Origin: an uncultured Bacteroidales bacterium
GTDB lineage: Bacteria; Bacteroidota; Bacteroidia; Bacteroidales; VadinHA17
Length of the DNA stretch: 64,000 nucleotides
Reading direction: 5' to 3'
NCBI GenBank assembly: GCA_963816345.1
Contig: CAWFKI010000004.1
Span: forward strand, 151,967 to 215,966
Part shown: in pieces, positions 1 through 64,000 of the stretch
Layout of the letters: each line of letters begins with the position of its first letter
Position numbering within the stretch: position 1 is the first letter of the stretch
The notes under the pieces: model-generated
Told to the model about the DNA's origin: nothing
What the model saw: only the letters and a program-made list of their open reading frames with translations
The model's database searches: none
Made by a program: the position numbers and the translations under genes

Positions 1-1216
1 ATACCTTATCGGATCGTCTGAGAATGTCGGGGGTTTTAATGGAGCAGAGCTCCCCCTTCAGGGCTTTCACAGTAACTTCAAGGTCTACACGTATCTCATC
101 CACATCATAATAAACGGCACCGGTTGTAGGTCCGGTTACAAGAATTGTTTCTCCTTTATTAAGGTCACCGTTTTCGAGCTTTATCTCGGCTACATTCATA
201 CGGGTAAAATAATTGGTGATCCTGCCGAGATACACCTTTCTTTTAGTCGCACTGGAGCCATAGCCTGTATTCCATTCCCCCATCTTCTGACCAAGGTAAT
301 AACCATCCCAGAATCCCCTGTTGAAGACCGTGGATAATCTCTCCCTCCAGGCATCAGTCATGGCTTTGTCGTAGGTCCCTTCCTCAATTGCAAGCAAGGC
401 TTCATTGTAACAGGAGGTCACTTCCCTGACATATTCTGCCGACCTGGCCCTGCCTTCAATTTTAAGAACTCTCACACCGGCATCAAGCAGCCTGTCGAGA
501 AACCCGATAGTGCACAGGTCTTTCGGAGACATAATATATTCATTGTCAATCTCAAGCTCATAGCCTGTTTCTGTATTCACGGCATACGATTTACGGCAGG
601 TCTGATAACATTCACCCCTGTTTGCGGATTTGTTGTTCTCATGCAGGCTTAAATAGCATTTGCCGGAAACGGCCATACATAGTGCGCCATGTGCAAACAT
701 CTCAATCCTGACGGGATCTCCCTTCGGCCCGGTAATGTTCTGCTCAATGATGCAGTTCCGGATATGCTTTACCTGATCGATATTTAATTCCCTGGCAAGA
801 ACCACTACATCAGCCCACCGGGAATAAAATTTCAATGATTCGATATTTGTGATGTTAAGCTGTGTTGACAGGTGGACCTCTATTCCACGGGAATAAGCAT
901 AATTTATTACAGACAGGTCGGAAGCAATAACAGCCGAAATGTTATTCTCCACTGCCGCATCAACAATCCGTTGCATCTGCTCAATTTCATGGTCATATAC
1001 TACAACATTTAGAGTGATGTAGCTCCTTATTCCTTTCTCAGCGCATATAATGGCTATCTGTCTCAGATCTTCAAGAGTGAAATTGCCTGATGAGGCTGCT
1101 CTCATGTTGAGCTGCCCGACTCCGAAGTATACCGAATCCGCACCACCCATGATGGCAGCCCTCAGAGATTCATACGATCCTGCAGGGGCCATTATCTCAA
1201 TATCTTTCCTGTTCAT
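1..1216 (-). CDS. Peptidase U32 family protein (Fe-S, TrhP/RlhA-like RNA hydroxylation family); 3' end runs off the window
   Basis: Not in the ORF track. Manual translation from ATG at 1216 gives MNRKDIEIMAPAGSYESLRAAIMGGADSVYFG..., the Cys motif HGALCMAVSGKCYLS...NRGECYQTCR and LKIEGRAR; the frame stays open to the window edge. Confidence 0.9.
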   Translation of the reverse strand, partial: MNRKDIEIMAPAGSYESLRAAIMGGADSVYFGVGQLNMRAASSGNFTLEDLRQIAIICAEKGIRSYITLNVVVYDHEIEQMQRIVDAAVENNISAVIASDLSVINYAYSRGIEVHLSTQLNITNIESLKFYSRWADVVVLARELNIDQVKHIRNCIIEQNITGPKGDPVRIEMFAHGALCMAVSGKCYLSLHENNKSANRGECYQTCRKSYAVNTETGYELEIDNEYIMSPKDLCTIGFLDRLLDAGVRVLKIEGRARSAEYVREVTSCYNEALLAIEEGTYDKAMTDAWRERLSTVFNRGFWDGYYLGQKMGEWNTGYGSSATKRKVYLGRITNYFTRMNVAEIKLENGDLNKGETILVTGPTTGAVYYDVDEIRVDLEVTVKALKGELCSIKTPDILRRSDKV

Positions 1217-1237
1217 AACAGGCTGCAAATATAACTA

Positions 1238-2395
1238 TTAGATTTTATCTTTATTCAAAATGATCCTGATGCACGACCCTTTGCCTACTTCGGAGTTTCT
1301 TACAAAGATCCTGCCCCTGTGGTATTCATCTATGATACGTTTGGCAAGTGAGAGGCCAAGCCCCCAGCCTCTCTGCTTGGTAGTAAAGCCCGGATTGAAG
1401 ATCTTTTTGAAAGATCTCTTTGGTATCCCTTTCCCTGTATCAGTTATATCAATCAGAGCATGCTTATCGCTATCGACCAGCCTGACAGTTATCTCCCCGC
1501 TTCCTTCCATGGAGTCAATTGCATTTTTAAAAACGTTCTCGATCACCCATTCAAAAAGTGCTGAATTGACAGGAACATTTACCTCTCCCCCTGTTTTATA
1601 ATCTGTTATGAACCTGACCTTTGATGATGTTCTTGATTTAAGGTAACCTATTGTCCGGGTAATGATAGGTATTATATTCTCATTCGTCAGCGAGGGTTTT
1701 GATCCTATGCGTGAAAACCGTTCAGTAACCTTTTCCAGCCTTTCCACATCAAGGGCAAGTTCCCTTGTAATTGAAATTTCAGGATACCTTTGCTGGAGGA
1801 TCTCTATCCAGCCTGCAAGCGAGGATGTTGGCGTTCCAAGCTGATGTGCAGTCTCTTTCGACATTCCGACCCATACCTGGTTCTGCTCTGCTTTTTGTGA
1901 GGAGCTGAAGGCAAGATATGAAACCAGAATAAAGAGAACAATTATTCCCAGCTGGATATAAGGATAATAGATCAGCATTGTGAGTATTGTACTGTCCTCG
2001 TAATAGATCAGATTAAAGTGACCGTTTTCAAGCTTTATCACGATAGGATTGTTGCTCTCCTTGATCCTTTTGAGACTGTACTTCAGGTATGAGGGATCAT
2101 TCATCTTCTCAGAGTTGAAATTTCTGGCTGAGATAATACTGTCTGATTCATCGGTCAGGATGACTGGCACCGTATTATTATTATCAATGACAGTAGAGAG
2201 AAATTCAACATTCTGAGTAGTATCAGACATGGCAAGAAGGGATGTGGCCTCAGCCCACATCTGTACATTTTCCCGCTCTTCGGTCTTAAGCCGGCTGACC
2301 AGATTCTGGGTATAAATCAGCGATCCCATGCCTGTGCATATGGCAAAAAGGAATAAAAGCAGCTTCCCTATAGTTTTATGATTGTAAATGATCAA
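1238..2395 (-). CDS. Membrane sensor histidine kinase (HisKA/HATPase_c)
   Basis: Two TM segments; H-box ETAHQLGTP, N-box ENVFKNAIDS, DTGKG, GFTTK..GWGLGL. Confidence 0.9.
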   Translation of the reverse strand: MIIYNHKTIGKLLLFLFAICTGMGSLIYTQNLVSRLKTEERENVQMWAEATSLLAMSDTTQNVEFLSTVIDNNNTVPVILTDESDSIISARNFNSEKMNDPSYLKYSLKRIKESNNPIVIKLENGHFNLIYYEDSTILTMLIYYPYIQLGIIVLFILVSYLAFSSSQKAEQNQVWVGMSKETAHQLGTPTSSLAGWIEILQQRYPEISITRELALDVERLEKVTERFSRIGSKPSLTNENIIPIITRTIGYLKSRTSSKVRFITDYKTGGEVNVPVNSALFEWVIENVFKNAIDSMEGSGEITVRLVDSDKHALIDITDTGKGIPKRSFKKIFNPGFTTKQRGWGLGLSLAKRIIDEYHRGRIFVRNSEVGKGSCIRIILNKDKI

Positions 2396-2456
2396 GTTCT
2401 CCTGTTATTAATATATTGCTTTTCATAAATTTGCGGGCAGCTCCGGTGTTCTGATA

Positions 2457-5072
2457 TTATTTCTTCCTTACTGCGCCGGACCCCGTGTCTGACTTACCTG
2501 CTTCAGTGGATGTGCTTGTCCCGGGTGCGCCATCATTCTCTTCCCACGTCACCCTGAATTTCGGCTTTTTTGCGGCTGGTTTCTCAACGACTGAAGTATC
2601 ATTTTTATACCACCCGTATTCCTTGTTAAGTAATGTCTTTAGCGTCTTTTTTTCTTTTTTAATATCATCTTTTATCTCACTGGCTGCTGCTTTGATGTCG
2701 TAACTTACTTTTACCTCTTCACCCTTATTCTTGATTTTCAGCAGCATGGAGGTCCGTCCAAGCCCGTCATCCTCTACTGCACCAAATTCGGTGACACTTT
2801 TTTTATTCTTCTTCCTTTTCTTGCTGAGTATCTCCGACAAAAGCACTTTGACATGATATTCATAGTCATTATCCAGACTGTGCTTACCATTTACAGAGAG
2901 ATCTACCGCAGATGAATTTACTTCCATCTGGGGAATATAGAGATAATTGTTTCTGATGAAAAAGTCATTCTGCATCTGGGCGAAGCTTATGTTCTCCAGC
3001 TCAGAGAGTTCAATGAAAGATGAGAGTTTTTTTACCGGTTCAAAATTTATCAGGCCTCCGTTGATGAGTGTATATTTACCTTCTGCGGTAAGGGAGGTTA
3101 TCTTTGGATGGAGGAGAGAGTCAAGCGGGAGAAGCACTGAGAATGATCCTGAAAGAGAACCTGCAATATTTTCGGCTTTCAGGAAATTCTGTCCGAAATT
3201 GCGGAATGAAGTGAAGGCTTTGTTCACATCAATACGGGTTACATTAAAAATTCCCTTTGAGAGGACAGATTTATCGCTGTTCTGAAGAATGAACCCATTA
3301 CCTGATATGCTCCCCTTCATAGATTTCATATTCAGAGATTTAAAAGTTAATAGTTTAGGTTTGTAATTGAGTGCACCTGAAATTTTTGATGAAGAAAATG
3401 TTTTATATGTAAGACTGTCAATTTTAAAATTAAGGTCAATGATCATGTTCCCGGGCAGGCTGAATGCCTTTCTTTTCGCAGGTGCCGGTTTAGCAGGAGA
3501 GGAATCCATGCTAAATGCTTCAGGGATAAACCTGCTGAAAGCGATATCAGCGATTGCGACCATCGTCACGGGTCTTCCATCCATCCACTGGAGAAGGTTC
3601 CTGAATTCACCATCCACGGTAATTCTCTGATCCCGGTAGGTCAGCTTCAGGTTTTTAGCCACGGATATGCCGGAGACCGACAGGTTCCCATTTACATCTT
3701 CAAACAGGTATTTTTCATTATTAAAACCTATCCGGAAGGAGTTAAAAACCATGTTTGCCTCTCCATTCATATCGGCCAGGGCAGGGAGCACATTCTTCCT
3801 GTTGAAATCAAGAGCACCTCCTGCTTTAATATCAATATCAACATATCCTCCGACAGAGGAGATTTCCTGAATTCCGAAAAACTCCCTGAGCTCTCCGGGA
3901 ACAGCCCTGCCCCTGATTGTAATCTCAGCGAAAGGGTTATTAAGGCGCGATATTGTAAGAGATCCCTGGTATTCCGATGATCCCAGTCTGGCTTTGATAT
4001 CCTTTAACGTAAAAGAGGCCGTTTCGGGACGGTTTTTCGATCCGTTGGAATAATTTCCGGCAAGCGACAGGTTATTGATAGTCAGATGACTATTGCCATA
4101 AGTTATACGGCCGTTGCTGAGGCGCCAGTTAATTTCAATATGAGGGTTGACAGTTCGTGTCAGAAGCCCCCTGATCCTGCTTTCACCCGTCAGAACCCCC
4201 GACGGGTTATATTCCGTTATCATCTTAAGGTATTTCTCCGGCAGCCAGTTCCTGATTTTTGAGACATCAATATTATTACCTGTTATATTCAGATCTAACA
4301 TATTATCAACGGAGACAAATCCATCAAGGCCGAATTCCCAGTTTTCCATCCGGAAAATTCCCTTTTTAAATGTTATCCCTTTTGCGGTTTTTTGCAGACT
4401 GAGATCAATCGCTCCGATTATTGGCCTGGTGATGCTGATACCGTGCAGCTGAAGGCTGTCTATCTTCAGTTCACCATCGGCGATAAAACCTATATTCTTA
4501 CCCTGTATCCTGCTTTTTAATGTACCCTTTTGGATAACGCCATTTATTATGAGTTTGGCAGCCAGGTTATTATAATATGACTTAATGTCGGTGAGGTAGA
4601 TTTTTTCAAGATCAATTGTAAGGGCGTCCTTCCCTGGATTTGAACTTTTTACAGTAATATCATAGTTCACATTTCCGTCGAAGTCAGTAAAAAAATTCAC
4701 CTTGCCTGCTCTTGCACGGATTCTCTCAATTGTATAACTGTTGCTAAGTATGTCAGTCAGCCTGAACTCTATTGACACATTGCGCGCAGTGAGCAGAGTA
4801 TCAGTATTGATGCCGCCAAAGGCTGCCTGTTTAAAACCGGATGAGGAATGAACAAGTACATCTTTCAGTTCCAGTGATGCTTTCGGGAATTTCTTTAAGA
4901 ATGAGAGTCTGACTGAACCCACCTTCAGTTTTGTCGAGATATTCTGATTCAGTGATCTTAGTATAATATCAGCGACCTTATCCTGCATCAGTACTGAAGC
5001 TGAAAAAAGAATGACTAAAATGGCGAGAACCAGTATCGCAGAAATCTTCAGTATTTTAAATGTGATCTTCAT
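2457..5072 (-). CDS. AsmA-like family lipid-bridge envelope protein
   Basis: N-terminal TM anchor, long beta-rich body, C-terminal AsmA_2-like segment (LSVNGKHSLDNDYEYHVKV). Confidence 0.75.
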   Translation of the reverse strand: MKITFKILKISAILVLAILVILFSASVLMQDKVADIILRSLNQNISTKLKVGSVRLSFLKKFPKASLELKDVLVHSSSGFKQAAFGGINTDTLLTARNVSIEFRLTDILSNSYTIERIRARAGKVNFFTDFDGNVNYDITVKSSNPGKDALTIDLEKIYLTDIKSYYNNLAAKLIINGVIQKGTLKSRIQGKNIGFIADGELKIDSLQLHGISITRPIIGAIDLSLQKTAKGITFKKGIFRMENWEFGLDGFVSVDNMLDLNITGNNIDVSKIRNWLPEKYLKMITEYNPSGVLTGESRIRGLLTRTVNPHIEINWRLSNGRITYGNSHLTINNLSLAGNYSNGSKNRPETASFTLKDIKARLGSSEYQGSLTISRLNNPFAEITIRGRAVPGELREFFGIQEISSVGGYVDIDIKAGGALDFNRKNVLPALADMNGEANMVFNSFRIGFNNEKYLFEDVNGNLSVSGISVAKNLKLTYRDQRITVDGEFRNLLQWMDGRPVTMVAIADIAFSRFIPEAFSMDSSPAKPAPAKRKAFSLPGNMIIDLNFKIDSLTYKTFSSSKISGALNYKPKLLTFKSLNMKSMKGSISGNGFILQNSDKSVLSKGIFNVTRIDVNKAFTSFRNFGQNFLKAENIAGSLSGSFSVLLPLDSLLHPKITSLTAEGKYTLINGGLINFEPVKKLSSFIELSELENISFAQMQNDFFIRNNYLYIPQMEVNSSAVDLSVNGKHSLDNDYEYHVKVLLSEILSKKRKKNKKSVTEFGAVEDDGLGRTSMLLKIKNKGEEVKVSYDIKAAASEIKDDIKKEKKTLKTLLNKEYGWYKNDTSVVEKPAAKKPKFRVTWEENDGAPGTSTSTEAGKSDTGSGAVRKK

Positions 5073-5136
5073 ATTTTAAGAAAGTGAACCAGCTGATTGA
5101 CCATCGTTTCAAAGGTAATTCATTTGAATAAAAAAA

Positions 5137-5847
5137 TCATTGCCCCAGAAGGAAGGAGAGATCATCTGCAGTGCCAAATTCAGCAGGGATGGATCCCTTT
5201 TTGAAAATTCTGATCTTCCCTGTGCCGTGAAGTCTGATCCGCTGCTCCTCGCGAAGAAGCATTGAACCTTCGCGCAGGCCGGCAACAAAAATTCCCGGAT
5301 TGACCTCAATAAATTCCTCAATTCTCTGCTCCCGCGTCTCCCCGCCATGACCCGGAGGATTTAAATCATGATAATGAGGATTAATCTGGAATGGGATCAG
5401 ATTGAAAGAGCTGAAGGAACCGGGTTCAACAACAGGCATATCATTGGTTGTCATAATTGTTGGACAGGCTACATTTGCTCCTGCGCTCCAGCCTACATAG
5501 GGAGTTCCTTCCATAACCTTCCTGCGTACAGGATCAATAAGTTTATTGTCCCTCAGCATTTTAAGCAGTTTCCAGGAATTTCCTCCCCCCACAACTATAG
5601 CGTCAGCTTTATTTACGGCAGCCACAGGATCACTGAAGTGATGAATTGAAATTATATCATGGCCAATATCCTGAAACCTGAGAGAGACCTTTTTTTCATA
5701 ATCATCAAATGAAAAAGTAACAGCAGCATATGGTATAAACAACGCCCTGATTGTGTCATTCCCAAGGAAAGCTTTTATCTGCCGTTTAGGATAGTCCAGA
5801 TATTCTTCCCCGGCATTAGTTGAGTTGCTTATAAGTAGTAATCTCAT
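5137..5847 (-). CDS. pepE: Dipeptidase E (peptidase S51)
   Basis: MRLLLISNST, VGGGN, nucleophile motif GWSAGA, QINPHY, GETREQRIEEF. Confidence 0.93.
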   Translation of the reverse strand: MRLLLISNSTNAGEEYLDYPKRQIKAFLGNDTIRALFIPYAAVTFSFDDYEKKVSLRFQDIGHDIISIHHFSDPVAAVNKADAIVVGGGNSWKLLKMLRDNKLIDPVRRKVMEGTPYVGWSAGANVACPTIMTTNDMPVVEPGSFSSFNLIPFQINPHYHDLNPPGHGGETREQRIEEFIEVNPGIFVAGLREGSMLLREEQRIRLHGTGKIRIFKKGSIPAEFGTADDLSFLLGQ

Positions 5848-5864
5848 ATATAAAAAATAATACT

Positions 5865-6650
5865 TTACAAGGATGGGATTGTGTCTTTCAGATTCCTGAT
5901 GTCATGATTCCCCGGAATTGCTTTAACAGTAAAAGTGCTGAAAGTATAGTTCAATATGTTAAAGAATAAAACCTTTCCGCTCAGAATCTCACCTGTCCCG
6001 GTTATAATTTTGATCACCTCATTGGCCATAATGGTTCCCGTTATCCCGGGCAGAACCCCGAACAAACCCACATCGGCAGGAAGCGGATTCCTGAAAGCTT
6101 CATCCACCCGGGCAGGATTATAACATCGGTATGTAGGCCCCCCATTATAATTAAAGACTGAGATCATCCCCTCATATTTATATATGGAACCATGAACCAT
6201 CGGTTTGTTCAGTATAACGCACGAATCGCTGATAACATATCTGGCATCGAAATTATCTGTGGCATCAACGATTATATCATAGTTTTTCAGAATTTTCAAC
6301 GAATTTGAGACATCGATCCTGAGATTGAATAATTCAAATTCAATAAGCGAATTCAGGTTTTCCAGCCTGTTTTTAGCAATAATTGATTTCAGCTTTCCCG
6401 TATCATCTGATCCATAGAGTACCTGTCTCTGCAGATTAGATTCCTCAACCATATCATATTCGGCAATACCAATAGTTCCCACGCCGGACGCTGCCAGGTA
6501 TTGAAGTGCAGGGCATCCCAGGCCGCCCGCACCGATAACAAGGACCCTGGCCTTTTTCAATTTTTCCTGTCCGGCAATTCCGATCTCACTGATCATAATT
6601 TGTTTTCTGTACCGGCGTATCTCGCGCTGCGAGAGAAATTGGGATTCCAT
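5865..6650 (-). CDS. HesA/MoeB/ThiF family adenylyltransferase (no rhodanese domain)
   Basis: RYRKQ, VIGAGGLG, SNLQRQ, DATDNF. Confidence 0.88.
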   Translation of the reverse strand: MESQFLSQREIRRYRKQIMISEIGIAGQEKLKKARVLVIGAGGLGCPALQYLAASGVGTIGIAEYDMVEESNLQRQVLYGSDDTGKLKSIIAKNRLENLNSLIEFELFNLRIDVSNSLKILKNYDIIVDATDNFDARYVISDSCVILNKPMVHGSIYKYEGMISVFNYNGGPTYRCYNPARVDEAFRNPLPADVGLFGVLPGITGTIMANEVIKIITGTGEILSGKVLFFNILNYTFSTFTVKAIPGNHDIRNLKDTIPSL

Positions 6651-6694
6651 CTGGATAAATATTTCATGACTACAAATATACGTCTACAGCATGT

Positions 6695-6738
6695 AAGAAA
6701 AAAGAGGCTGGCACAGATGTGAGTTCTGTACCAACCTC
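6695..6738 (-). terminator. Rho-independent terminator after the GH16-like gene
   Basis: On the minus strand GAGGTTGGTACAGA-actcaca-TCTGTGCCAGCCTC (14-bp stem with G-U pairs) is followed by a T run. Confidence 0.75.
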
Positions 6739-6765
6739 AATGTTATCCGGTTGCAATGCTCTGAT

Positions 6766-8379
6766 TTATTTAAACTCGTACACTCTAACCCAATCGATTT
6801 CCATCGATGTCATCCCGTTTATAGGTTTATCCAGACCGCCGCCAAGAAGAACATACATTGGTTCCTGAGGGACATTTGAAGTCTGGACAAAGACCTCTGT
6901 ATTGTTGATCTTCCAGATAAGCCTGTCCGGCGTCCATTCCAGGGTATAAATATAAAAGTCATCTGTATATCTTTTACCGAGATGGGTTTTGGGATTATTT
7001 GATTCAGCCGGAAAATAGTCAAACCAAATCCTGCCCTTTGATGTACGGCAGATGTCGATATGGGGTGTGATCCTGTCAGCAAGCATCCAGAAAGCACTTT
7101 TAGCTTCAGGATTTCCCAGCTTTATCTTGGCAGTGAAAATTCCAAATTTCTGTCTGAAACTGTCGCCTGAATTGATAAGGCCAGAAGTATAGCCGAACTC
7201 CTTTGGAGTGAAACCCTTAGCTGGCGACCATGTCTTGCCGTTTACTCTCTGTGGTTTCGTATTTATCTTCAGGACGCTGTTACGGAGTTCAAAATTTTCT
7301 TTTTCCGTATAGGAATGCAGATCAGGTTCAACTGTGTACCTGTCTTTCAGCAGCTTTTCGCCCCAGTAATAATTGGTAAGCCATTTGCCGGTATCAAGCC
7401 TGTCTCCTTCAAACTCATCACTGAACGTCATCAGCCGCTGCTTTAAAATATCGAATTTGGAGGAATCCTTAACCTTATGGTACCAGATTATATCACGGTC
7501 CTTCTTAAGCCTGTCATATTCCTGGATATTTTTAAACATTTCGGTTTTTTCGAACCTTTTCTTGTCCAGCAGGTAATTTTTTCTTACCCTGAACTCCTCA
7601 GAAGCCACGTACTCTTTGAGCTCATTAAACCTCGACAGGCGATGCGATTCATGAGTGTTCAGATAATTGGCATATTCACCCGACTCACCGAACTTATAAA
7701 ATTGCTTAATTTCCGGACTTCCCTTTATCCTCTTGTATTCAAGGAGCTTCCTGTATTCTTCGGAATCCTTGAAGGTTACAGGCTTCATGTTCTTTTTTGA
7801 AAGAAAGGCCGGGGATTTGACGAAATTCTCAAGCTCCTCGTATCTGAGTATTGTCTTTGTTTTTGTTATTTCGCCTTTCTTTTTTGATTTGTTGTAGGCC
7901 TTTATCTCCGGGTCCGACCTCAGAGCCTTAAATTCAAGTAACCTCTGATATTCATCGGTATCCTTAAAAGTGAAAGGTCTCATCTTTTGTTTTTCACGGA
8001 ATTCGGGAGATTTTATAAACTTTTCCAGTTTTTCAAATTCATTGATCCTGTCGGAGCCTTCAAGATCTTTATACCTCTTCAGCTCATGCCCTCCTATAGT
8101 CTTGAAATAAAGAGTAATATCTTTTGATTTCTTAAGTGATAAGAACTCTTTTTCCCTGTCATATTCCTCGGAGTCTTTATACCTGAGCGATTCAATTTCC
8201 TTTCGTTTCTGAATAAAATCGGAGGAATTAACCAATCCGTTCAACTCATTGTATTTTGCCAGCTGATCAGATCCCGCAAAAACACGGAGTTTCTCAAATT
8301 CATTTGCCAGGGCCTTTTCAGCTTGCTCAATTTTAGAAGTGGAAGGGATCATTCCCAGTAAAAGCTTGAGACTTGCCAT
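6766..8379 (-). CDS. Helical-repeat protein with a C-terminal GH16-like domain (catalytic glutamates absent)
   Basis: C-terminal FSDEFEG, YTSGLI, AFWML, YTLEWTPDRLIW and MEIDWVRVY are GH16 fold motifs; ExDxxE is replaced by HIDICR; four repeats of about 65-70 aa at the N-terminus. Confidence 0.8.
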   Translation of the reverse strand: MASLKLLLGMIPSTSKIEQAEKALANEFEKLRVFAGSDQLAKYNELNGLVNSSDFIQKRKEIESLRYKDSEEYDREKEFLSLKKSKDITLYFKTIGGHELKRYKDLEGSDRINEFEKLEKFIKSPEFREKQKMRPFTFKDTDEYQRLLEFKALRSDPEIKAYNKSKKKGEITKTKTILRYEELENFVKSPAFLSKKNMKPVTFKDSEEYRKLLEYKRIKGSPEIKQFYKFGESGEYANYLNTHESHRLSRFNELKEYVASEEFRVRKNYLLDKKRFEKTEMFKNIQEYDRLKKDRDIIWYHKVKDSSKFDILKQRLMTFSDEFEGDRLDTGKWLTNYYWGEKLLKDRYTVEPDLHSYTEKENFELRNSVLKINTKPQRVNGKTWSPAKGFTPKEFGYTSGLINSGDSFRQKFGIFTAKIKLGNPEAKSAFWMLADRITPHIDICRTSKGRIWFDYFPAESNNPKTHLGKRYTDDFYIYTLEWTPDRLIWKINNTEVFVQTSNVPQEPMYVLLGGGLDKPINGMTSMEIDWVRVYEFK

Positions 8380-8708
8380 TGTAAAATTGGTTTTTGTACA
8401 ACTGATAAAGATAAAAATCTTTCGAGAATATTTAGTTACTATGCTTCAAATATTTGTTTTCCACAGCCGGGAGCAGAGGTATATACCTGTTCAACGTGAA
8501 AAACAACTGATTATTTTGAAATTCAGGTAACAACTTTTAAATTTGACTAAACGTTCAATCAAAGACACCTGCGTAAACTTTTTTTTATGCAGGATGTTTA
8601 TTTTTAAAGCCCTGTTTCGCCAGGGTCACAAAAGCAATTTAAGGAGATCGTTTCAATGAATCGTTCAGCCCGCTATTTTCAGATCAGCCCCATTTAAGAA
8701 GATGATAA

Positions 8709-9497
8709 TTGAAAAATTTATTTAGATCAGCTATGAAAAAAGTATGTTTTACAAGTCTGATATTATTTTTATTATCAGTCTCTTATGCAGCTGCTTACTC
8801 CCAGTCTCTTTCAGCAACCGAAATTGTGAGGAGAGCAGAGGAAAAATTCAACGGAGAGAAATCTTCCATTTGCACAATGAAGATGACAATAGTAAGGCCT
8901 GCCTGGCAGCGTACGGTCGAATTCAAAAGCTGGACAAAGGGACGGGATTACTCACTTACCCTTATCACTGCACCGGCCAGGGACAAGGATCAGACTTTTC
9001 TGAAAAGAGGCCAGGAGCTGTGGACATGGAATCCTGCAATCAGCAGGCTGATAAAACTGCCTCCGTCAATGATGTCGCAGGGGTGGATGGGATCGGATTT
9101 TACAAATGACGACATTCTTAAGGAATCTTCTGCTGTGAATGATTACACTCATGAAATTACAGGTGAAGAGATGATTGGAGACAGGTTATGCTACAGGATA
9201 AAGATGATTGCGAAGAAAAATGCAGAGGTTATATGGGGTTCACAGATAAAGTGGATTGACAAAAAAGATCTGCTGGAACTTAAGACAGAACTGTTTGATG
9301 AAGACGGATCACTGGTAAGAACCGAGCTGGGCCTGGAAATCAAGATGATGGATGACCGTTTAATACCTACAGTTCTGGAACTTATCCCCGCTGAAGAAAA
9401 GGGGAACAAAACAATAGTCACTATAACTGAGATAAAGTTTAATGTACCTCTCGATGACAGCTTCTTCTCACAGCAGAATATGAAAAGAATCAGGTGA
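8709..9497 (+). CDS. LolA-like outer-membrane lipoprotein-sorting protein (start probably ATG 8733)
   Basis: Signal peptide; APARDKDQTFLK, WMGSDFTNDD, FFSQQNMKR typical of the LolA-like family. Confidence 0.85.
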   Translation: MKNLFRSAMKKVCFTSLILFLLSVSYAAAYSQSLSATEIVRRAEEKFNGEKSSICTMKMTIVRPAWQRTVEFKSWTKGRDYSLTLITAPARDKDQTFLKRGQELWTWNPAISRLIKLPPSMMSQGWMGSDFTNDDILKESSAVNDYTHEITGEEMIGDRLCYRIKMIAKKNAEVIWGSQIKWIDKKDLLELKTELFDEDGSLVRTELGLEIKMMDDRLIPTVLELIPAEEKGNKTIVTITEIKFNVPLDDSFFSQQNMKRIR

Positions 9498-9537
9498 GGT
9501 TACCGGGAATAATTATAAAGATGGTAATTTATATGTC

Positions 9538-10959
9538 ATGAAAGAAGACCTGAAAATAGCATGGCGTAACCTCTGGAGGAACAAGCGGCGGACGATAATT
9601 ACCTCCTCGTCCGTTTTCTTCGCCGTCTTTTTTGCGATCATCATGAGATCGTACCAGCTGGGGAGCTATGACAGGATGATAAAAAATTTCATCGAATCCT
9701 ATTCAGGTTATCTTCAGGTGCAACATACCGGATTTCAGGATAATCCCTCAATCGATTATTCATTCAGATACAATGACTCTCTGGCAACGGCTATTTCAGG
9801 CATACAGAACGTAGTTTCAGTCGCTCCGCATATAGAGTCATTTGTCCTTGCCTCGGGCGGGACAGAGACAAAGGGAGTTATATTGCTTGCAATTGATCCT
9901 GAAAAGGAAAGGAGATTTTCAAATCCTGAGAATAAGCTGGTAAAATACAGGATCACACCCGAAGCAATCCGGCAGCTGAGGAGTTCCCCTCTGGTTCCTG
10001 CCAGAATAACCGACAGGATTGAAAAGAATATGGGAGCATCCTATTCCTCAGAGGCAAGGTATGAGCTTGAGATCGGGCTGCCAGCAGGTGAGGTAAAACC
10101 ATATATGTCCCTGATCCTTAAATCGAGTGAAGTACCGAACGCGTATCTTTCAGAAAATGACAGGGGAGTTCTGATTTCAGACAGGCTGTCAGATTACCTT
10201 AAATTATCGATCGGCGATACAGTAGTTCTCATGGGTCAGGGTTATCACGGGAACTCCGCGGCCGGAATATTTCCTGTAAGAGGGATAATAAAAATGCCAT
10301 CACCCGATATCGACAGCAAACTGATTATTATGACAATCCCCGAAGCCCAGAACTTTTTTGATGCCCCCGGGAGGATAACCTCCCTGTCAGTAAATCTCAC
10401 TGGCAGGTCCCACCGGATCATGAGCGGCGCGCAGAAAAAGATCAACCTGCTTCTCAGGGGTACTGATACGGTCACCAAAACCTGGGAAGATCTGAACCCG
10501 GTTCTTGTCCAGCAGATCCAGGGCGATAATGAGACAGGCATTGCGACCCTGGCTATGCTTTATTTTATAATATTCTTCGGAATTTTCGGTACTGTTCTGA
10601 TGATGATTGCCGAGCGGACCAGGGAGTTTGGAGTGCTGATCGCCATCGGACTGCAGAGGAGCAGGCTGAAAAGGATAATTATTTTTGAAATGATATTTCT
10701 TGGTATTCAGGGGCTTATCGCCGGCATGCTGGTCAGCGCCCCGGTAATTATGTATTTCTACTATTACCCGATATTATTAAAGGGAGATCTGGGCAGGATG
10801 ATGGAGGATTACGGATGGGATGCCGTGATGCCTACTGCATGGTTTGGCTCCTATTTTTACTGGCAGGCAATAGTTGTTGGAATAATGATAATACTTGCTA
10901 CTCTGTATCCTCTGAGAAAAATCGGCAAACTTAAAGAAATAGAAGCTCTCAGGAGCTGA
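9538..10959 (+). CDS. ABC transporter permease (LolC/E/FtsX-MacB type)
   Basis: AWRNLWRNKRRT, large periplasmic domain, ERTREFGVLIAIG, 4-TM topology. Confidence 0.9.
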   Translation: MKEDLKIAWRNLWRNKRRTIITSSSVFFAVFFAIIMRSYQLGSYDRMIKNFIESYSGYLQVQHTGFQDNPSIDYSFRYNDSLATAISGIQNVVSVAPHIESFVLASGGTETKGVILLAIDPEKERRFSNPENKLVKYRITPEAIRQLRSSPLVPARITDRIEKNMGASYSSEARYELEIGLPAGEVKPYMSLILKSSEVPNAYLSENDRGVLISDRLSDYLKLSIGDTVVLMGQGYHGNSAAGIFPVRGIIKMPSPDIDSKLIIMTIPEAQNFFDAPGRITSLSVNLTGRSHRIMSGAQKKINLLLRGTDTVTKTWEDLNPVLVQQIQGDNETGIATLAMLYFIIFFGIFGTVLMMIAERTREFGVLIAIGLQRSRLKRIIIFEMIFLGIQGLIAGMLVSAPVIMYFYYYPILLKGDLGRMMEDYGWDAVMPTAWFGSYFYWQAIVVGIMIILATLYPLRKIGKLKEIEALRS

Positions 10960-10974
10960 TAAACACAGGAAGCT

Positions 10975-12399
10975 ATGATATGGTCACTCTCATGGAAAAA
11001 TGTCTGGCGTAACAGAATCCGGAGCCTGGTAGTAATTGTTGCAGTTACACTTGGCATTGTATCGGGGGTGATGGTAGTTGGTATCATGGAGGGATGGGTC
11101 AGGCAGCGTCTGCATGATGCGATCTATAATGAGGTATCGCATATTCAGATCCATAACAGCGGATATCTGAAAAATGAAGAGATACTTCTGACAGTGCATG
11201 ATACCGCGAAAATAGCAAAAGCACTGAACACACTTCCGGGGATAAAAGGGTGGACGGAAAGGACCAAAGTGGTTGCGATGATAAGCACTCCATGGGCAAA
11301 TACGGGGGTATTTATTAACGGGATCGACCCTGAGAGGGAGAAAAAGGTAACGGAAATCTTTAAAAAAATTGTTCCCGGCGGGGGAGAATACCTCGATACA
11401 AATAAACCGGGGGAAATTCTTATAAGCGATAAAACCGCTGATATCCTGAAGCTCCGTCAATATTGTATTACCCGGAAGGTAACCGGTATACTGGAAAATG
11501 AAAACTTTCCCGCGACTGTTCTCGCGAAGCTGGCACATCTGAATGATGTAAGATACAGGTCAGAGAAAGATTTCAGGGATGCACTGAAATCGACCCTTTC
11601 AAAGAAAGAGCTTGACAGATATGGTCCCGGGATATTGGATTCTTCTCTCAATTACAGGCTAGGGCATAAGATCGAGGTCACAATTTCAGATGAAACGGGA
11701 GCTCCTGTTCAGGGAATTTTCAGGGTATGCGGCATATATAAAACGACAAACACCGGATTTGACCAGTCAAATGTTTATGTCGATGCACATGACCTGGCAG
11801 AACTGTATGACGGAAAGAATGTTCTTGTCCACGAGATTGCTGTTTTACTCTATAACACTGATGATGCAAATCCTATGAAAGAAAAGCTTTCAGGGATATC
11901 GTCAGGTAACACGGTCAGCACATGGGAGGAACTGGCTCCTGATGCCGCCATGATGAATGATTACATGATTTTGTACTACTTTATCTTTATCGGAATTGTG
12001 ATGTTCGCCCTTGCATTTGGTATAATAAACACAATGATGATGGCCATCCTGGAGAGGACAAAGGAACTCGGCATGCTGATGGCCATCGGAATGAACCGGA
12101 TAAAGATCTTCACAATGATAATGCTTGAGACGGTATTTCTTACTCTTGTAGGTGCGGTCGCCGGTATGCTTTCCGGCTGGTTGCTGATAGAGATCCTGGG
12201 CAATACCGGGATCCATTTTTCAACATGGGGTCAGGGATTTGAAGCAATAGGTTTTGCTGCAACTGTTTACCCGGTAATATCTCCGGCCTTCTTTCTGCTG
12301 ATTACCGCCATGGTAATAGTAACTGCAATTATTTCATCGGTATGGCCGGCAAGGAAAGCCCTGAAGCTTGATCCTGCAGAGGCAATCAGAACTGAATAA
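10975..12399 (+). CDS. ABC transporter permease (LolC/E/FtsX-MacB type), second paralog
   Basis: SWKNVWRNRIRS, ERTKELGMLMAIGM, PARKALKLDPAEAIR. Confidence 0.9.
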   Translation: MIWSLSWKNVWRNRIRSLVVIVAVTLGIVSGVMVVGIMEGWVRQRLHDAIYNEVSHIQIHNSGYLKNEEILLTVHDTAKIAKALNTLPGIKGWTERTKVVAMISTPWANTGVFINGIDPEREKKVTEIFKKIVPGGGEYLDTNKPGEILISDKTADILKLRQYCITRKVTGILENENFPATVLAKLAHLNDVRYRSEKDFRDALKSTLSKKELDRYGPGILDSSLNYRLGHKIEVTISDETGAPVQGIFRVCGIYKTTNTGFDQSNVYVDAHDLAELYDGKNVLVHEIAVLLYNTDDANPMKEKLSGISSGNTVSTWEELAPDAAMMNDYMILYYFIFIGIVMFALAFGIINTMMMAILERTKELGMLMAIGMNRIKIFTMIMLETVFLTLVGAVAGMLSGWLLIEILGNTGIHFSTWGQGFEAIGFAATVYPVISPAFFLLITAMVIVTAIISSVWPARKALKLDPAEAIRTE

Positions 12400-12425
12400 T
12401 ATTTATCAACATAATCCCGAATGCA

Positions 12426-13112
12426 ATGAAGGTGCTCGAATTGAAAAAAGTAAATAAGATATACGAGAGTTCGGAAGTTCCTGTTCACGCTGTCAATGAT
12501 GTGACACTTGATTTCAATGAGGCTGAGTTTGCAGCAATTGTGGGGCCGTCTGGCTCAGGAAAAACGACACTGCTTAATCTGATCGGAGGTCTGGACATGC
12601 CCACATCCGGTGAGATCATTATTGACGGCACTATTCTGTCAAAGCTAAAATCATCCCAGCTTATTGACTTCAGGATGAGAAATATAGGTTTCGTTTTCCA
12701 GTCTTACAACCTTATTCCTGTTCTGACGGCGAAAGAGAATGTGGAATTTATAATGTCACTTCAAAAATGGCCCAGGGCTGAAAGGGATGAAAGAACCCTC
12801 GAACTGCTTAACGCCGTAGGGCTTGGCGACAGGGTGAACAGCAGACCCTCTAAGATGTCGGGGGGTCAGCAGCAAAGGGTTGCGGTGGCAAGAGCCCTGG
12901 CTTCCCGCCCAAAGTTCGTGCTTGCAGATGAGCCTACTGCTAACCTCGATTCCAGATCAGCAACCACTTTGCTTGAGATCATGGAAAAGCTTAATCATGA
13001 AGAGAAGATCACTTTTATATTTTCAACACATGATGCAAGAGTTGTCAGGATGGCACATCGCGTCATCACCCTCGAGGATGGCAAAGTGATATCGGACGAG
13101 GTAAGAGAGTAG
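12426..13112 (+). CDS. ABC transporter ATP-binding protein (LolD/MacB-like)
   Basis: Walker A GPSGSGKT, signature MSGGQQQR, LADEPTANLD, STHD. Confidence 0.93.
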   Translation: MKVLELKKVNKIYESSEVPVHAVNDVTLDFNEAEFAAIVGPSGSGKTTLLNLIGGLDMPTSGEIIIDGTILSKLKSSQLIDFRMRNIGFVFQSYNLIPVLTAKENVEFIMSLQKWPRAERDERTLELLNAVGLGDRVNSRPSKMSGGQQQRVAVARALASRPKFVLADEPTANLDSRSATTLLEIMEKLNHEEKITFIFSTHDARVVRMAHRVITLEDGKVISDEVRE

Positions 13113-13131
13113 CACTTCAGAAGCCGTACCA

Positions 13132-14283
13132 ATGAGAAAAATTGTCTTCATCCTTTCCTGTGTTTTGATTTCCCGGGCATTTGCTTCCGGTCAGGAGAAG
13201 CCTAAATTCCTGACGCTGGACGGATATGTTTCATCATTGCAAAGCGTTATTTTTGACTCTTTATCCGGGCCTTTTCTAAATGATAATCTTATTCATAACA
13301 GATTTAACCTGAAGGGATATATTAATAAAAATATAACTTTCGCTGCAGAATTCAGGAACAGGCTCTTCACCGGGGATCTTATAAGAACGGGTCCATCATA
13401 TGCAGAGATGATCGGAAGCGATCCGGGATGGGTTGATCTTTCATTCAATATCCTTAGTGAACAGTCGTTTTTATTCAACACAACAATTGACCGGCTGTGG
13501 GCTGATTTTAACTATGGAAAAATCGAGGTGAGGGCCGGCAGGCAGAGGATCAACTGGTCACAGGCGCTTGTATGGAATCCGAATGATGTTTTCAATGCAT
13601 ACTCCTTCTTTGATTTTGATTATGCCGAAAAACCCGGAAGCGATGCAATAAGGATCCAGTATTATCCCGGCTCTTCTTCTGCAGTTGAACTGGCAGTAAA
13701 GTCTGACAATAAGAATAACATAACTGCCGCTGCCCTGTACAGGTTCAACAAATGGAATTATGATATCCAGTTTCTTGCAGGATATGTGGGGTCAGAAGAT
13801 CTGATGGCAGGCGCCGGATGGTCAGGTGCATTCGGATCACTGTCATTCAGGGGAGAATTTTCATGGTTCCAGCCGGTGAGGAATCTGAACGGTTCCGCGC
13901 CGACCGGCATTTTTACTGCAGGACTTGACAGGTCCTTTAAAAATAATGCAATGGCTCAGATGCAGTTAATGTACTGCAATAATCCTGTGAGTCCCGGAAG
14001 TTTCAATACCTTTTATTATGGCACATTATCTGCAAAAGAGCTGGCTTTTTCAAAATTTTCTGCCTTTGCACTCTTTACCTATCCCGTAACCCCTCTTTTT
14101 AATGCAACTCTGGCCGGGATGTGGTTTCCTGACCTGGATGGCTATTACGCAGGCCCTTCCCTCGATTATTCCATTGCGGAAAATGTGGATCTTTCACTGT
14201 TCTGGCAGCATTTCAAAAGTAAAACAGGTTTGGGAGGTGAAACTATTAACCTGGGATTCCTCAGAGTAAAGGTCAGTTTCTAG
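13132..14283 (+). CDS. Putative outer-membrane beta-barrel partner of the ABC/LolA-like system
   Basis: Signal peptide, GRQRINW...WNPND motif, amphipathic strands, terminal Phe (RVKVSF). Confidence 0.7.
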   Translation: MRKIVFILSCVLISRAFASGQEKPKFLTLDGYVSSLQSVIFDSLSGPFLNDNLIHNRFNLKGYINKNITFAAEFRNRLFTGDLIRTGPSYAEMIGSDPGWVDLSFNILSEQSFLFNTTIDRLWADFNYGKIEVRAGRQRINWSQALVWNPNDVFNAYSFFDFDYAEKPGSDAIRIQYYPGSSSAVELAVKSDNKNNITAAALYRFNKWNYDIQFLAGYVGSEDLMAGAGWSGAFGSLSFRGEFSWFQPVRNLNGSAPTGIFTAGLDRSFKNNAMAQMQLMYCNNPVSPGSFNTFYYGTLSAKELAFSKFSAFALFTYPVTPLFNATLAGMWFPDLDGYYAGPSLDYSIAENVDLSLFWQHFKSKTGLGGETINLGFLRVKVSF

Positions 14284-14320
14284 AATTTTGATATTTTTGC
14301 ATCAATACTTATAATTTAAG

Positions 14321-15061
14321 ATGGCACTGGTTCAGGAATTTGAAAGAAGCGGGAACTGGCTCTTCAGAAGAAGAAGCTGGCTGCCTGTTTTCATGGTCGG
14401 CGCAGGGATATTTGTTATGTACCTCGGCAACCGTCAGGCAATCCTTTTTGATATGAGAGATGAACTTATATTCCTGGGAATCAGTCTCTTTGGTCAGATA
14501 ATCAGGATACTGACCGTGGGTTATGCTCCGATGAATACCTCAGGAAGGAATACAATTGACGGACAGGTTGCAGCTGATCTGAATGTAACCGGGATATATT
14601 CCCTGCTTCGCCATCCCCTTTACATTGCCAATTTCTTCATATGGCTGGGGCCCCTGTTATTCATACGCTCAATATGGTTCATACTGGTATCCGGGCTCGT
14701 ATACTGGTTATATTATGAAAGGATAATGTTTGCCGAAGAACAATTCTTAAAAAGAAAATTCGGGGATGTCTATGACAAATGGTCAGAAAAAGTCAGCTCC
14801 GTGATCCCCTACTCTTTAAAAATTGTCAGGCCGGCCCTGCCATTTTCAGTCAGGAGTGTGCTTAAGAGTGAGTATAACAGTTTTTTTTATATTTTAATGG
14901 TATTCACAGTCCTCGATCTCTCCAGGAACTATTTCCTGTCAGAACATATTTATATTACTCCGATGTGGATGTACATTAGCTTGCCAGCTCTTTTAATATA
15001 TATAGCATTACTGGCAATCCGCAAGGGTACAGGCTGGCTCAGTTTCTACGTCCGCCCATGA
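14321..15061 (+). CDS. ICMT/PEMT-family membrane methyltransferase, resembling lipid A 1-phosphate methyltransferase (LmtA-like)
   Basis: TSGRN, TGIYSLLRHPLY, EEQFL..KFG..Y motifs; multiple TMs; TATTTTTG at 14292-14299. Confidence 0.75.
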   Translation: MALVQEFERSGNWLFRRRSWLPVFMVGAGIFVMYLGNRQAILFDMRDELIFLGISLFGQIIRILTVGYAPMNTSGRNTIDGQVAADLNVTGIYSLLRHPLYIANFFIWLGPLLFIRSIWFILVSGLVYWLYYERIMFAEEQFLKRKFGDVYDKWSEKVSSVIPYSLKIVRPALPFSVRSVLKSEYNSFFYILMVFTVLDLSRNYFLSEHIYITPMWMYISLPALLIYIALLAIRKGTGWLSFYVRP

Positions 15062-15719
15062 AGATCATTATATAATAGAGCAGCGTTGCCAGCGATCCGA
15101 GAGCAGCAATAACATAAGTATATGCAGCCCATTTGAGGGCATCTTTTGCCTTATCATGGTTGTAGTACGATGTGATACCTGCATTTGAAAGCCAGGCCAG
15201 GGCCCTGCGGCTTGCATCGATCTCCACCGGCAGGGTAATGAAGCTGAAAAGTGTCGTAATTGCAAAGAGTATAATGCCTGCAAACAAAACGGCCGGAAAG
15301 GTCTGAATAAGCAGAATACCTGCAAGCAGGATCCATTGTACATACCTGGAAGAAAAGCTTACAACCGGAACCAGCTTTGATCTGAATCCGAGCCATGCAT
15401 ATGCCTTTGCGTGCTGTACTGCATGTCCGCATTCATGAGCCGCTACCGCAGCTGACGAAATACTGCGTCCGTTATATACCTCCTGACTGAGATTGATTGT
15501 CATATCGGCCGGATTATAATGATCAGTAAGCTGACCCTGAACGCTTTCCACTTTAACATTTGTGATTCCGAAATCACTCAGCATCTTCTCTGCCACATCG
15601 CGACCCGACATCCCGTTGTCGAGAGGGATTTTAGAATATTTCTTAAACTTGGATTTTAACACCATGCTTACGATCCAGCTCAGGATCATAAAGCCTATAA
15701 AAAGAATCCAGATATTCAT
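15039..15719 (-). CDS. YugP-like membrane zinc metallopeptidase
   Basis: LTDHYNP, AAHECGHAVQH, TLPVEIDASRRA, AAYTYV. Confidence 0.9.
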   Translation of the reverse strand: MNIWILFIGFMILSWIVSMVLKSKFKKYSKIPLDNGMSGRDVAEKMLSDFGITNVKVESVQGQLTDHYNPADMTINLSQEVYNGRSISSAAVAAHECGHAVQHAKAYAWLGFRSKLVPVVSFSSRYVQWILLAGILLIQTFPAVLFAGIILFAITTLFSFITLPVEIDASRRALAWLSNAGITSYYNHDKAKDALKWAAYTYVIAALGSLATLLYYIMIFMGGRRN

Positions 15720-15863
15720 AATAATTTTCCTTTTTAGTATTTTTCATTCTACCTGCAAAATTTCTGCCAGATTATTCCGGGCATTACAAATAGTCAATTT
15801 GGCATGCATCTCTTATCCCGAACCCTGAAAACTCATTTAATTGCCTATTATTATCTTTGTATC

Positions 15864-16172
15864 ATGATAAAGTTTATAAACAGCCTGCTTTCATTTCTGT
15901 TATCCCTGCCTGTACTTCTTTACAGGTATTCGATTTCCCCTTATCTGCGACCCTCCTGCCGTCATGTTCCGTCCTGTTCGCAGTTTATGCTCGATGCCCT
16001 GAAGATTCACGGGCCATTCACCGGCCTGTATTTGGGTATCGGAAGAATATTAAGGTGCAGGCCTGGTGGCACACATGGCTATGATCCGGTTCCGGTTTTC
16101 AGATTCCGCCGTTACCGTCCTCTTTATTCGCTCTTCTTCGGTGCAGAAAAAGAAAACAGGCTGAAGCACTGA
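15864..16172 (+). CDS. yidD: Membrane protein insertion efficiency factor YidD
   Basis: YRYSISP..PSCRHVPSCSQF...RILRCRP..THGYDPVP; start moved to ATG 15864, just after TATCTTTG at 15852-15859. Confidence 0.88.
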   Translation: MIKFINSLLSFLLSLPVLLYRYSISPYLRPSCRHVPSCSQFMLDALKIHGPFTGLYLGIGRILRCRPGGTHGYDPVPVFRFRRYRPLYSLFFGAEKENRLKH

Positions 16173-16208
16173 ACTGGTCAGAAAAGGCCAGCTGTCCCCG
16201 TGCGGCAA

Positions 16209-16961
16209 TTAAAAATTAAGCTTCTCTTTCAGATGTCTGTAGCCTGTCCTGCTGACGGGAAGTCTGTCGCCTGAATTCAGAATTGCTATATAGTTTTCTT
16301 TACCATAGGGCTCAATACGATTGATCTCCGCAATCTTTACGATATATGACCTGTGAATTCTTAAAAAATCGGTTTTTGACAGATTATCTTCAAAGGACTT
16401 CATTGTCTGCTGTTTAAGGGCTTTGCCTGCCGAATGATATATCATAACATAATCATCCTGTGCCTCTACATATCTGACCTGCTCCACTGGTATAAGATTG
16501 ATTGCATTTCCCTTGCGTACAACAATTCTGTTGACAGGGGGTGAGGCTTCAGGTTTTTTTGAAAGAAGCTGATTAGCCGGCTCCTTATTTCCTTTTCCTG
16601 AACGGATCCTTGTTATGGCTTTTTTTACGGCCTCCAGAAACCGCCGTTTTGGGAAAGGCTTCATAAGGTAATCGACGGCGTTGAGCTCAAAAGCCCTGAT
16701 AGCAAACTGATCGTAGGCAGTTGTAAAGATTATCTCCGGTTTTTCGGTAAGGACCTCGACCATCTCAATACCCGTAAGTCTTGGCATCTGGATATCAAGA
16801 AAGACCAGATCAGGCTTCAGCGAGGATATTGCCTTCAGTCCGCTGAAGCCGTCGGAACATTCCTCAATTACTTCAACCGAATCGACCTCCTTTAGATAAT
16901 GTTTAATAATATCCCTTGCCGGAGATTCATCGTCAATTATTATTATTCTGATATTTTCCAT
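16209..16961 (-). CDS. LytTR-family response regulator
   Basis: Receiver IIDDE/FLDIQMP/TTAY/KP plus LytTR FLRIHRSYIV, LPVSR. Confidence 0.93.
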   Translation of the reverse strand: MENIRIIIIDDESPARDIIKHYLKEVDSVEVIEECSDGFSGLKAISSLKPDLVFLDIQMPRLTGIEMVEVLTEKPEIIFTTAYDQFAIRAFELNAVDYLMKPFPKRRFLEAVKKAITRIRSGKGNKEPANQLLSKKPEASPPVNRIVVRKGNAINLIPVEQVRYVEAQDDYVMIYHSAGKALKQQTMKSFEDNLSKTDFLRIHRSYIVKIAEINRIEPYGKENYIAILNSGDRLPVSRTGYRHLKEKLNF

Positions 16962-17045
16962 CGGTATTAACTCACACTCAGCTGCTGACAGATCATTTAA
17001 AAATCTTACGGCTAAAATTATAAATTTATTTTCAAATGATATCTT

Positions 17046-18100
17046 TTAATTTTCTGCAGGGATATAGAGAGTAACGGTATAGATCCCGTTTTCCTTCAGT
17101 GTCCTGATGGAGGCCCTGTTGCCATAGAACAGCTCAAGACGTCTTGTGACATTTGACACACCGGTACCTGTACCTCTCTTTAATGAAGGCGCCGGGTCAT
17201 AATTATTGCTTATAATTATTTCAATATAACCATCATTGATCTTCGCCTCAGTCATTATCCGCACATTTTCGGTACTTTCATAAACTCCATGTTTTACAGC
17301 ATTCTCATAGAGCGGTTGCAGCAGCAATACCGGGATTTTTAAACCAAGGCATCCGGGTTCTATAATCTCTTGTGTAGTAAGCTTATCGCCAAATCTTACC
17401 TTTTCAATGTCAAGATATAGCCGCAGGTTCTCAAGCTCATTTTGCAGGGTTACAGGTTGTTCATCTTTTCTGGAAAGGGCATATCTCATAAACTCCGAGA
17501 GTTTGACAATCATATCCCTGGCCTTCTCAGGATCAGTTATTGTGAGGGAGCTGATTGAATTAAGGCTGTTAAAAAGAAAATGGGGATTGATCTGTGACCG
17601 CAGCATTTTAAGTTCGGTCTCTTTCACAAGGCTTTCAAGACGTGCCTCCTTTGCATTTTTTTCCGAGAGGTTCGAAAGGCTGACAAAAAGAAAATATGAG
17701 AGGATGATAAGTCCGTAAATAAATGCTCCCGTTCCTATCCTGTAGGGAAATGTGGCATCCCAGTAAAGGGCATAATCATTCGGTTCGGGCAGCACCAGCT
17801 GCATGATAAACTTTGTAATTAAAACCCAGAGGGTGATAGATATTGCTCCGCTTAAAACAAGATTTGAGATCAGGGTTGCAGGCCGGGTCTCTCCGGTAGT
17901 GAAAAAGCTGAACGGATACCAGAGCGAAAGAGCAATCCCGGAATAAATAATAAATGATACAAGGCTGTCGATGATTCCTGATTTAGTAAAGCTTCCGAAG
18001 GCATAGTAGAAAAGAAGAGTACTGGCCCAGCTGCAAGAACGAGCCAGACCAGCCACCAGACTATCAGCCGTATTTTGTTAAGAAGTACCGGGTGTTTCAT
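17046..18100 (-). CDS. LytS-type sensor histidine kinase; N-terminus split by a frameshift near 18020
   Basis: LRSQINPHFLFNSLN, QPLYENAVKHG, GTGVSNV; the N-terminal TM MKHPVLLNKIRLIVWW lies in another frame (17870..18100 ORF). Confidence 0.88.
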
Positions 18101-18107
18101 TCAGATC

Positions 18108-18859
18108 TCAGTAACTTTTTACCTCTCCGCCGCCAAAGACTACTGCACCTTTTATTACAAGCTGCTTTGTGGTGTCAACAATCCTTGTGGATTAAGCTTC
18201 CTTGAGTCGCCGAATCCCCCGAGGACCGGCACTACTTCAATTTTAACATTCCAGTCGCCGGGAACAATGATAGTGGTGCCTCCGAAAACACAGGCCAGTT
18301 CAAGCTCTGAAACGCCGGGTGCAAGTTTTGCCTTAGTCAGGTCAATTTCACTTCCTCCGAATATAGCGGTGATCTTTCCTCCCCTGAAATTATCTGAGAC
18401 AATCTGACGTTCCCCGCCGCTGAATACATGCACATAATCAATATAATCATCTCCCACCTGCGGTGATGAAGAGACGGAATTCCAGCCTTTGCGCCTTGAA
18501 AATATAAAGATCAACACCAATGACTATGAAAATGGCAGGCCAGAACATATTTACATCGAATGTCTCCATGAAAATATGCGGAATGAGAAAAAATGCCCCG
18601 ACGGCCATAACGATGATCCCGGAGGTTTTTCCTCCTGAGGAGCCGATTGTGATTACAAGTCCGATGCCTATCAGCAGCATAGGCCAGCTGAAGATGATAT
18701 GTTCCATAAAATTCGGAAGGAATCCTGTGTTCCTCAGTACAAGAAATAATCCGACAATTACCAGTATCACCCCAACCATTGCCCGGTTGCTCAAATGGAT
18801 GATTATGGTCATGCCTGGTAGTAGTCATTGTCGTTCCGATACTCATTATTTGTTTCCAT
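18108..18859 (-). CDS. LiaF-like cell-wall-antibiotic response membrane protein (TM domain plus DUF2154-like domain), broken by several frameshifts
   Basis: Pieces join as METNNEY..., SNRAMVGVILVIVG...SWPMLLIGIG, VFSGGER..FRGGKITAIFGGSEIDL..CVFGG..IVPGDWNV, and KQLVIKGAVVFGGGEVKSY* (stop at 18108-18110). Confidence 0.8.
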
Positions 18860-18893
18860 GGCTGTAAAATTATTTGTTTCTGAATAAATTGCA

Positions 18894-19256
18894 TTATCTT
18901 TTAAGTTTAAAGAAAGAAGAGAGAATAAATGACAGGCCTATCAGTACAATAACAGCCGGCCAGTAGAGTGTTTTCACGATCTCCGGTGTGACGATAAAGA
19001 AATCGTCCAGCAGGAACCATACTCCTCCGGCAGCATCATGATCAATCCTCCTGTTAACTGAGGTTCAGCAGCAACAACGCACCAATGAATATCAATGCCG
19101 GTCTGCCAGGTAAAATAATTGTTTATGCTTCCAAGATGAAAAAGGTCATTGGTAGCTATCAGAAGCGCTACTCCCAGCAGGATAAAAAACAATCCGATAC
19201 CGGGAACGTGGATGATGGTCCATCTTCTCTGAATAATTATGATATTTGTGTCTCAT
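18894..19256 (-). CDS. Small LiaF/DUF5668-type TM protein, frameshifted
   Basis: Manual joining gives MRHKYH...GLFFILLGVALL...YFTWQ...LYWPAVIVLIGLSFILSSFFKLKR*. Confidence 0.6.
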
Positions 19257-19413
19257 GATTTAAGTTTTTTAATCCGGAATCAAAGATAATTCACCTTATC
19301 CGGAGAAGCTAAGAGAAAATCGGCGAATGCCGTTTTTTAACCGGTGATTTGTCATTTTAGAGCAATTAATGTTACTTTTTTGTTGATAATTTTTTTAATT
19401 GAATAAGGATTCA

Positions 19414-19421
19414 TATTTTTG
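19414..19421 (+). promoter_or_regulatory. Bacteroidota sigma-70 -7 element upstream of yceD-rpmF-plsX-fabH
   Basis: TATTTTTG matches TAnnTTTG, about 20 nt before the ATG at 19441. Confidence 0.6.
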
Positions 19422-19440
19422 CAAACCAAAATTTAAAGAG

Positions 19441-19966
19441 ATGTCCGGTTCATATGACCATAGGATTAAGCGGATTGAAAGAGGGACGCCACAAAATTGA
19501 TTTTGAGATTGATAATAAGTTTTTTGAAAGTTTTGAAGAGTCGGAAATTAAGGAAGGAAGGCTGTTTGCACATGTTGAGCTTGACAAAGGGTCGTCTCAT
19601 ATCGATCTGTTAATAAGGATTTCAGGAAGTGTGAAGGTATGCTGTGACAGATGCCTGGAGATGTTTTATTATCCTGTGGATTGTGAGAACAGGCTTCTTA
19701 TCAAAACGGGGAAGAAAATTGACGATGATGAAGATCCTGACATTATTTCCCTTGCTGCGGATGAACATGAGCTTGATCTGAGGCAGCATTTTTATGATTA
19801 TATTCATCTGGCTCTTCCTATAAAAAAGGTTCATCCGGATGATATTGACGGGAAAAGCACCTGCGATCCTGAGATGCTGAAGAAACTCAATGAGCTTGTC
19901 ATTGAAGATGAAATTGAAAGTGACCCGCGGTGGGACGAACTGAAGAAATTAATGAATGACAATTAA
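19441..19966 (+). CDS. yceD: DUF177/YceD family protein; probable true start ATG 19441 with a 1-nt frameshift (track ORF starts at 19454)
   Basis: GLKEGRH..F, CDRCLE, LALPIKKVHP, DPRWDELKKL; directly upstream of rpmF. Confidence 0.88.
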
Positions 19967-19978
19967 ATATAACTGACA

Positions 19979-20164
19979 ATGGCACATCCTAAACACAAAC
20001 ATTCTAAAACCAGAAGGGATAAGCGCAGAACACATTATAAAGCAACTGCGCCTACAGTGGCAAGCTGTTCAAATTGCGGATCTTCAGTTCTGTATCACAG
20101 GGTATGTCCTGAGTGCGGATATTACAGAGGTAAACTTGCTATAGAGAAGAAGGTTTCTGCCTGA
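19979..20164 (+). CDS. rpmF: 50S ribosomal protein L32 (Zn-ribbon form)
   Basis: [23 protein letters not shown]...[12 protein letters not shown]. Confidence 0.97.
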
Positions 20165-20189
20165 CTTCCCTTAACTTAATATTTGTAGT

Positions 20190-21128
20190 ATGAGAATTGG
20201 CCTTGATGTCATGGGTGGCGATTATGCACCTGATGCAATCATTGAGGGCGCAGTTGATTCCCTCCGGCATTTATCAGGTAAGGAGAAGATAGTCCTTATT
20301 GGAGATGAAAGTTCTGTGAACAGGAAGCTCGGGGAAATGCAGGCTGACCCTTCAGTTGTTTCAGATTGTACATACAACGCAGGTTATTGAGATGGCAGAT
20401 CATCCTGCAAAAGCCTTTTCACAGAAGAGAAATTCAAGTATTGCCGTTGGTTATATGATGCTGAAGGAAGGTACCTTGATGGTTTTTGCAGTGCAGGAAA
20501 TACAGGTGCGATGCTTGTTGGAGCCAGCTATACTGTAAATGTCATCCCGGGAGTGCTCAGGCCGGCTCTTGCAACAATCCTGCCCTGTGTCGATAACAGG
20601 GATTCTGTAATACTCGATGTGGGATTGAATCCTGACTGCAAACCCGAAGTATTATTGCAGTACGGGATCCTTGGCAGCATTTATGCAAAGTATGTCCTGG
20701 GCACAAATAATCCGACTGTCGGATTGATAAATATTGGTGAAGAAGAAACAAAAGGAACTCCGGCTGTTAAGGCAGCATATGAACTGATGAAAGATTACCC
20801 CGGCCTGAATTTTGTCGGGAATATTGAAGGGAATGCCCTGTTCCGTGAGACAATGACCGACGTAATCGTCTGCGATGGCTTTGTCGGAAATGTAATACTC
20901 AAGCAGGGTGAAGCATTTCATTATATTTATAAAAGCAGAAATCTTAAAGACCAGTATTTTGACCGGCTTGATTTCGAAAACATAGGTGGCACACCTATTA
21001 TCGGTATAAATGCAAACGTTGTAATTGGACATGGAATTTCCAGAAGGAAAGCCATAATGAACATGATCCTCCAGACCCGGGCTGTAGTACATGCAAATCT
21101 GGCCCAAATGATTAAAGAAGCAATTTAA
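20190..21128 (+). CDS. plsX: Phosphate acyltransferase PlsX, with compensating +1/-1 frameshifts near 20355 and 20475
   Basis: [14 protein letters not shown]; [11 protein letters not shown] is restored after rejoining; [32 protein letters not shown]; the first and last ORF fragments are in the same frame. Confidence 0.92.
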
Positions 21129-21130
21129 TA

Positions 21131-22129
21131 ATGAAAAAAATAAGAGCTGCTATTACCGGGATCCATGCATGGGTACCCGAATACAGGCTGACAAATCATG
21201 AACTTTCGAAAATGGTGGATACTTCCGATGAGTGGATAATGCAGAGAGTCGGAATAAAGGAAAGACGGATTCTTAAGGGAGAGGGTCTTGGAACATCAGA
21301 TATGGGCGAACAGGCCGTCAACGGACTGCTGTCAAAGACCGGCACCTCCCCGGATGAAATTGACCTGATGATCTGTTCTACTGTTACTCCCGATATGCTC
21401 TTCCCTGCAACGGCAAATATCATTTCAGATAAATGCGGAATAAAAAATGCCTTCAGCTTCGATCTGAATGCAGCCTGCTCCGGGTTCCTCTTCGCTCTGC
21501 AGACTGCTGCTGCTTATATTGAATCAGGCAGATTTAAAAAGGTTATTGTCGTGGGAGCCGACAAAATGTCCGCTATAACCGATTACTCCGACCGGACCAC
21601 CTGCCCTCTTTTTGGAGATGCTGCAGGAGCCGTCCTGCTTGAACCAACAACTGAGGAAGAAGGTATTATGGATTATATATTTCATGTTGATGGTTCGGGA
21701 CGGAAATACCTTCACCTTAAGGCCGGAGGTTCCGTCAGACCGGCATCTCATGAGACAGTTGATGCAAAAGAACATTATATCTACCAGGAGGGCCAGAGCG
21801 TCTTTAAATTTGCTGTCTCAAATATGGCAGATATTGCTGTGGAGATAATGGAAAAGAATAATCTTAAACCCGACGATATAGCATGGCTTGTACCTCATCA
21901 GGCTAACCTGCGTATAATCGATGCCACGGGAAGAAGAATGGGCCTTGCTGCTGAAAAAGTCATGATCAATATTGAAAATTACGGAAATACAACCTCTGCC
22001 ACTATCCCGCTCTGCATCTGGGAATATGAGCAAAAACTGAAAAAAGGTGACATCCTGATACTTGCTGCATTCGGTGGAGGTTTTACATGGGGCTCTATCT
22101 ACCTCAAATGGGCTTACGATCCGAAGTAG
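21131..22129 (+). CDS. fabH: 3-oxoacyl-ACP synthase III
   Basis: [29 protein letters not shown]. Confidence 0.96.
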
Positions 22130-22264
22130 TCATCCGGAGGCAACATTTTTTTGGTTTCTCAGTTTTTTACACCGTACTTTTAATCTGGCGCTTTATAAGG
22201 TTTTTTTTAATTTCCCGGAAGGGTATTTAAAAGGAAACAAATTATTTTTATCTGCAATAGTTTT

Positions 22265-22272
22265 TATATTTG
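22265..22272 (+). promoter_or_regulatory. -7 promoter element of the bactofilin-atp operon
   Basis: TATATTTG, about 37 nt before ATG 22310. Confidence 0.6.
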
Positions 22273-22309
22273 TGAGTTATTAAATTTGAATATCTAAACT
22301 TATAACCAA

Positions 22310-22711
22310 ATGGCCAAGTATAACGAGACTGATAACAGCACAGTAAACCTTATAAGTACCGGAACCGATATAACCGGCGATATCAAATCAACAGGTGATA
22401 TCCGCATCGACGGAACCCTTAAGGGAAACCTGAACACCAAAGGCAAAGTTGTAATTGGTCCGACAGGAAAGGTCAGCGGGGAAGTAATCTGTAAAAATTC
22501 CGAAGTTTCAGGTACAGTTGAAGGGAAAATTAATGTCGGACAATTACTTAACCTCAAGGCATCCTGCAAAATTTATGGCGATATTGTTACAGTGAAGCTC
22601 TCTATTGAGCCCGGAGCCATCTTCTCTGGTAATTGCAAAATGAGTGACAGCGAAAATAATGGAGGAACAGCCATCATTAAAGAAAAAGAATCCGAAAAGC
22701 CCGCGAAATAA
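22310..22711 (+). CDS. Bactofilin (polymer-forming cytoskeletal protein)
   Basis: ITGDIKSTGDIRIDGTLKGN...IGPTGKVSG...LSIEPGAIFSG beta-helix repeats. Confidence 0.92.
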   Translation: MAKYNETDNSTVNLISTGTDITGDIKSTGDIRIDGTLKGNLNTKGKVVIGPTGKVSGEVICKNSEVSGTVEGKINVGQLLNLKASCKIYGDIVTVKLSIEPGAIFSGNCKMSDSENNGGTAIIKEKESEKPAK

Positions 22712-22901
22712 AGGGATTCATGATTTTGCCAGATATTCCGGGATTGCCTTCCAGATGATTGCAATAATTCTTATAACAACCTGGGGTGGAAGGGAACTTG
22801 ATAAAATCACACACTTTAAAACACCTGTCTTTACAATAATTCTTTCACTTCTCGGGGTATTTGCTGCCATATATACAGTGGTAAAAGATTTTATTAAGTG
22901 A
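22659..22901 (+). CDS. AtpZ/AtpI family small membrane protein
   Basis: YSGIAFQM...WGG.ELD...LSLLGV; first membrane gene of the atp cluster; start uncertain (22644 or 22659). Confidence 0.8.
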   Translation: MEEQPSLKKKNPKSPRNKGIHDFARYSGIAFQMIAIILITTWGGRELDKITHFKTPVFTIILSLLGVFAAIYTVVKDFIK

Positions 22902-22910
22902 TCTCACATT

Positions 22911-23297
22911 TTGAAACCTCTTCATAAATACATTTCATCACTGCTGTTAATAAATATCCTTATCGCCGGCACGGGATATCTTCTGATCTTGTATGGTTTT
23001 TCCGGTTTTACATTAAAAGAAATAATCCTGCTCGCTTCACTGTTCACAGTGATCACCTTTATTGCCCTTGTTATATTTATAAGGGGACAGAATAAAGATC
23101 CCGGCAGCCAGACAATGCATACCATGGTTTCTGTAAGTCTCAAGTTTCTGCTTGAGTTGATATTAGCCCTGGTTTGGTTTTTTATTGCTAAAAAAACTTC
23201 CCCGCAGTCCGTAGTTATGTTTTTTGTTATATATTTAACACTCACTTTATTTTTGATATGGGTAATATTGAAGACGCTGAAAAACAAATCTTTATAA
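22911..23297 (+). CDS. 4-TM ATP synthase protein I-like membrane protein
   Basis: Four hydrophobic segments, positioned between atpZ-like and atpB. Confidence 0.65.
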   Translation: MKPLHKYISSLLLINILIAGTGYLLILYGFSGFTLKEIILLASLFTVITFIALVIFIRGQNKDPGSQTMHTMVSVSLKFLLELILALVWFFIAKKTSPQSVVMFFVIYLTLTLFLIWVILKTLKNKSL

Positions 23298-23310
23298 AAC
23301 TTACAGTGAT

Positions 23311-24369
23311 TTGAAAACAAGAAATCTGATTGCTTTATTCTTCATTCTTCTCTTAATGGGAAAAGGAGTTTCAGCCTTTAGTCAGGAAGTTAAGGGTAAA
23401 GAGGAGGGTAAGGGAAAATTCAATGCCAGTGCATATATACTTGAGCATATTGCTGATTCCCATGAGTGGCATATTCTTACAAGAAAAGACGGAACCAGCG
23501 TTGCAATTTATCTTCCGGTAATAGTCTACAGCAGTGAAAAGGGGTTAAATGTCTTCTCCTCAAAAAAACTTGCACATGGGAATGAGTACAGGGGTTTCAA
23601 ACTTGAAGAAGAAGGGGCTCTCAAAGGGAAAATAGTAACGGTTGATAAAGAAGGCCATGTTGATGAGGAAAATCTGCCTCTCGATCTCTCCATAACAAAA
23701 ACCGTTGTGGCAATGATGTCGGCAGCAATCATAGGCCTTATATTATTTCTTACCCTTGCCCGCTCATACAGGAAAACCGGAATAAGTTATCCGAAAGGTA
23801 TCCAGAGCTTTCTTGAGCCGGTAGTCCTCTTTATACGGGACGATATCGCAGTCCCGAGCCTCGGGCATAAATCAGGAAAGTATATGCCATACCTTCTTAC
23901 CGTTTTCTTTTTCATTCTGATAAACAACCTGATGGGGCTTATCCCATTTCCTCCTCCGTTTGGTGGCAACGTCACAGGCAATATTGCAATAACATTTTTG
24001 CTGGCTGCCTGTACCTTTCTGATAACTCAATTCAGCGGTAATAAATCACACTGGCGCCATGTCTTTGCAACCCCCGGGGTCCCTTTCTGGCTTCTTCCCA
24101 TAATGATACCGGTTGAAATAATCGGTTTATTTTCAAAGCCCTTCGCACTTATGATAAGGTTATTTGCCAATATGCTTGCAGGACATATTGTGATTCTCAG
24201 CCTGATCTGCCTTATATTTATTTTTGATACACTTGCCCTGGCACCCGTATCGGCATTGTTTGTGATATTTATGGACTTTATGGAACTCCTGGTTGCATTT
24301 CTCCAGGCATATATATTCACCTTACTCTCAGCATTATTTATCAGTCTGGCGGTACAGGAAAATCATTAG
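23311..24369 (+). CDS. atpB: ATP synthase Fo subunit a
   Basis: HIADSHEWH, NVTGN, KPFALMIRLFANMLAGH, ELLVAFLQAYIF. Confidence 0.97.
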   Translation: MKTRNLIALFFILLLMGKGVSAFSQEVKGKEEGKGKFNASAYILEHIADSHEWHILTRKDGTSVAIYLPVIVYSSEKGLNVFSSKKLAHGNEYRGFKLEEEGALKGKIVTVDKEGHVDEENLPLDLSITKTVVAMMSAAIIGLILFLTLARSYRKTGISYPKGIQSFLEPVVLFIRDDIAVPSLGHKSGKYMPYLLTVFFFILINNLMGLIPFPPPFGGNVTGNIAITFLLAACTFLITQFSGNKSHWRHVFATPGVPFWLLPIMIPVEIIGLFSKPFALMIRLFANMLAGHIVILSLICLIFIFDTLALAPVSALFVIFMDFMELLVAFLQAYIFTLLSALFISLAVQENH

Positions 24370-24394
24370 AACTTTTGTTTAACTTAATTTATAG

Positions 24395-24598
<204 letters not shown>

Positions 24599-24610
24599 AA
24601 ATTTTAAAGC

Positions 24611-24646
24611 AATAAAGCCTGCAACGGTTGGTTGCAGCGCTTTATT
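24611..24646 (+). promoter_or_regulatory. Stem-loop between atpE and atpF
   Basis: AATAAAGC-CTGCAAC-ggttg-GTTGCAG-c-GCTTTATT, a 15-bp stem with a 1-nt bulge. Confidence 0.7.
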
Positions 24647-24670
24647 TAACAAACAGTTAAAACGATTAAT

Positions 24671-25186
24671 ATGATATTATTGGCAAACAGTCTGACTACC
24701 CCGGCAGTGGGGACCCTTTTCTGGTCAGTAATAATTTTTGCGCTGTTTTTTATTATCCTTACAAAATTTGCCTGGAAACCGGTGCTTAACGCAGTCAGAG
24801 CCAGAGATGAAATGATCAAGGGTTCTCTTGAAGCTGCTGAAAAAGCCAGGGAGGATATGCTGAAGCTTCAGAGCGACAATGAAGCAATTCTCAGGAAAGC
24901 CAGGGAAGAGCGCGAAGGAATACTCAGGGAAGCAAGAGAGGTCCGCGATAAGCTGATTTCAGAAGCAAAGGGAAAGGCCTCCGAGGAGTCGGAAAAGCTT
25001 ATTGATAAAGCAAGAACGGAAATAGAGGGTGAAAAGAGAAAAGCCCTTTCGGAAATACGGCAACAGGTGGCGACCTTATCTGTTGAGATAGCCTCAAAAC
25101 TTCTCGGAGAAAAGCTCAACCGGACGGGCGAACAGGAAAAGCTGATTGACAACTACCTGAAAGATATCGATTTCACAAGGAATTAG
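24671..25186 (+). CDS. atpF: ATP synthase subunit b
   Basis: N-terminal TM, KFAWKPV, charged coiled coil; position in the operon. Confidence 0.95.
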   Translation: MILLANSLTTPAVGTLFWSVIIFALFFIILTKFAWKPVLNAVRARDEMIKGSLEAAEKAREDMLKLQSDNEAILRKAREEREGILREAREVRDKLISEAKGKASEESEKLIDKARTEIEGEKRKALSEIRQQVATLSVEIASKLLGEKLNRTGEQEKLIDNYLKDIDFTRN

Positions 25187-25199
25187 AGTGTAAACAGTA

Positions 25200-25748
25200 A
25201 TGAACGACAGCTTAATATCAGTCAGGTATTCAAGAGCAATATTCCAGTCCGCACTGGAGAGCAAAAAACTGGACAGTGTCAGCAAGGACATGATCTTAAT
25301 TTCGGAGATCTGTAAGTTGGCTTATGCAAGGGAATTCCTGGACAGCCCCGTCATAATTCCTTCAAAAAAGTCAGATGTGTTCCACAAAATGTTTGAAGGG
25401 AATGTGGAACCCATAACCCTCTCTCTTCTTGATCTGCTTGTAAAAAACGGGCGGGAGACCTACCTTCCTGCTATTGCCAGGGTTTTCCTGGACGAAACAA
25501 TGAAGCACAAAGGGATAACCAGATCATACCTCACATCTGCCTATAAAGTTGATGAAAAAATTAAAAGCCAGGTAAGTGAATTAATCTCGAGAGTATTCAA
25601 TACAAAGGCAGAACTTGAAGAAATAATTGATAAAGATATAATCGGGGGTTTTATCCTTCGTGTTGATGATAATTATATTGATGCCAGCATAAGGAATAAG
25701 CTGAGCAAGATAAGGAAAGGTCTCAACAGAAGTTCCCTTCAATCGTGA
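25200..25748 (+). CDS. atpH: ATP synthase subunit delta
   Basis: ISVRYSRAIF, IIGGFILRV...DASI. Confidence 0.94.
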   Translation: MNDSLISVRYSRAIFQSALESKKLDSVSKDMILISEICKLAYAREFLDSPVIIPSKKSDVFHKMFEGNVEPITLSLLDLLVKNGRETYLPAIARVFLDETMKHKGITRSYLTSAYKVDEKIKSQVSELISRVFNTKAELEEIIDKDIIGGFILRVDDNYIDASIRNKLSKIRKGLNRSSLQS

Positions 25749-25789
25749 CATTATAATTTCAATAATAAAGTATTTTAAGCAAAGTAAAA

Positions 25790-27373
25790 ATGACAAATAT
25801 TAAACCAGCAGAGGTCTCAAAGATCCTCAGAGAGCAACTGGAAGGAATTCAGACCGGTGTCGAACTGGAAGAGGTAGGGACAGTGCTTCAGGTTGGAGAC
25901 GGGATAGCGCGTATTTACGGACTTTCAAATGCAGAGTCAAACGAACTGATTGAATTTGAGAACGGGATAGAAGGAATCGTACTGAACCTCGAAGAGGATA
26001 ACATCGGTGCAGTATTGCTCGGTCCGACAGAAGAGATAAATGAGGGTGACATCGTAAAGCGAACGGGTAAGATTGCTTCAATAAGTGTTGGCGAAGGGTT
26101 GTTGGGCAGGGTTATAACACCTACCGGACAACCATTGGACGGCAAGGGCCCAATACCGGGTGAACTGTTCACCCTTCCCTTTGAGAGAAAAGCTCCCGGT
26201 GTAATTTTCAGACAACCGGTAAAACAACCTCTTCAGACAGGTATCAAGGCAATAGATGCAATGATCCCGATCGGCCGCGGACAAAGGGAACTGATAATCG
26301 GCGACAGGCAGACCGGCAAAACAGCTATCGCTATCGATACAATTATCAATCAGCGCAGTAATTATGAAAAAGGGAAGCCTGTCTACTGCATCTATGTTGC
26401 AATAGGTCAGAAAGGATCGACAGTTGCAAATATTGCAGCAATACTTGAAGAACATGGTGCCCTCAAATATACTGTAATAGTTCTGGCCACTGCTTCGGAC
26501 CCTGCAGCTTCGCAATTCTATGCTCCCTTCGCAGGTGCCGCAATCGGTGAATTTTTCCGGGATACGGGAAGGGACGCCCTTATTATATACGATGATCTGT
26601 CGAAACAGGCTGTTTCATACAGGGAAGTGTCTCTGCTGCTGAGACGCCCGCCCGGACGTGAAGCCTACCCCGGAGATGTCTTCTACCTGCACTCGAGACT
26701 CCTGGAGAGAGCTGCCAAAATAATTGAATCGGATGAGGTCGCAAAAAAAATGAACGATCTTCCCGAATCAATCAGACACCTGGTAAAAGGAGGCGGATCA
26801 CTGACTGCCCTGCCGATAATTGAAACCCAGGCAGGTGACGTTTCGGCATATATCCCTACCAATGTGATCTCAATAACTGACGGACAGATATTTTTGGAAT
26901 CAAGCCTTTTTAACTCCGGCGTAAGACCTGCCATAAACGTGGGGATATCAGTATCGAGAGTGGGAGGAAATGCCCAGATCAAGGCAATGAAAAAAATTGC
27001 AGGAACGCTGAAGGTCGACCAGGCACAATACCGCGAGCTCGAAGCCTTCTCAAAATTCGGATCCGACCTCGATGCCTCCACCCTGGCCATTCTTAATAAA
27101 GGGGCCAAAAACGTGGAAATACTCAAACAGGGTCAGTACGCCCCGGTACCTGTGGAAAAACAGGTTGCAATAATTTATTGCGGAACAACCGGACTCCTGA
27201 AAGATGTGCCGATAAATAAAGTACGAAGTTTCGAAACTGAATTTCTCGAATATCTTGAGTTGAGGCACAGGGATGTTCTTGACAAGCTTCGTGACGGGAT
27301 CCTTAATAGTGAGATTACCGACGTTCTTGAGAAAGTCGCAGCGGAACTGGTGATCAAATACCGGCCCCAGTAA
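25790..27373 (+). CDS. atpA: ATP synthase subunit alpha
   Basis: [32 protein letters not shown]. Confidence 0.99.
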
Positions 27374-27402
27374 CCGTATGGACCTGAATAAATAAATTCC
27401 AG

Positions 27403-28287
27403 ATGGCTAACTTAAAAGCAATAAGAACCAGGATAGTATCTGTTAAATCTACCAGACAGATCACTTCAGCAATGAAGATGGTCTCTGCTGCCAAGCTGCG
27501 TAAAGCTCAGGATAAGATCGTAAGGCTCCGGCCCTATGCCAAGAAGCTGTATGAAATACTGGTAGGGCTGTCACAAAGCCTTTCTGATTCTGAAGTGGAG
27601 AACGTCTATGGACGCATTTCGCCACCGGGCAAGGTACTTATCGTCGTTGTTACATCCAACAGGGGACTGTGCGGAGCATTCAATTCCAACGTAATAAAAG
27701 AGACCCGCAGAATTATCTCGGAAAAGTATTCAGATCAAAACCTTCGTGGCGATCTGAAGCTCCTGACAATTGGGAAAAAAGGTTTTGACTATTTCAGAAA
27801 GCAATCAGTAAAAATGCTTCCGGATCAGAACAGCCTTCTCCTGGATATGTCCTTTGATAAAGTCTCACTTGTGGCTGAAGAAATTATGAAGATGTTTGTA
27901 TCGGGTGAACTGGACAGAGTCGAAATAATATATAACCAGTTCAAGAATGCTGCAATACAGAATCTGACATGCGAACCTTTTTTACCCGTTGAGTCACTGC
28001 CTGAGGGAAAAACCAAACCCGTTCCCGTTGACTATATTTATGAGCCTGACAGGGAAGAGATTATAAAGGAGCTTATCCCGAAGTCACTTAAGATCCAGTT
28101 TTACAAAGCAGTACTCGATTCATTTGTCGCCGAGCACGGTGCAAGGATGACAGCCATGCATAAGGCAACAGACAATGCGACCGATATGATCAGGGAACTG
28201 ACTCTTCTGTACAACAAGGCAAGACAGGCAGCAATTACAAACCAGATCCTTGAAGTTGTGAGCGGCGCTGAAGCCCTCAGAGGTTGA
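27403..28287 (+). CDS. atpG: ATP synthase subunit gamma
   Basis: ITSAMKMVSAAK, RGLCGAFN, ARMTAM..ATDNA, RQAAIT. Confidence 0.98.
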   Translation: MANLKAIRTRIVSVKSTRQITSAMKMVSAAKLRKAQDKIVRLRPYAKKLYEILVGLSQSLSDSEVENVYGRISPPGKVLIVVVTSNRGLCGAFNSNVIKETRRIISEKYSDQNLRGDLKLLTIGKKGFDYFRKQSVKMLPDQNSLLLDMSFDKVSLVAEEIMKMFVSGELDRVEIIYNQFKNAAIQNLTCEPFLPVESLPEGKTKPVPVDYIYEPDREEIIKELIPKSLKIQFYKAVLDSFVAEHGARMTAMHKATDNATDMIRELTLLYNKARQAAITNQILEVVSGAEALRG

Positions 28288-28311
28288 TAGCTTTTAGATA
28301 TTATCGAGAAA

Positions 28312-29286
28312 ATGTACAATCAGTCCGGGTTAAAAAAGATAGTTGACGAGGCTATAATTAATCTTTCTTACAACACTGAAGCAGAGAAGCTTATTGATCC
28401 CGTAAAATATTTTCTTTCAATGGGTGGGAAGCGGCTCAGACCGGTTCTTTGTCTGTTGTCATGCAACCTGTTCAGTGAGAAGATAGATGAAGCGGTCATG
28501 CCGGCCACAGGACTTGAAGTGTTTCATAACTTTACACTTGTACATGATGATATAATCGATCAGGCTCCCGTAAGGAGAAATCTACCCACAGTTCATAACG
28601 CGTGGAACCTGAACCAGGCTGTACTTTCAGGGGATGTTATGGTATTTATTGCAAATGAATGTTTCCTTCAGGCACCCGCTAAGTATCTGGCCGAAGTTTT
28701 CACGATTTTCAATAAAGCTGCAATCGAAGTTTGTGTGGGACAACAGATGGATATCGATTTTGAGAAGAGCAAATCTGTCACACACGGGGAATATTTGCGG
28801 ATGATTGAACTCAAAACAGCGGCCCTTCTGGCAGCTGCTGCAAAGATAGGAGCCGTTATCGGAGGAGCAGACAAAAAAGATTCGGAACTTCTTTACGGGT
28901 TTGGCAGGAACCTTGGTCTTGCATTTCAGATTCAGGACGATCTCCTGGATGTTTACGGTGATGAAAACCTGTTCGGCAAGATCAGGGGAGGAGATATAAT
29001 TGCCAACAAAAAGACCTGGCTTCTGGTGAAGGCTCTTGAGATAGCATCAGGAGACCAGCTGAAGCAGCTTCAAAATTTGTTTTCCGGCACGGATACCCAA
29101 CCTGAGAGGAAAGTTGAACAGGTTGTCAGACTGTACGATCAGCTGAATTTAAAAGCTCAGACGGAGAATCTGGCTAATGAACATATCAACCTTGCTCTGA
29201 GCCAGCTCGGTAAGGTCACAGGCTCAAAGGAACGAAAGGATGAGCTTGCTTTGCTGGCAACATCTCTGATAGGGAGGGATAAATGA
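28312..29286 (+). CDS. Polyprenyl (trans-isoprenyl diphosphate) synthase, GGPP/FPP synthase-like
   Basis: GGKRLRP, FTLVHDDIID..RR, GQQMD, KTA, FQIQDDLLD. Confidence 0.93.
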   Translation: MYNQSGLKKIVDEAIINLSYNTEAEKLIDPVKYFLSMGGKRLRPVLCLLSCNLFSEKIDEAVMPATGLEVFHNFTLVHDDIIDQAPVRRNLPTVHNAWNLNQAVLSGDVMVFIANECFLQAPAKYLAEVFTIFNKAAIEVCVGQQMDIDFEKSKSVTHGEYLRMIELKTAALLAAAAKIGAVIGGADKKDSELLYGFGRNLGLAFQIQDDLLDVYGDENLFGKIRGGDIIANKKTWLLVKALEIASGDQLKQLQNLFSGTDTQPERKVEQVVRLYDQLNLKAQTENLANEHINLALSQLGKVTGSKERKDELALLATSLIGRDK

Positions 29287-29363
29287 TTTTAATATCAAAG
29301 TATTAACGCATTATCAGGAACTTAATTTATAAAAACAAAGGAGAGCAGGCATACAAAAATTAT

Positions 29364-29371
29364 TAAATTTG
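29364..29371 (+). promoter_or_regulatory. -7 promoter element upstream of atpD
   Basis: TAAATTTG, about 32 nt before ATG 29404. Confidence 0.55.
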
Positions 29372-29382
29372 TACATTCATAA

Positions 29383-30912
<1,530 letters not shown>

Positions 30913-30918
30913 ACCCGG

Positions 30919-31164
30919 ATGAAAATAGAAATAGTCACTCCTGAAAAAAGAATCTTTGAGGGAGAAATAAAATCTGTAAGGGTCCCGGGAAAAAAGGGAT
31001 CTTTCCAGGTCCTTAAAGATCATGCTCCGATAATTTCAACTCTTGAAGCCGGGCCGGTCTTTCTTGTGGACATGGCGGGCAAAGAGACAAAATTAAATAT
31101 AACCGGAGGGGTGGTGGAAGTAAAGGCCAATATAATTATCCTTCTGGCTGATAGTGTTACTTAA
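30919..31164 (+). CDS. atpC: ATP synthase subunit epsilon (short Bacteroidota form without the C-terminal helices)
   Basis: IEIVTPE, VPG.KGSFQVL.DHAPIIS; 81 aa. Confidence 0.95.
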   Translation: MKIEIVTPEKRIFEGEIKSVRVPGKKGSFQVLKDHAPIISTLEAGPVFLVDMAGKETKLNITGGVVEVKANIIILLADSVT

Positions 31165-31174
31165 AACAGATCGG

Positions 31175-32593
31175 ATGACACCGGATGAATTTCGGAAACA
31201 TGCCCATGAGCTTGTGGAGTGGATGGCACGCTATATGGAAAATGTTGAAGACTATCCTGTAAAATCACCTGTCACTCCGGGTAGTATATTCAGCAGGATA
31301 CCCGATAAGCCGCCATTGAAGCCTGAACCATTCAGCTCGCTGATGAAGGATCTTGACGACATTATTTTACCGGGAATAACACACTGGCAGAACCCGAATT
31401 TCTTTGCCTATTTCCCTGCAAACACAAGTCCCCCCTCCGTACTGGCAGAAATGATAATTGCTACCCTCGGTTCACAGTGCATGATCTGGGAAACCTCCCC
31501 TGCAGCTGCGGAACTTGAGGAGAAAATGATGAACTGGCTGAGGGATATGACCGGATTACCCGCGGGATTTGAGGGCGTAATACAGGATTCTGCCTCTACA
31601 TCAACTCTGGCCGCAATACTCACGGCAAGGGAAAAAATCACCGGGTTCCTTATCAATAACGATGGCGCAGGCGTTGCCGGAATCTGCAGGGTGTATTGTT
31701 CGGAACAGACGCATTCTTCAATCGAAAAAGCTGTTAAAATCAGCGGGATTGGCAGGAATAACCTGGTTAAGATCCCCGTTTTGGAGGATTTCTCCATGGA
31801 TGCCGGGAAGCTGAAAGAGGCGATTGCCCGGGATAAGAAGCGAGGTTATATTCCGTGTTGTGTCGTTGCCACTATAGGGACCACAGGAACAGCTGCGGTC
31901 GATCCGGTAAGAGCAATAGGTGAGATCTGCTCTGAAAATGGCGTATGGCTTCATATTGATGCTGCAATGGCAGGATCAGCCCTGATACTCCCCGAGTACA
32001 GCTGGATGCTCGACGGGAAAGAATATATCGACAGTTTTGTCTTTAATCCACACAAGTGGTTATTTACCAACTTCGATTGTTCGGCTTATTTTGTACGGGA
32101 TGCAGCTGCTCTGATCAGAACATTTGAAATTCTCCCGGAATACCTGAGGACAAGAACGAGAGGAACGGTGAACGACTACAGGGACTGGGGTGTTCCTCTT
32201 GGCAGAAGGTTCAGGGCTCTGAAGCTCTGGAGTGTTATCAGGTCATACGGGGTTGAGGAGCTCCGCAACAAACTGAGATATCATATCAGCCTTGCCGGCT
32301 GGCTCTCGGAACAGATTAAGGCAGAACCTGATTTTGAGATGCTTGCCCCGTTAAATATATGTGTTGTATGTTTCCGCTATAACCCCGGCGGATATGATGA
32401 GAACACGATCAGTATTTTAAATGAAAAGCTGAATCATACGCTTAATGATTCGGGAAAGCTCTACCTGAGCCATACGGTGCTGAACGGTAAATATACACTC
32501 AGAATGGTCACTGCCCAGACAAATGTAACACTTGCCCATGTTGAGAAGGCCTGGGCCGGTATAAAGGAGACTGCCCGGGGTTTAAAGCCCTGA
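31175..32593 (+). CDS. Group II PLP-dependent aromatic L-amino acid decarboxylase (DDC-like)
   Basis: PGITHWQ.P.FFAYFP, W.TSPAA.ELE, SEQTHSS, HIDAA, NPHKW, DYRDW.VPLGRRFRALKLW; start ATG 31175 preferred. Confidence 0.9.
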   Translation: MTPDEFRKHAHELVEWMARYMENVEDYPVKSPVTPGSIFSRIPDKPPLKPEPFSSLMKDLDDIILPGITHWQNPNFFAYFPANTSPPSVLAEMIIATLGSQCMIWETSPAAAELEEKMMNWLRDMTGLPAGFEGVIQDSASTSTLAAILTAREKITGFLINNDGAGVAGICRVYCSEQTHSSIEKAVKISGIGRNNLVKIPVLEDFSMDAGKLKEAIARDKKRGYIPCCVVATIGTTGTAAVDPVRAIGEICSENGVWLHIDAAMAGSALILPEYSWMLDGKEYIDSFVFNPHKWLFTNFDCSAYFVRDAAALIRTFEILPEYLRTRTRGTVNDYRDWGVPLGRRFRALKLWSVIRSYGVEELRNKLRYHISLAGWLSEQIKAEPDFEMLAPLNICVVCFRYNPGGYDENTISILNEKLNHTLNDSGKLYLSHTVLNGKYTLRMVTAQTNVTLAHVEKAWAGIKETARGLKP

Positions 32594-32597
32594 GAAA

Positions 32598-35492
32598 TTA
32601 CAACCTCCCTCTGTTTATCGAGAGTCCGAAAAGATCGATGTTCAGGAGAAATTTAAATACGGGCCTGCTGTTTCCTGCCGGCCATGCACCCTGGACACCA
32701 CCGGATATCATATACGGAATCCTGAAAAGATTGAAGTCTGTCATCAGCTCGATGCCGGCAGATGAGAAGTTTTCACTGTAATCGTGAAACGCAACGGGGT
32801 TTAATCCGGAAGAGCTGTTTTCATAGTATGTATTACCTGTACCCTGTGCATAGTCATAGAAAAGAGAAGCGCGGATCCTCTTGATATATAGGAGACTGGC
32901 AATATTGAAATCCGGATATGCAAGTGGCAGGGCATAATCCAGAGAAACAAAATTTATATCCTGTGAGATGATATTCATGTACCCGCGGGGAAGGGTGACC
33001 CAGTTTCCCAGAACATATTTTTCCGGATTCTGCTTTTCCTTTTCCAGGCTTAACTTTATTCCGTTATTCGGGAAGAACCCGGGAAAATAAAACGAAGTTC
33101 TCAGCGCGATATCAGTGCCGTAAATACTCCTGTCGAATGGGGTAAAAGTGTAATTCAGATCAAACGTCTGCGCCCACCTGGGATAGATATCCCTTAGCGC
33201 GGCAACGATGTAATTGGAAAAATATAGCCTGCCCGAAAGCAGTGTCTGTCCGTAATCATAACCGCCTGTCTCAGTGAGGTAAATATAATTGTTCATGTAC
33301 TCTGAGGTAACGGATGGGTCAAAGTACTGATAGAATCTCCCGGAGGAATAACTGAGCGGAACTGAAACAGTGTTTGTAAATATCATCCCCGGTTTTACAA
33401 CTGAAGGGTCAGCAACATTCTCATGGAATTTAGCTATTGTCGGGAAATTGCCATAGTCGAGCTGCGATTCGACTTCGGGATACAATCCTTTCCATGTGAC
33501 CTTTGTGTGTAAGACATGTCTGTTTTCAGCGGAATATTCATACCCTATTGTCGATATAAGTGTGCTCAGGTTGTTCTGGGTCAGCAGGGTGAGCCCCGGT
33601 CTGACTGATGCCGGATCACTCTTAATCTGCTGAATGTCGGCATAGAAGGGCATCCAGCTGTGGAACCTGAAAAGATGCTGCCATTTCCGGTATGGTACAG
33701 GCGTATATATACCGGCATTATTTTCCGGGATCTTTGGCTTTATGTCAAAACGATTTATCAGAAATGAAGATGACTCCCGGAAGAGATCCGGCTTGCCTGA
33801 ATCAGAGGGAAATGTATTGATGCATATGTTGTTCCCCAGGAATGTGTAATCACAGAATATTATCTTTCCTCCTTCAGCAGACAAATCGGAGGTCCCGAAC
33901 CTGCTGTTTGTAAGGCTCCTTATTTTATCGCCTTCTGTACGGAGGTAAATATTGTCGGTACCTGATATGGAGCTGATAAAAAAAAGCGAATCATTTCTCA
34001 GAAATGAAGATTGCAGGTCATTGTTTCCAGGTTCAATCAGTGTCTCCCATTCCCCGGCCGGAATATTGTATGACATAATTCCTTCACCCTTTTCCGTCAG
34101 GGTAATGGCGGTTATTTTTCTGCCGCCCTCTGCCCACTGCGGATGCTGAAGGTATTCATTGCGGGGAGTGGGACGGGAACTAATTATCACTCCTGTTTCA
34201 GTATCAATAAATACAATACTGTTCTGGTTGTTTACCGTGTTTTCAGATGCTGCAATAATTTTTCCATCGGGAGAGACTGAAGCGGAAAGATATCGTGATC
34301 TTCCAGAGATCCGTCTTACCTTTTTGCTTTTCAGATCCATCACCTTAATTACGGAATATTCCCTGTTTGCCCATCTCGGATCATTCTGAGTTTCAACCCA
34401 TACAAGCTTCCCTCCTCCGAATGAGATAAACCATGGATAGATCTGTCCCGGAGTATGTATCGTTATTTCCTTTTTCACCGAGGGAGTGACAAGAACAAAA
34501 ACCGGGGGCTTTGCCAGTGAAGTTTTTACTGCAATTATACTATCGTTGCCTGCCGCAACCGGAGAGTAATAATTAATATAGTTACCATTTTTAGAAGGAT
34601 TGATCTCCTTATATGTTATTGCCCTGGTTCTTGATTCATCCCTGGTCCACAGGCTTCTGAGGCTGTCGAGTGTTTCAGCATAGAGGTTTTTCTTGCTCAG
34701 GCCGGTATTCTTTGAAAGGCTGATATTGACCGGATTTATTGTAAAGGGATAATCTGCAGTATAATCAAGCACCTTATTCCATATAGAATGATCATATTTA
34801 GCCATGGCCCATGTTACCATCTGGAATCCGGACTGATAATAATCGGGTATAAAGTTCTTATACGATCCGCTTATACTCATATCATATGTGTAGATATTTC
34901 CCTTGTCAACCAGGATAGCCTTTAGCTGCTTCTGAAATGAAGGGTCATGGCCCCTGCCGCTTCCGGTAAGGGCTGATTCTGCAAATACCGCATCGCCCTC
35001 AAGGAACCACAGAGGCAGCAGAAATGCAACAACTCCGTAGAACTGCTGACCGAGCAATACTGACATCCCTTTGGAAAAGCCCTGATTCAGGGATTCCATC
35101 TGAAGGACATGAGTGAGTTCGTGTATTGTAAGCTGCTTAATGGGATCGAGCGGAATAGTGTTCTGTTCAGGTGTGGGATAGATCTCCATACGCTTTGGAG
35201 CCCAGGCGACATAACCGTTTGATCTGATTGTATAGTTATGAAGAATTACAGGGATCCTGAACTTCTTTTCAGGGAAGAGAGATTCAAGCCTGGAATATGC
35301 ATCATCGAGAGATTTTGCATAAACAACTCCTTCTTCTCCGTATGATTCGGGATAAATTACCGTGAACCTGTCTGTTTTAATCTGTAACCATTTAAGGGAA
35401 GCCGGGTCCTGCCCGGTATCGTAATATTGCGAAAATACTGCCCGGGATTGGATCAGTAATACAAAAAATATAATTGATAACGGAGATCTCAT
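32598..35492 (-). CDS. Large outer-membrane protein: gluzincin-type metallopeptidase motif, TolB-like propeller, C-terminal beta-barrel
   Basis: Signal peptide; HELTH and LWFLEGDAV; SVSPDG/PQW propeller repeats; amphipathic strands at the C-terminus. Confidence 0.65.
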   Translation of the reverse strand: MRSPLSIIFFVLLIQSRAVFSQYYDTGQDPASLKWLQIKTDRFTVIYPESYGEEGVVYAKSLDDAYSRLESLFPEKKFRIPVILHNYTIRSNGYVAWAPKRMEIYPTPEQNTIPLDPIKQLTIHELTHVLQMESLNQGFSKGMSVLLGQQFYGVVAFLLPLWFLEGDAVFAESALTGSGRGHDPSFQKQLKAILVDKGNIYTYDMSISGSYKNFIPDYYQSGFQMVTWAMAKYDHSIWNKVLDYTADYPFTINPVNISLSKNTGLSKKNLYAETLDSLRSLWTRDESRTRAITYKEINPSKNGNYINYYSPVAAGNDSIIAVKTSLAKPPVFVLVTPSVKKEITIHTPGQIYPWFISFGGGKLVWVETQNDPRWANREYSVIKVMDLKSKKVRRISGRSRYLSASVSPDGKIIAASENTVNNQNSIVFIDTETGVIISSRPTPRNEYLQHPQWAEGGRKITAITLTEKGEGIMSYNIPAGEWETLIEPGNNDLQSSFLRNDSLFFISSISGTDNIYLRTEGDKIRSLTNSRFGTSDLSAEGGKIIFCDYTFLGNNICINTFPSDSGKPDLFRESSSFLINRFDIKPKIPENNAGIYTPVPYRKWQHLFRFHSWMPFYADIQQIKSDPASVRPGLTLLTQNNLSTLISTIGYEYSAENRHVLHTKVTWKGLYPEVESQLDYGNFPTIAKFHENVADPSVVKPGMIFTNTVSVPLSYSSGRFYQYFDPSVTSEYMNNYIYLTETGGYDYGQTLLSGRLYFSNYIVAALRDIYPRWAQTFDLNYTFTPFDRSIYGTDIALRTSFYFPGFFPNNGIKLSLEKEKQNPEKYVLGNWVTLPRGYMNIISQDINFVSLDYALPLAYPDFNIASLLYIKRIRASLFYDYAQGTGNTYYENSSSGLNPVAFHDYSENFSSAGIELMTDFNLFRIPYMISGGVQGAWPAGNSRPVFKFLLNIDLFGLSINRGRL

Positions 35493-35618
35493 AGAAGGGA
35501 TTATGGTTCAAAAATAGCAAAATTCATCCGGAATAGTCCGGTATCTGAATTATGAAAAAAAGAACTACTTTCGTTATCTGATATTTTTAGGTTTTTGTTT
35601 AATATAAGTTGTCTGTGG

Positions 35619-38600
35619 ATGAAGAATTATAAGCGTATTAACAACGTGACAGGATGGATTGTTTTCCTGATTGCTGCCTACACCTTCCTGATGACGATTG
35701 AACCTACGGCAAGTCTTTGGGACTGCGGTGAATTTATTGCTTCAGGATTTAAACTTGAAGTCGGTCATCCTCCGGGCAACCCTGTATTTATGGTAATGGC
35801 AAATTTCTTTACCCATTTTGCGGGAGGGAACCTCACCAGGGTGGCTGCAATGGTAAATTCAATGTCAGCCCTGGCAAGCGCCTTTACAATTCTCTTCCTT
35901 TTCTGGACCATTACCCATCTTGCCAGAAAAATTCTTCTGAAGGAAGAAAGTGATTATACAACAGCCAGGATTACTGCTGTTATGGCAGCAGGATTTGTAG
36001 GCGCCCTGGCTTATAATTTTTCCGATTCCTTCTGGTTTTCAGCTGTCGAGGGCGAAGTGTATGCAAGCTCTGCCATGTTCACCGCTCTTGTATTCTGGGC
36101 TATCCTGAAATGGGAGGATGTAGCTGACGAGAAATATGCCGACAGATGGATCATACTTATAGCCTTCCTGATGGGACTTTCAATTGGGGTGCACCTGCTT
36201 AATCTGCTTACCCTGCCTGCAATTGTACTTGTTTATTATTTCAGAAAATTCGAATTTTCATGGAAAGGCTTCATAATCTCATTGGCAATTTCATTGGTAC
36301 TTCTTGCTTTGCTGATGTATGGAATAATGCCCGGGGTGGTTACAATATCCACGAAATTTGACTGGTTCTTTGTAAATACTCTTGGGCTCCCGCCCAACAG
36401 CGGGATGGTATTTCATGTAGTCCTTATGTTTGCTTTCCTTATTCTCGCTGTAAAGTACTCATTTTCATCTGAGAATGCATCGAAAAATGCATCGCTGGCA
36501 ATAGCCGCGCTGCTTCTGACGGGGATCTGGGTAATTTCCGGATCAGCATTTCTGAATATTATACTGCTCGGTATCATATCGGGTTTTGCATGGTATATGT
36601 CAGGAAAAAGCAGGAGAACCATGAATACAGCTCTTACCGCAATACTGGTTATACTCATAGGGTATTCATCAAATGCAATTATTGTGATAAGGGCATCTGC
36701 AGGAACACCCCTGAATGAAAATAATCCTTCAAACCCGTTTAATCTCCTGTATTTTCTGAACAGGGAGCAATATGGTCAGAGACCTTTATTCCGGGGGCCT
36801 TACTACAACGCCCCGGTAATAGACTATAAGCAGGGAAAGCCAAAATATGCCCTTGCAAACGGGAAGTATATAATTACAGGTCATGACCTTGAACGTGTTT
36901 ATGATCCGAGATTTATTACGCTTTTTCCCAGAATGTGGAGCGATCAGAGCGATCACGAGGCAGCATATGAGGAGTGGGGAAAGGTGAAAGGGACGCCTGT
37001 TCAGGTAGAGGATCAGAACGGGGAAAAGAAGATAATCAGAAGGCCCACATTCATTGAGAATATGAGATTTATGCTTTCTTACCAGTTCGGATACATGTAT
37101 TTCAGATATTTCATGTGGAACTTCGCAGGTAAGCAGAATGATACCCAGGGAACCGGCGGAGCCATAAACGGAAACTGGATCTCCGGGATAAATTTTATAG
37201 ATGTACCCCGGGTGGGAACACCCGATCTGCCGCCGGATCTGAAAAACGATCCGTCAAGGAACAAGTATTATCTCCTGCCATTTATCCTGGGGCTGGCGGG
37301 CATGTTCTATCAGCTTAACCGGGATTACAAAAACTGGTGGATAATACTACTGCTTTTTATCATGACAGGAATTGCAATTGTATTTTACCTTAACCAGTAT
37401 CCGAACCAGCCAAGGGAAAGGGATTATGCTTACGCCGGATCGTTCTATTTTTATTCTGTATGGTTGGGGCTGGGTGTATTGGCTCTCTTTGAGGGTCTCT
37501 CAAAGATAGTGAAGGAAAAGATCGCTGCACCAGCGGCAGCCGTGATATGCACACTGGCTGTTCCTGTTATTATGGGATCTGAAAACTGGGACGACCATGA
37601 CAGGTCGGGACGTTATCTTACAAGGGATATAGCCGTCAATTATCTGAACTCCTGCGCTCCCGATGCGATACTTTTTACAAACGGAGATAACGACACATTC
37701 CCCCTGTGGTATGCCCAGGAAGTAGAAAATCAAAGGACAGATGTAAGGGTTTGTAACCTTATGCTTCTGAATACTGACTGGTATATCGACCAGATGAAGG
37801 ACAAAACATATGAATCCGAACCTCTTCCTGTTACCCTTCCTGATAAGAAATACTACGATGGTATTAACAACCAGCTGTTTATTGTTGAGAAAACCAAAGA
37901 GCCTGTCGATGCATCCACAGTGATTGACTGGGTAATGAGCGAAAACAAGGGCACAAAGGTGCAGGTCTCCAATTCGGAGATCCTTGATATAATCCCCACA
38001 AGGACAATCAGAATTCCCGTTGATGCTGCCAGTGTCATTGCTTCCGGTACTGTCAGGCCCGAGGACTCTGCGAAAATTGTTCCTTATATAGATATTAAGC
38101 TTAAAGGCAACTCAATTCTTAAAAGTCAGCTTATCGTACTCGATATTCTGGCACATAACAATTGGAAAAGGCCTATCTATTTTGTTTCAGGATATACAAG
38201 TGACGCAATGGGGCTGGAGGAGTTTTTTCAGCTTGAGGGACTTGCCTACAGGCTGGTGCCAATAAAGTCCGAGAATAAGAGCTGGCTCGATTACGGCAGG
38301 ATTAACACAGATATCCTGTACAATAATATGATGAAGAAATTTGCCTGGGATGGAACCAATGTTAAAGGAGTAAATATCGATTATAATCTGAAGCGCACCC
38401 TTATTGTAGTAAAGGCAAGGATGAATTATGCAAGGCTTGCAAGGGCGCTTGCCACTGAGGGCAAAAACGAAAAGGCAATTGAGGTCCTCGATTATTGCAT
38501 GGATGAATTCCCTCTCTGGAAATTATCCTACGATCCATATGTGCCGGAGGTGATCGAAGCTTACTTTTCGGCAGGAGCAAAAGAGAAGGCTCTTAAGATG

Positions 38601-38831
38601 GCTGAAGCATTATCTGCATATTACTACCAGAAGCTCGATTATTACCTCAAACAAAAACCATATATTGTCAATTCTGCAGAGTTCGAGATCCAGACTTCTA
38701 TCCAGTATACTTCACGTGTTGCTTCAGCATGTAAGCTGAACGGCTATTCTGAAGTCGCTGAAAATATGAACAAGAAGCTTGAGGGTTACTATGCGGATTA
38801 TGTGAAGATATTCCAGCCGGGTGTAAAATAA
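35619..38831 (+). CDS. DUF2723 / TMEM260-like (GT-C fold) membrane glycosyltransferase
   Basis: WDCGEFI..LEVGHPPG, AVEGEVY, RERDYAY, FTNGDNDTFPLWY, C-terminal TPR-like helices. Confidence 0.9.
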   Translation: MKNYKRINNVTGWIVFLIAAYTFLMTIEPTASLWDCGEFIASGFKLEVGHPPGNPVFMVMANFFTHFAGGNLTRVAAMVNSMSALASAFTILFLFWTITHLARKILLKEESDYTTARITAVMAAGFVGALAYNFSDSFWFSAVEGEVYASSAMFTALVFWAILKWEDVADEKYADRWIILIAFLMGLSIGVHLLNLLTLPAIVLVYYFRKFEFSWKGFIISLAISLVLLALLMYGIMPGVVTISTKFDWFFVNTLGLPPNSGMVFHVVLMFAFLILAVKYSFSSENASKNASLAIAALLLTGIWVISGSAFLNIILLGIISGFAWYMSGKSRRTMNTALTAILVILIGYSSNAIIVIRASAGTPLNENNPSNPFNLLYFLNREQYGQRPLFRGPYYNAPVIDYKQGKPKYALANGKYIITGHDLERVYDPRFITLFPRMWSDQSDHEAAYEEWGKVKGTPVQVEDQNGEKKIIRRPTFIENMRFMLSYQFGYMYFRYFMWNFAGKQNDTQGTGGAINGNWISGINFIDVPRVGTPDLPPDLKNDPSRNKYYLLPFILGLAGMFYQLNRDYKNWWIILLLFIMTGIAIVFYLNQYPNQPRERDYAYAGSFYFYSVWLGLGVLALFEGLSKIVKEKIAAPAAAVICTLAVPVIMGSENWDDHDRSGRYLTRDIAVNYLNSCAPDAILFTNGDNDTFPLWYAQEVENQRTDVRVCNLMLLNTDWYIDQMKDKTYESEPLPVTLPDKKYYDGINNQLFIVEKTKEPVDASTVIDWVMSENKGTKVQVSNSEILDIIPTRTIRIPVDAASVIASGTVRPEDSAKIVPYIDIKLKGNSILKSQLIVLDILAHNNWKRPIYFVSGYTSDAMGLEEFFQLEGLAYRLVPIKSENKSWLDYGRINTDILYNNMMKKFAWDGTNVKGVNIDYNLKRTLIVVKARMNYARLARALATEGKNEKAIEVLDYCMDEFPLWKLSYDPYVPEVIEAYFSAGAKEKALKMAEALSAYYYQKLDYYLKQKPYIVNSAEFEIQTSIQYTSRVASACKLNGYSEVAENMNKKLEGYYADYVKIFQPGVK

Positions 38832-38841
38832 TGCAGCCGGC

Positions 38842-39264
38842 TTATTTTCTCAGGGAAACAGGTACGTCCGACAGGAGATATTTCTGCAGGATGAATACAA
38901 TTTTTTCAGGATAGATAGGCTTGAGGATATACTCATTGCATCCGGCAATATATGCTTCAGCTTTTGCCTGTTCCGACGAATAAGCCGTAATCATTATTAC
39001 AGGCGTGCTCTTTCTCTCTTTCCGGAATATCCTGACGCATTCAATCCCATTGATGAGGGGAATCAGGAAATCCATGAGGATAATGTCAATGTTTGTATGC
39101 TCAGAGGTTATATAATCGACAAATTCTTTTCCTGTACGGAATATTCTGAGGTCGGCACCCGACTGTTTCAGTAGCGTCTCATAATATTTTATTGAAGGTC
39201 TGTCGTCCTCAACAATAACGATATATTTGCCTGTAAGATCTAAGTTGCTGATATTCAGATTCAT
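38842..39264 (-). CDS. Single-domain response regulator (receiver)
   Basis: VEDD, ILMD, ITAY, KP. Confidence 0.88.
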   Translation of the reverse strand: MNLNISNLDLTGKYIVIVEDDRPSIKYYETLLKQSGADLRIFRTGKEFVDYITSEHTNIDIILMDFLIPLINGIECVRIFRKERKSTPVIMITAYSSEQAKAEAYIAGCNEYILKPIYPEKIVFILQKYLLSDVPVSLRK

Positions 39265-39537
39265 TTCCAGATCCGGTTAAACTTTTATAAAATTAGTATA
39301 AGAATGGGATCAACAGGCTATTTGTTTCGGCAATTATTAACATTTTATCAACAAGGTAACCAATATAAAGATAAGAGATTTTTGAAATAATTAATAAAAT
39401 TTTACGGATTTGTAATAAAAATCTGTCATTGAATTTTTATCAGTACAGGTTCCCGAAACTGATACTTTCATTCTTCCCCGGGATGAGACGATTTGAATGG
39501 GAATTTTTCGGGACAGTAAGGATTTGGGGGTAAGATA

Positions 39538-39765
39538 TTAACGGCACTCGACCTTTGTTACCTGGGAACCGGTAGTCAGGGGTGGTGTGGCTTTCCTCTT
39601 TATGAGTTCAACGCCGCAAAATTCTGTTTCCGGACCCGAATTGACAACAACATTATTCTCATATATAACATCTTTACAATATCCGCAGTCGGAAAGGGAT
39701 TCACAGGAGTTGACGGCCCACGCGATAAGAAGAAATGATGCACCGAATATAATCTTTCGCTTCAT
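39538..39765 (-). CDS. Small Cys-rich lipoprotein
   Basis: MKRKIIFGASFLLIAWAVNS-C lipobox; CGYC, FCG and ECR in the mature part. Confidence 0.65.
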   Translation of the reverse strand: MKRKIIFGASFLLIAWAVNSCESLSDCGYCKDVIYENNVVVNSGPETEFCGVELIKRKATPPLTTGSQVTKVECR

Positions 39766-39935
39766 ATCTCTGGTATTTGATTTCAAATATAATAAATCTC
39801 CTTGCTTTTGACAGGGAAACAGATCAAAAAGGATGAATGCATTAAAAAGTGACAGGATGGTGCATCAATCCGGAAATATAACAGTCCTTTGATCAGGAAT
39901 GAAAATATTTTTAAATTGCACAAAAATTAAATGTC

Positions 39936-40313
39936 ATGGAAGATTCAAAAATGAAAAAGCATGTTACCGTGGTTGGAGCTATCCATATTGGCTTCGGTAT
40001 ACTCGGTCTGATGTTGGCGGTTGCTGTTTTCTTTGCTCTTAATTTTGCCAGAGGGTTTGTTGAGAACGATGAGGTGCCAACTATGGTATTGAAATTCTTA
40101 TCTATCAGTCTTCCTCTTTTATTTGGATTTTTGTCGACCCTCGGATTGGTTGGTGGAATAGGACTGCTTTCTCTCCGGCCGTGGGCCAGATATCTTGTAA
40201 TCGTCGTTGCAGCCCTTGGTTGTCTTAATATCCCTATCGGAACGCTTAAAGGGGTTTATTCCCTCTGGGTATTACTGCAGGACGACACAATTAAGTTATT
40301 CGAAAATAAATAA
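39936..40313 (+). CDS. Hypothetical membrane protein
   Basis: 125 aa with 3-4 TMs; PWAR...IPIGT..GVYSLWVL; followed by a terminator. Confidence 0.75.
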   Translation: MEDSKMKKHVTVVGAIHIGFGILGLMLAVAVFFALNFARGFVENDEVPTMVLKFLSISLPLLFGFLSTLGLVGGIGLLSLRPWARYLVIVVAALGCLNIPIGTLKGVYSLWVLLQDDTIKLFENK

Positions 40314-40334
40314 GAATATTATTTATAAAAGACC

Positions 40335-40365
40335 GGACGCTCATTTCGGGCGTCTTTTATTTTTT
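40335..40365 (+). terminator. Rho-independent terminator
   Basis: GGACGCTC-atttc-GGGCGTCT followed by TTTATTTTTT. Confidence 0.65.
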
Positions 40366-40472
40366 CTTCCTGTTATCTTCAGGTAACCCGGGTAAAAGCA
40401 GGCAGATTTTTCTGATAAGTGAAAATGGAAATAATTTAAATTATTTTTGCTTCATGGATTAATTTGCATATT

Positions 40473-42155
40473 ATGGCTGAAGACAATAAGATCATATTTT
40501 CAATGTTCAGGGTAGGAAAATCCTTCCCGCCTCACAGACAGGTGCTTAAAGATATATCCCTTTCGTTTTATCTTGGAGCCAAGATCGGGATAATAGGACT
40601 TAACGGATCAGGCAAATCTACACTTCTTAAGATTATTGCAGGTATTGAGAAGGAATACCAGGGTGAAATTACTTTTCTTCCGGGGTACACTGTCGGACAT
40701 CTCTCCCAGGATCCTCTGCTTGACGATAGCCGTAGCGTAAGGGAGATAGTTGAGGAAGGTGCAAAGGATACACTCGGGATCATAAAGGAATTTGAAACAA
40801 TAAATAACAGTTTCGGGCTGCCGGAGGTTTATGAAAATCCTGACAGGATGCAACAGCTTATGGACAGGCAGGCTCTACTTCAGGAGAAAATAGATTACCT
40901 CGACGGATGGAATATAGAATATAAGCTTGAGAGGGCTATGGATGCCCTCAGGTGTCCGGCCGGCGATGCAAGGGTGAATGTACTCTCAGGAGGTGAAAGG
41001 AGGCGTGTAGCCCTTTGCAGGCTCCTTCTGCAGCAACCCGATATACTTCTTCTGGATGAGCCTACAAACCATCTCGATGCCGAATCGGTTCAGTGGCTTG
41101 AAACAACCCTTAAACAGTATCATGGTACTGTTATCTGCATTACTCATGACAGGTACTTTCTTGATAATGTTGCCGGCTGGATACTTGAACTTGACAGGGG
41201 CGAGGGTATTCCATGGAAAGGGAACTATACATCATGGCTTGAACAGAAAACCAAACGACTGGAGGTGGAGGAGAAAGGAAATGTCAGGCGAAGGAAAATA
41301 CTCGAAAGGGAGCTTGAATGGGTAAGGATGTCTCCCGGGGCACGCCGGGCAAAATCAAAGGCAAGGCTGGGGGCTTATGAGAAGCTGCTGAACCAGGATG
41401 TGAAACAGAAGGAGGAAAAGCTTGAAATATTTATCCCGGACGGACCGCGGCTGGGGGATAAGGTAATAGAAGCCAGTTCAGTAACCAAGTCATTTAATGA
41501 TAAACTTCTTTTCGAGGATCTTGAATTCAGCCTTCCTCCAAACGGCATTGTGGGGGTAATAGGTCCAAACGGCGCCGGGAAAACCACTCTTTTCAGAATG
41601 ATAATGGGACAGGAAGAGGCAACCAAAGGGACTTTTAAGATTGGTGATACTGTCGTTCTGGGTTATGTTGATCAGGCACATGCTGCCATCGATCCGGCTA
41701 AGACCGTATACGAAGTGATCTCAGGAGGTCAGCAGGATGTGATGGTAGGTAACCGTCTTGTAAATGCCAGAGCCTATGTGGCCCGTTTTAATTTCACAGG
41801 AGCCGACCAGGAAAAGAAATGCGGAGTCCTTTCAGGCGGAGAGAGGAACCGGCTTCACCTTGCTCTCACCCTTAAATCGGGGGCCAACGTCCTGCTTCTT
41901 GACGAACCTACCAATGATATCGATGTGAATACTCTCCGGGCGCTTGAGGAGGGACTGGAAAACTTTGCCGGATGTGCGGTTATCATTTCACATGACAGAT
42001 GGTTTCTCGACAGGATTACCACTCATATACTTGCATTCGAGGGTGACTCGAAAGTGATATGGTTCGAAGGCAATTACTCCGACTATGAAGAGAATTTGAG
42101 AAAGAGAGTTGCCGACACCACGCCTAAAAGAATAAAATATAAAAAACTGGTGTAG
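40473..42155 (+). CDS. ettA: Energy-dependent translational throttle ABC-F protein
   Basis: LKDISLSFY.GAKIG, two ABC domains, ELEWVR..PGARRAKSKARL, IFIPDGPRLG. Confidence 0.93.
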   Translation: MAEDNKIIFSMFRVGKSFPPHRQVLKDISLSFYLGAKIGIIGLNGSGKSTLLKIIAGIEKEYQGEITFLPGYTVGHLSQDPLLDDSRSVREIVEEGAKDTLGIIKEFETINNSFGLPEVYENPDRMQQLMDRQALLQEKIDYLDGWNIEYKLERAMDALRCPAGDARVNVLSGGERRRVALCRLLLQQPDILLLDEPTNHLDAESVQWLETTLKQYHGTVICITHDRYFLDNVAGWILELDRGEGIPWKGNYTSWLEQKTKRLEVEEKGNVRRRKILERELEWVRMSPGARRAKSKARLGAYEKLLNQDVKQKEEKLEIFIPDGPRLGDKVIEASSVTKSFNDKLLFEDLEFSLPPNGIVGVIGPNGAGKTTLFRMIMGQEEATKGTFKIGDTVVLGYVDQAHAAIDPAKTVYEVISGGQQDVMVGNRLVNARAYVARFNFTGADQEKKCGVLSGGERNRLHLALTLKSGANVLLLDEPTNDIDVNTLRALEEGLENFAGCAVIISHDRWFLDRITTHILAFEGDSKVIWFEGNYSDYEENLRKRVADTTPKRIKYKKLV

Positions 42156-42212
42156 TAATTGTCTGTGAATCAGGCATTTAAAGCTCCGGGTTACTCAGAT
42201 CTTCAGCAAGAC

Positions 42213-43370
42213 CTATAGCTGGTATTCAAGCGCTTTCCTGGTAGCTGCAGGCGTTGTAAGACCCCTGTCACCCAGGGTAAGCCATTTTCTCTGCTCAAAC
42301 CTGGAGACAATTTTTTCAATAGTATCCTGCTTAACCCCGTAATCACTCAGGCGTGTTTTTATACCCAGCGATTCGAAGAATTCTTCAGTTCTTTTTATAG
42401 CCGCATCGGCACGCTCCTCCTCTGTGCCTGCTGTAATATTCCAGACCCTCTTACCATACTGAAGCAGCTTTTGCTTTTTCTCCTCCTTAAGCACTTTCCA
42501 TAATCCGGGTAAAACTATTGCCAGTGTCCGTGCATGGTCAATACCATGAAGGGCTGTCAGTTCATGGCCTATCGAGTGAACTGACCAGTCACCCGGTACT
42601 CCGCACATTATAAGTCCGTTAAGAGCCATTGTAGCACTCCACATTAGATTGGCCATCGCTTCATAATCTGAAGGATTGGCTATTGCTTTCGGACCTTCTT
42701 CAATCAGGGTCAGAAGTATTGCCTCGGCAAAACGGTCCTGTATGGGGGCATTCACAGGATACGTAAGATATTGTTCAATTACATGCACGAAAGCATCTGC
42801 AACACCATTGGCAACCTGACGCCGGGGAAGTGTTGCCGCAGCCTCCGGAAGGAGAATTGAAAAGGCCGGGAACGAGTACGGCGATGAAAAGGCAAGTTTC
42901 TCGGTCGTGGATCTGCGGCTGATGACTGAATTCCCGTTCATCTCAGTACCCGTTGCAGGAAGGGTAAGAACCACCCCGAATGGAAGCGACGATCTTACGG
43001 GATCATTTTCAGATAGAATCTTCCAGGGATCCCCGTTTTCATACAGGGCCGCAGCAGCAATGAATTTTGTAGCGTCAATTACCGATCCGCCGCCTGCAGC
43101 AAGAAGATAATCGATTTTCTTCTCTTTTACTATCTCAACTGCCCGCATGGAGGTTTCATATAACGGATTAGCCTCAATTCCACCGAATTCGACTACGGTA
43201 TATCCCTTTAATGCCTCTTTCACCCCGGAGTATACCCCATTCTTAAAAATACTGCCGCCTCCGTAGGTAAGCAGGACATTTGCGCCGGAAGGAATCTGCG
43301 AAGAGATCTTTGAAATCTGCTCTCTTCCAAAAAATACTTTTACTGGATTGTAAAATTCGAAATCTTTCAT
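42213..43370 (-). CDS. Iron-containing alcohol dehydrogenase (YqhD/BdhA-like, probably NADPH-dependent)
   Basis: YGGGS, GGGSVIDATK, TLPATGTE, DAFVH..EQY, HSIGHE, HARTLA. Confidence 0.92.
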   Translation of the reverse strand: MKDFEFYNPVKVFFGREQISKISSQIPSGANVLLTYGGGSIFKNGVYSGVKEALKGYTVVEFGGIEANPLYETSMRAVEIVKEKKIDYLLAAGGGSVIDATKFIAAAALYENGDPWKILSENDPVRSSLPFGVVLTLPATGTEMNGNSVISRRSTTEKLAFSSPYSFPAFSILLPEAAATLPRRQVANGVADAFVHVIEQYLTYPVNAPIQDRFAEAILLTLIEEGPKAIANPSDYEAMANLMWSATMALNGLIMCGVPGDWSVHSIGHELTALHGIDHARTLAIVLPGLWKVLKEEKKQKLLQYGKRVWNITAGTEEERADAAIKRTEEFFESLGIKTRLSDYGVKQDTIEKIVSRFEQRKWLTLGDRGLTTPAATRKALEYQL

Positions 43371-43486
43371 GATATGTTGATTTGATTTTTTTCAAAACAA
43401 TGGCTTAAGCTGCCCCGAATGATAGGATAACAGCTCCGCTTCCGTGGAAATGACTGACCGGAACCTGAAAATGTAATTATCTTCTT

Positions 43487-44293
43487 CTAAAGATTAATCA
43501 GGTACCCGACCGTTACAGTACCGGCGCCGGTATTATTTGATCCATTGGCATTGTCTTTCTGAATAGGGATGAAACCATAATTTCCACCGCCTTCAATAAA
43601 AAATCTGCCGGAATCTGTACTGTATGAGAAGCCTGCTATTCCCTGACCACCAACATTAAACCGGTGTATATCAGAAGTAATATTTTCAGTGTGATCAAAT
43701 GACTGGCTGCCTATTGTGGGATATCCTGCCTGTTGCAGAATGCCATCTACAGGTATTGTACCGGCCTTGTCAACAAAAATGCTGCTGGAGCCTTTTGTTA
43801 CATTTTTGGCGTTAAGCAGTATACCCATATAGGGTCCGCCCTGCATATAAAAGTGGATCCTGGAACTTATTTCAAATGTAAATTTTGCCAGAACCGGTAT
43901 TTCCAGGTAATTTATTATTGCTTCACTCTTTATATCGGCATACATATAATTGTCATGAGGAATACCTTCCGGAAGATTGTCCCACAGAAGCTGCAGTTCG
44001 GGAGTCAGAGGTAAAGCCTGCATTCCATTTCTTTTGCCTCCCTGGGAGGAATAATTTATTTCACCACGAAGGCTAAAAATTTTGCTGACCTGCATCTCCC
44101 CAATGAATCCTCCGTAAAAGCCATATCTTGAGGTATAATTCTCGCTTAAGGGAGTCGTCTTACTGCCGGCTGAAAGATTGGGAATACCAAATCCGGCCTT
44201 TAATCCTGCAGAATATTTCCCCGGCTGGGCATTTGCGGATAATATTCCACAAAAGAGAACAACCAGTATTAGCCATGTCATCCTTGTTTTCAT
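43487..44293 (-). CDS. Outer-membrane beta-barrel (PorT-like porin family)
   Basis: Signal peptide; GLKAG, EINYSSQG, NYLEIPVLAK, GGPYMGILL. Confidence 0.75.
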   Translation of the reverse strand: MKTRMTWLILVVLFCGILSANAQPGKYSAGLKAGFGIPNLSAGSKTTPLSENYTSRYGFYGGFIGEMQVSKIFSLRGEINYSSQGGKRNGMQALPLTPELQLLWDNLPEGIPHDNYMYADIKSEAIINYLEIPVLAKFTFEISSRIHFYMQGGPYMGILLNAKNVTKGSSSIFVDKAGTIPVDGILQQAGYPTIGSQSFDHTENITSDIHRFNVGGQGIAGFSYSTDSGRFFIEGGGNYGFIPIQKDNANGSNNTGAGTVTVGYLINL

Positions 44294-44530
44294 ATCATCT
44301 TAATTAGGTTAATCGATGTAACATCTGTTAAAGCTAATAAATCTTTGAATATGATCCGCTCAGAAAAATAGATTAATAGTTACATAACGGTTGATTTATC
44401 CTGTAATGGTACGGCATTTATGGGGAGTCGCCGCGTGTGAGGAGCATCCCGGTTGATATCTTTCAATGCCGGGAAATGTAAATAATCATGGGCAAATGAC
44501 TAAATTTAACCTGACAAAAATAAAATCAGA

Positions 44531-45888
44531 ATGAATATGAAAATGTGGCTTCTTCCCATGATCTTCTGGTTCTCCTTAGCTGCTCACTTTCAGGTGGTAC
44601 CTCAGGGCAGTGGGCCGGATTGCCTGAGAAACAGGTTTGTTCAGGCGTCAATATTCATTTTACAACTGGTCATGAGCGGGATCTTGATATGATAGCGGCT
44701 GCAGGTTTTAAATTTATCCGCACCGATTTTGTATGGGCCGAAATAGAACGCGTCAGAGGAGTCTATGACTGGAAAGCATATGACGAGCTTACGGCCAATC
44801 TCAAAAAACGCGGACTTCGGGCACTCTATATTCTCGATTACTCCAATCCGCTTTATGAAGATATGGTTGAATCCAAAGATCCCATTACCGGTGAAAAGCA
44901 GAAAGATATAGCATCCCCACGAAGCCCTGAAAGCGTTGCTGCCTTTGCCCGATGGTCATCAGAGGCTGCCGTGCGGTTTAAGGACAGTAATGTTATCTGG
45001 GAGATCTGGAACGAACCGAATGTAAGTTTCTGGAGACCGGTTCCTGATGCAGCAAATTATAACACGCTTGCTCTTGCCACATGCAAGGCTGTCAAAGCTG
45101 CAGTGCCGGGTTGCGTCATTATCGGACCGGCAACATCACAGATACCGTTGCAGTTTATAGAATCTTTCCTGGCTTCCGGTGTGCTGACCTGGCTAGATGC
45201 AGTAAGTGTTCACCCCTACCGTGATTATTCCCTGCCACCTGAATCCGTGGCGGCAGATTATATTAAAGTGAATGAACTGATTGATCGCTATACATCTCCG
45301 GGAAAAAAGAGGATACCCATTATAAGCAGTGAATGGGGTTATGCCTCGTGCCCCAAAGGAGTTACAATTGAGAAGCAGGCAACACTGATAGTTAGGATGC
45401 AGCTGGCAAACCTTCTCAGCGGAATACCCCTTTCAATATGGTACGACTGGAAGAACGACGGAGACGAACCCTCCAATTTTGAACATAATTGCGGTACCGT
45501 AACCTCTGATCTAAGACCGAAACCGGCCTATACGGCAATACAGACCATGAACAGGGAGTTGAATGATTTCACATTTTCACACAGACTGGAAACCGTGAAC
45601 AGCAATGATTATCTTCTCGTATTTATTAACGGCAAAGGTATTTTCAAGATCTGCGGCTGGACGCTGGACAGTCCCCATTCAGTAATGATTGATAATATCA
45701 TTCCTCTTGCCGGTGAAATAACAGCCACTGATGGTTACGGCAATGCTCTGAAGCCCGGGCAGGAAAACGGTAAGCTGGTGGTTGAACTGAACGGAATGCC
45801 TCAATATGTGTCTCTTCCGGATGGCGTCAGGATTACTGCAAATGAGAAGAGCAACAGGGAGCAAACTGTGCAGAAACTTAATAATTAA
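44531..45888 (+). CDS. Secreted clan GH-A glycoside hydrolase (GH39/GH5-like); signal peptide probably split by a frameshift near 44562
   Basis: GVNIHF, IRTDFVW, WEIWNEP (acid/base), VSVHPY, ISSEWGY (nucleophile), WYDW; MNMKMWLLPMI is in a different frame from LLVLLSC. Confidence 0.8.
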
Positions 45889-45938
45889 TTCATTTATAGA
45901 AATTTAGTATATAATGAGATTCACGAATAATTGTTTGT

Positions 45939-46859
45939 ATGCCTAAACAGTTCCTAAAGCACCTGGCCAGACTATATCTGCCTGTTTTTCAGTATGAAAC
46001 TGACACAATGAAGATCCTGTATGCCGGGTATTCTCACATAAAAAGAAATTATTTTGTCAGGTTCTTACTGGATTGTAATCCTGATCAGGTTTATATCGGC
46101 AGGCGATGGTTCTGGAAATTACCTGAGCTGGTTAATTCAGATATCGATATTGTTGTATCTGAGGTCAGCCGTATGTCTTTAAGCAGGTTTCAGAATTATA
46201 AAGGTTATATCCTTCCCGAATGGGTCCCGATGAGAATAAATATAAGCAGGCCGCTGGAGGAGATCTGCAGGGGGAGTGTATCTCATTTTTCAGATATCAA
46301 AAAGAGGATCAGGAAATATAATCTGACTTATGAAGTCCTCTCCGACAAGGAAAGCTTTGATTATTTTATTGAAAGGATTTACCATCCTTTCATCTCTAAA
46401 AGGCATGGCGAGGAAGCCCTGATCGAAGATCTGCAGCCAATAACGGAATCCTCCGCTTCATTTCTGATAGCTGTGAAGGAGAACGGAATCATTGTTGCCG
46501 GGGCACTCTTAAAACGTCTGGGAGACTCTCTCAGCGGACTCCGTCTGGGAATACTCGACGGGAATGAAGAATACAGGCGGCACGGGGTTATAGGCGCCAT
46601 ATATTATTTTAGCATCCTGGAAGGACAGAAGATGGGGTACCGTTTCCTGGATGTGGGAGGTACCCGGCCTTTCATCTCCGACCACCTGACCTGTTACAAA
46701 TTGGGGCTTAGCGCCGAATTTAGCCTCGATCATACTCCCTGGAAAGAATATATGTGGCTCGGGGTTAATAAACACTCCGTTGGCGCCGGGGAGTTTATGA
46801 AGAATAATCCATTTGTGTACCTCAATAATGATAATACACTGGGGAAATATATGACATAA
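45939..46859 (+). CDS. GNAT-fold (FemAB/acetyltransferase-like) protein, paralog 1
   Basis: KKRIRKYNL.Y, LIAVKENGIIVAG, GAIYY..ILEG..MGYRFLDVGGTRP..LTCYK. Confidence 0.6.
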   Translation: MPKQFLKHLARLYLPVFQYETDTMKILYAGYSHIKRNYFVRFLLDCNPDQVYIGRRWFWKLPELVNSDIDIVVSEVSRMSLSRFQNYKGYILPEWVPMRINISRPLEEICRGSVSHFSDIKKRIRKYNLTYEVLSDKESFDYFIERIYHPFISKRHGEEALIEDLQPITESSASFLIAVKENGIIVAGALLKRLGDSLSGLRLGILDGNEEYRRHGVIGAIYYFSILEGQKMGYRFLDVGGTRPFISDHLTCYKLGLSAEFSLDHTPWKEYMWLGVNKHSVGAGEFMKNNPFVYLNNDNTLGKYMT

Positions 46860-46932
46860 AGTACGCCGGAAACAGACAATCCCGGGTACTGTTTATACAA
46901 GTAACTTACTTTTATTTCTTAGAAACAAAGAG

Positions 46933-47859
46933 ATGGCTTATTTATGGGTAAAGGATCTGGCCAGATTATATCTGCCTCTATATCAGTACGAATCCAATAA
47001 AATGAGGATTATTTATGCCGGGTATTCTTCAATAAAAAAGAATCACTTTGCCCGGTTACTTTTGGAGGGGGACTATGAGCAGAATTTTTTAGGAAGGCGT
47101 CCATACATGAAGATTCCGGAACTCATCAAAGACGGGAAAACGGATATAGTTGTTTCTGAGATAAGCCGGTTTGCGATGGAAGCTTTCCAGGGATATAATG
47201 GGTTCATACTCCCGGAACTTGTAATAATGAGAATAAATATTGACCGTCCCATGAGTGAGATCTGTGATAAAAACAGGTCGGACTTCCCGGATGTGACTAG
47301 AAGGATCCGCAAGTACAATCTGACTTACGAGATACTTTACGGGAAAGAGAATTTTGATTATTTTGTTGATAAGCTTTATATGCCATATATAACCAGGCGG
47401 CATGGAGATGAAGCTTTGATTGAGGATATGGACAGGCTCTGGGAATTATCCCCGGCTGCTTTTTTATTGGCTGTCAGGGAAAATGGCGTGATTGTAGCGG
47501 AGTCACTTATCAGGAAATCGGGAGAGCTACTCTACTTTATGAGGCTGGGATTACTGGATGGCGATGAAGAATATTTACGGCATGGTACAATAGGAGCATT
47601 ATATTATTTTAGTATACTCGAGGGGCAGAAACTGGGATGCCGTTATTTAGATGTAGGAGGAACCCGGCCGTTCTTCACCGACGGACTCACTAAATACAAA
47701 CTGAGATTAGGCGCTGAGTTTGTGGATGATTATTCTCCCTCAAAAGAACATCTGTGGCTGGGAATAAATGAGAACTCTTCCGAAGCAAATGGATTTGTGA
47801 CAAGGAATCCCTTTATGAGCCTCGATAAAGAATTCAGACTGCAGAAAAATTTTATTTAG
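46933..47859 (+). CDS. GNAT-fold protein, paralog 2 (tandem duplicate)
   Basis: Colinear with 45939..46859 (LARLYLP.YQYE, RRIRKYNLTYE, RHGDEALIED, LDVGGTRPF). Confidence 0.6.
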   Translation: MAYLWVKDLARLYLPLYQYESNKMRIIYAGYSSIKKNHFARLLLEGDYEQNFLGRRPYMKIPELIKDGKTDIVVSEISRFAMEAFQGYNGFILPELVIMRINIDRPMSEICDKNRSDFPDVTRRIRKYNLTYEILYGKENFDYFVDKLYMPYITRRHGDEALIEDMDRLWELSPAAFLLAVRENGVIVAESLIRKSGELLYFMRLGLLDGDEEYLRHGTIGALYYFSILEGQKLGCRYLDVGGTRPFFTDGLTKYKLRLGAEFVDDYSPSKEHLWLGINENSSEANGFVTRNPFMSLDKEFRLQKNFI

Positions 47860-47884
47860 TTATCCCGGCTGCCTGGCTACCTGC

Positions 47885-49054
47885 CTATAAATCCGGCTTC
47901 TTACCGGTAACAGCCTTCTGAATTAACTGCACCATCTTTTTCCCTGTGTGGACCAGCTCAGGAACCGGGTCCAGGACAATGGAGCGAAGCTCTGATTTGG
48001 CAAGATTGATCGGATACTTTTTCTTAGAGAACATATTGCTGACAAAGGTCTTTATTGCAGTAGCTGCAAAGTAAAATGTTCCGGAAGAATAATCAGGGTA
48101 ATCGAAGGGGATCCCCATTGAATATGCTGCTGACAGGACCGGGAAGTTAACTCCCATATTTTTGGAACCTTCAAGTGAGCTCCAGTATCTTGCATTGAAA
48201 TCAATAAGGACATATGTCCCTTTTTTAGAATCAAACCTGAAATCGAGATGAGCAATTCCCGTATAATTCAGCTTGCTGACAATGGCTGAGGTAAGATCAT
48301 AAAGCTCCTTGTTCTTTACGAATTCAATCCCCCTGGCATAGGAGAGCTGACCTGAAACAAGTCCCTTCTGAATTGTATAAAAAAGAATTTTTCCATCAAT
48401 TGCAAAAAAGCTCATATCTATATCATAGCCATTTATATATTCCTGTATTAAATAAGTTTTGGCATAGACATCACTGCTTTCAAGCTCGGATTTCAGGAAC
48501 TCCTTACTTCTGATCATCTTTATTCCCTTGCCCCCAATGCCTTTGAAAGGCTTTAACAGAACCGGATAGGATAACGAATCCAATAACTTCTCTGTTACGG
48601 TATCTTTATTTATGCGTAACGATCTTGAGGCAGGAAAGCCATTTTGTTCAAGCCAGCTGTTCAGATTCCATTTATCATTAATTGTATCTATAGTATTAGG
48701 ATCTGATACCGGGTGAATCCTGGCTAGCTGTTCCAGTTCAGCCCTCTTCTGATATAAAAGTTTTGAAATCCACTCCCGTGTTGGGATAATAAGGTCGGCT
48801 GAGGTTTTTAATATATATTCCTTTACGAGCCCTTCAAAATTTTCTTCATTGAATGGTTCAACTTTATAATAGTTTCCAAGATACCTGGAATACCTGAAAT
48901 GGTTTAACTTCTGCCTCGAGTTTACAAGCACATCCAGCTTGATGTTGGGGTGACCGGAAAAACTTCTCAGCAAAGGAAGCACAAAGGGAGAATTATCATC
49001 AAGTATCAGGATCTTTAAAGGCTCTGTCATCATAGCTATCATAATTATAAACAT
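47885..49054 (-). CDS. ATP-grasp domain carboxylate-amine ligase-like protein
   Basis: NDKW, YPVLLKP..GIGGKGI, LIQEYING, HLDF...LIDFNARYW. Confidence 0.82.
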   Translation of the reverse strand: MFIIMIAMMTEPLKILILDDNSPFVLPLLRSFSGHPNIKLDVLVNSRQKLNHFRYSRYLGNYYKVEPFNEENFEGLVKEYILKTSADLIIPTREWISKLLYQKRAELEQLARIHPVSDPNTIDTINDKWNLNSWLEQNGFPASRSLRINKDTVTEKLLDSLSYPVLLKPFKGIGGKGIKMIRSKEFLKSELESSDVYAKTYLIQEYINGYDIDMSFFAIDGKILFYTIQKGLVSGQLSYARGIEFVKNKELYDLTSAIVSKLNYTGIAHLDFRFDSKKGTYVLIDFNARYWSSLEGSKNMGVNFPVLSAAYSMGIPFDYPDYSSGTFYFAATAIKTFVSNMFSKKKYPINLAKSELRSIVLDPVPELVHTGKKMVQLIQKAVTGKKPDL

Positions 49055-49124
49055 TTAAAGATATTAATTTAACTTATTTATCCTGAGTTCAGGGAAAAAA
49101 TTAACGGGCTTCACCGGCTAAAGC

Positions 49125-50312
49125 TTAAAAGGTGTGTAATAAAAATCTTTGATTAAAACAGATATTTATTGAGATATTATAATCGAATATTTTCTCTTTT
49201 GTATCATAATATCCTTCAAATCCGGTAGTTAACAATATACTTTTCCCCAGGCGCTTTGAATATCCAAGCTTGCCAATGGCGAGACTGCGGTTGTTTTCAA
49301 CATATCCCGGAGTTACTGTAGAAACACTCTGATAAATAGCTTCACCTTTTGGCCCGTAAAACTTATCAGCGTACCAGTAAGATAATTTTAACAGGAAGGG
49401 GCCTTCAAAAAACAAAATATTCGGGTAAACGGCCCAGCCATTATTTATTGTAGGATATTCGGCCCACCCCCCTGAAGTGCGCGGATCCGAAACCCATCTG
49501 CCATTATAGACTTTCAGCGGATCGGAGGTCAGCTTCCCGTAAAGGAAAAACTCGGGCCGGAACCTGAAACCCCTGAATAACCTGTCATCATTTTTATAAT
49601 CAAGATAAATGCCTGAACCCAGGTTCATAATCGTTTCAATTGACTGTTTTGGCCGGTTAATCTGTCCCCCCCTGTGTGTAAAAATAGTATGCAGGGGCAG
49701 GGAAAGCCTGAATTCTGAATTTTTAAAAATCTCATAATCAGCTGATATGCCAAAAGTAAGCCGCTCCTGACCGGAATCACCATACCATATGAAATTATCC
49801 CAGCTTAGCCAGACATCCGAATTAAATCGTTTTGTCTTAAATAAGAACTGTACGCCGTCTTCGACCTGGTTAAAATAGAACCTTTCCGGATCAAGCAGAG
49901 GCTCAGGCATATTGTGATTGCCAGCCGACTTAAGTGTCCCAAGGACTATTTGAAAGCCCGGTGTGATCTGCTGAGAAAATGTAAAAACCGGTAAAACTTT
50001 GAAATAATTATCTCTGCCTGCGAATTTCAGCAAATGAATACCTCCTTCGACCGATGCCCGGGGTGATGGATGATATTCCAGCCGGGTTGTCAGCCAATAA
50101 CCAATCAGGGTATAACCTTCAACAATATTGTTAAAATATTCATTGTCCTTTACAAAGTTTGAATTGGCAATTTTCAGGAAAAGCCTGTTGCTGTCAGACT
50201 CTGATATCTCTTCCCGTTTCAGCAGAAGGTTTTCTGCAAACTGAGCCTGCAGCTGAAAGATTTCTCCGCAACAAAACGCCAAAACAAACAGCAGCGATAT
50301 CCTCCGAAACAT
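49125..50312 (-). CDS. Hypothetical outer-membrane beta-barrel protein
   Basis: Signal peptide; DNEYFN..VEGYTLIG, H.GGQI; aromatic-rich strands. Confidence 0.65.
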   Translation of the reverse strand: MFRRISLLFVLAFCCGEIFQLQAQFAENLLLKREEISESDSNRLFLKIANSNFVKDNEYFNNIVEGYTLIGYWLTTRLEYHPSPRASVEGGIHLLKFAGRDNYFKVLPVFTFSQQITPGFQIVLGTLKSAGNHNMPEPLLDPERFYFNQVEDGVQFLFKTKRFNSDVWLSWDNFIWYGDSGQERLTFGISADYEIFKNSEFRLSLPLHTIFTHRGGQINRPKQSIETIMNLGSGIYLDYKNDDRLFRGFRFRPEFFLYGKLTSDPLKVYNGRWVSDPRTSGGWAEYPTINNGWAVYPNILFFEGPFLLKLSYWYADKFYGPKGEAIYQSVSTVTPGYVENNRSLAIGKLGYSKRLGKSILLTTGFEGYYDTKEKIFDYNISINICFNQRFLLHTF

Positions 50313-50545
50313 AATTCCTGAATTTATCCGTTAAAATACGCAAAAAGTAAAACACACAACCCCCGGCAGGAGAGAATAGTTGCTTTTAGTGTATTTTTCG
50401 CCTGAAAGTTTAATATCTCAAGGTTCCAAAGGTGAAATCAGGTTCACAAACCGACTGCCGCTGTTGTCTTTAATTATCTTACAGCGCAACAGTTTCGGAC
50501 TATTTTTTTTTATACTTTTACGCCATCATTTTAAATATTATCGAT

Positions 50546-51748
50546 ATGCCAGGTACTGAACTTTTCGGGAAAGAGGAAAAAAAAGAAATAATGGACGTCC
50601 TTGAAACAGGGATCCTGTTTCGTTATAATCATGATCAGCAAAGAAACGGACACTGGAAGGCCCGGACGTTTGAGAAGGAGCTTGCTGAATATCATGGAGT
50701 TCGTTTTGCCCATCTTACCTCGAGCGGAACCACTGCTGATAATCTTGCAATTGCCGCCTGTGGTATCGGCGCCGGAGATGAGGTTATCGTTCCGACTTTT
50801 ACCTTCATTGCCCCGGTGGAAGCCGTTTTGAATGCCGGTGCAATTCCTGTGTTTGCCGATATAGATGAGACCTTATGCCTTTCGGCTGAAAGTATTGAAG
50901 CTGTCATAACCCCGCGTACAAAAGCCGTCATACTCGTACATATGTGCGGGGCAATGGCACAGATCGACAGGATATCGGATCTCTGCAAAAAGCATGGATT
51001 GATTCTTATCGAGGATACAGCCCAGGCACTCGGGGCATCATTTAAGGGAAAACCCCTTGGCACTTTTGGTAAAATTGCAATCTATTCCTTCGATTTCTTC
51101 AAGATCGTCACTGCTGCAGAAGGGGGTGCAATAATTACGGATGACCCTGTTCTTTATGAAATTGCCGCACAGCATTCCGACCATGGTCATACCCATACAG
51201 GAAATAACAGGGGTGCTGAACCACATAATATTATCGGAACAAATTACCGCATTAGCGAACTGCATGCTGCAATAGGACTGGCACAATTCAGAAAGCTGCC
51301 TTATATCCTGGAGCATCAGCGTTCAAGCAAGTTAAAGCTTGAAAAATTCCTCGCGGGATTTTCCCAGGTGAGTTTTAGAAAAATTCCTGACAAAAACGGA
51401 GACAGCGCAACATTCCTCGATTTCTTCCTGGAGAATGAAGCTATCGCAAGAAGTGTACTGAAAGAATTTGATAAGGAGGGTGTCAGCTATGCTTACTGGT
51501 ATGATAACAACTACCACTATTTTAAAAACTGGGAACATGTCAGGCAGCTGAAAACTGCTGCGAAACTGGCTGTTTCATTGTTTGAGCCTCCACAGGAGTA
51601 TAAAACCCTGAAAATACCTGCATCTGATAAAATCATGTCACGGTTAATCTCCCTGCAGATCAGGATCACCTGGTCTGAAAGTGAACTAAATGCCCTTACT
51701 GAAAAAATTGGCAGGGCATTTAAGGTTGTGTTTGACCGGACGAGGTGA
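50546..51748 (+). CDS. kdnA: 8-amino-3,8-dideoxy-manno-octulosonate transaminase KdnA-like (DegT/DnrJ family)
   Basis: MPG.ELFG.EE, FRYN.D..RN..WK, VHMCG, SFD..K.VT..EGG, SDHGH.H.G..RGAE.H, YWYDNN.HY..NW.H; these match the Shewanella KdnA pattern as recalled; paired with kdnB. Confidence 0.85.
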   Translation: MPGTELFGKEEKKEIMDVLETGILFRYNHDQQRNGHWKARTFEKELAEYHGVRFAHLTSSGTTADNLAIAACGIGAGDEVIVPTFTFIAPVEAVLNAGAIPVFADIDETLCLSAESIEAVITPRTKAVILVHMCGAMAQIDRISDLCKKHGLILIEDTAQALGASFKGKPLGTFGKIAIYSFDFFKIVTAAEGGAIITDDPVLYEIAAQHSDHGHTHTGNNRGAEPHNIIGTNYRISELHAAIGLAQFRKLPYILEHQRSSKLKLEKFLAGFSQVSFRKIPDKNGDSATFLDFFLENEAIARSVLKEFDKEGVSYAYWYDNNYHYFKNWEHVRQLKTAAKLAVSLFEPPQEYKTLKIPASDKIMSRLISLQIRITWSESELNALTEKIGRAFKVVFDRTR

Positions 51749-51778
51749 GAATATTAATAATATTAACACGATTTACTT

Positions 51779-52855
51779 ATGTACAGGATTATCAAAACAG
51801 TTCCCAAATGTATCTTCGGTAAAGGAAGTTTTAACCAGTTAAAAGATATCCTGGACGAACGAAGGAGCGGTACCGGTGCGAACATAGTTTTTCTGGCTGA
51901 TGATTTTTTTAAAGATAAACCGCTTATGAAGCGGATCCCGGTTCAGGGATCAGACACACTTATCTGGATCAATGTTGACGATGAGCCTAAAACGGTTACG
52001 GTTGACAAAATACGCGATCAGATAATAAACAGCGTTAAGCCTTTGCCCTCAGCAGTGGCAGGTATAGGCGGAGGAAGTGTTATGGATTACGCCAAGGCCA
52101 TTTCAGTTATGATTACAAATGAAGGTCCTGCATCGAGGTATCAGGGACTTAACCTCGCCTCCAACCCTGCTGTCTATCACATAGGTATCCCTACGTTATC
52201 AGGCACAGGTGCTGAGGTATCCATGACAGCAGTTCTCACCGGCCCCGAGAAGAAACTTGGAATCAAAGGGGAATTTACCCCGTTTGATCTCATAGTTCTT
52301 GATCCTGAACTTATCCGTGATGCTCCGGCAAACCAGCGTTTCTATACAGGAATGGATGCTTATATCCATAATGTGGAATCGTTAAACGGGCTTAGCAAAA
52401 ACTCTATCAGCGATTCCTATGCAATACAATCTCAGTCGTTATGCCGGGAAGCTTTTCTGAATGATGAACTCAGCCGCGAACAGGCGGATGAAAAGCTGAT
52501 GGTTGCATCTTATTTCGGAGGTTTGAGCATTGGTTTCAGCGAAGTGGGAGTGTGTCATGCCTTGTCTTACGGCCTTTCATATGTTCTCGGATTACACCAT
52601 GGAATAGCTAACTGCATTGCATTTAACCAGCTGGAAGATGTTTACGGTGATGATGTCAGGGAATTCCACCGGATGGTCTCAAAAAATAATATCGATATTC
52701 CACAGGGCATTTCAAAAGGATTGACGGAAGAGCAGCTTATGAAAATGGCAGATATTTCCATCAGGCTTGAACATATGTGGCTACATGCCTACGGTACTGA
52801 ATGGAAAAAAACGGTGGACAGGGAAAAGATCATAAAGTGGATTCTCAGGATGTAA
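51779..52855 (+). CDS. kdnB: Kdo 8-oxidase KdnB-like (iron-containing ADH fold)
   Basis: VPK.IFG.GSF.QL, NVDDEP, GGGS.MD.AK, HIGIPT.SGTGAE, YTGMD.YIH.VESL, CHALSYGL..VLG.HHG. Confidence 0.85.
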   Translation: MYRIIKTVPKCIFGKGSFNQLKDILDERRSGTGANIVFLADDFFKDKPLMKRIPVQGSDTLIWINVDDEPKTVTVDKIRDQIINSVKPLPSAVAGIGGGSVMDYAKAISVMITNEGPASRYQGLNLASNPAVYHIGIPTLSGTGAEVSMTAVLTGPEKKLGIKGEFTPFDLIVLDPELIRDAPANQRFYTGMDAYIHNVESLNGLSKNSISDSYAIQSQSLCREAFLNDELSREQADEKLMVASYFGGLSIGFSEVGVCHALSYGLSYVLGLHHGIANCIAFNQLEDVYGDDVREFHRMVSKNNIDIPQGISKGLTEEQLMKMADISIRLEHMWLHAYGTEWKKTVDREKIIKWILRM

Positions 52856-52931
52856 AAAAAGAATCCGGACCAGCTGCCGGAATTATTATTGAAAATACAT
52901 CTTTTACATTAATTACCCTGCAGGGCTGACA

Positions 52932-53603
52932 TCAGTACACTTCAGTCTTTGTGACGATTTTATTCCTGGCTGCCAGATAATCCTCATAATCACCCGTGAA
53001 TCTGATCCGTTTTTCGACGGTAAGTTCAAAATTGCCGTTCAGTCCGGTTAACAATTCACAGATTTCCCTTACTGCATGGGTCCCGCCCGATGAGGCCGAG
53101 ATGTAACTGCAGATTTTATTTTGCTCGATATAATTGACCAGAAGAGGATTTGACCTCCTCCTTACAAAAAATGACAACCCGCACATACGGGCAGCATCGA
53201 TATCGATAACATCATCAAAAAAAAAGAGTATGCTTTCAGGGGTTATTTTAGCCGTGTCACAGATCCTTTCAATGGCAACCCTCTTGTTTTTCAGGTTCAT
53301 AAAGATGCCGTCAAAATGTTCCCTTCCGGAAAATTCGACGGCAGTCTGGTTATTCATACCTGTTATTATATAGAGATGGGCATTCCTGCCATATTTTAAC
53401 CAGTAGCTGAACCTGAGAAGGTTGATCCCCATGGAATCGATTTCTGAGAAGGGGCTGCCGGCATCACCGCTTTTCATCCCGTTATTGAAGACCCCATCCC
53501 AGTCGAAAACAAATGCCCTGATATTATCAAGAGAGGCTCCGATCTTTTCTGCAGAAGTCAAAAAGGTTCCTCCCAGGCCGGAAAATACCTGTTCTATATC
53601 CAT
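52932..53603 (-). CDS. KdsC-like HAD phosphatase (Kdo-8-P phosphatase family)
   Basis: FDWDGVF, D.MG, IITG, DD.ID, GG.HAVREICE; third gene of the kdsA operon. Confidence 0.8.
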   Translation of the reverse strand: MDIEQVFSGLGGTFLTSAEKIGASLDNIRAFVFDWDGVFNNGMKSGDAGSPFSEIDSMGINLLRFSYWLKYGRNAHLYIITGMNNQTAVEFSGREHFDGIFMNLKNKRVAIERICDTAKITPESILFFFDDVIDIDAARMCGLSFFVRRRSNPLLVNYIEQNKICSYISASSGGTHAVREICELLTGLNGNFELTVEKRIRFTGDYEDYLAARNKIVTKTEVY

Positions 53604-54610
53604 TTCAACACATCCTGAATATCAATAAGTCCCCTGGGCTTATCGTTTTCAACAATTACAAGATTATCGACTTCCTTTGTTTTAAACAAACTGACTATAT
53701 CGGAAAGGGTTGTATTAATGTCTACTGATACGGGGGAATTGCTTTCCAGCTCCGAGAATTTCTTATGAAGCGCCGTGCTGTTCCCTGTTTTCAGCAATCT
53801 CCTGAGATCGCCGTCCGTAAAGATACGGTGCATATCTCCTTTGTCATTCAGGACTATTGCTGCTCCAAGCTTTGAATTCGTCATCAGCATAAGGCCATCA
53901 AGCACAGTTGAGTTGTAATTCAGAAAGACATTTTCCGAAATAACGAGATCCATGGCTTTGATCGTAAGCAGTTCTGTATGCTCAACAAATTGTTGTATCC
54001 CCAGTTCTGTGAAATGATTCTGGGAAAGCTGCTTCAGAATATTCCACGGGACAGTAACAGTATGAGCGCCGAGATTTATTGCATTTCTGACATGTTCAAC
54101 ATTCCTTACGGATGAGAACATGATCTTCGTTTTATAATTATATTTTTCAACGGCTTTGATGCATTGTTCAACGAGTGACAATGCATCATGTCCCTGATCC
54201 TGAAGTCTGCCGACAAGTATACAGACATAGGTGGCTCCGGCACAAAATGCAAGATATGCCTGCTGAAGTGTATAAACCAGATGAAGGTTTACTTTTATCC
54301 CGTTGTCTGTGAGCATTTTGCAGGCTTTTGTTCCTTCCAGAGAGATCGGTATTTTAAATACTACCTTTTCTTTATTCAATCCGAGGGATAACAGCCTTTC
54401 AGCCTCCTTTACGATTTCCTCCGCGGTATTTCCGAGCGCCTCTACCTGAAGTATGGGAACCAGCTTCGAAAGGTTCAGTATGGCAGCATCAACATCCTTA
54501 ATCCCCTCCCTGTGCATGAATGTCGGAGTAGTTGTAAGTCCTGTCAGGTATCCAAGTTTATTGGCTTCGCGAACCTCTTCGATTTTTATTGAATCAAGAT
54601 ATAATTCCAT
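53594..54610 (-). CDS. Transaldolase/fructose-6-phosphate-aldolase-fold domain fused to a KdsD-type CBS pair
   Basis: MELYLDS, GLTTTPTF, Schiff-base Lys in VVFKIP, AGATYV...GR; C-terminal IFTDGDLRR...GLIDIQD CBS pair. Confidence 0.85.
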   Translation of the reverse strand: MELYLDSIKIEEVREANKLGYLTGLTTTPTFMHREGIKDVDAAILNLSKLVPILQVEALGNTAEEIVKEAERLLSLGLNKEKVVFKIPISLEGTKACKMLTDNGIKVNLHLVYTLQQAYLAFCAGATYVCILVGRLQDQGHDALSLVEQCIKAVEKYNYKTKIMFSSVRNVEHVRNAINLGAHTVTVPWNILKQLSQNHFTELGIQQFVEHTELLTIKAMDLVISENVFLNYNSTVLDGLMLMTNSKLGAAIVLNDKGDMHRIFTDGDLRRLLKTGNSTALHKKFSELESNSPVSVDINTTLSDIVSLFKTKEVDNLVIVENDKPRGLIDIQDVLKWI

Positions 54611-54622
54611 GATAATTTTTGT

Positions 54623-55453
54623 TTATTTAGTACGATATTTCTTTTCGGTATAATGAAGTTCCATTAAAGGTTTAATAAATTCCTCCAGGTTATCAAGCTT
54701 CAGCTGGCTGGCAGCATCGCATTTGGCATTGGGAGGATCGGGGTGTACTTCTATGAATATCCCATCCACCCCTGCAGCAACACCGGCACGTGAGATAACA
54801 GGAAGATACTCTCTGTTTCCTCCTGCAGGATCCGAACTGGGGATTCCATATCTGCGGATGCTATGAGTAATATCAAATACGACCGGATAGTTGAATTTTC
54901 TCATCTCATAAAAGCTTCTCGGGTCAACAACAAGGTCGTTGTAACCGAACGTATAACCTCTTTCAGTGAGAATAATATTATTGTTACCCTGTGATTCAAT
55001 CTTTTTAACAGGCTTTCCCATATTCTCAGGGGCAATGAACTGTCCGTGCTTAAGATTGACTGCTTTTCCTGCCCGTGCTGCTTCAACAACAAGAATTGTC
55101 TGCATGCATAGATAAGCCGGGATCTGAATAATATCAAGTACATCAGCGGCAGCTTTTATCTGATCGGGATAATGAATATCTGAAAGCAGGGGAAGATCAA
55201 AGCTGTTCCTGATCTTTTCAAGCATCCTCAATCCCTCCTCCAGACCCGGACCGGAATAAAAATCAACGGAGCTCCTGTTGTCTTTCATAAAGGAGGATTT
55301 GTAAATAACCGGGATATCCAGTTTTTCAGAAACTTTCTTAAGAGTTTCTCCGGCTTTCATCATTATTCCTTCTTCCTCGATGACACATGGACCTGAAATG
55401 AGAAAAAACTTCTCATCGCTCAAAACCAGGTCCCCGACCTTGACTCTGTTCAT
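54623..55453 (-). CDS. kdsA: Metal-dependent KDO8P synthase family protein with divergent signature motifs
   Basis: GPCVIE, LTERG..FGY..LVVD, DITHS, FIEVHPDP..AKCD; KDNRSS replaces KANRS and PAYLCM replaces PAFLxR. Confidence 0.85.
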   Translation of the reverse strand: MNRVKVGDLVLSDEKFFLISGPCVIEEEGIMMKAGETLKKVSEKLDIPVIYKSSFMKDNRSSVDFYSGPGLEEGLRMLEKIRNSFDLPLLSDIHYPDQIKAAADVLDIIQIPAYLCMQTILVVEAARAGKAVNLKHGQFIAPENMGKPVKKIESQGNNNIILTERGYTFGYNDLVVDPRSFYEMRKFNYPVVFDITHSIRRYGIPSSDPAGGNREYLPVISRAGVAAGVDGIFIEVHPDPPNAKCDAASQLKLDNLEEFIKPLMELHYTEKKYRTK

Positions 55454-55595
55454 ACTTTTTCGGTTTTAAGGTGTGGCAATGTCAGATTTGGCTAGGTATT
55501 CAGTTAATAATATTATTAAATAAATAAGGCCGTAAAGGTACATCCTTTTTGGTTTTATTTTAAATATAGACCTAAAGTTTTATTCCAGGTTGATT

Positions 55596-57077
55596 TCACA
55601 TGGCTATTTTCCTGAAGGAAAGGCCGGAATTGAGTCCGAATCCAAGAAACAGCATCACATAAAAAAATATAAATCCGTACTGACCCATCAGGATTGATTC
55701 TATAATGCACCACAGAAAGAACAAAGCAATAATGCCTTCAAAGACGGATATATAGTTGATGCCCCTGGCAATGTATTTGTTCTGCTTCCAGGAATCCTGT
55801 CTGGAACGGATGTTGAACTTCGGAGTGCGCTGAAAAGAGCTGTTTTTCCCGAGAAAAGCCTCTGCAATTCCGATCGCGTTGTGCAGAGACATACCCAGTG
55901 TTATTACCAGGAAGAACCAGAAGTAGACAGGGAAAAGTAAAACTGACCAGGATGTATGATTTATTGTAAAATATGCTATCCCGTAATAGATCAGCAGAAT
56001 TATTGTAGGAAGTATAAAAACAGAAGCAAATACTGAGATTCCATTATATTCCGGATGGGCTTTCAGAATAACAATTACCGGAAAACTTAGCAATGAGGTA
56101 AGAAATGAAAAGAAGAAAACTGTACTGTTAAGCATATGAAAGATTCCATTGGCTTTAGTCATTGCCGGGAACGATGAATGGATAACTTTCTTATAGTTCT
56201 TCAGGAAATTCTGGGTGCCTCCCTTCATCCATCTGAATTGCTGAACCCTGATAGCGCTCAGGGTAACCGGCAATTCAGCCGGAGTTACAACATCTTCAAG
56301 GTACTTGAATTTCCAGCCTTTCACCTGTGCCCGGTAACTAAGATCAAGATCTTCAATTAGTGTATCATCCTCCCAGTTCCCGGCATCAAGGATGGCAGTT
56401 TTTCGCCACACACCAGCTGTTCCGTTAAAATTTATGAAGTACCCCTTGCTGTTTCTTCCTGATTGCTCTATTGTAAAATGAACATCTATGGCAAACGCCT
56501 GGATCTGCGTCAGCAATGAATAGTTTCTGTTCAAATGGCCCCAGCGGGTCTGAACCGCGCCTATTTTTTCATCTGAAAAGCAGGGTATAGTCTTCTTCAG
56601 GAAATCGGGATAAGGAAGATAATCAGCATCAAATATTGCAATAAATTCACCTCTGGCAGATCTCAGACCTTCCTTCAGGGCGCCTGCTTTATAGCCTTCC
56701 CTGCCTGCCCGGTGAATATACTTTATGTCAAGCCCGGAATCAGAGAGTTCTTTTATTTTGTTTTTCAGAATGGCTGACGTTTCATCGGTCGAATCGTCAA
56801 GGATCTGTATTTCAAGTTTATCGGGCGGGTAATCCATTCCGGCTATATTACCGAGCAACCGGTCGGCCACATAGCGTTCGTTATAGACAGGAAGTTGTAT
56901 GGTTACAACCGGATAGTTATCCGGTTGTTTCAGCTCTGAGTGATATAGCCTGTTTTTTCTCCTGCTTTTTAAATACAGGATTGCAAGCTGCAGTTGAAAG
57001 AGGCTGAACAGAAGAATGCTTAGAAGAGAGAATATATAAACTATTAATATTACAATGTGCAGGATTCCAATAAGCAT
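55596..57077 (-). CDS. GT2 processive glycosyltransferase (cellulose synthase-like, CslA-like)
   Basis: QLPVYNE, DDSTD, KAGAL, FDAD, FNGTAG, EDLDLS, QQFRWMKG, RTPK. Confidence 0.9.
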   Translation of the reverse strand: MLIGILHIVILIVYIFSLLSILLFSLFQLQLAILYLKSRRKNRLYHSELKQPDNYPVVTIQLPVYNERYVADRLLGNIAGMDYPPDKLEIQILDDSTDETSAILKNKIKELSDSGLDIKYIHRAGREGYKAGALKEGLRSARGEFIAIFDADYLPYPDFLKKTIPCFSDEKIGAVQTRWGHLNRNYSLLTQIQAFAIDVHFTIEQSGRNSKGYFINFNGTAGVWRKTAILDAGNWEDDTLIEDLDLSYRAQVKGWKFKYLEDVVTPAELPVTLSAIRVQQFRWMKGGTQNFLKNYKKVIHSSFPAMTKANGIFHMLNSTVFFFSFLTSLLSFPVIVILKAHPEYNGISVFASVFILPTIILLIYYGIAYFTINHTSWSVLLFPVYFWFFLVITLGMSLHNAIGIAEAFLGKNSSFQRTPKFNIRSRQDSWKQNKYIARGINYISVFEGIIALFFLWCIIESILMGQYGFIFFYVMLFLGFGLNSGLSFRKIAM

Positions 57078-57260
57078 ATGAATCTTTATATTTAGTTGTC
57101 AATAATATTTCCATTCAGCTAAATAAAAACTATAAGCCCCATTTTATCCATTTGCCGCTCCACAGGATTTGCATGATTTCCGCTACTCCGTTCGCCTTAT
57201 AAATGTAGTGAAGTTTGCTTTTAAATCAAAGATAACATGATTTAGATTTATCCCACAGGT

Positions 57261-57328
57261 CTTAATGGATTCTTAATCGATTATTAATTCAGACTTAAGC
57301 ATCCCCTTTTTTTTTTGATATATTTTTG
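57261..57328 (+). promoter_or_regulatory. Four direct repeats with 11-bp period plus a -7 promoter element
   Basis: CTTAAT 57261, CTTAAT 57272, ATTAAT 57283, CTTAAG 57294; TATTTTTG at 57321. Confidence 0.65.
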
Positions 57329-57365
57329 AAACGTGAGAGTTCTGGAAATTTAAAACTTACCTTCT

Positions 57366-57998
57366 ATGAGAACGATGAATGTTACTACGGGCCGGGATTT
57401 TATCAATGATCAGAATTTAATGGGAAGTTATGTTGGCACCGTTCATGAAGTGAGTGATGCCATCGATAAGAGGTTTGTCGGAATGCCTGCTGAAGACGAG
57501 TATAAGGATTTTTTTGAATACCTTAAACTCATTGGTATGCCAAAAGATAAGGATTTAATAGTTCTTCAGCCGGTACACCATTACTATTACGAAGCAGAAG
57601 AATTAAAAAATATCCGCAGCGTGGTAAATCTGAAGCTGCTGAATCATATTAAGCAACTTATGGAATTCCTCTATACAATATTTCATATTCTTCCTCCCGG
57701 AAGCTATTTTATAGGATGCTTTTTTGACAACAAGAAGCAAAGCAGCTTTACATCAGGCTCTCCGGAGAATAATTTGCAGCTTCCCGGATGGGCATATCTT
57801 AATGAGGGCGGTAAAGCTTCAAGAAGCCCATTCTTAAATATGATCTATAATATGCTGGACTTCAGAAATAAAAGATATTTAACAAAAAGGAGTGTCACTA
57901 TACTTCTTGAAGAATCATATCTGAAAGTGCTTGATATGACTGAACTCAACGGGCTTACCTATTTTTGTTCGCAAAAAGTTCAAAACCAGAGTACGTAG
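57366..57998 (+). CDS. Hypothetical cytoplasmic protein with a degenerate Rossmann/methyltransferase-like segment
   Basis: 210-aa ORF with its own promoter; VVNLKLLNHIK..EFL..IFHILPPGSYFIGCF. Confidence 0.65.
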   Translation: MRTMNVTTGRDFINDQNLMGSYVGTVHEVSDAIDKRFVGMPAEDEYKDFFEYLKLIGMPKDKDLIVLQPVHHYYYEAEELKNIRSVVNLKLLNHIKQLMEFLYTIFHILPPGSYFIGCFFDNKKQSSFTSGSPENNLQLPGWAYLNEGGKASRSPFLNMIYNMLDFRNKRYLTKRSVTILLEESYLKVLDMTELNGLTYFCSQKVQNQST

Positions 57999-58004
57999 TA
58001 ACAA

Positions 58005-58254
58005 AAAGGCGCAACGGCCTTAAAGGCGAAGTCTGGAGACTTCGCCTAGCGGCGTTGACCGTAGCTCATAGCTTGTAGACTAAGTGACGAAGACTAAGTA
58101 ATCAGCAATCAATTATCGTAATAATCTTCAGACCCCGAACATAGACACTGAATACTGAATACCGATTACCGAATACCTTTTCTTTTCCGGTGGAGACCAC
58201 CATTTGGCCGTTACGCCGTTACGCCATTACGCCGTTGCGCCTTTGCGCCGTATC
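58005..58254. repeat. Intergenic mosaic of short tandem and inverted repeats
   Basis: Hairpin AGGCGAAGTC-tgga-GACTTCGCCT at 58024-58047; 7-mers (ACTGAAT/ACCGAAT) at 58147-58177; six 8-mers (GCCGTTAC-like) at 58207-58254; 58005-58018 is the exact reverse complement of 58231-58244. Confidence 0.85.
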
Positions 58255-58291
58255 AGAAAACCAGTCCCACTCCGGAAAATCCTTATCTATT

Positions 58292-58348
58292 CTTAATATA
58301 ACTTTAATCCAAACTTAATCCTGGCCTTCTTTTTTGTAAATAAATTTG
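58292..58348 (+). promoter_or_regulatory. Three direct repeats with 11-bp period plus the -7 promoter element of the cyc2-like operon
   Basis: CTTAAT 58292, TTTAAT 58303, CTTAAT 58314; TAAATTTG at 58341. Confidence 0.65.
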
Positions 58349-58481
58349 TTTGAATTATTTATTTACCTGATCCAGTTGGCATTATTAATTGTACGGCCTG
58401 AATAACCCGGATTGTTGACAAGTGACTGGATATAGTTATTCCGGGTAGCATTTTTGAGATAGCTTTATATACAATCTAATC

Positions 58482-59897
58482 TTGATAGCCATGAATACGA
58501 TACTAACCTTACTCAGGTTCTGCCGGGGGATCCAGGGAAGACCGGAAAACAGGTTTTCATTCCCTTACAGCTTAAGAATATTATCTGAATTAAGCCTGCT
58601 GATAATGATTGCCCTCTTTTCCGGGACGCAGTATGTTTCCGCGGTTCCGAGTTATGCAAGACAGACAGGCATGTCATGCTCTGCATGTCATAATGCTTTT
58701 CCTGAGCTCAATGCATTCGGAAGACAGTTTAAGCTGAACGGTTATAATCTCACCACTGTTAATACAATTGATGAGACATACGCTAACAAGAACAAGCTGA
58801 AACTACTGACTATTTCGCCTCTGTCAGCAATGGCCCAGATATCCTTTACCAACCTGAACAAAAGTATACCCGGTACGCAAAATAACAATGCCGAATTTCC
58901 ACAGCAGCTGAGCTTATTTTACGCGGGTTCTATAACGCCAAGGATCGGCACCTTCATTCAGATAACATATGATCCGCAGAGCGGGACCTTTGGGATGGAC
59001 AATGCCGATATCAGGTATTCGAAGCAGACAAATCTGGCTTCGAAGGATTTTATCTACGGATTTACATTAAATAACAACCCGACTGTGCAGGATATATGGA
59101 ACAGTACTCCTGCCTGGGGGTTTCCCTATGCTGCCTCAGCAGTGGCGCCTTCCCCTTCAGCTGCAACCATGCTGGAAGGTGGCCTTGCGCAACAGGTTGT
59201 CGGACTGGGAACTTACGGATTCTTTGATAATTTGATCTATGCAGAATTCAGTGTATACCGGTCAGCCCAACAGGGTGCACCTGATCCTCCCGGTGCAGAT
59301 GCCCAGATGGTTATAAACGGAGTTACACCTTACTGGCGGTTGGCATTACAGCATCAGTTTTCAGATAATTACATTGAACTGGGAACATACGGTCTGGCTG
59401 CTAAAATTTATCCCACCGGCATATCCGGGCAGACAGATAATTATACTGATATCGGGCTTGATCTGCAGTTTGAACATTCCCTCTCAAACGCTACGTTCAT
59501 TCTGCATTCTTCCTGGATCCATGAGGGACAAAAGCTGAATGCATCCTTCCCGGCCGGGAATGTGCAGAACAGCAAGTATATTCTTCAATCCTTTAAAGTA
59601 GATGGCAGTATTTATTTTAAAAAAGGCTATGGATTAACCCTCGGATATTATTTGGTGGCAGGTGATATGGATATGGTAGTATATACACCCGGAGAGGTCA
59701 ACGGAAGCAGGGCAGGAAAACCAAACAGTGACGGGCTCATTGTAAAGGCCAGCTGGATGCCGTGGTATAATACCCAGTTTTCATTGCAATATACTTTGAA
59801 TAATAAATTTAACGGGTCAGGAAGTAATTATGACGGCTTTAACAGGAATGCCTCTGATAATAACTCCCTGTACCTGCTGGTCTGGCTTAATTTCTAG
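58482..59897 (+). CDS. cyc2: Cyc2-like fused monoheme cytochrome c / outer-membrane porin (start codon uncertain)
   Basis: Signal ends at VSA; mature N-terminus VPSYARQTGMSCSACHNAFPELNAFGRQFKLNGY matches the Cyc2 pattern (AxPxF/YARQT-x3-CxxCH-x3-PxL-x2-FGRxFK-x2-GY); beta-barrel body; terminal Phe (LVWLNF). Confidence 0.8.
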   Translation: MIAMNTILTLLRFCRGIQGRPENRFSFPYSLRILSELSLLIMIALFSGTQYVSAVPSYARQTGMSCSACHNAFPELNAFGRQFKLNGYNLTTVNTIDETYANKNKLKLLTISPLSAMAQISFTNLNKSIPGTQNNNAEFPQQLSLFYAGSITPRIGTFIQITYDPQSGTFGMDNADIRYSKQTNLASKDFIYGFTLNNNPTVQDIWNSTPAWGFPYAASAVAPSPSAATMLEGGLAQQVVGLGTYGFFDNLIYAEFSVYRSAQQGAPDPPGADAQMVINGVTPYWRLALQHQFSDNYIELGTYGLAAKIYPTGISGQTDNYTDIGLDLQFEHSLSNATFILHSSWIHEGQKLNASFPAGNVQNSKYILQSFKVDGSIYFKKGYGLTLGYYLVAGDMDMVVYTPGEVNGSRAGKPNSDGLIVKASWMPWYNTQFSLQYTLNNKFNGSGSNYDGFNRNASDNNSLYLLVWLNF

Positions 59898-59981
59898 ATT
59901 TCATATGCCTGTTGTAGCTGAAAATTACTAAATTAGCATGGGTTGACCTAATTGAATAATATTAACCAATATAATCAGATC

Positions 59982-60449
59982 ATGAAATTATTTTCCTTAC
60001 AGTTTGTTACAATTTTAACTGTGGCATTTATTACAACAGATGGGATTCCGTTAAATTATGAGGGATCCGGCAATAGCGTATCCGGTTCAGGAAGAACTGT
60101 ACTGGTACAGCAGGAGAAAAAAGACATGGGTATCGGACCCGTCAAGCATGTTACACTGGGAGCTATTGACTCCAAAATGGCTTCAAAGGGGAAAGATCTG
60201 TTCAATAACAAATGTCTTCTGTGTCATGATCTTGATCAGAAAAAAATCGGACCGCCTCTCAGGGATATAACTAAGAAAAGAACTCCTGAGTTTATCATGA
60301 ACCTGTTGCTTAATACCGCACAAATGCAGCAGGAAGATCCCATTATTAAAGATCTGATCGTGACCTACAAGGTGCCCATGGTTCCGCCAAATCTGTCCAA
60401 CGAAGACTGCAGATCTATTCTGGAGTACCTCCGTTCCGTAGCCAAATAA
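59982..60449 (+). CDS. Periplasmic class I monoheme cytochrome c
   Basis: Hydrophobic N-terminus; GKDLFNNKCLLCH, IGPPL, distal Met in VPM; ATG 59982 preferred over TTG 59952. Confidence 0.9.
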   Translation: MKLFSLQFVTILTVAFITTDGIPLNYEGSGNSVSGSGRTVLVQQEKKDMGIGPVKHVTLGAIDSKMASKGKDLFNNKCLLCHDLDQKKIGPPLRDITKKRTPEFIMNLLLNTAQMQQEDPIIKDLIVTYKVPMVPPNLSNEDCRSILEYLRSVAK

Positions 60450-60522
60450 GGTCTGCAGATACAGTCTGTATCGTCAGAATATCAGGTGAAAGTAATCCGG
60501 AAGCTAACCACATCCAATAAGA

Positions 60523-61071
60523 ATGACAGAATCATTATCCAATGATCAGTATAATATAAGTAACAGAAATTCTGATATGAACCGCCGTCTTTTCTTCAGT
60601 AAAGCTGCAGGTATTCTTTCGTTCTTTGGAGCTCTGTTAATAAGTATACCATTTATAGGTTCGTTATATAATTCGGGTCACGAAAAGAAAAAGAAGCAGT
60701 TTATTAAAATAGTTAACCTGGATCTTCTCCCTTTAAATGAACCACAAAAAATTACATTTTCCGAACCCATAAGTGATGCATATATTTTTGAAATTGAAAA
60801 CAGGGACATCTGGGTCATAAAGCATTCGGCTTCATCGGTAACTGTTTTTTCTCCCGTTTGTCCTCATCTTGGGTGCAGCTATAACTGGAATTCAGAGGAA
60901 AAATTATTTGTGTGTCCGTGTCATTCAAGCATCTTTTCCCCTGATGGCAAAGTTGTTGCAGGTCCTTCACCCAGGGGTCTGGATCCACTGCCACAAAAAA
61001 TAGTTGACAGGGAACTGTATATTGAGTGGGAGAGGTTTGAAATCGGGATTCCGGAAATTAAGAATCTTTAA
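60523..61071 (+). CDS. Rieske 2Fe-2S subunit of a Rieske/cytochrome b complex (QcrA/PetA-like), Tat anchor
   Basis: NRRLFF twin-arginine motif plus TM; CPHLGC and CPCHSS boxes; GPSPRGLD. Confidence 0.92.
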   Translation: MTESLSNDQYNISNRNSDMNRRLFFSKAAGILSFFGALLISIPFIGSLYNSGHEKKKKQFIKIVNLDLLPLNEPQKITFSEPISDAYIFEIENRDIWVIKHSASSVTVFSPVCPHLGCSYNWNSEEKLFVCPCHSSIFSPDGKVVAGPSPRGLDPLPQKIVDRELYIEWERFEIGIPEIKNL

Positions 61072-61075
61072 AAAG

Positions 61076-63034
61076 ATGGCCCGACAATTACGAATTCTGA
61101 ATTGGACCAATGAAAGACTGCCGGTCAGGGAGACTCTTAAATTCGTTTTTGATGAAGAGATCCCCGGCGGATCAAATTATTTCTATGCTCTTGGCAGTGC
61201 GACACTCTTTGTATTTTTTTTGCAGATATTATCAGGCATATGGCAGCTGTTTTTCTATGTACCAACAATAGATCACGCATATGCAAGCGTCAGCTATATG
61301 AGAATCTCTGTACCCTTTGGCTGGCTTATTCACGGGATCCATTACTGGGGCTCCCAGGCAATGATAATTATCGTGGGGCTTCATCTGATAAGAGTTTTCA
61401 TATGGGGCGCCTATAAAAGTCCACGGGAATTAATATGGCTGGCCGGTGTCATCCTTCTGATCCTGACTGCAGCCATGAGTTTTACAGGTGTTTTGCTGCC
61501 CTGGGATGAAGTCGGATATTTTGCAGCCAGGGTAGGATTAAACATAGCCGGCACTTTCCCATTAGTAGGAAAGGCAATCAAGAATTTTACGATGGGGGGA
61601 ACGGAAATCGGGCAGCTTACCCTTTCCAGGTTTTTCATTATGCACGTTGCTATCCTGCCTGCAGTACTGCTTGGCTTTATCACAATCCACCTGGTTGCTT
61701 TCAGACAATTTGGAAGTGTCGGGCCCTGGAAGAAGGAGAAAAATCTCAGATCCGGACCCTTCTGGCCTGACCAGGTATTCAAAGATGTGCTGGTCAGCAT
61801 ACTGATCCTGATGATTCTGGTCTTTTTCTCAGCCTATATCAGGGCTCCGTTCTCAGGACCGGCTGATCCCCTTGATATATCTTACCACCCTAAACCCGAA
61901 TGGAACTTCCTGTTCCTCTATCAGGCATTAAAAGGATTCAAGGGTGCATGGGAACCTGTGGGGACTGTAATCCTGCCGGTTGTCCTGGTATTATTTCTGC
62001 TATTAGTTCCTTTCATGGATTTTTATAAGGATAGAGACCCTTTAAAAAGGCCGGCAATTGTAATATCGGTTCTTGCTGTTTGCATCTCTATCATTGTTCT
62101 GACGATTGCCGGAAGCGGGAGCGTTCCTGATATTGGTAAGGTATCGCCGTCACAAACTAAGATAGAGCCTGCTGTAAATGCTCCTGAAGATATAAAGGCG
62201 GGCCGCGATCTGTTTGTTTCCAATAACTGCGCGATATGTCATAGCATAAATGGGGCAGGAGGCAAAATAGGGCCTGACCTTTCCCACGAAACAGCCAAAG
62301 GATTAACAGCAGTATGGATTGCAAACCAGATACGAAATCCCAAAATCAATGATCCTAAAAGCATAATGCCCCCATTCCCTAATCTGTCACAGGAACAGCT
62401 TAAATCAATAGCAGATTATCTCCTGAATGTGGATAAAGGCAGCAGTTTAGTGGTTACCGAAAAGAAGGAAGTGCCATCAGGCGAAATGAATCAGCCAAAT
62501 GCTGCACCGGTCGAAAATTCACAGAATATGGCCGTAAATGATCTGAACAGGCGGTCGCTGAACGGACTCGCCGCTTCACTCATCGGTAACCCGGAGCATG
62601 GAGAGGTTTTATTCAGACAGCAATGCGAAGGATGTCACGGAGTTGATGGTAAAGGGACAATAGCAAATCCGGGTTCAACAGCAGGTATAATACCTGTCCT
62701 GAATCCCGTGAGCAAAAAGTATTTTAATCCTTCTCCGGGAAGTTTTGTCGCTGATATTGATACGATAATCCAGCATGGATCAGTCCCGGCTGGTCCGGGT
62801 CCTGCCTTCAGAATGCCCGCTTTCGGGGAGTCAAATACCTTATCCCAGCAGCAGATTGCACAAATTGAAGCATATATTCTGAGTATAAATGGCGTTGACC
62901 GGGCTGAAATACTGACACCTGGTATAAAACCTCAGTATTTCGTCTGGCTGTCAACGGGGATCTTTCTTATTCTGATCCTATACCTCATAACAGACTGGGT
63001 CATTCTGAATAAAAAAGTCCGCTCCGGACAATAA
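61076..63034 (+). CDS. Cytochrome b (b6 and subunit IV fused) with two C-terminal c-type heme domains and a terminal TM
   Basis: Heme b His in GIHYW, GLHLIR, IMHV and TIHL; SFTGVLLPWD; Qo motif KPEWNF; CAICH and CEGCH with distal SIMP and RMP; ATG 61076 preferred. Confidence 0.9.
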   Translation: MARQLRILNWTNERLPVRETLKFVFDEEIPGGSNYFYALGSATLFVFFLQILSGIWQLFFYVPTIDHAYASVSYMRISVPFGWLIHGIHYWGSQAMIIIVGLHLIRVFIWGAYKSPRELIWLAGVILLILTAAMSFTGVLLPWDEVGYFAARVGLNIAGTFPLVGKAIKNFTMGGTEIGQLTLSRFFIMHVAILPAVLLGFITIHLVAFRQFGSVGPWKKEKNLRSGPFWPDQVFKDVLVSILILMILVFFSAYIRAPFSGPADPLDISYHPKPEWNFLFLYQALKGFKGAWEPVGTVILPVVLVLFLLLVPFMDFYKDRDPLKRPAIVISVLAVCISIIVLTIAGSGSVPDIGKVSPSQTKIEPAVNAPEDIKAGRDLFVSNNCAICHSINGAGGKIGPDLSHETAKGLTAVWIANQIRNPKINDPKSIMPPFPNLSQEQLKSIADYLLNVDKGSSLVVTEKKEVPSGEMNQPNAAPVENSQNMAVNDLNRRSLNGLAASLIGNPEHGEVLFRQQCEGCHGVDGKGTIANPGSTAGIIPVLNPVSKKYFNPSPGSFVADIDTIIQHGSVPAGPGPAFRMPAFGESNTLSQQQIAQIEAYILSINGVDRAEILTPGIKPQYFVWLSTGIFLILILYLITDWVILNKKVRSGQ

Positions 63035-63113
63035 CGGTATAGCGGTTTACGGAAGGTTTGATTCAAAGAAACAGATCTGAGGATCCCGGTGGTACAGCAT
63101 AGTGTATGAAATC

Positions 63114-63386
63114 TTAATATTCAATCCGGAATTCCTTATAATTGACCGGAGGAAAAGAATCTCTGGTGACAGATTCCACAAAGCCCGGACCTTTTTTGCA
63201 CCATCCGACAAATGAGTTAAGCTGTTCCGATGTGCCTTCCGCTTCAATATATACAGTGCCGTCCGATAAGTTTCTGACAAAGCCGTTGATGCCCCTTAGC
63301 CTGGCTTCCCTTGCTGCACTCCATCTGAATCCGACTCCCTGCACCCGGCCGGATATATTGATTTTATAAAGTACCTTTTCCTCCAT
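63114..63386 (-). CDS. acyP: Acylphosphatase
   Basis: GRVQGVGFR, GFVRNLSDG.V, GP. Confidence 0.92.
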   Translation of the reverse strand: MEEKVLYKINISGRVQGVGFRWSAAREARLRGINGFVRNLSDGTVYIEAEGTSEQLNSFVGWCKKGPGFVESVTRDSFPPVNYKEFRIEY

Positions 63387-63580
63387 ATCAGTAAACAACT
63401 AAAACCGCAAGGGGTTGCCTGTCAGTATCAAATATATCCGGAATTTAGAACATAAATCCGGTTTAACCGTGCTTTCGTAACGGCGCCTGATATTATTCAT
63501 TGATTAAGAAAGGCTGCCATTAACTATTTTTCTTAATTTAGTACAAGGGTATAAGTGAAAAACAATTAAGGTTTGATACC

Positions 63581-64000
63581 ATGGAAAGAAGAAAATTTTT
63601 ACAGACAGCGGGTTATACCGCACTGGCAACATATGTTCCTTCACAATTGGGAGGAAGAATGAGCAGCGGATTATTGCCTGATTTGCAGTCTGGTTCATCT
63701 GAAAAAAAGGCAAATGTTGAGGTTAAAGACGGTAAGGTATATGTTGATACACATACCCTGACTGCAGTTCTTGAAAAAGGAGTACTGACCTCATTCAAAA
63801 GCAAAATTACAGGGGAAGAATTTATTGATAAGCCCGATGTTGTAAATTTCCGTGCATTGCAGCTATTATACATCAGGAATGAAATAGTTGAGATAAATGA
63901 AGAAAAGTTTGGCACCGTTGAGGCTCGTCAGATCTCGGGGCAGAAGGCTGAAATTATCTTTCACGGATGGGACGGGGATGGTGTTATTACGGTCACTGCT
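63581..64000 (+). CDS. Tat-exported hypothetical protein, truncated at the window end
   Basis: Not in the ORF track; MERRKFLQTAGYTALA... stays open for 140 codons to the edge and carries the twin-arginine motif RRKFL. Confidence 0.75.
   Translation, partial: MERRKFLQTAGYTALATYVPSQLGGRMSSGLLPDLQSGSSEKKANVEVKDGKVYVDTHTLTAVLEKGVLTSFKSKITGEEFIDKPDVVNFRALQLLYIRNEIVEINEEKFGTVEARQISGQKAEIIFHGWDGDGVITVTA

Follow-up and report, generated by a model that had tools for sequence, protein, structure and literature searches.

The window, a stretch of 64,000 nucleotides from an uncultured Bacteroidales bacterium, carries on its minus strand an open reading frame (53594..54610, 338 aa) in which a transaldolase/fructose-6-phosphate aldolase (Tal/FSA) barrel of a type here called HCL is joined to a CBS pair of the KdsD type, and which is proposed to be a supplier of arabinose 5-phosphate (A5P). 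The kdsA gene for Kdo-8-phosphate synthase lies upstream on the same strand (54623..55453) and was identified by NF003543 with 341 bits (cut-off 242) and by TIGR01362 with 332.4 bits (cut-off 314). Downstream, also on the minus strand, is a gene for a KdsC-like HAD phosphatase paralogue of 223 aa (52932..53603), which was matched to the KdsC structure 2r8e in PDB (E 4.5e-11) and stayed under the cut-off of both PRK09484 (47.1 bits, cut-off 208) and TIGR01670 (41 bits). The tight coupling of the three genes that was originally predicted is borne out, as 12 nt separate the stop of kdsA from the ATG of the fusion and the ATG of the HAD gene overlaps the 3′ end of the fusion by 10 nt. A complex prediction for the KdsA of this module together with the fusion gave no support for a physical complex. 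On the plus strand there are a kdnA-like gene for an 8-amino-3,8-dideoxy-octulosonate (Kdo8N) transaminase (50546..51748; PDB 5k8b, E 6.7e-140; Pfam DegT_DnrJ_EryC1, 281.8 bits) and a kdnB-like gene for a Kdo 8-oxidase of the Fe-ADH family (51779..52855; PDB 5k8c, ‘3-deoxy-alpha-D-manno-octulosonate 8-oxidase’, E 6.9e-114). This pair (50546-52855) converges on the operon and does not diverge from it, and a putative hairpin, terminator-like on both strands in a consensus scan only, is placed between the converging kdnB and HAD genes (52864..52881).

The barrel domain comprises residues 1-215 of the fusion (53966..54610, minus strand), the residue correspondence being taken from PDB alignments, and Pfam TAL_FSA (PF00923) spans residues 3-202 with 135.1 bits against a cut-off of 27. 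The CBS pair of KdsD/KpsF type comprises residues 218-338 (53597..53959, minus strand), as placed by the kpsF model and PRK10892. In NCBIfam, residues 218-326 were aligned to positions 156-264 of the KpsF/GutQ model TIGR00393 and residues 226-336 to KdsD PRK10892, which in both cases is the CBS-pair part of arabinose-5-phosphate isomerase; the kpsF model reached 47.7 bits against a cut-off of 203.7, in the CBS part only. Pfam CBS was found at residues 287-338 (48.1 bits) and no match to the SIS domain (PF01380) was found by Pfam in the fusion protein. The CBS pair was also matched to that of ‘Arabinose 5-phosphate isomerase’ 4o9k (E 1.7e-10), and likewise to 3k2v. The motif IFTDGDLRR, noticed earlier in this part, reads RIFTDGDLRR at residues 261-271, and the same motif occurs as GIITDGDLRR or GIITDGDIRR in the KdsD proteins of the phylum of the fusion. 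The predicted architecture of a Tal/FSA domain with a KdsD-type CBS pair is thus confirmed by Pfam, NCBIfam and PDB alignments, and the search for it yielded a conserved family, in whose 125 close members F264, T265, D266, G267, D268 and R271 of the CBS motif are each found 125 times and R270 124 times. The CBS pair is nevertheless optional, for stand-alone HCL barrels without it were found beside kdsA too.

The AF2 model of the fusion has a mean pLDDT of 95, and its best fold match in Foldseek was the Thermoplasma transaldolase 3s0c (E 1.2e-21, rmsd 1.4, 216 columns). By profile, TIM-barrel fold, Schiff-base residues and phosphate-site residues the fusion is a member of the transaldolase/FSA superfamily. 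The equivalog fsa_talC_mipB (TIGR00875) gave 161.9 bits, below its cut-off of 245.95, and the other FSA and transaldolase equivalogs were also far under their own cut-offs. In public annotations the protein is called ‘transaldolase family protein’ or ‘TalC/MipB family fructose-6-phosphate aldolase’, and no published description of the HCL barrel or of the fusion was found in a literature search. Among proteins of 593-2000 aa, no longer fused forms (for example with KdsA) were found at E <= 1e-20, which is weak evidence.

The active site was read by alignment to solved transaldolases and from the codons, all on the minus strand. Retained are Asp6 (54593-54595), Glu57 in LQVEA (54440-54442), the Schiff-base Lys86 (54353-54355), N108, and a phosphate site consisting of Arg135, Ser167 and Arg169. 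Altered are TTNP to TTTP (N28T), N-x-T-L to NLHL (T110H; His110 at 54281-54283) and S-P-F to C-I-L (S130C and F132L; Cys130 at 54221-54223, Leu132 at 54215-54217). The retained Asp, Glu and Lys and the three altered motifs agree with the original prediction. Of the changes, H110, C130 and L132 define the group and N28T does not, since Asn28 is kept in distant members. Residues Thr110, Ser (or Ala) 130 and Phe (in transaldolase) or Tyr (in FSA) 132 have known roles in the active site, and their identities were taken here from alignments. In the close family H110, C130 and L132 were each present in 125 of 125 members; all 23 ordinary short transaldolases of the phylum have T, S and F at these positions, while K86, E57, D6, R135, S167 and R169 were invariant in both sets. 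All 76 complete ORFs from metagenomes carry the nine-residue signature DEKHCLRSR, and the stand-alone HCL barrels share it. Patterns containing His110 served to pick the metagenome and viral loci, while C130 and L132 had no place in the patterns of the search. The three residues appear to be under purifying selection on a changed active site. Decay of the barrel to a pseudo-enzyme was considered and rejected because the catalytic set is invariant (125/125), but four distant proteins of fusion length (P0125, P0126, P0140 and P0152) are without Lys86.

The top 150 matches gave 128 aligned representatives with a length of 195 aa or more, of which 67 were of the T-S-F type and 33 of the H-C-L type. 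In a quick tree with signatures checked, the 52 HCL rows were all united in one clade, with SH-aLRT 99 on a branch of 0.61, and the 31 ordinary rows stood outside it. Phage TalC was not counted as an HCL member, its identity of at most 39.7% to a stand-alone HCL barrel being in the range of ordinary transaldolases.

The genome to which the window belongs (5.03 Mb, 96% complete) was surveyed for the Kdo pathway. The kdsA of the window encodes its only KdsA match over the cut-off, KdsB (204.7 bits) and the Kdo transferase domain of waaA (158.9 bits) are present, and a canonical KdsC is encoded elsewhere (G000:C5:2220084-2220539, 118.6 bits). No KpsF/KdsD was found in this genome by the kpsF model, whose best match was the CBS pair of the fusion itself, so that the lack of a SIS-domain kdsD, first claimed for the operon, holds for the whole genome. 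The SIS proteins that it does have are GlmS, a GmhA, a member of the AgaS family and a weak double-SIS protein of 333 aa with a faint kpsF match of 20 bits. Other TAL_FSA genes are also present, including a classical transaldolase with 280.8 bits.

The distribution of the fusion is complementary to that of KpsF/KdsD, as had been predicted. In a phylum sample of 401 genomes, for which the cross-table was made by reading of the lists and was consistent with the tallies, 286 genomes had KdsA and KpsF, 10 had KdsA only, 2 had KpsF only and 103 had neither. The full-length fusion was found in 6 of the 10 genomes with KdsA and no KpsF and in 0 of the 391 others, counts which represent fewer independent events than genomes because the carriers are partly kin and the module apparently moved as a unit. 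These carriers span five families, in one of which (f7) KpsF is present in 19 of 21 genomes and the two without it are exactly the two carriers. In an order sample of 151 genomes from 148 genera, the 7 carriers (in 7 families) were all within the 25 genomes in which no KpsF-type SIS match was found, and none was among the 126 with one; SIS-only KdsD-type forms occur in 47 of the 151. The reciprocal state within one genus fits the same pattern, as the same-genus genome G533 has no fusion, a SIS-only isomerase (164 bits) and a canonical-type KdsA (367.9 bits). Across the 24 carriers examined KdsA was present in all and KpsF over the cut-off in none; in one carrier, G402, a KpsF-like gene of the SIS-only kind accompanies the fusion. 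Carriers also hold an ordinary transaldolase beside the fusion. Five genomes have KdsA and neither KpsF nor an HCL barrel (G079, G151, G283 and G077 of the phylum sample, G420 of the order sample), and their only transaldolase is of the ordinary T-S-F type and not near kdsA. In the kdsA surroundings of the first four only unrelated genes were found (MgsA-type ATPase, FtsW/RodA, methyltransferases, histidine phosphatase) and no candidate; either a third source of A5P exists in such genomes or detection fails there.

Linkage to kdsA is near-universal. With kdsA directly upstream and a KdsC-like gene downstream, the arrangement of the window was found in 11 of 12 loci on genome contigs and in 3 of 4 further carriers that were fetched, and in the order sample 5 of the 6 new carriers have kdsA at a distance of no more than about 100 nt from the fusion. 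From metagenomes 80 loci of distant members (28-50% identity) were collected, 65 of them with at least 900 nt upstream; KdsA is encoded within 2.5 kb in 64 of these 65, and 50 have it as the immediate upstream neighbour on the same strand, at most 400 nt away, although loci picked by His110 cannot count non-HCL barrels beside kdsA. KdsB was also seen in 18 of the 80 metagenome loci and the SIS part of KdsD in none of them. On viral contigs KdsA is upstream in 12 of 14 loci, the other 2 having less than 170 nt of flank. The gene does not adjoin kdsA in G371, G409 (L027) and G444, and L123 has no kdsA within 4.5 kb of upstream sequence; only unrelated housekeeping genes were found as neighbours of the unlinked fusions in G371 and L027. 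The kdnA/kdnB pair adjoins in G195, in 8 of the 12 close loci and in few distant loci, and most loci do not have it. The stand-alone HCL barrels of marine loci belong to larger clusters in which a D-2-hydroxyacid dehydrogenase, a cytidylyltransferase and a second member of the DAHP-synthase family are also encoded. The expected co-occurrence with Kdo genes was seen almost everywhere for kdsA; for kdsC, kdsB and kdnAB only some of the loci show it.

The KdsA of the window differs from the canonical motifs by KANRS to KDNRS, CRQT to CMQT and K136 to H, and in the KdsA of its clade A58D and R117M co-vary, together with K136H. As KANRS and CRQT are motifs which we take to contact the phosphate of A5P, the changes to KDNRS and CMQT could mean a somewhat different substrate for the KdsA of the module. 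HCL barrels are paired with canonical KANRT/CRQT KdsA too. The KdsA proteins are 63-68% identical among carriers and 44-48% identical to those of KpsF genomes, and for this reason the kdsA-fusion-HAD module looks to have moved horizontally as a unit.

The fusion was compared with the known systems that it resembles. The best matches are short transaldolases (Thermoplasma acidophilum 3s0c, Bacillus subtilis 3r8r, Thermotoga 1vpx; E 2e-36 to 6e-33), with rmsd 1.4-1.6, TM 0.91-0.94 normalised to target and 34-35% identity; the Glu acid/base, the Lys, the Asp and the phosphate site are common to both, whereas the fusion has His, Cys and Leu for Thr110, Ser130 and Phe132 and HCL forms a separate clade. 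With E. coli FsaA, of the short decameric Tal/FSA subfamily, it has in common the fold, the barrel length, the Schiff-base Lys, Asp6, Asn108 and the Arg/Ser/Arg(Lys) phosphate site. It differs from FsaA in being about 26% identical in structural alignment (5zol), wild-type-length FsaA chains scoring 64.9-66.2 bits, and in its CBS pair, which FSA does not have; FSA has Gln59, Thr109, Ala129 and Tyr131 where the fusion has Glu57, His110, Cys130 and Leu132, and we know of no FSA in any Kdo operon. The C-terminal CBS pair with its xI[IF]TDGDLRR motif is that of KdsD/KpsF/GutQ, KdsD takes the operon position of the fusion directly after kdsA in four genomes (G161, G109, G041 and G177), and HCL barrels exist with and without the CBS pair as KdsD exists in SIS-only forms. 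Unlike KdsD, the fusion is without the SIS domain and its catalytic domain is an unrelated TIM barrel, and therefore its chemistry must differ. The kdnA and kdnB of the window are close relatives of the Shewanella Kdo8N genes (5k8b, 5k8c) and lie beside the operon; the fusion is not specific to Kdo8N, because 4 of the 12 close loci and nearly all distant ones are without kdnAB.

The best explanation, to which we give a probability of about 0.7, is that the fusion is a non-orthologous replacement of KdsD which supplies A5P where the SIS isomerase KdsD/KpsF is missing. This was the substance of the original prediction, an alternative entry into Kdo synthesis, and it is supported by the architecture, the linkage to kdsA and the anti-correlation with KpsF/KdsD. 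A Tal/FSA TIM barrel would have been re-tooled by changing Thr110 to His, Ser130 to Cys and Phe132 to Leu, with Lys86, Glu57, Asp6 and the phosphate site kept; the CBS pair of KdsD kind is joined to it, presumably for the same regulation as in KdsD; and the fusion gene shares one translationally coupled operon with kdsA, whose enzyme uses A5P and PEP, and the gene of the KdsC-like phosphatase. The product of the HCL barrel would be A5P. With less weight than this product, Lys86 may form its Schiff base on the aldose C1 of the substrate, a carbon whose distance from the phosphate in A5P equals that of C2 in fructose 6-phosphate.

Two routes can be drawn for such a barrel. In one, ribose 5-phosphate would be epimerised at C2 by de- and re-protonation of an enamine, or, as a variant, by retro-aldol cleavage and aldol addition through an enzyme-bound glycolaldehyde enamine and glyceraldehyde 3-phosphate (G3P); in the other, glycolaldehyde would be added to G3P in an FSA-like aldol reaction. 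The 2-epimerisation is favoured because its substrate is abundant; free glycolaldehyde is no obvious abundant metabolite, and to our knowledge no natural ribose-5-phosphate 2-epimerase has been described. There is a chemical precedent with the same fold in E. coli FsaA, which interconverts A5P with glycolaldehyde and G3P (PMC6900487, with KM 0.65 mM and kcat 3.6 per s; also PMC9947464) and works in the A5P-forming direction in vivo. According to the Discussion of PMC9947464, TalB F178Y also gives ribose 5-phosphate, and F178 of TalB is the position of Leu132 in the fusion. A wider proposal, which we regard as doubtful, is that HCL barrels might be a new enzyme class of Lys86 Schiff-base ribose-5-phosphate 2-epimerases which draw straight on the pentose-phosphate pool for A5P, that kdsA with an HCL barrel might be a self-sufficient mobile two-gene module for Kdo 8-phosphate, repeatedly displacing kdsA with kdsD in Bacteroidota and also carried on marine viral contigs, and that the KdsD-type CBS pair might be an exchangeable feedback module common to two unrelated folds.

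A Schiff-base route from ribulose 5-phosphate to A5P was rejected on chemical reasoning, since rearrangement of the C2 imine would give an amino sugar that stays covalently attached. The same role might still be filled, though we consider it unlikely, by an aldose-ketose isomerase of ribulose 5-phosphate and A5P with non-covalent ene-diol chemistry, in which Glu57 would be the base, His110 the proton shuttle and Lys86 electrostatic, as in triose-phosphate isomerase. It would have to be non-covalent because a Schiff base at C2 of ribulose 5-phosphate cannot release an aldose; it would reproduce exactly the reaction of the missing enzyme, and the most conserved novelty of the family is His110 (125/125; 76/76), which replaces the Thr by which transaldolase holds its catalytic water. 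Against it stands the invariance of Lys86 and the Schiff-base apparatus (D6, E57, N108), which is expected if covalent catalysis was retained, and we know of no isomerase in the Tal/FSA superfamily. Somewhat less likely again is that the enzyme belongs to a Kdo-type sugar-acid pathway in another capacity, supplying the variant KdsA with some other aldose phosphate or acting on Kdo 8-phosphate or a Kdo derivative (for example in the Kdo8N branch), with A5P coming from an unrecognised enzyme. The substitutions of KdsA in the clade of the window, in presumed substrate-binding motifs, the divergent HAD paralogue adjoining although a canonical KdsC exists, the adjoining kdnA/kdnB in G195 and in 8 of the 12 close loci, the larger marine clusters and the five genomes that manage with KdsA and neither enzyme all speak for it. 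However, the adjoining KdsA is the sole one of its genome and over the equivalog cut-off, and must therefore make the Kdo on which KdsB and WaaA depend; nothing would explain why 24 of 24 carriers have lost KdsD, HCL barrels also go with canonical KdsA, and kdnAB is absent from most loci.

The two other readings have much less to recommend them. In the first, the fusion is an ordinary enzyme of the pentose-phosphate pathway, either a transaldolase or a fructose-6-phosphate aldolase with a regulatory CBS tail, whose place near kdsA reflects no more than a common use of pentose phosphates. This would accord with the clear TAL_FSA match, the public annotations and the core catalytic residues, and such activity would be compatible with the sequence as all residues known to be indispensable in transaldolase/FSA are kept. 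We consider it very improbable, because the score under the FSA/TalC equivalog falls well short (161.9 against 245.95 bits), carriers have an ordinary transaldolase besides, three otherwise invariant active-site residues are invariantly different in a separate clade, and neither the complementarity with KdsD nor the linkage to kdsA in 64 of 65 loci would be explained. Least credible of all is that a divergent SIS protein of the carriers is the real A5P isomerase and the fusion a regulator or sensor. The double-SIS protein of the own genome (333 aa, 20 bits) would be a candidate, as would the weak matches to the SIS part of kpsF in G405, G402 and G404 (48.8, 41 and 33.2 bits; frames of 352-370 aa), but such matches were found in only 3 of the 17 carriers of that search, the proteins are more like GlmS/GlmD/HxlB-type isomerases than KpsF, their genes are unlinked to kdsA, and an invariant phosphate site and Schiff-base lysine would be superfluous in a pure regulator.

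Most Gram-negative bacteria need Kdo for their lipopolysaccharide, and its pathway through KdsD, KdsA, KdsC and KdsB is regarded as universal and as a target for antibiotics. If the replacement of KdsD by the fusion is true, a second, unrelated enzyme of the first step would fill the ‘missing gene’ in many Bacteroidota and marine lineages, hundreds of ‘transaldolase’ annotations would be corrected, and inhibitors of KdsD could not cover all Kdo producers. In the HCL barrel nature offers a clean example of how three active-site substitutions alter an aldolase fold, and the barrel may add a new reaction, the 2-epimerisation of a pentose phosphate via a lysine Schiff base; alternatively it may be a natural high-affinity A5P aldolase, as sought by the synthetic glycolaldehyde-assimilation pathways treated in the Discussion of PMC9947464. 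The common CBS pair points to a portable module for the regulation of Kdo flux.

The fusion gene (53594-54610, minus strand) is an open reading frame of 338 residues, in which the Pfam TAL_FSA domain covers residues 3-202 (135.1 bits) and a CBS domain covers residues 287-338. With the NCBIfam models, positions 156-264 of KpsF/GutQ align to residues 218-326 and the KdsD model aligns to residues 226-336. The top matches of the barrel among solved structures are the short transaldolases 3r8r, 1vpx and 3s0c (E 2e-36 to 6e-33), and that of the tail is 4o9k, a CBS fragment of an arabinose 5-phosphate (A5P) isomerase. These alignments place the protein in the Tal/FSA superfamily and identify its tail as the CBS pair of A5P isomerase. 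An AlphaFold2 model built from 33 family sequences has a mean pLDDT of 95, and its barrel superposes on the Thermoplasma transaldolase with an rmsd of 1.4 over 216 columns. Longer fused forms were not found at E <= 1e-20 among proteins of 593-2000 aa, which is weak evidence.

The fusion differs from an ordinary transaldolase/FSA in its score against the NCBIfam FSA/TalC equivalog, just 161.9 bits where the cut-off is 245.95, and in three active-site residues. Alignments to solved structures along with a codon check confirmed the active-site motifs of the original prediction. Asp6, Glu57, Lys86, Asn108, Arg135, Ser167 and Arg169 are retained, and the replacements are Asn28 to Thr, Thr110 to His, Ser130 to Cys and Phe132 to Leu. 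It is not a KdsD, because it is without the SIS domain, although it shares with KdsD the tail, the operon position and, we infer, the role.

A word-index search for relatives listed 120 clusters at 59-99% identity, and the Tal/FSA+CBS architecture, for which such a search had been suggested, was present in all listed clusters except P0079 (305 aa). Where names are given they are 'transaldolase', 'transaldolase family protein', 'TalC/MipB family fructose-6-phosphate aldolase' or 'CBS domain-containing protein', and the sources of the named clusters include Bacteroidales, Raineya and Thermonema. A comparison of 125 full-length members against 23 ordinary short transaldolases from the same phylum showed an invariant phosphate site and invariant catalytic Lys, Glu and Asp in both sets. 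Positions 110/130/132 were His/Cys/Leu (H-C-L) in 125/125 members and Thr/Ser/Phe (T-S-F) in 23/23 ordinary enzymes. An exhaustive search over 1.84 billion representatives found distant fusion-length proteins at 28-49% identity, most of which retain His110/Cys130/Leu132 and the FTDGDxRR motif, position 28 being Asn or Thr. In a census of 128 aligned representatives of at least 195 aa, taken from the best 150, 33 were H-C-L (11 fusion-length and 22 short) and 67 T-S-F. A quick maximum-likelihood tree of 83 barrels placed all 52 H-C-L rows in one clade (SH-aLRT 99, branch length 0.61) with the 31 ordinary rows outside it. At the level of sequence, these comparisons show a barrel under strong purifying selection, with the Schiff-base and phosphate-binding apparatus intact and three fixed donor-site changes. 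Four fusion-length proteins at 28-38% identity (P0125, P0126, P0140 and P0152) keep the FTDGDxRR CBS motif and are without Lys86 and most other catalytic residues of the barrel; they may be pseudo-enzymes or carry a different N-terminal domain.

The tightly coupled operon described in the original prediction holds in the window. KdsA (54623-55453, minus strand), which exceeds both curated cut-offs, lies directly upstream with 12 nt between its stop and the ATG of the fusion, and the KdsC-like HAD phosphatase (52932-53603, minus strand), well below the KdsC cut-offs, starts 10 nt inside the fusion. This HAD protein of 223 aa is a divergent paralogue with the DxD motif present; a canonical KdsC (118.6 bits) is located at G000:C5:2220084-2220539 of the home genome. 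Two plus-strand genes converge on the operon, one closely related to KdnB, the Kdo 8-oxidase of Shewanella (5k8c, E 6.9e-114), and the other to KdnA, its Kdo8N transaminase (5k8b, E 6.7e-140). A PgaC/CelA-like GT2 synthase (glycosyltransferase) is directly upstream of kdsA. It is among the remaining genes around the operon (47885-50312, 55596-57077 and 58482-59897), which also encode an ATP-grasp enzyme, a 395-aa protein without a Pfam family, whose start looks by eye like a signal peptide, and a 471-aa protein carrying a CSACH (CxxCH-type) motif.

The same arrangement was tracked in other genomes. In a set of 12 species-genome loci with fusions at 58-82% identity, kdsA is directly upstream and a KdsC-like gene directly downstream in 11, and the kdnB/kdnA pair is present in eight; the Cytophagales locus L027 has none of them. 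Four more carrier loci were fetched from the phylum sample, of which G125, G195 and G311 have kdsA-fusion-HAD, with kdnA-kdnB alongside in the same direction in G195, and in G371 the fusion stands alone; a few fusions are thus unlinked to kdsA. In one locus (L024, 8545-9619) the kdnB-like gene matches as two pieces (query 1-249 and 249-358) overlapping by one codon, which suggests a frameshift or sequencing error.

Metagenome contigs, scanned with an aligned set of the distant members, gave 80 loci. D-E-K-H-C-L-R-S-R was read in 76/76 ORFs readable at all nine key positions, about 40 of these ORFs being fusions and about 29 complete stand-alone barrels of 211-231 aa; Cys130 and Leu132 were outside the search patterns. 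Where 900 nt or more of upstream sequence is available (65 loci), KdsA is within 2.5 kb in 64, and in 50 it immediately precedes the barrel gene in the same orientation, no more than 400 nt away; the patterns include His110, so these are neighbours of H-C-L barrels and not of kdsA in general. KdsB was found in 18/80 loci, a KdsC-type gene in 8/80 and the SIS part of KdsD in none of the 80. All 14 loci on predicted viral contigs, likewise chosen by patterns with His110, have the same signature, with KdsA upstream in 12 and less than 170 nt of flank in the other two. The expected co-occurrence with Kdo genes stood for kdsA (11/12 and 64/65 loci) and only in part for the kdsC-like gene and kdnAB.

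Stand-alone H-C-L barrels without CBS also follow kdsA in metagenome (L136-L169) and viral (L183-L193) loci. Four of these loci were scanned further. In three, from marine metagenomes, kdsA and the barrel are separated by methyltransferase or radical-SAM genes, and the next genes encode a D-2-hydroxyacid dehydrogenase, a cytidylyltransferase and a second DAHP-synthase-family protein; in the fourth, L164, the next gene matches a caudovirus prohead protease. This gene content points to a wider, partly virus-borne ulosonic-acid module.

The home assembly (5.03 Mb, 7 contigs, 96% complete) encodes a single KdsA, that of the window, together with KdsB, a Kdo-transferase domain and the canonical KdsC away from the operon. 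The absence of a SIS-domain kdsD extends to the whole home genome: the kpsF model found no KpsF/KdsD, its top match being the CBS pair of the fusion. The SIS-domain proteins present are GlmS, a GmhA, an AgaS-family protein and a 333-aa double-SIS protein resembling HxlB/GlmS/GlmD-type enzymes; two other TAL_FSA genes lie elsewhere, one of them a classical transaldolase (280.8 bits). From this gene content, the host appears to make Kdo and to have a housekeeping transaldolase, without a known A5P source.

For the phylum, 401 genomes were searched with three queries, the fusion protein and the models for kpsF and KdsA; lists checked against tallies gave KdsA with KpsF in 286, KdsA only in 10, KpsF only in 2 and neither in 103. 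The full-length fusion occurs in six genomes of five families (G000, G125, G195, G267, G311 and G371), all among the ten with KdsA only. In family f7, KpsF is present in 19/21 genomes, and the family's two carriers are precisely the two exceptions; two further genomes from the genus of these carriers have KpsF and lack the fusion. The three f15 genomes in which KpsF and the fusion are both missing do not have KdsA either. All 12 genomes behind the species-genome loci have KdsA and none has KpsF over the cut-off; one of the 12, G402, carries a SIS-only KpsF-like gene as well as the fusion.

In a sample of the window's order, 151 genomes from 148 genera, a KpsF-type SIS match was found in 126 (79 full length, 47 SIS-only), and the seven carriers, from seven families, are all among the other 25. 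KdsA is matched in all six new carriers, above the cut-off in five and at 309.8 bits in the sixth, and in five of the six it adjoins the fusion. Among 14 of the 18 KpsF-less non-carriers, 13 are without KdsA and G420 has it. The window's genus is represented by one further genome, G533 (100% complete), in which no sign of the fusion was seen. Its isomerase is SIS-only (164 bits) and its KdsA is of the canonical type, at 367.9 bits compared with 332 for the KdsA of the window. The predicted anti-correlation with kdsD held for 6/6 phylum and 7/7 order carriers, with G402 of the species-genome set as the one carrier that has both enzymes. In the carriers examined, the fusion occurs with KdsA, in place of KdsD.

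Five genomes, G079, G151 and G283 (family f12), G077 (f38) and G420, have KdsA over the cut-off but neither an H-C-L barrel nor a KpsF-type SIS match at E <= 1e-25. The first four have a single transaldolase of the ordinary T-S-F type on a different contig from kdsA, and their kdsA neighbours are uninformative, with no A5P-source candidate. These five may hold a third, unrecognised A5P source.

The partner KdsA was compared using the window gene and L019-L030, L087, L092, L093 and L097-L176. Between carriers from different families, module KdsA shares 63-68% identity; against KdsA from genomes of these families that have KpsF, its identity is only 44-48%. By these identities kdsA-fusion-HAD seems to move as a unit, and the independent events are therefore fewer than the genomes. 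Invariant changes in the window's clade are KANR[ST] to KDNRS (A58D), F114Y, CRQT to CMQT (R117M), K136H and Q200R; K136H is confined to this clade, R117M partly co-varies with Asp58 (7/9 metagenome-set KdsA proteins with Asp58), and canonical KdsA pairs with stand-alone H-C-L barrels. The altered motifs presumably line the A5P phosphate and PEP sites, and the substitutions may mark a modified A5P-phosphate site or a subunit/partner interface; a complex prediction for module KdsA with the fusion gave no support for a complex.

Taken with its gene context, the fusion probably delivers A5P to KdsA. Residues 110, 130 and 132 are taken by us, from transaldolase structures, to lie at the C1-hydroxymethyl pocket. 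If A5P were bound to Lys86 as an imine, its phosphate would sit in the existing phosphate site and this pocket would stay empty, because the aldehyde carbon of A5P is as far from its phosphate as C2 of fructose 6-phosphate. We favour 2-epimerisation of ribose 5-phosphate to A5P, as ribose 5-phosphate is abundant; it would proceed via a lysine enamine, with or without C2-C3 cleavage. Alternatively, the fusion may be an aldolase that draws on free glycolaldehyde, or may act non-covalently as a ribulose 5-phosphate isomerase, using Glu57 and His110. E. coli FsaA cleaves A5P to glycolaldehyde and G3P and forms it from them, according to PMC6900487 and PMC9947464. TalB F178Y, changed at the position of Leu132 in the fusion, also yields ribose 5-phosphate according to the Discussion of PMC9947464, which cites another paper; PMC8208507 assigns the 2S,3R product to TalB F178Y and Fsa, so on this point the two sources do not agree.

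The CBS pair is equally dispensable in KdsD-type and H-C-L-type enzymes. The SIS-only KpsF-like genes of the order sample (47/151) match model positions 1 to about 152 in frames of about 200-306 aa, replacing the SIS+CBS form, so that the canonical isomerase can likewise do without the pair. The CBS pair common to KdsD and the fusion probably serves the same regulation in both.

Full-text searches of the literature outside subscription journals found no paper on a transaldolase-like enzyme in Kdo synthesis or on this domain fusion, and public annotations of the relatives give 'transaldolase' at most as function. We rate the fusion as a known fold with a putative new function, which would fill a known step of the Kdo pathway.
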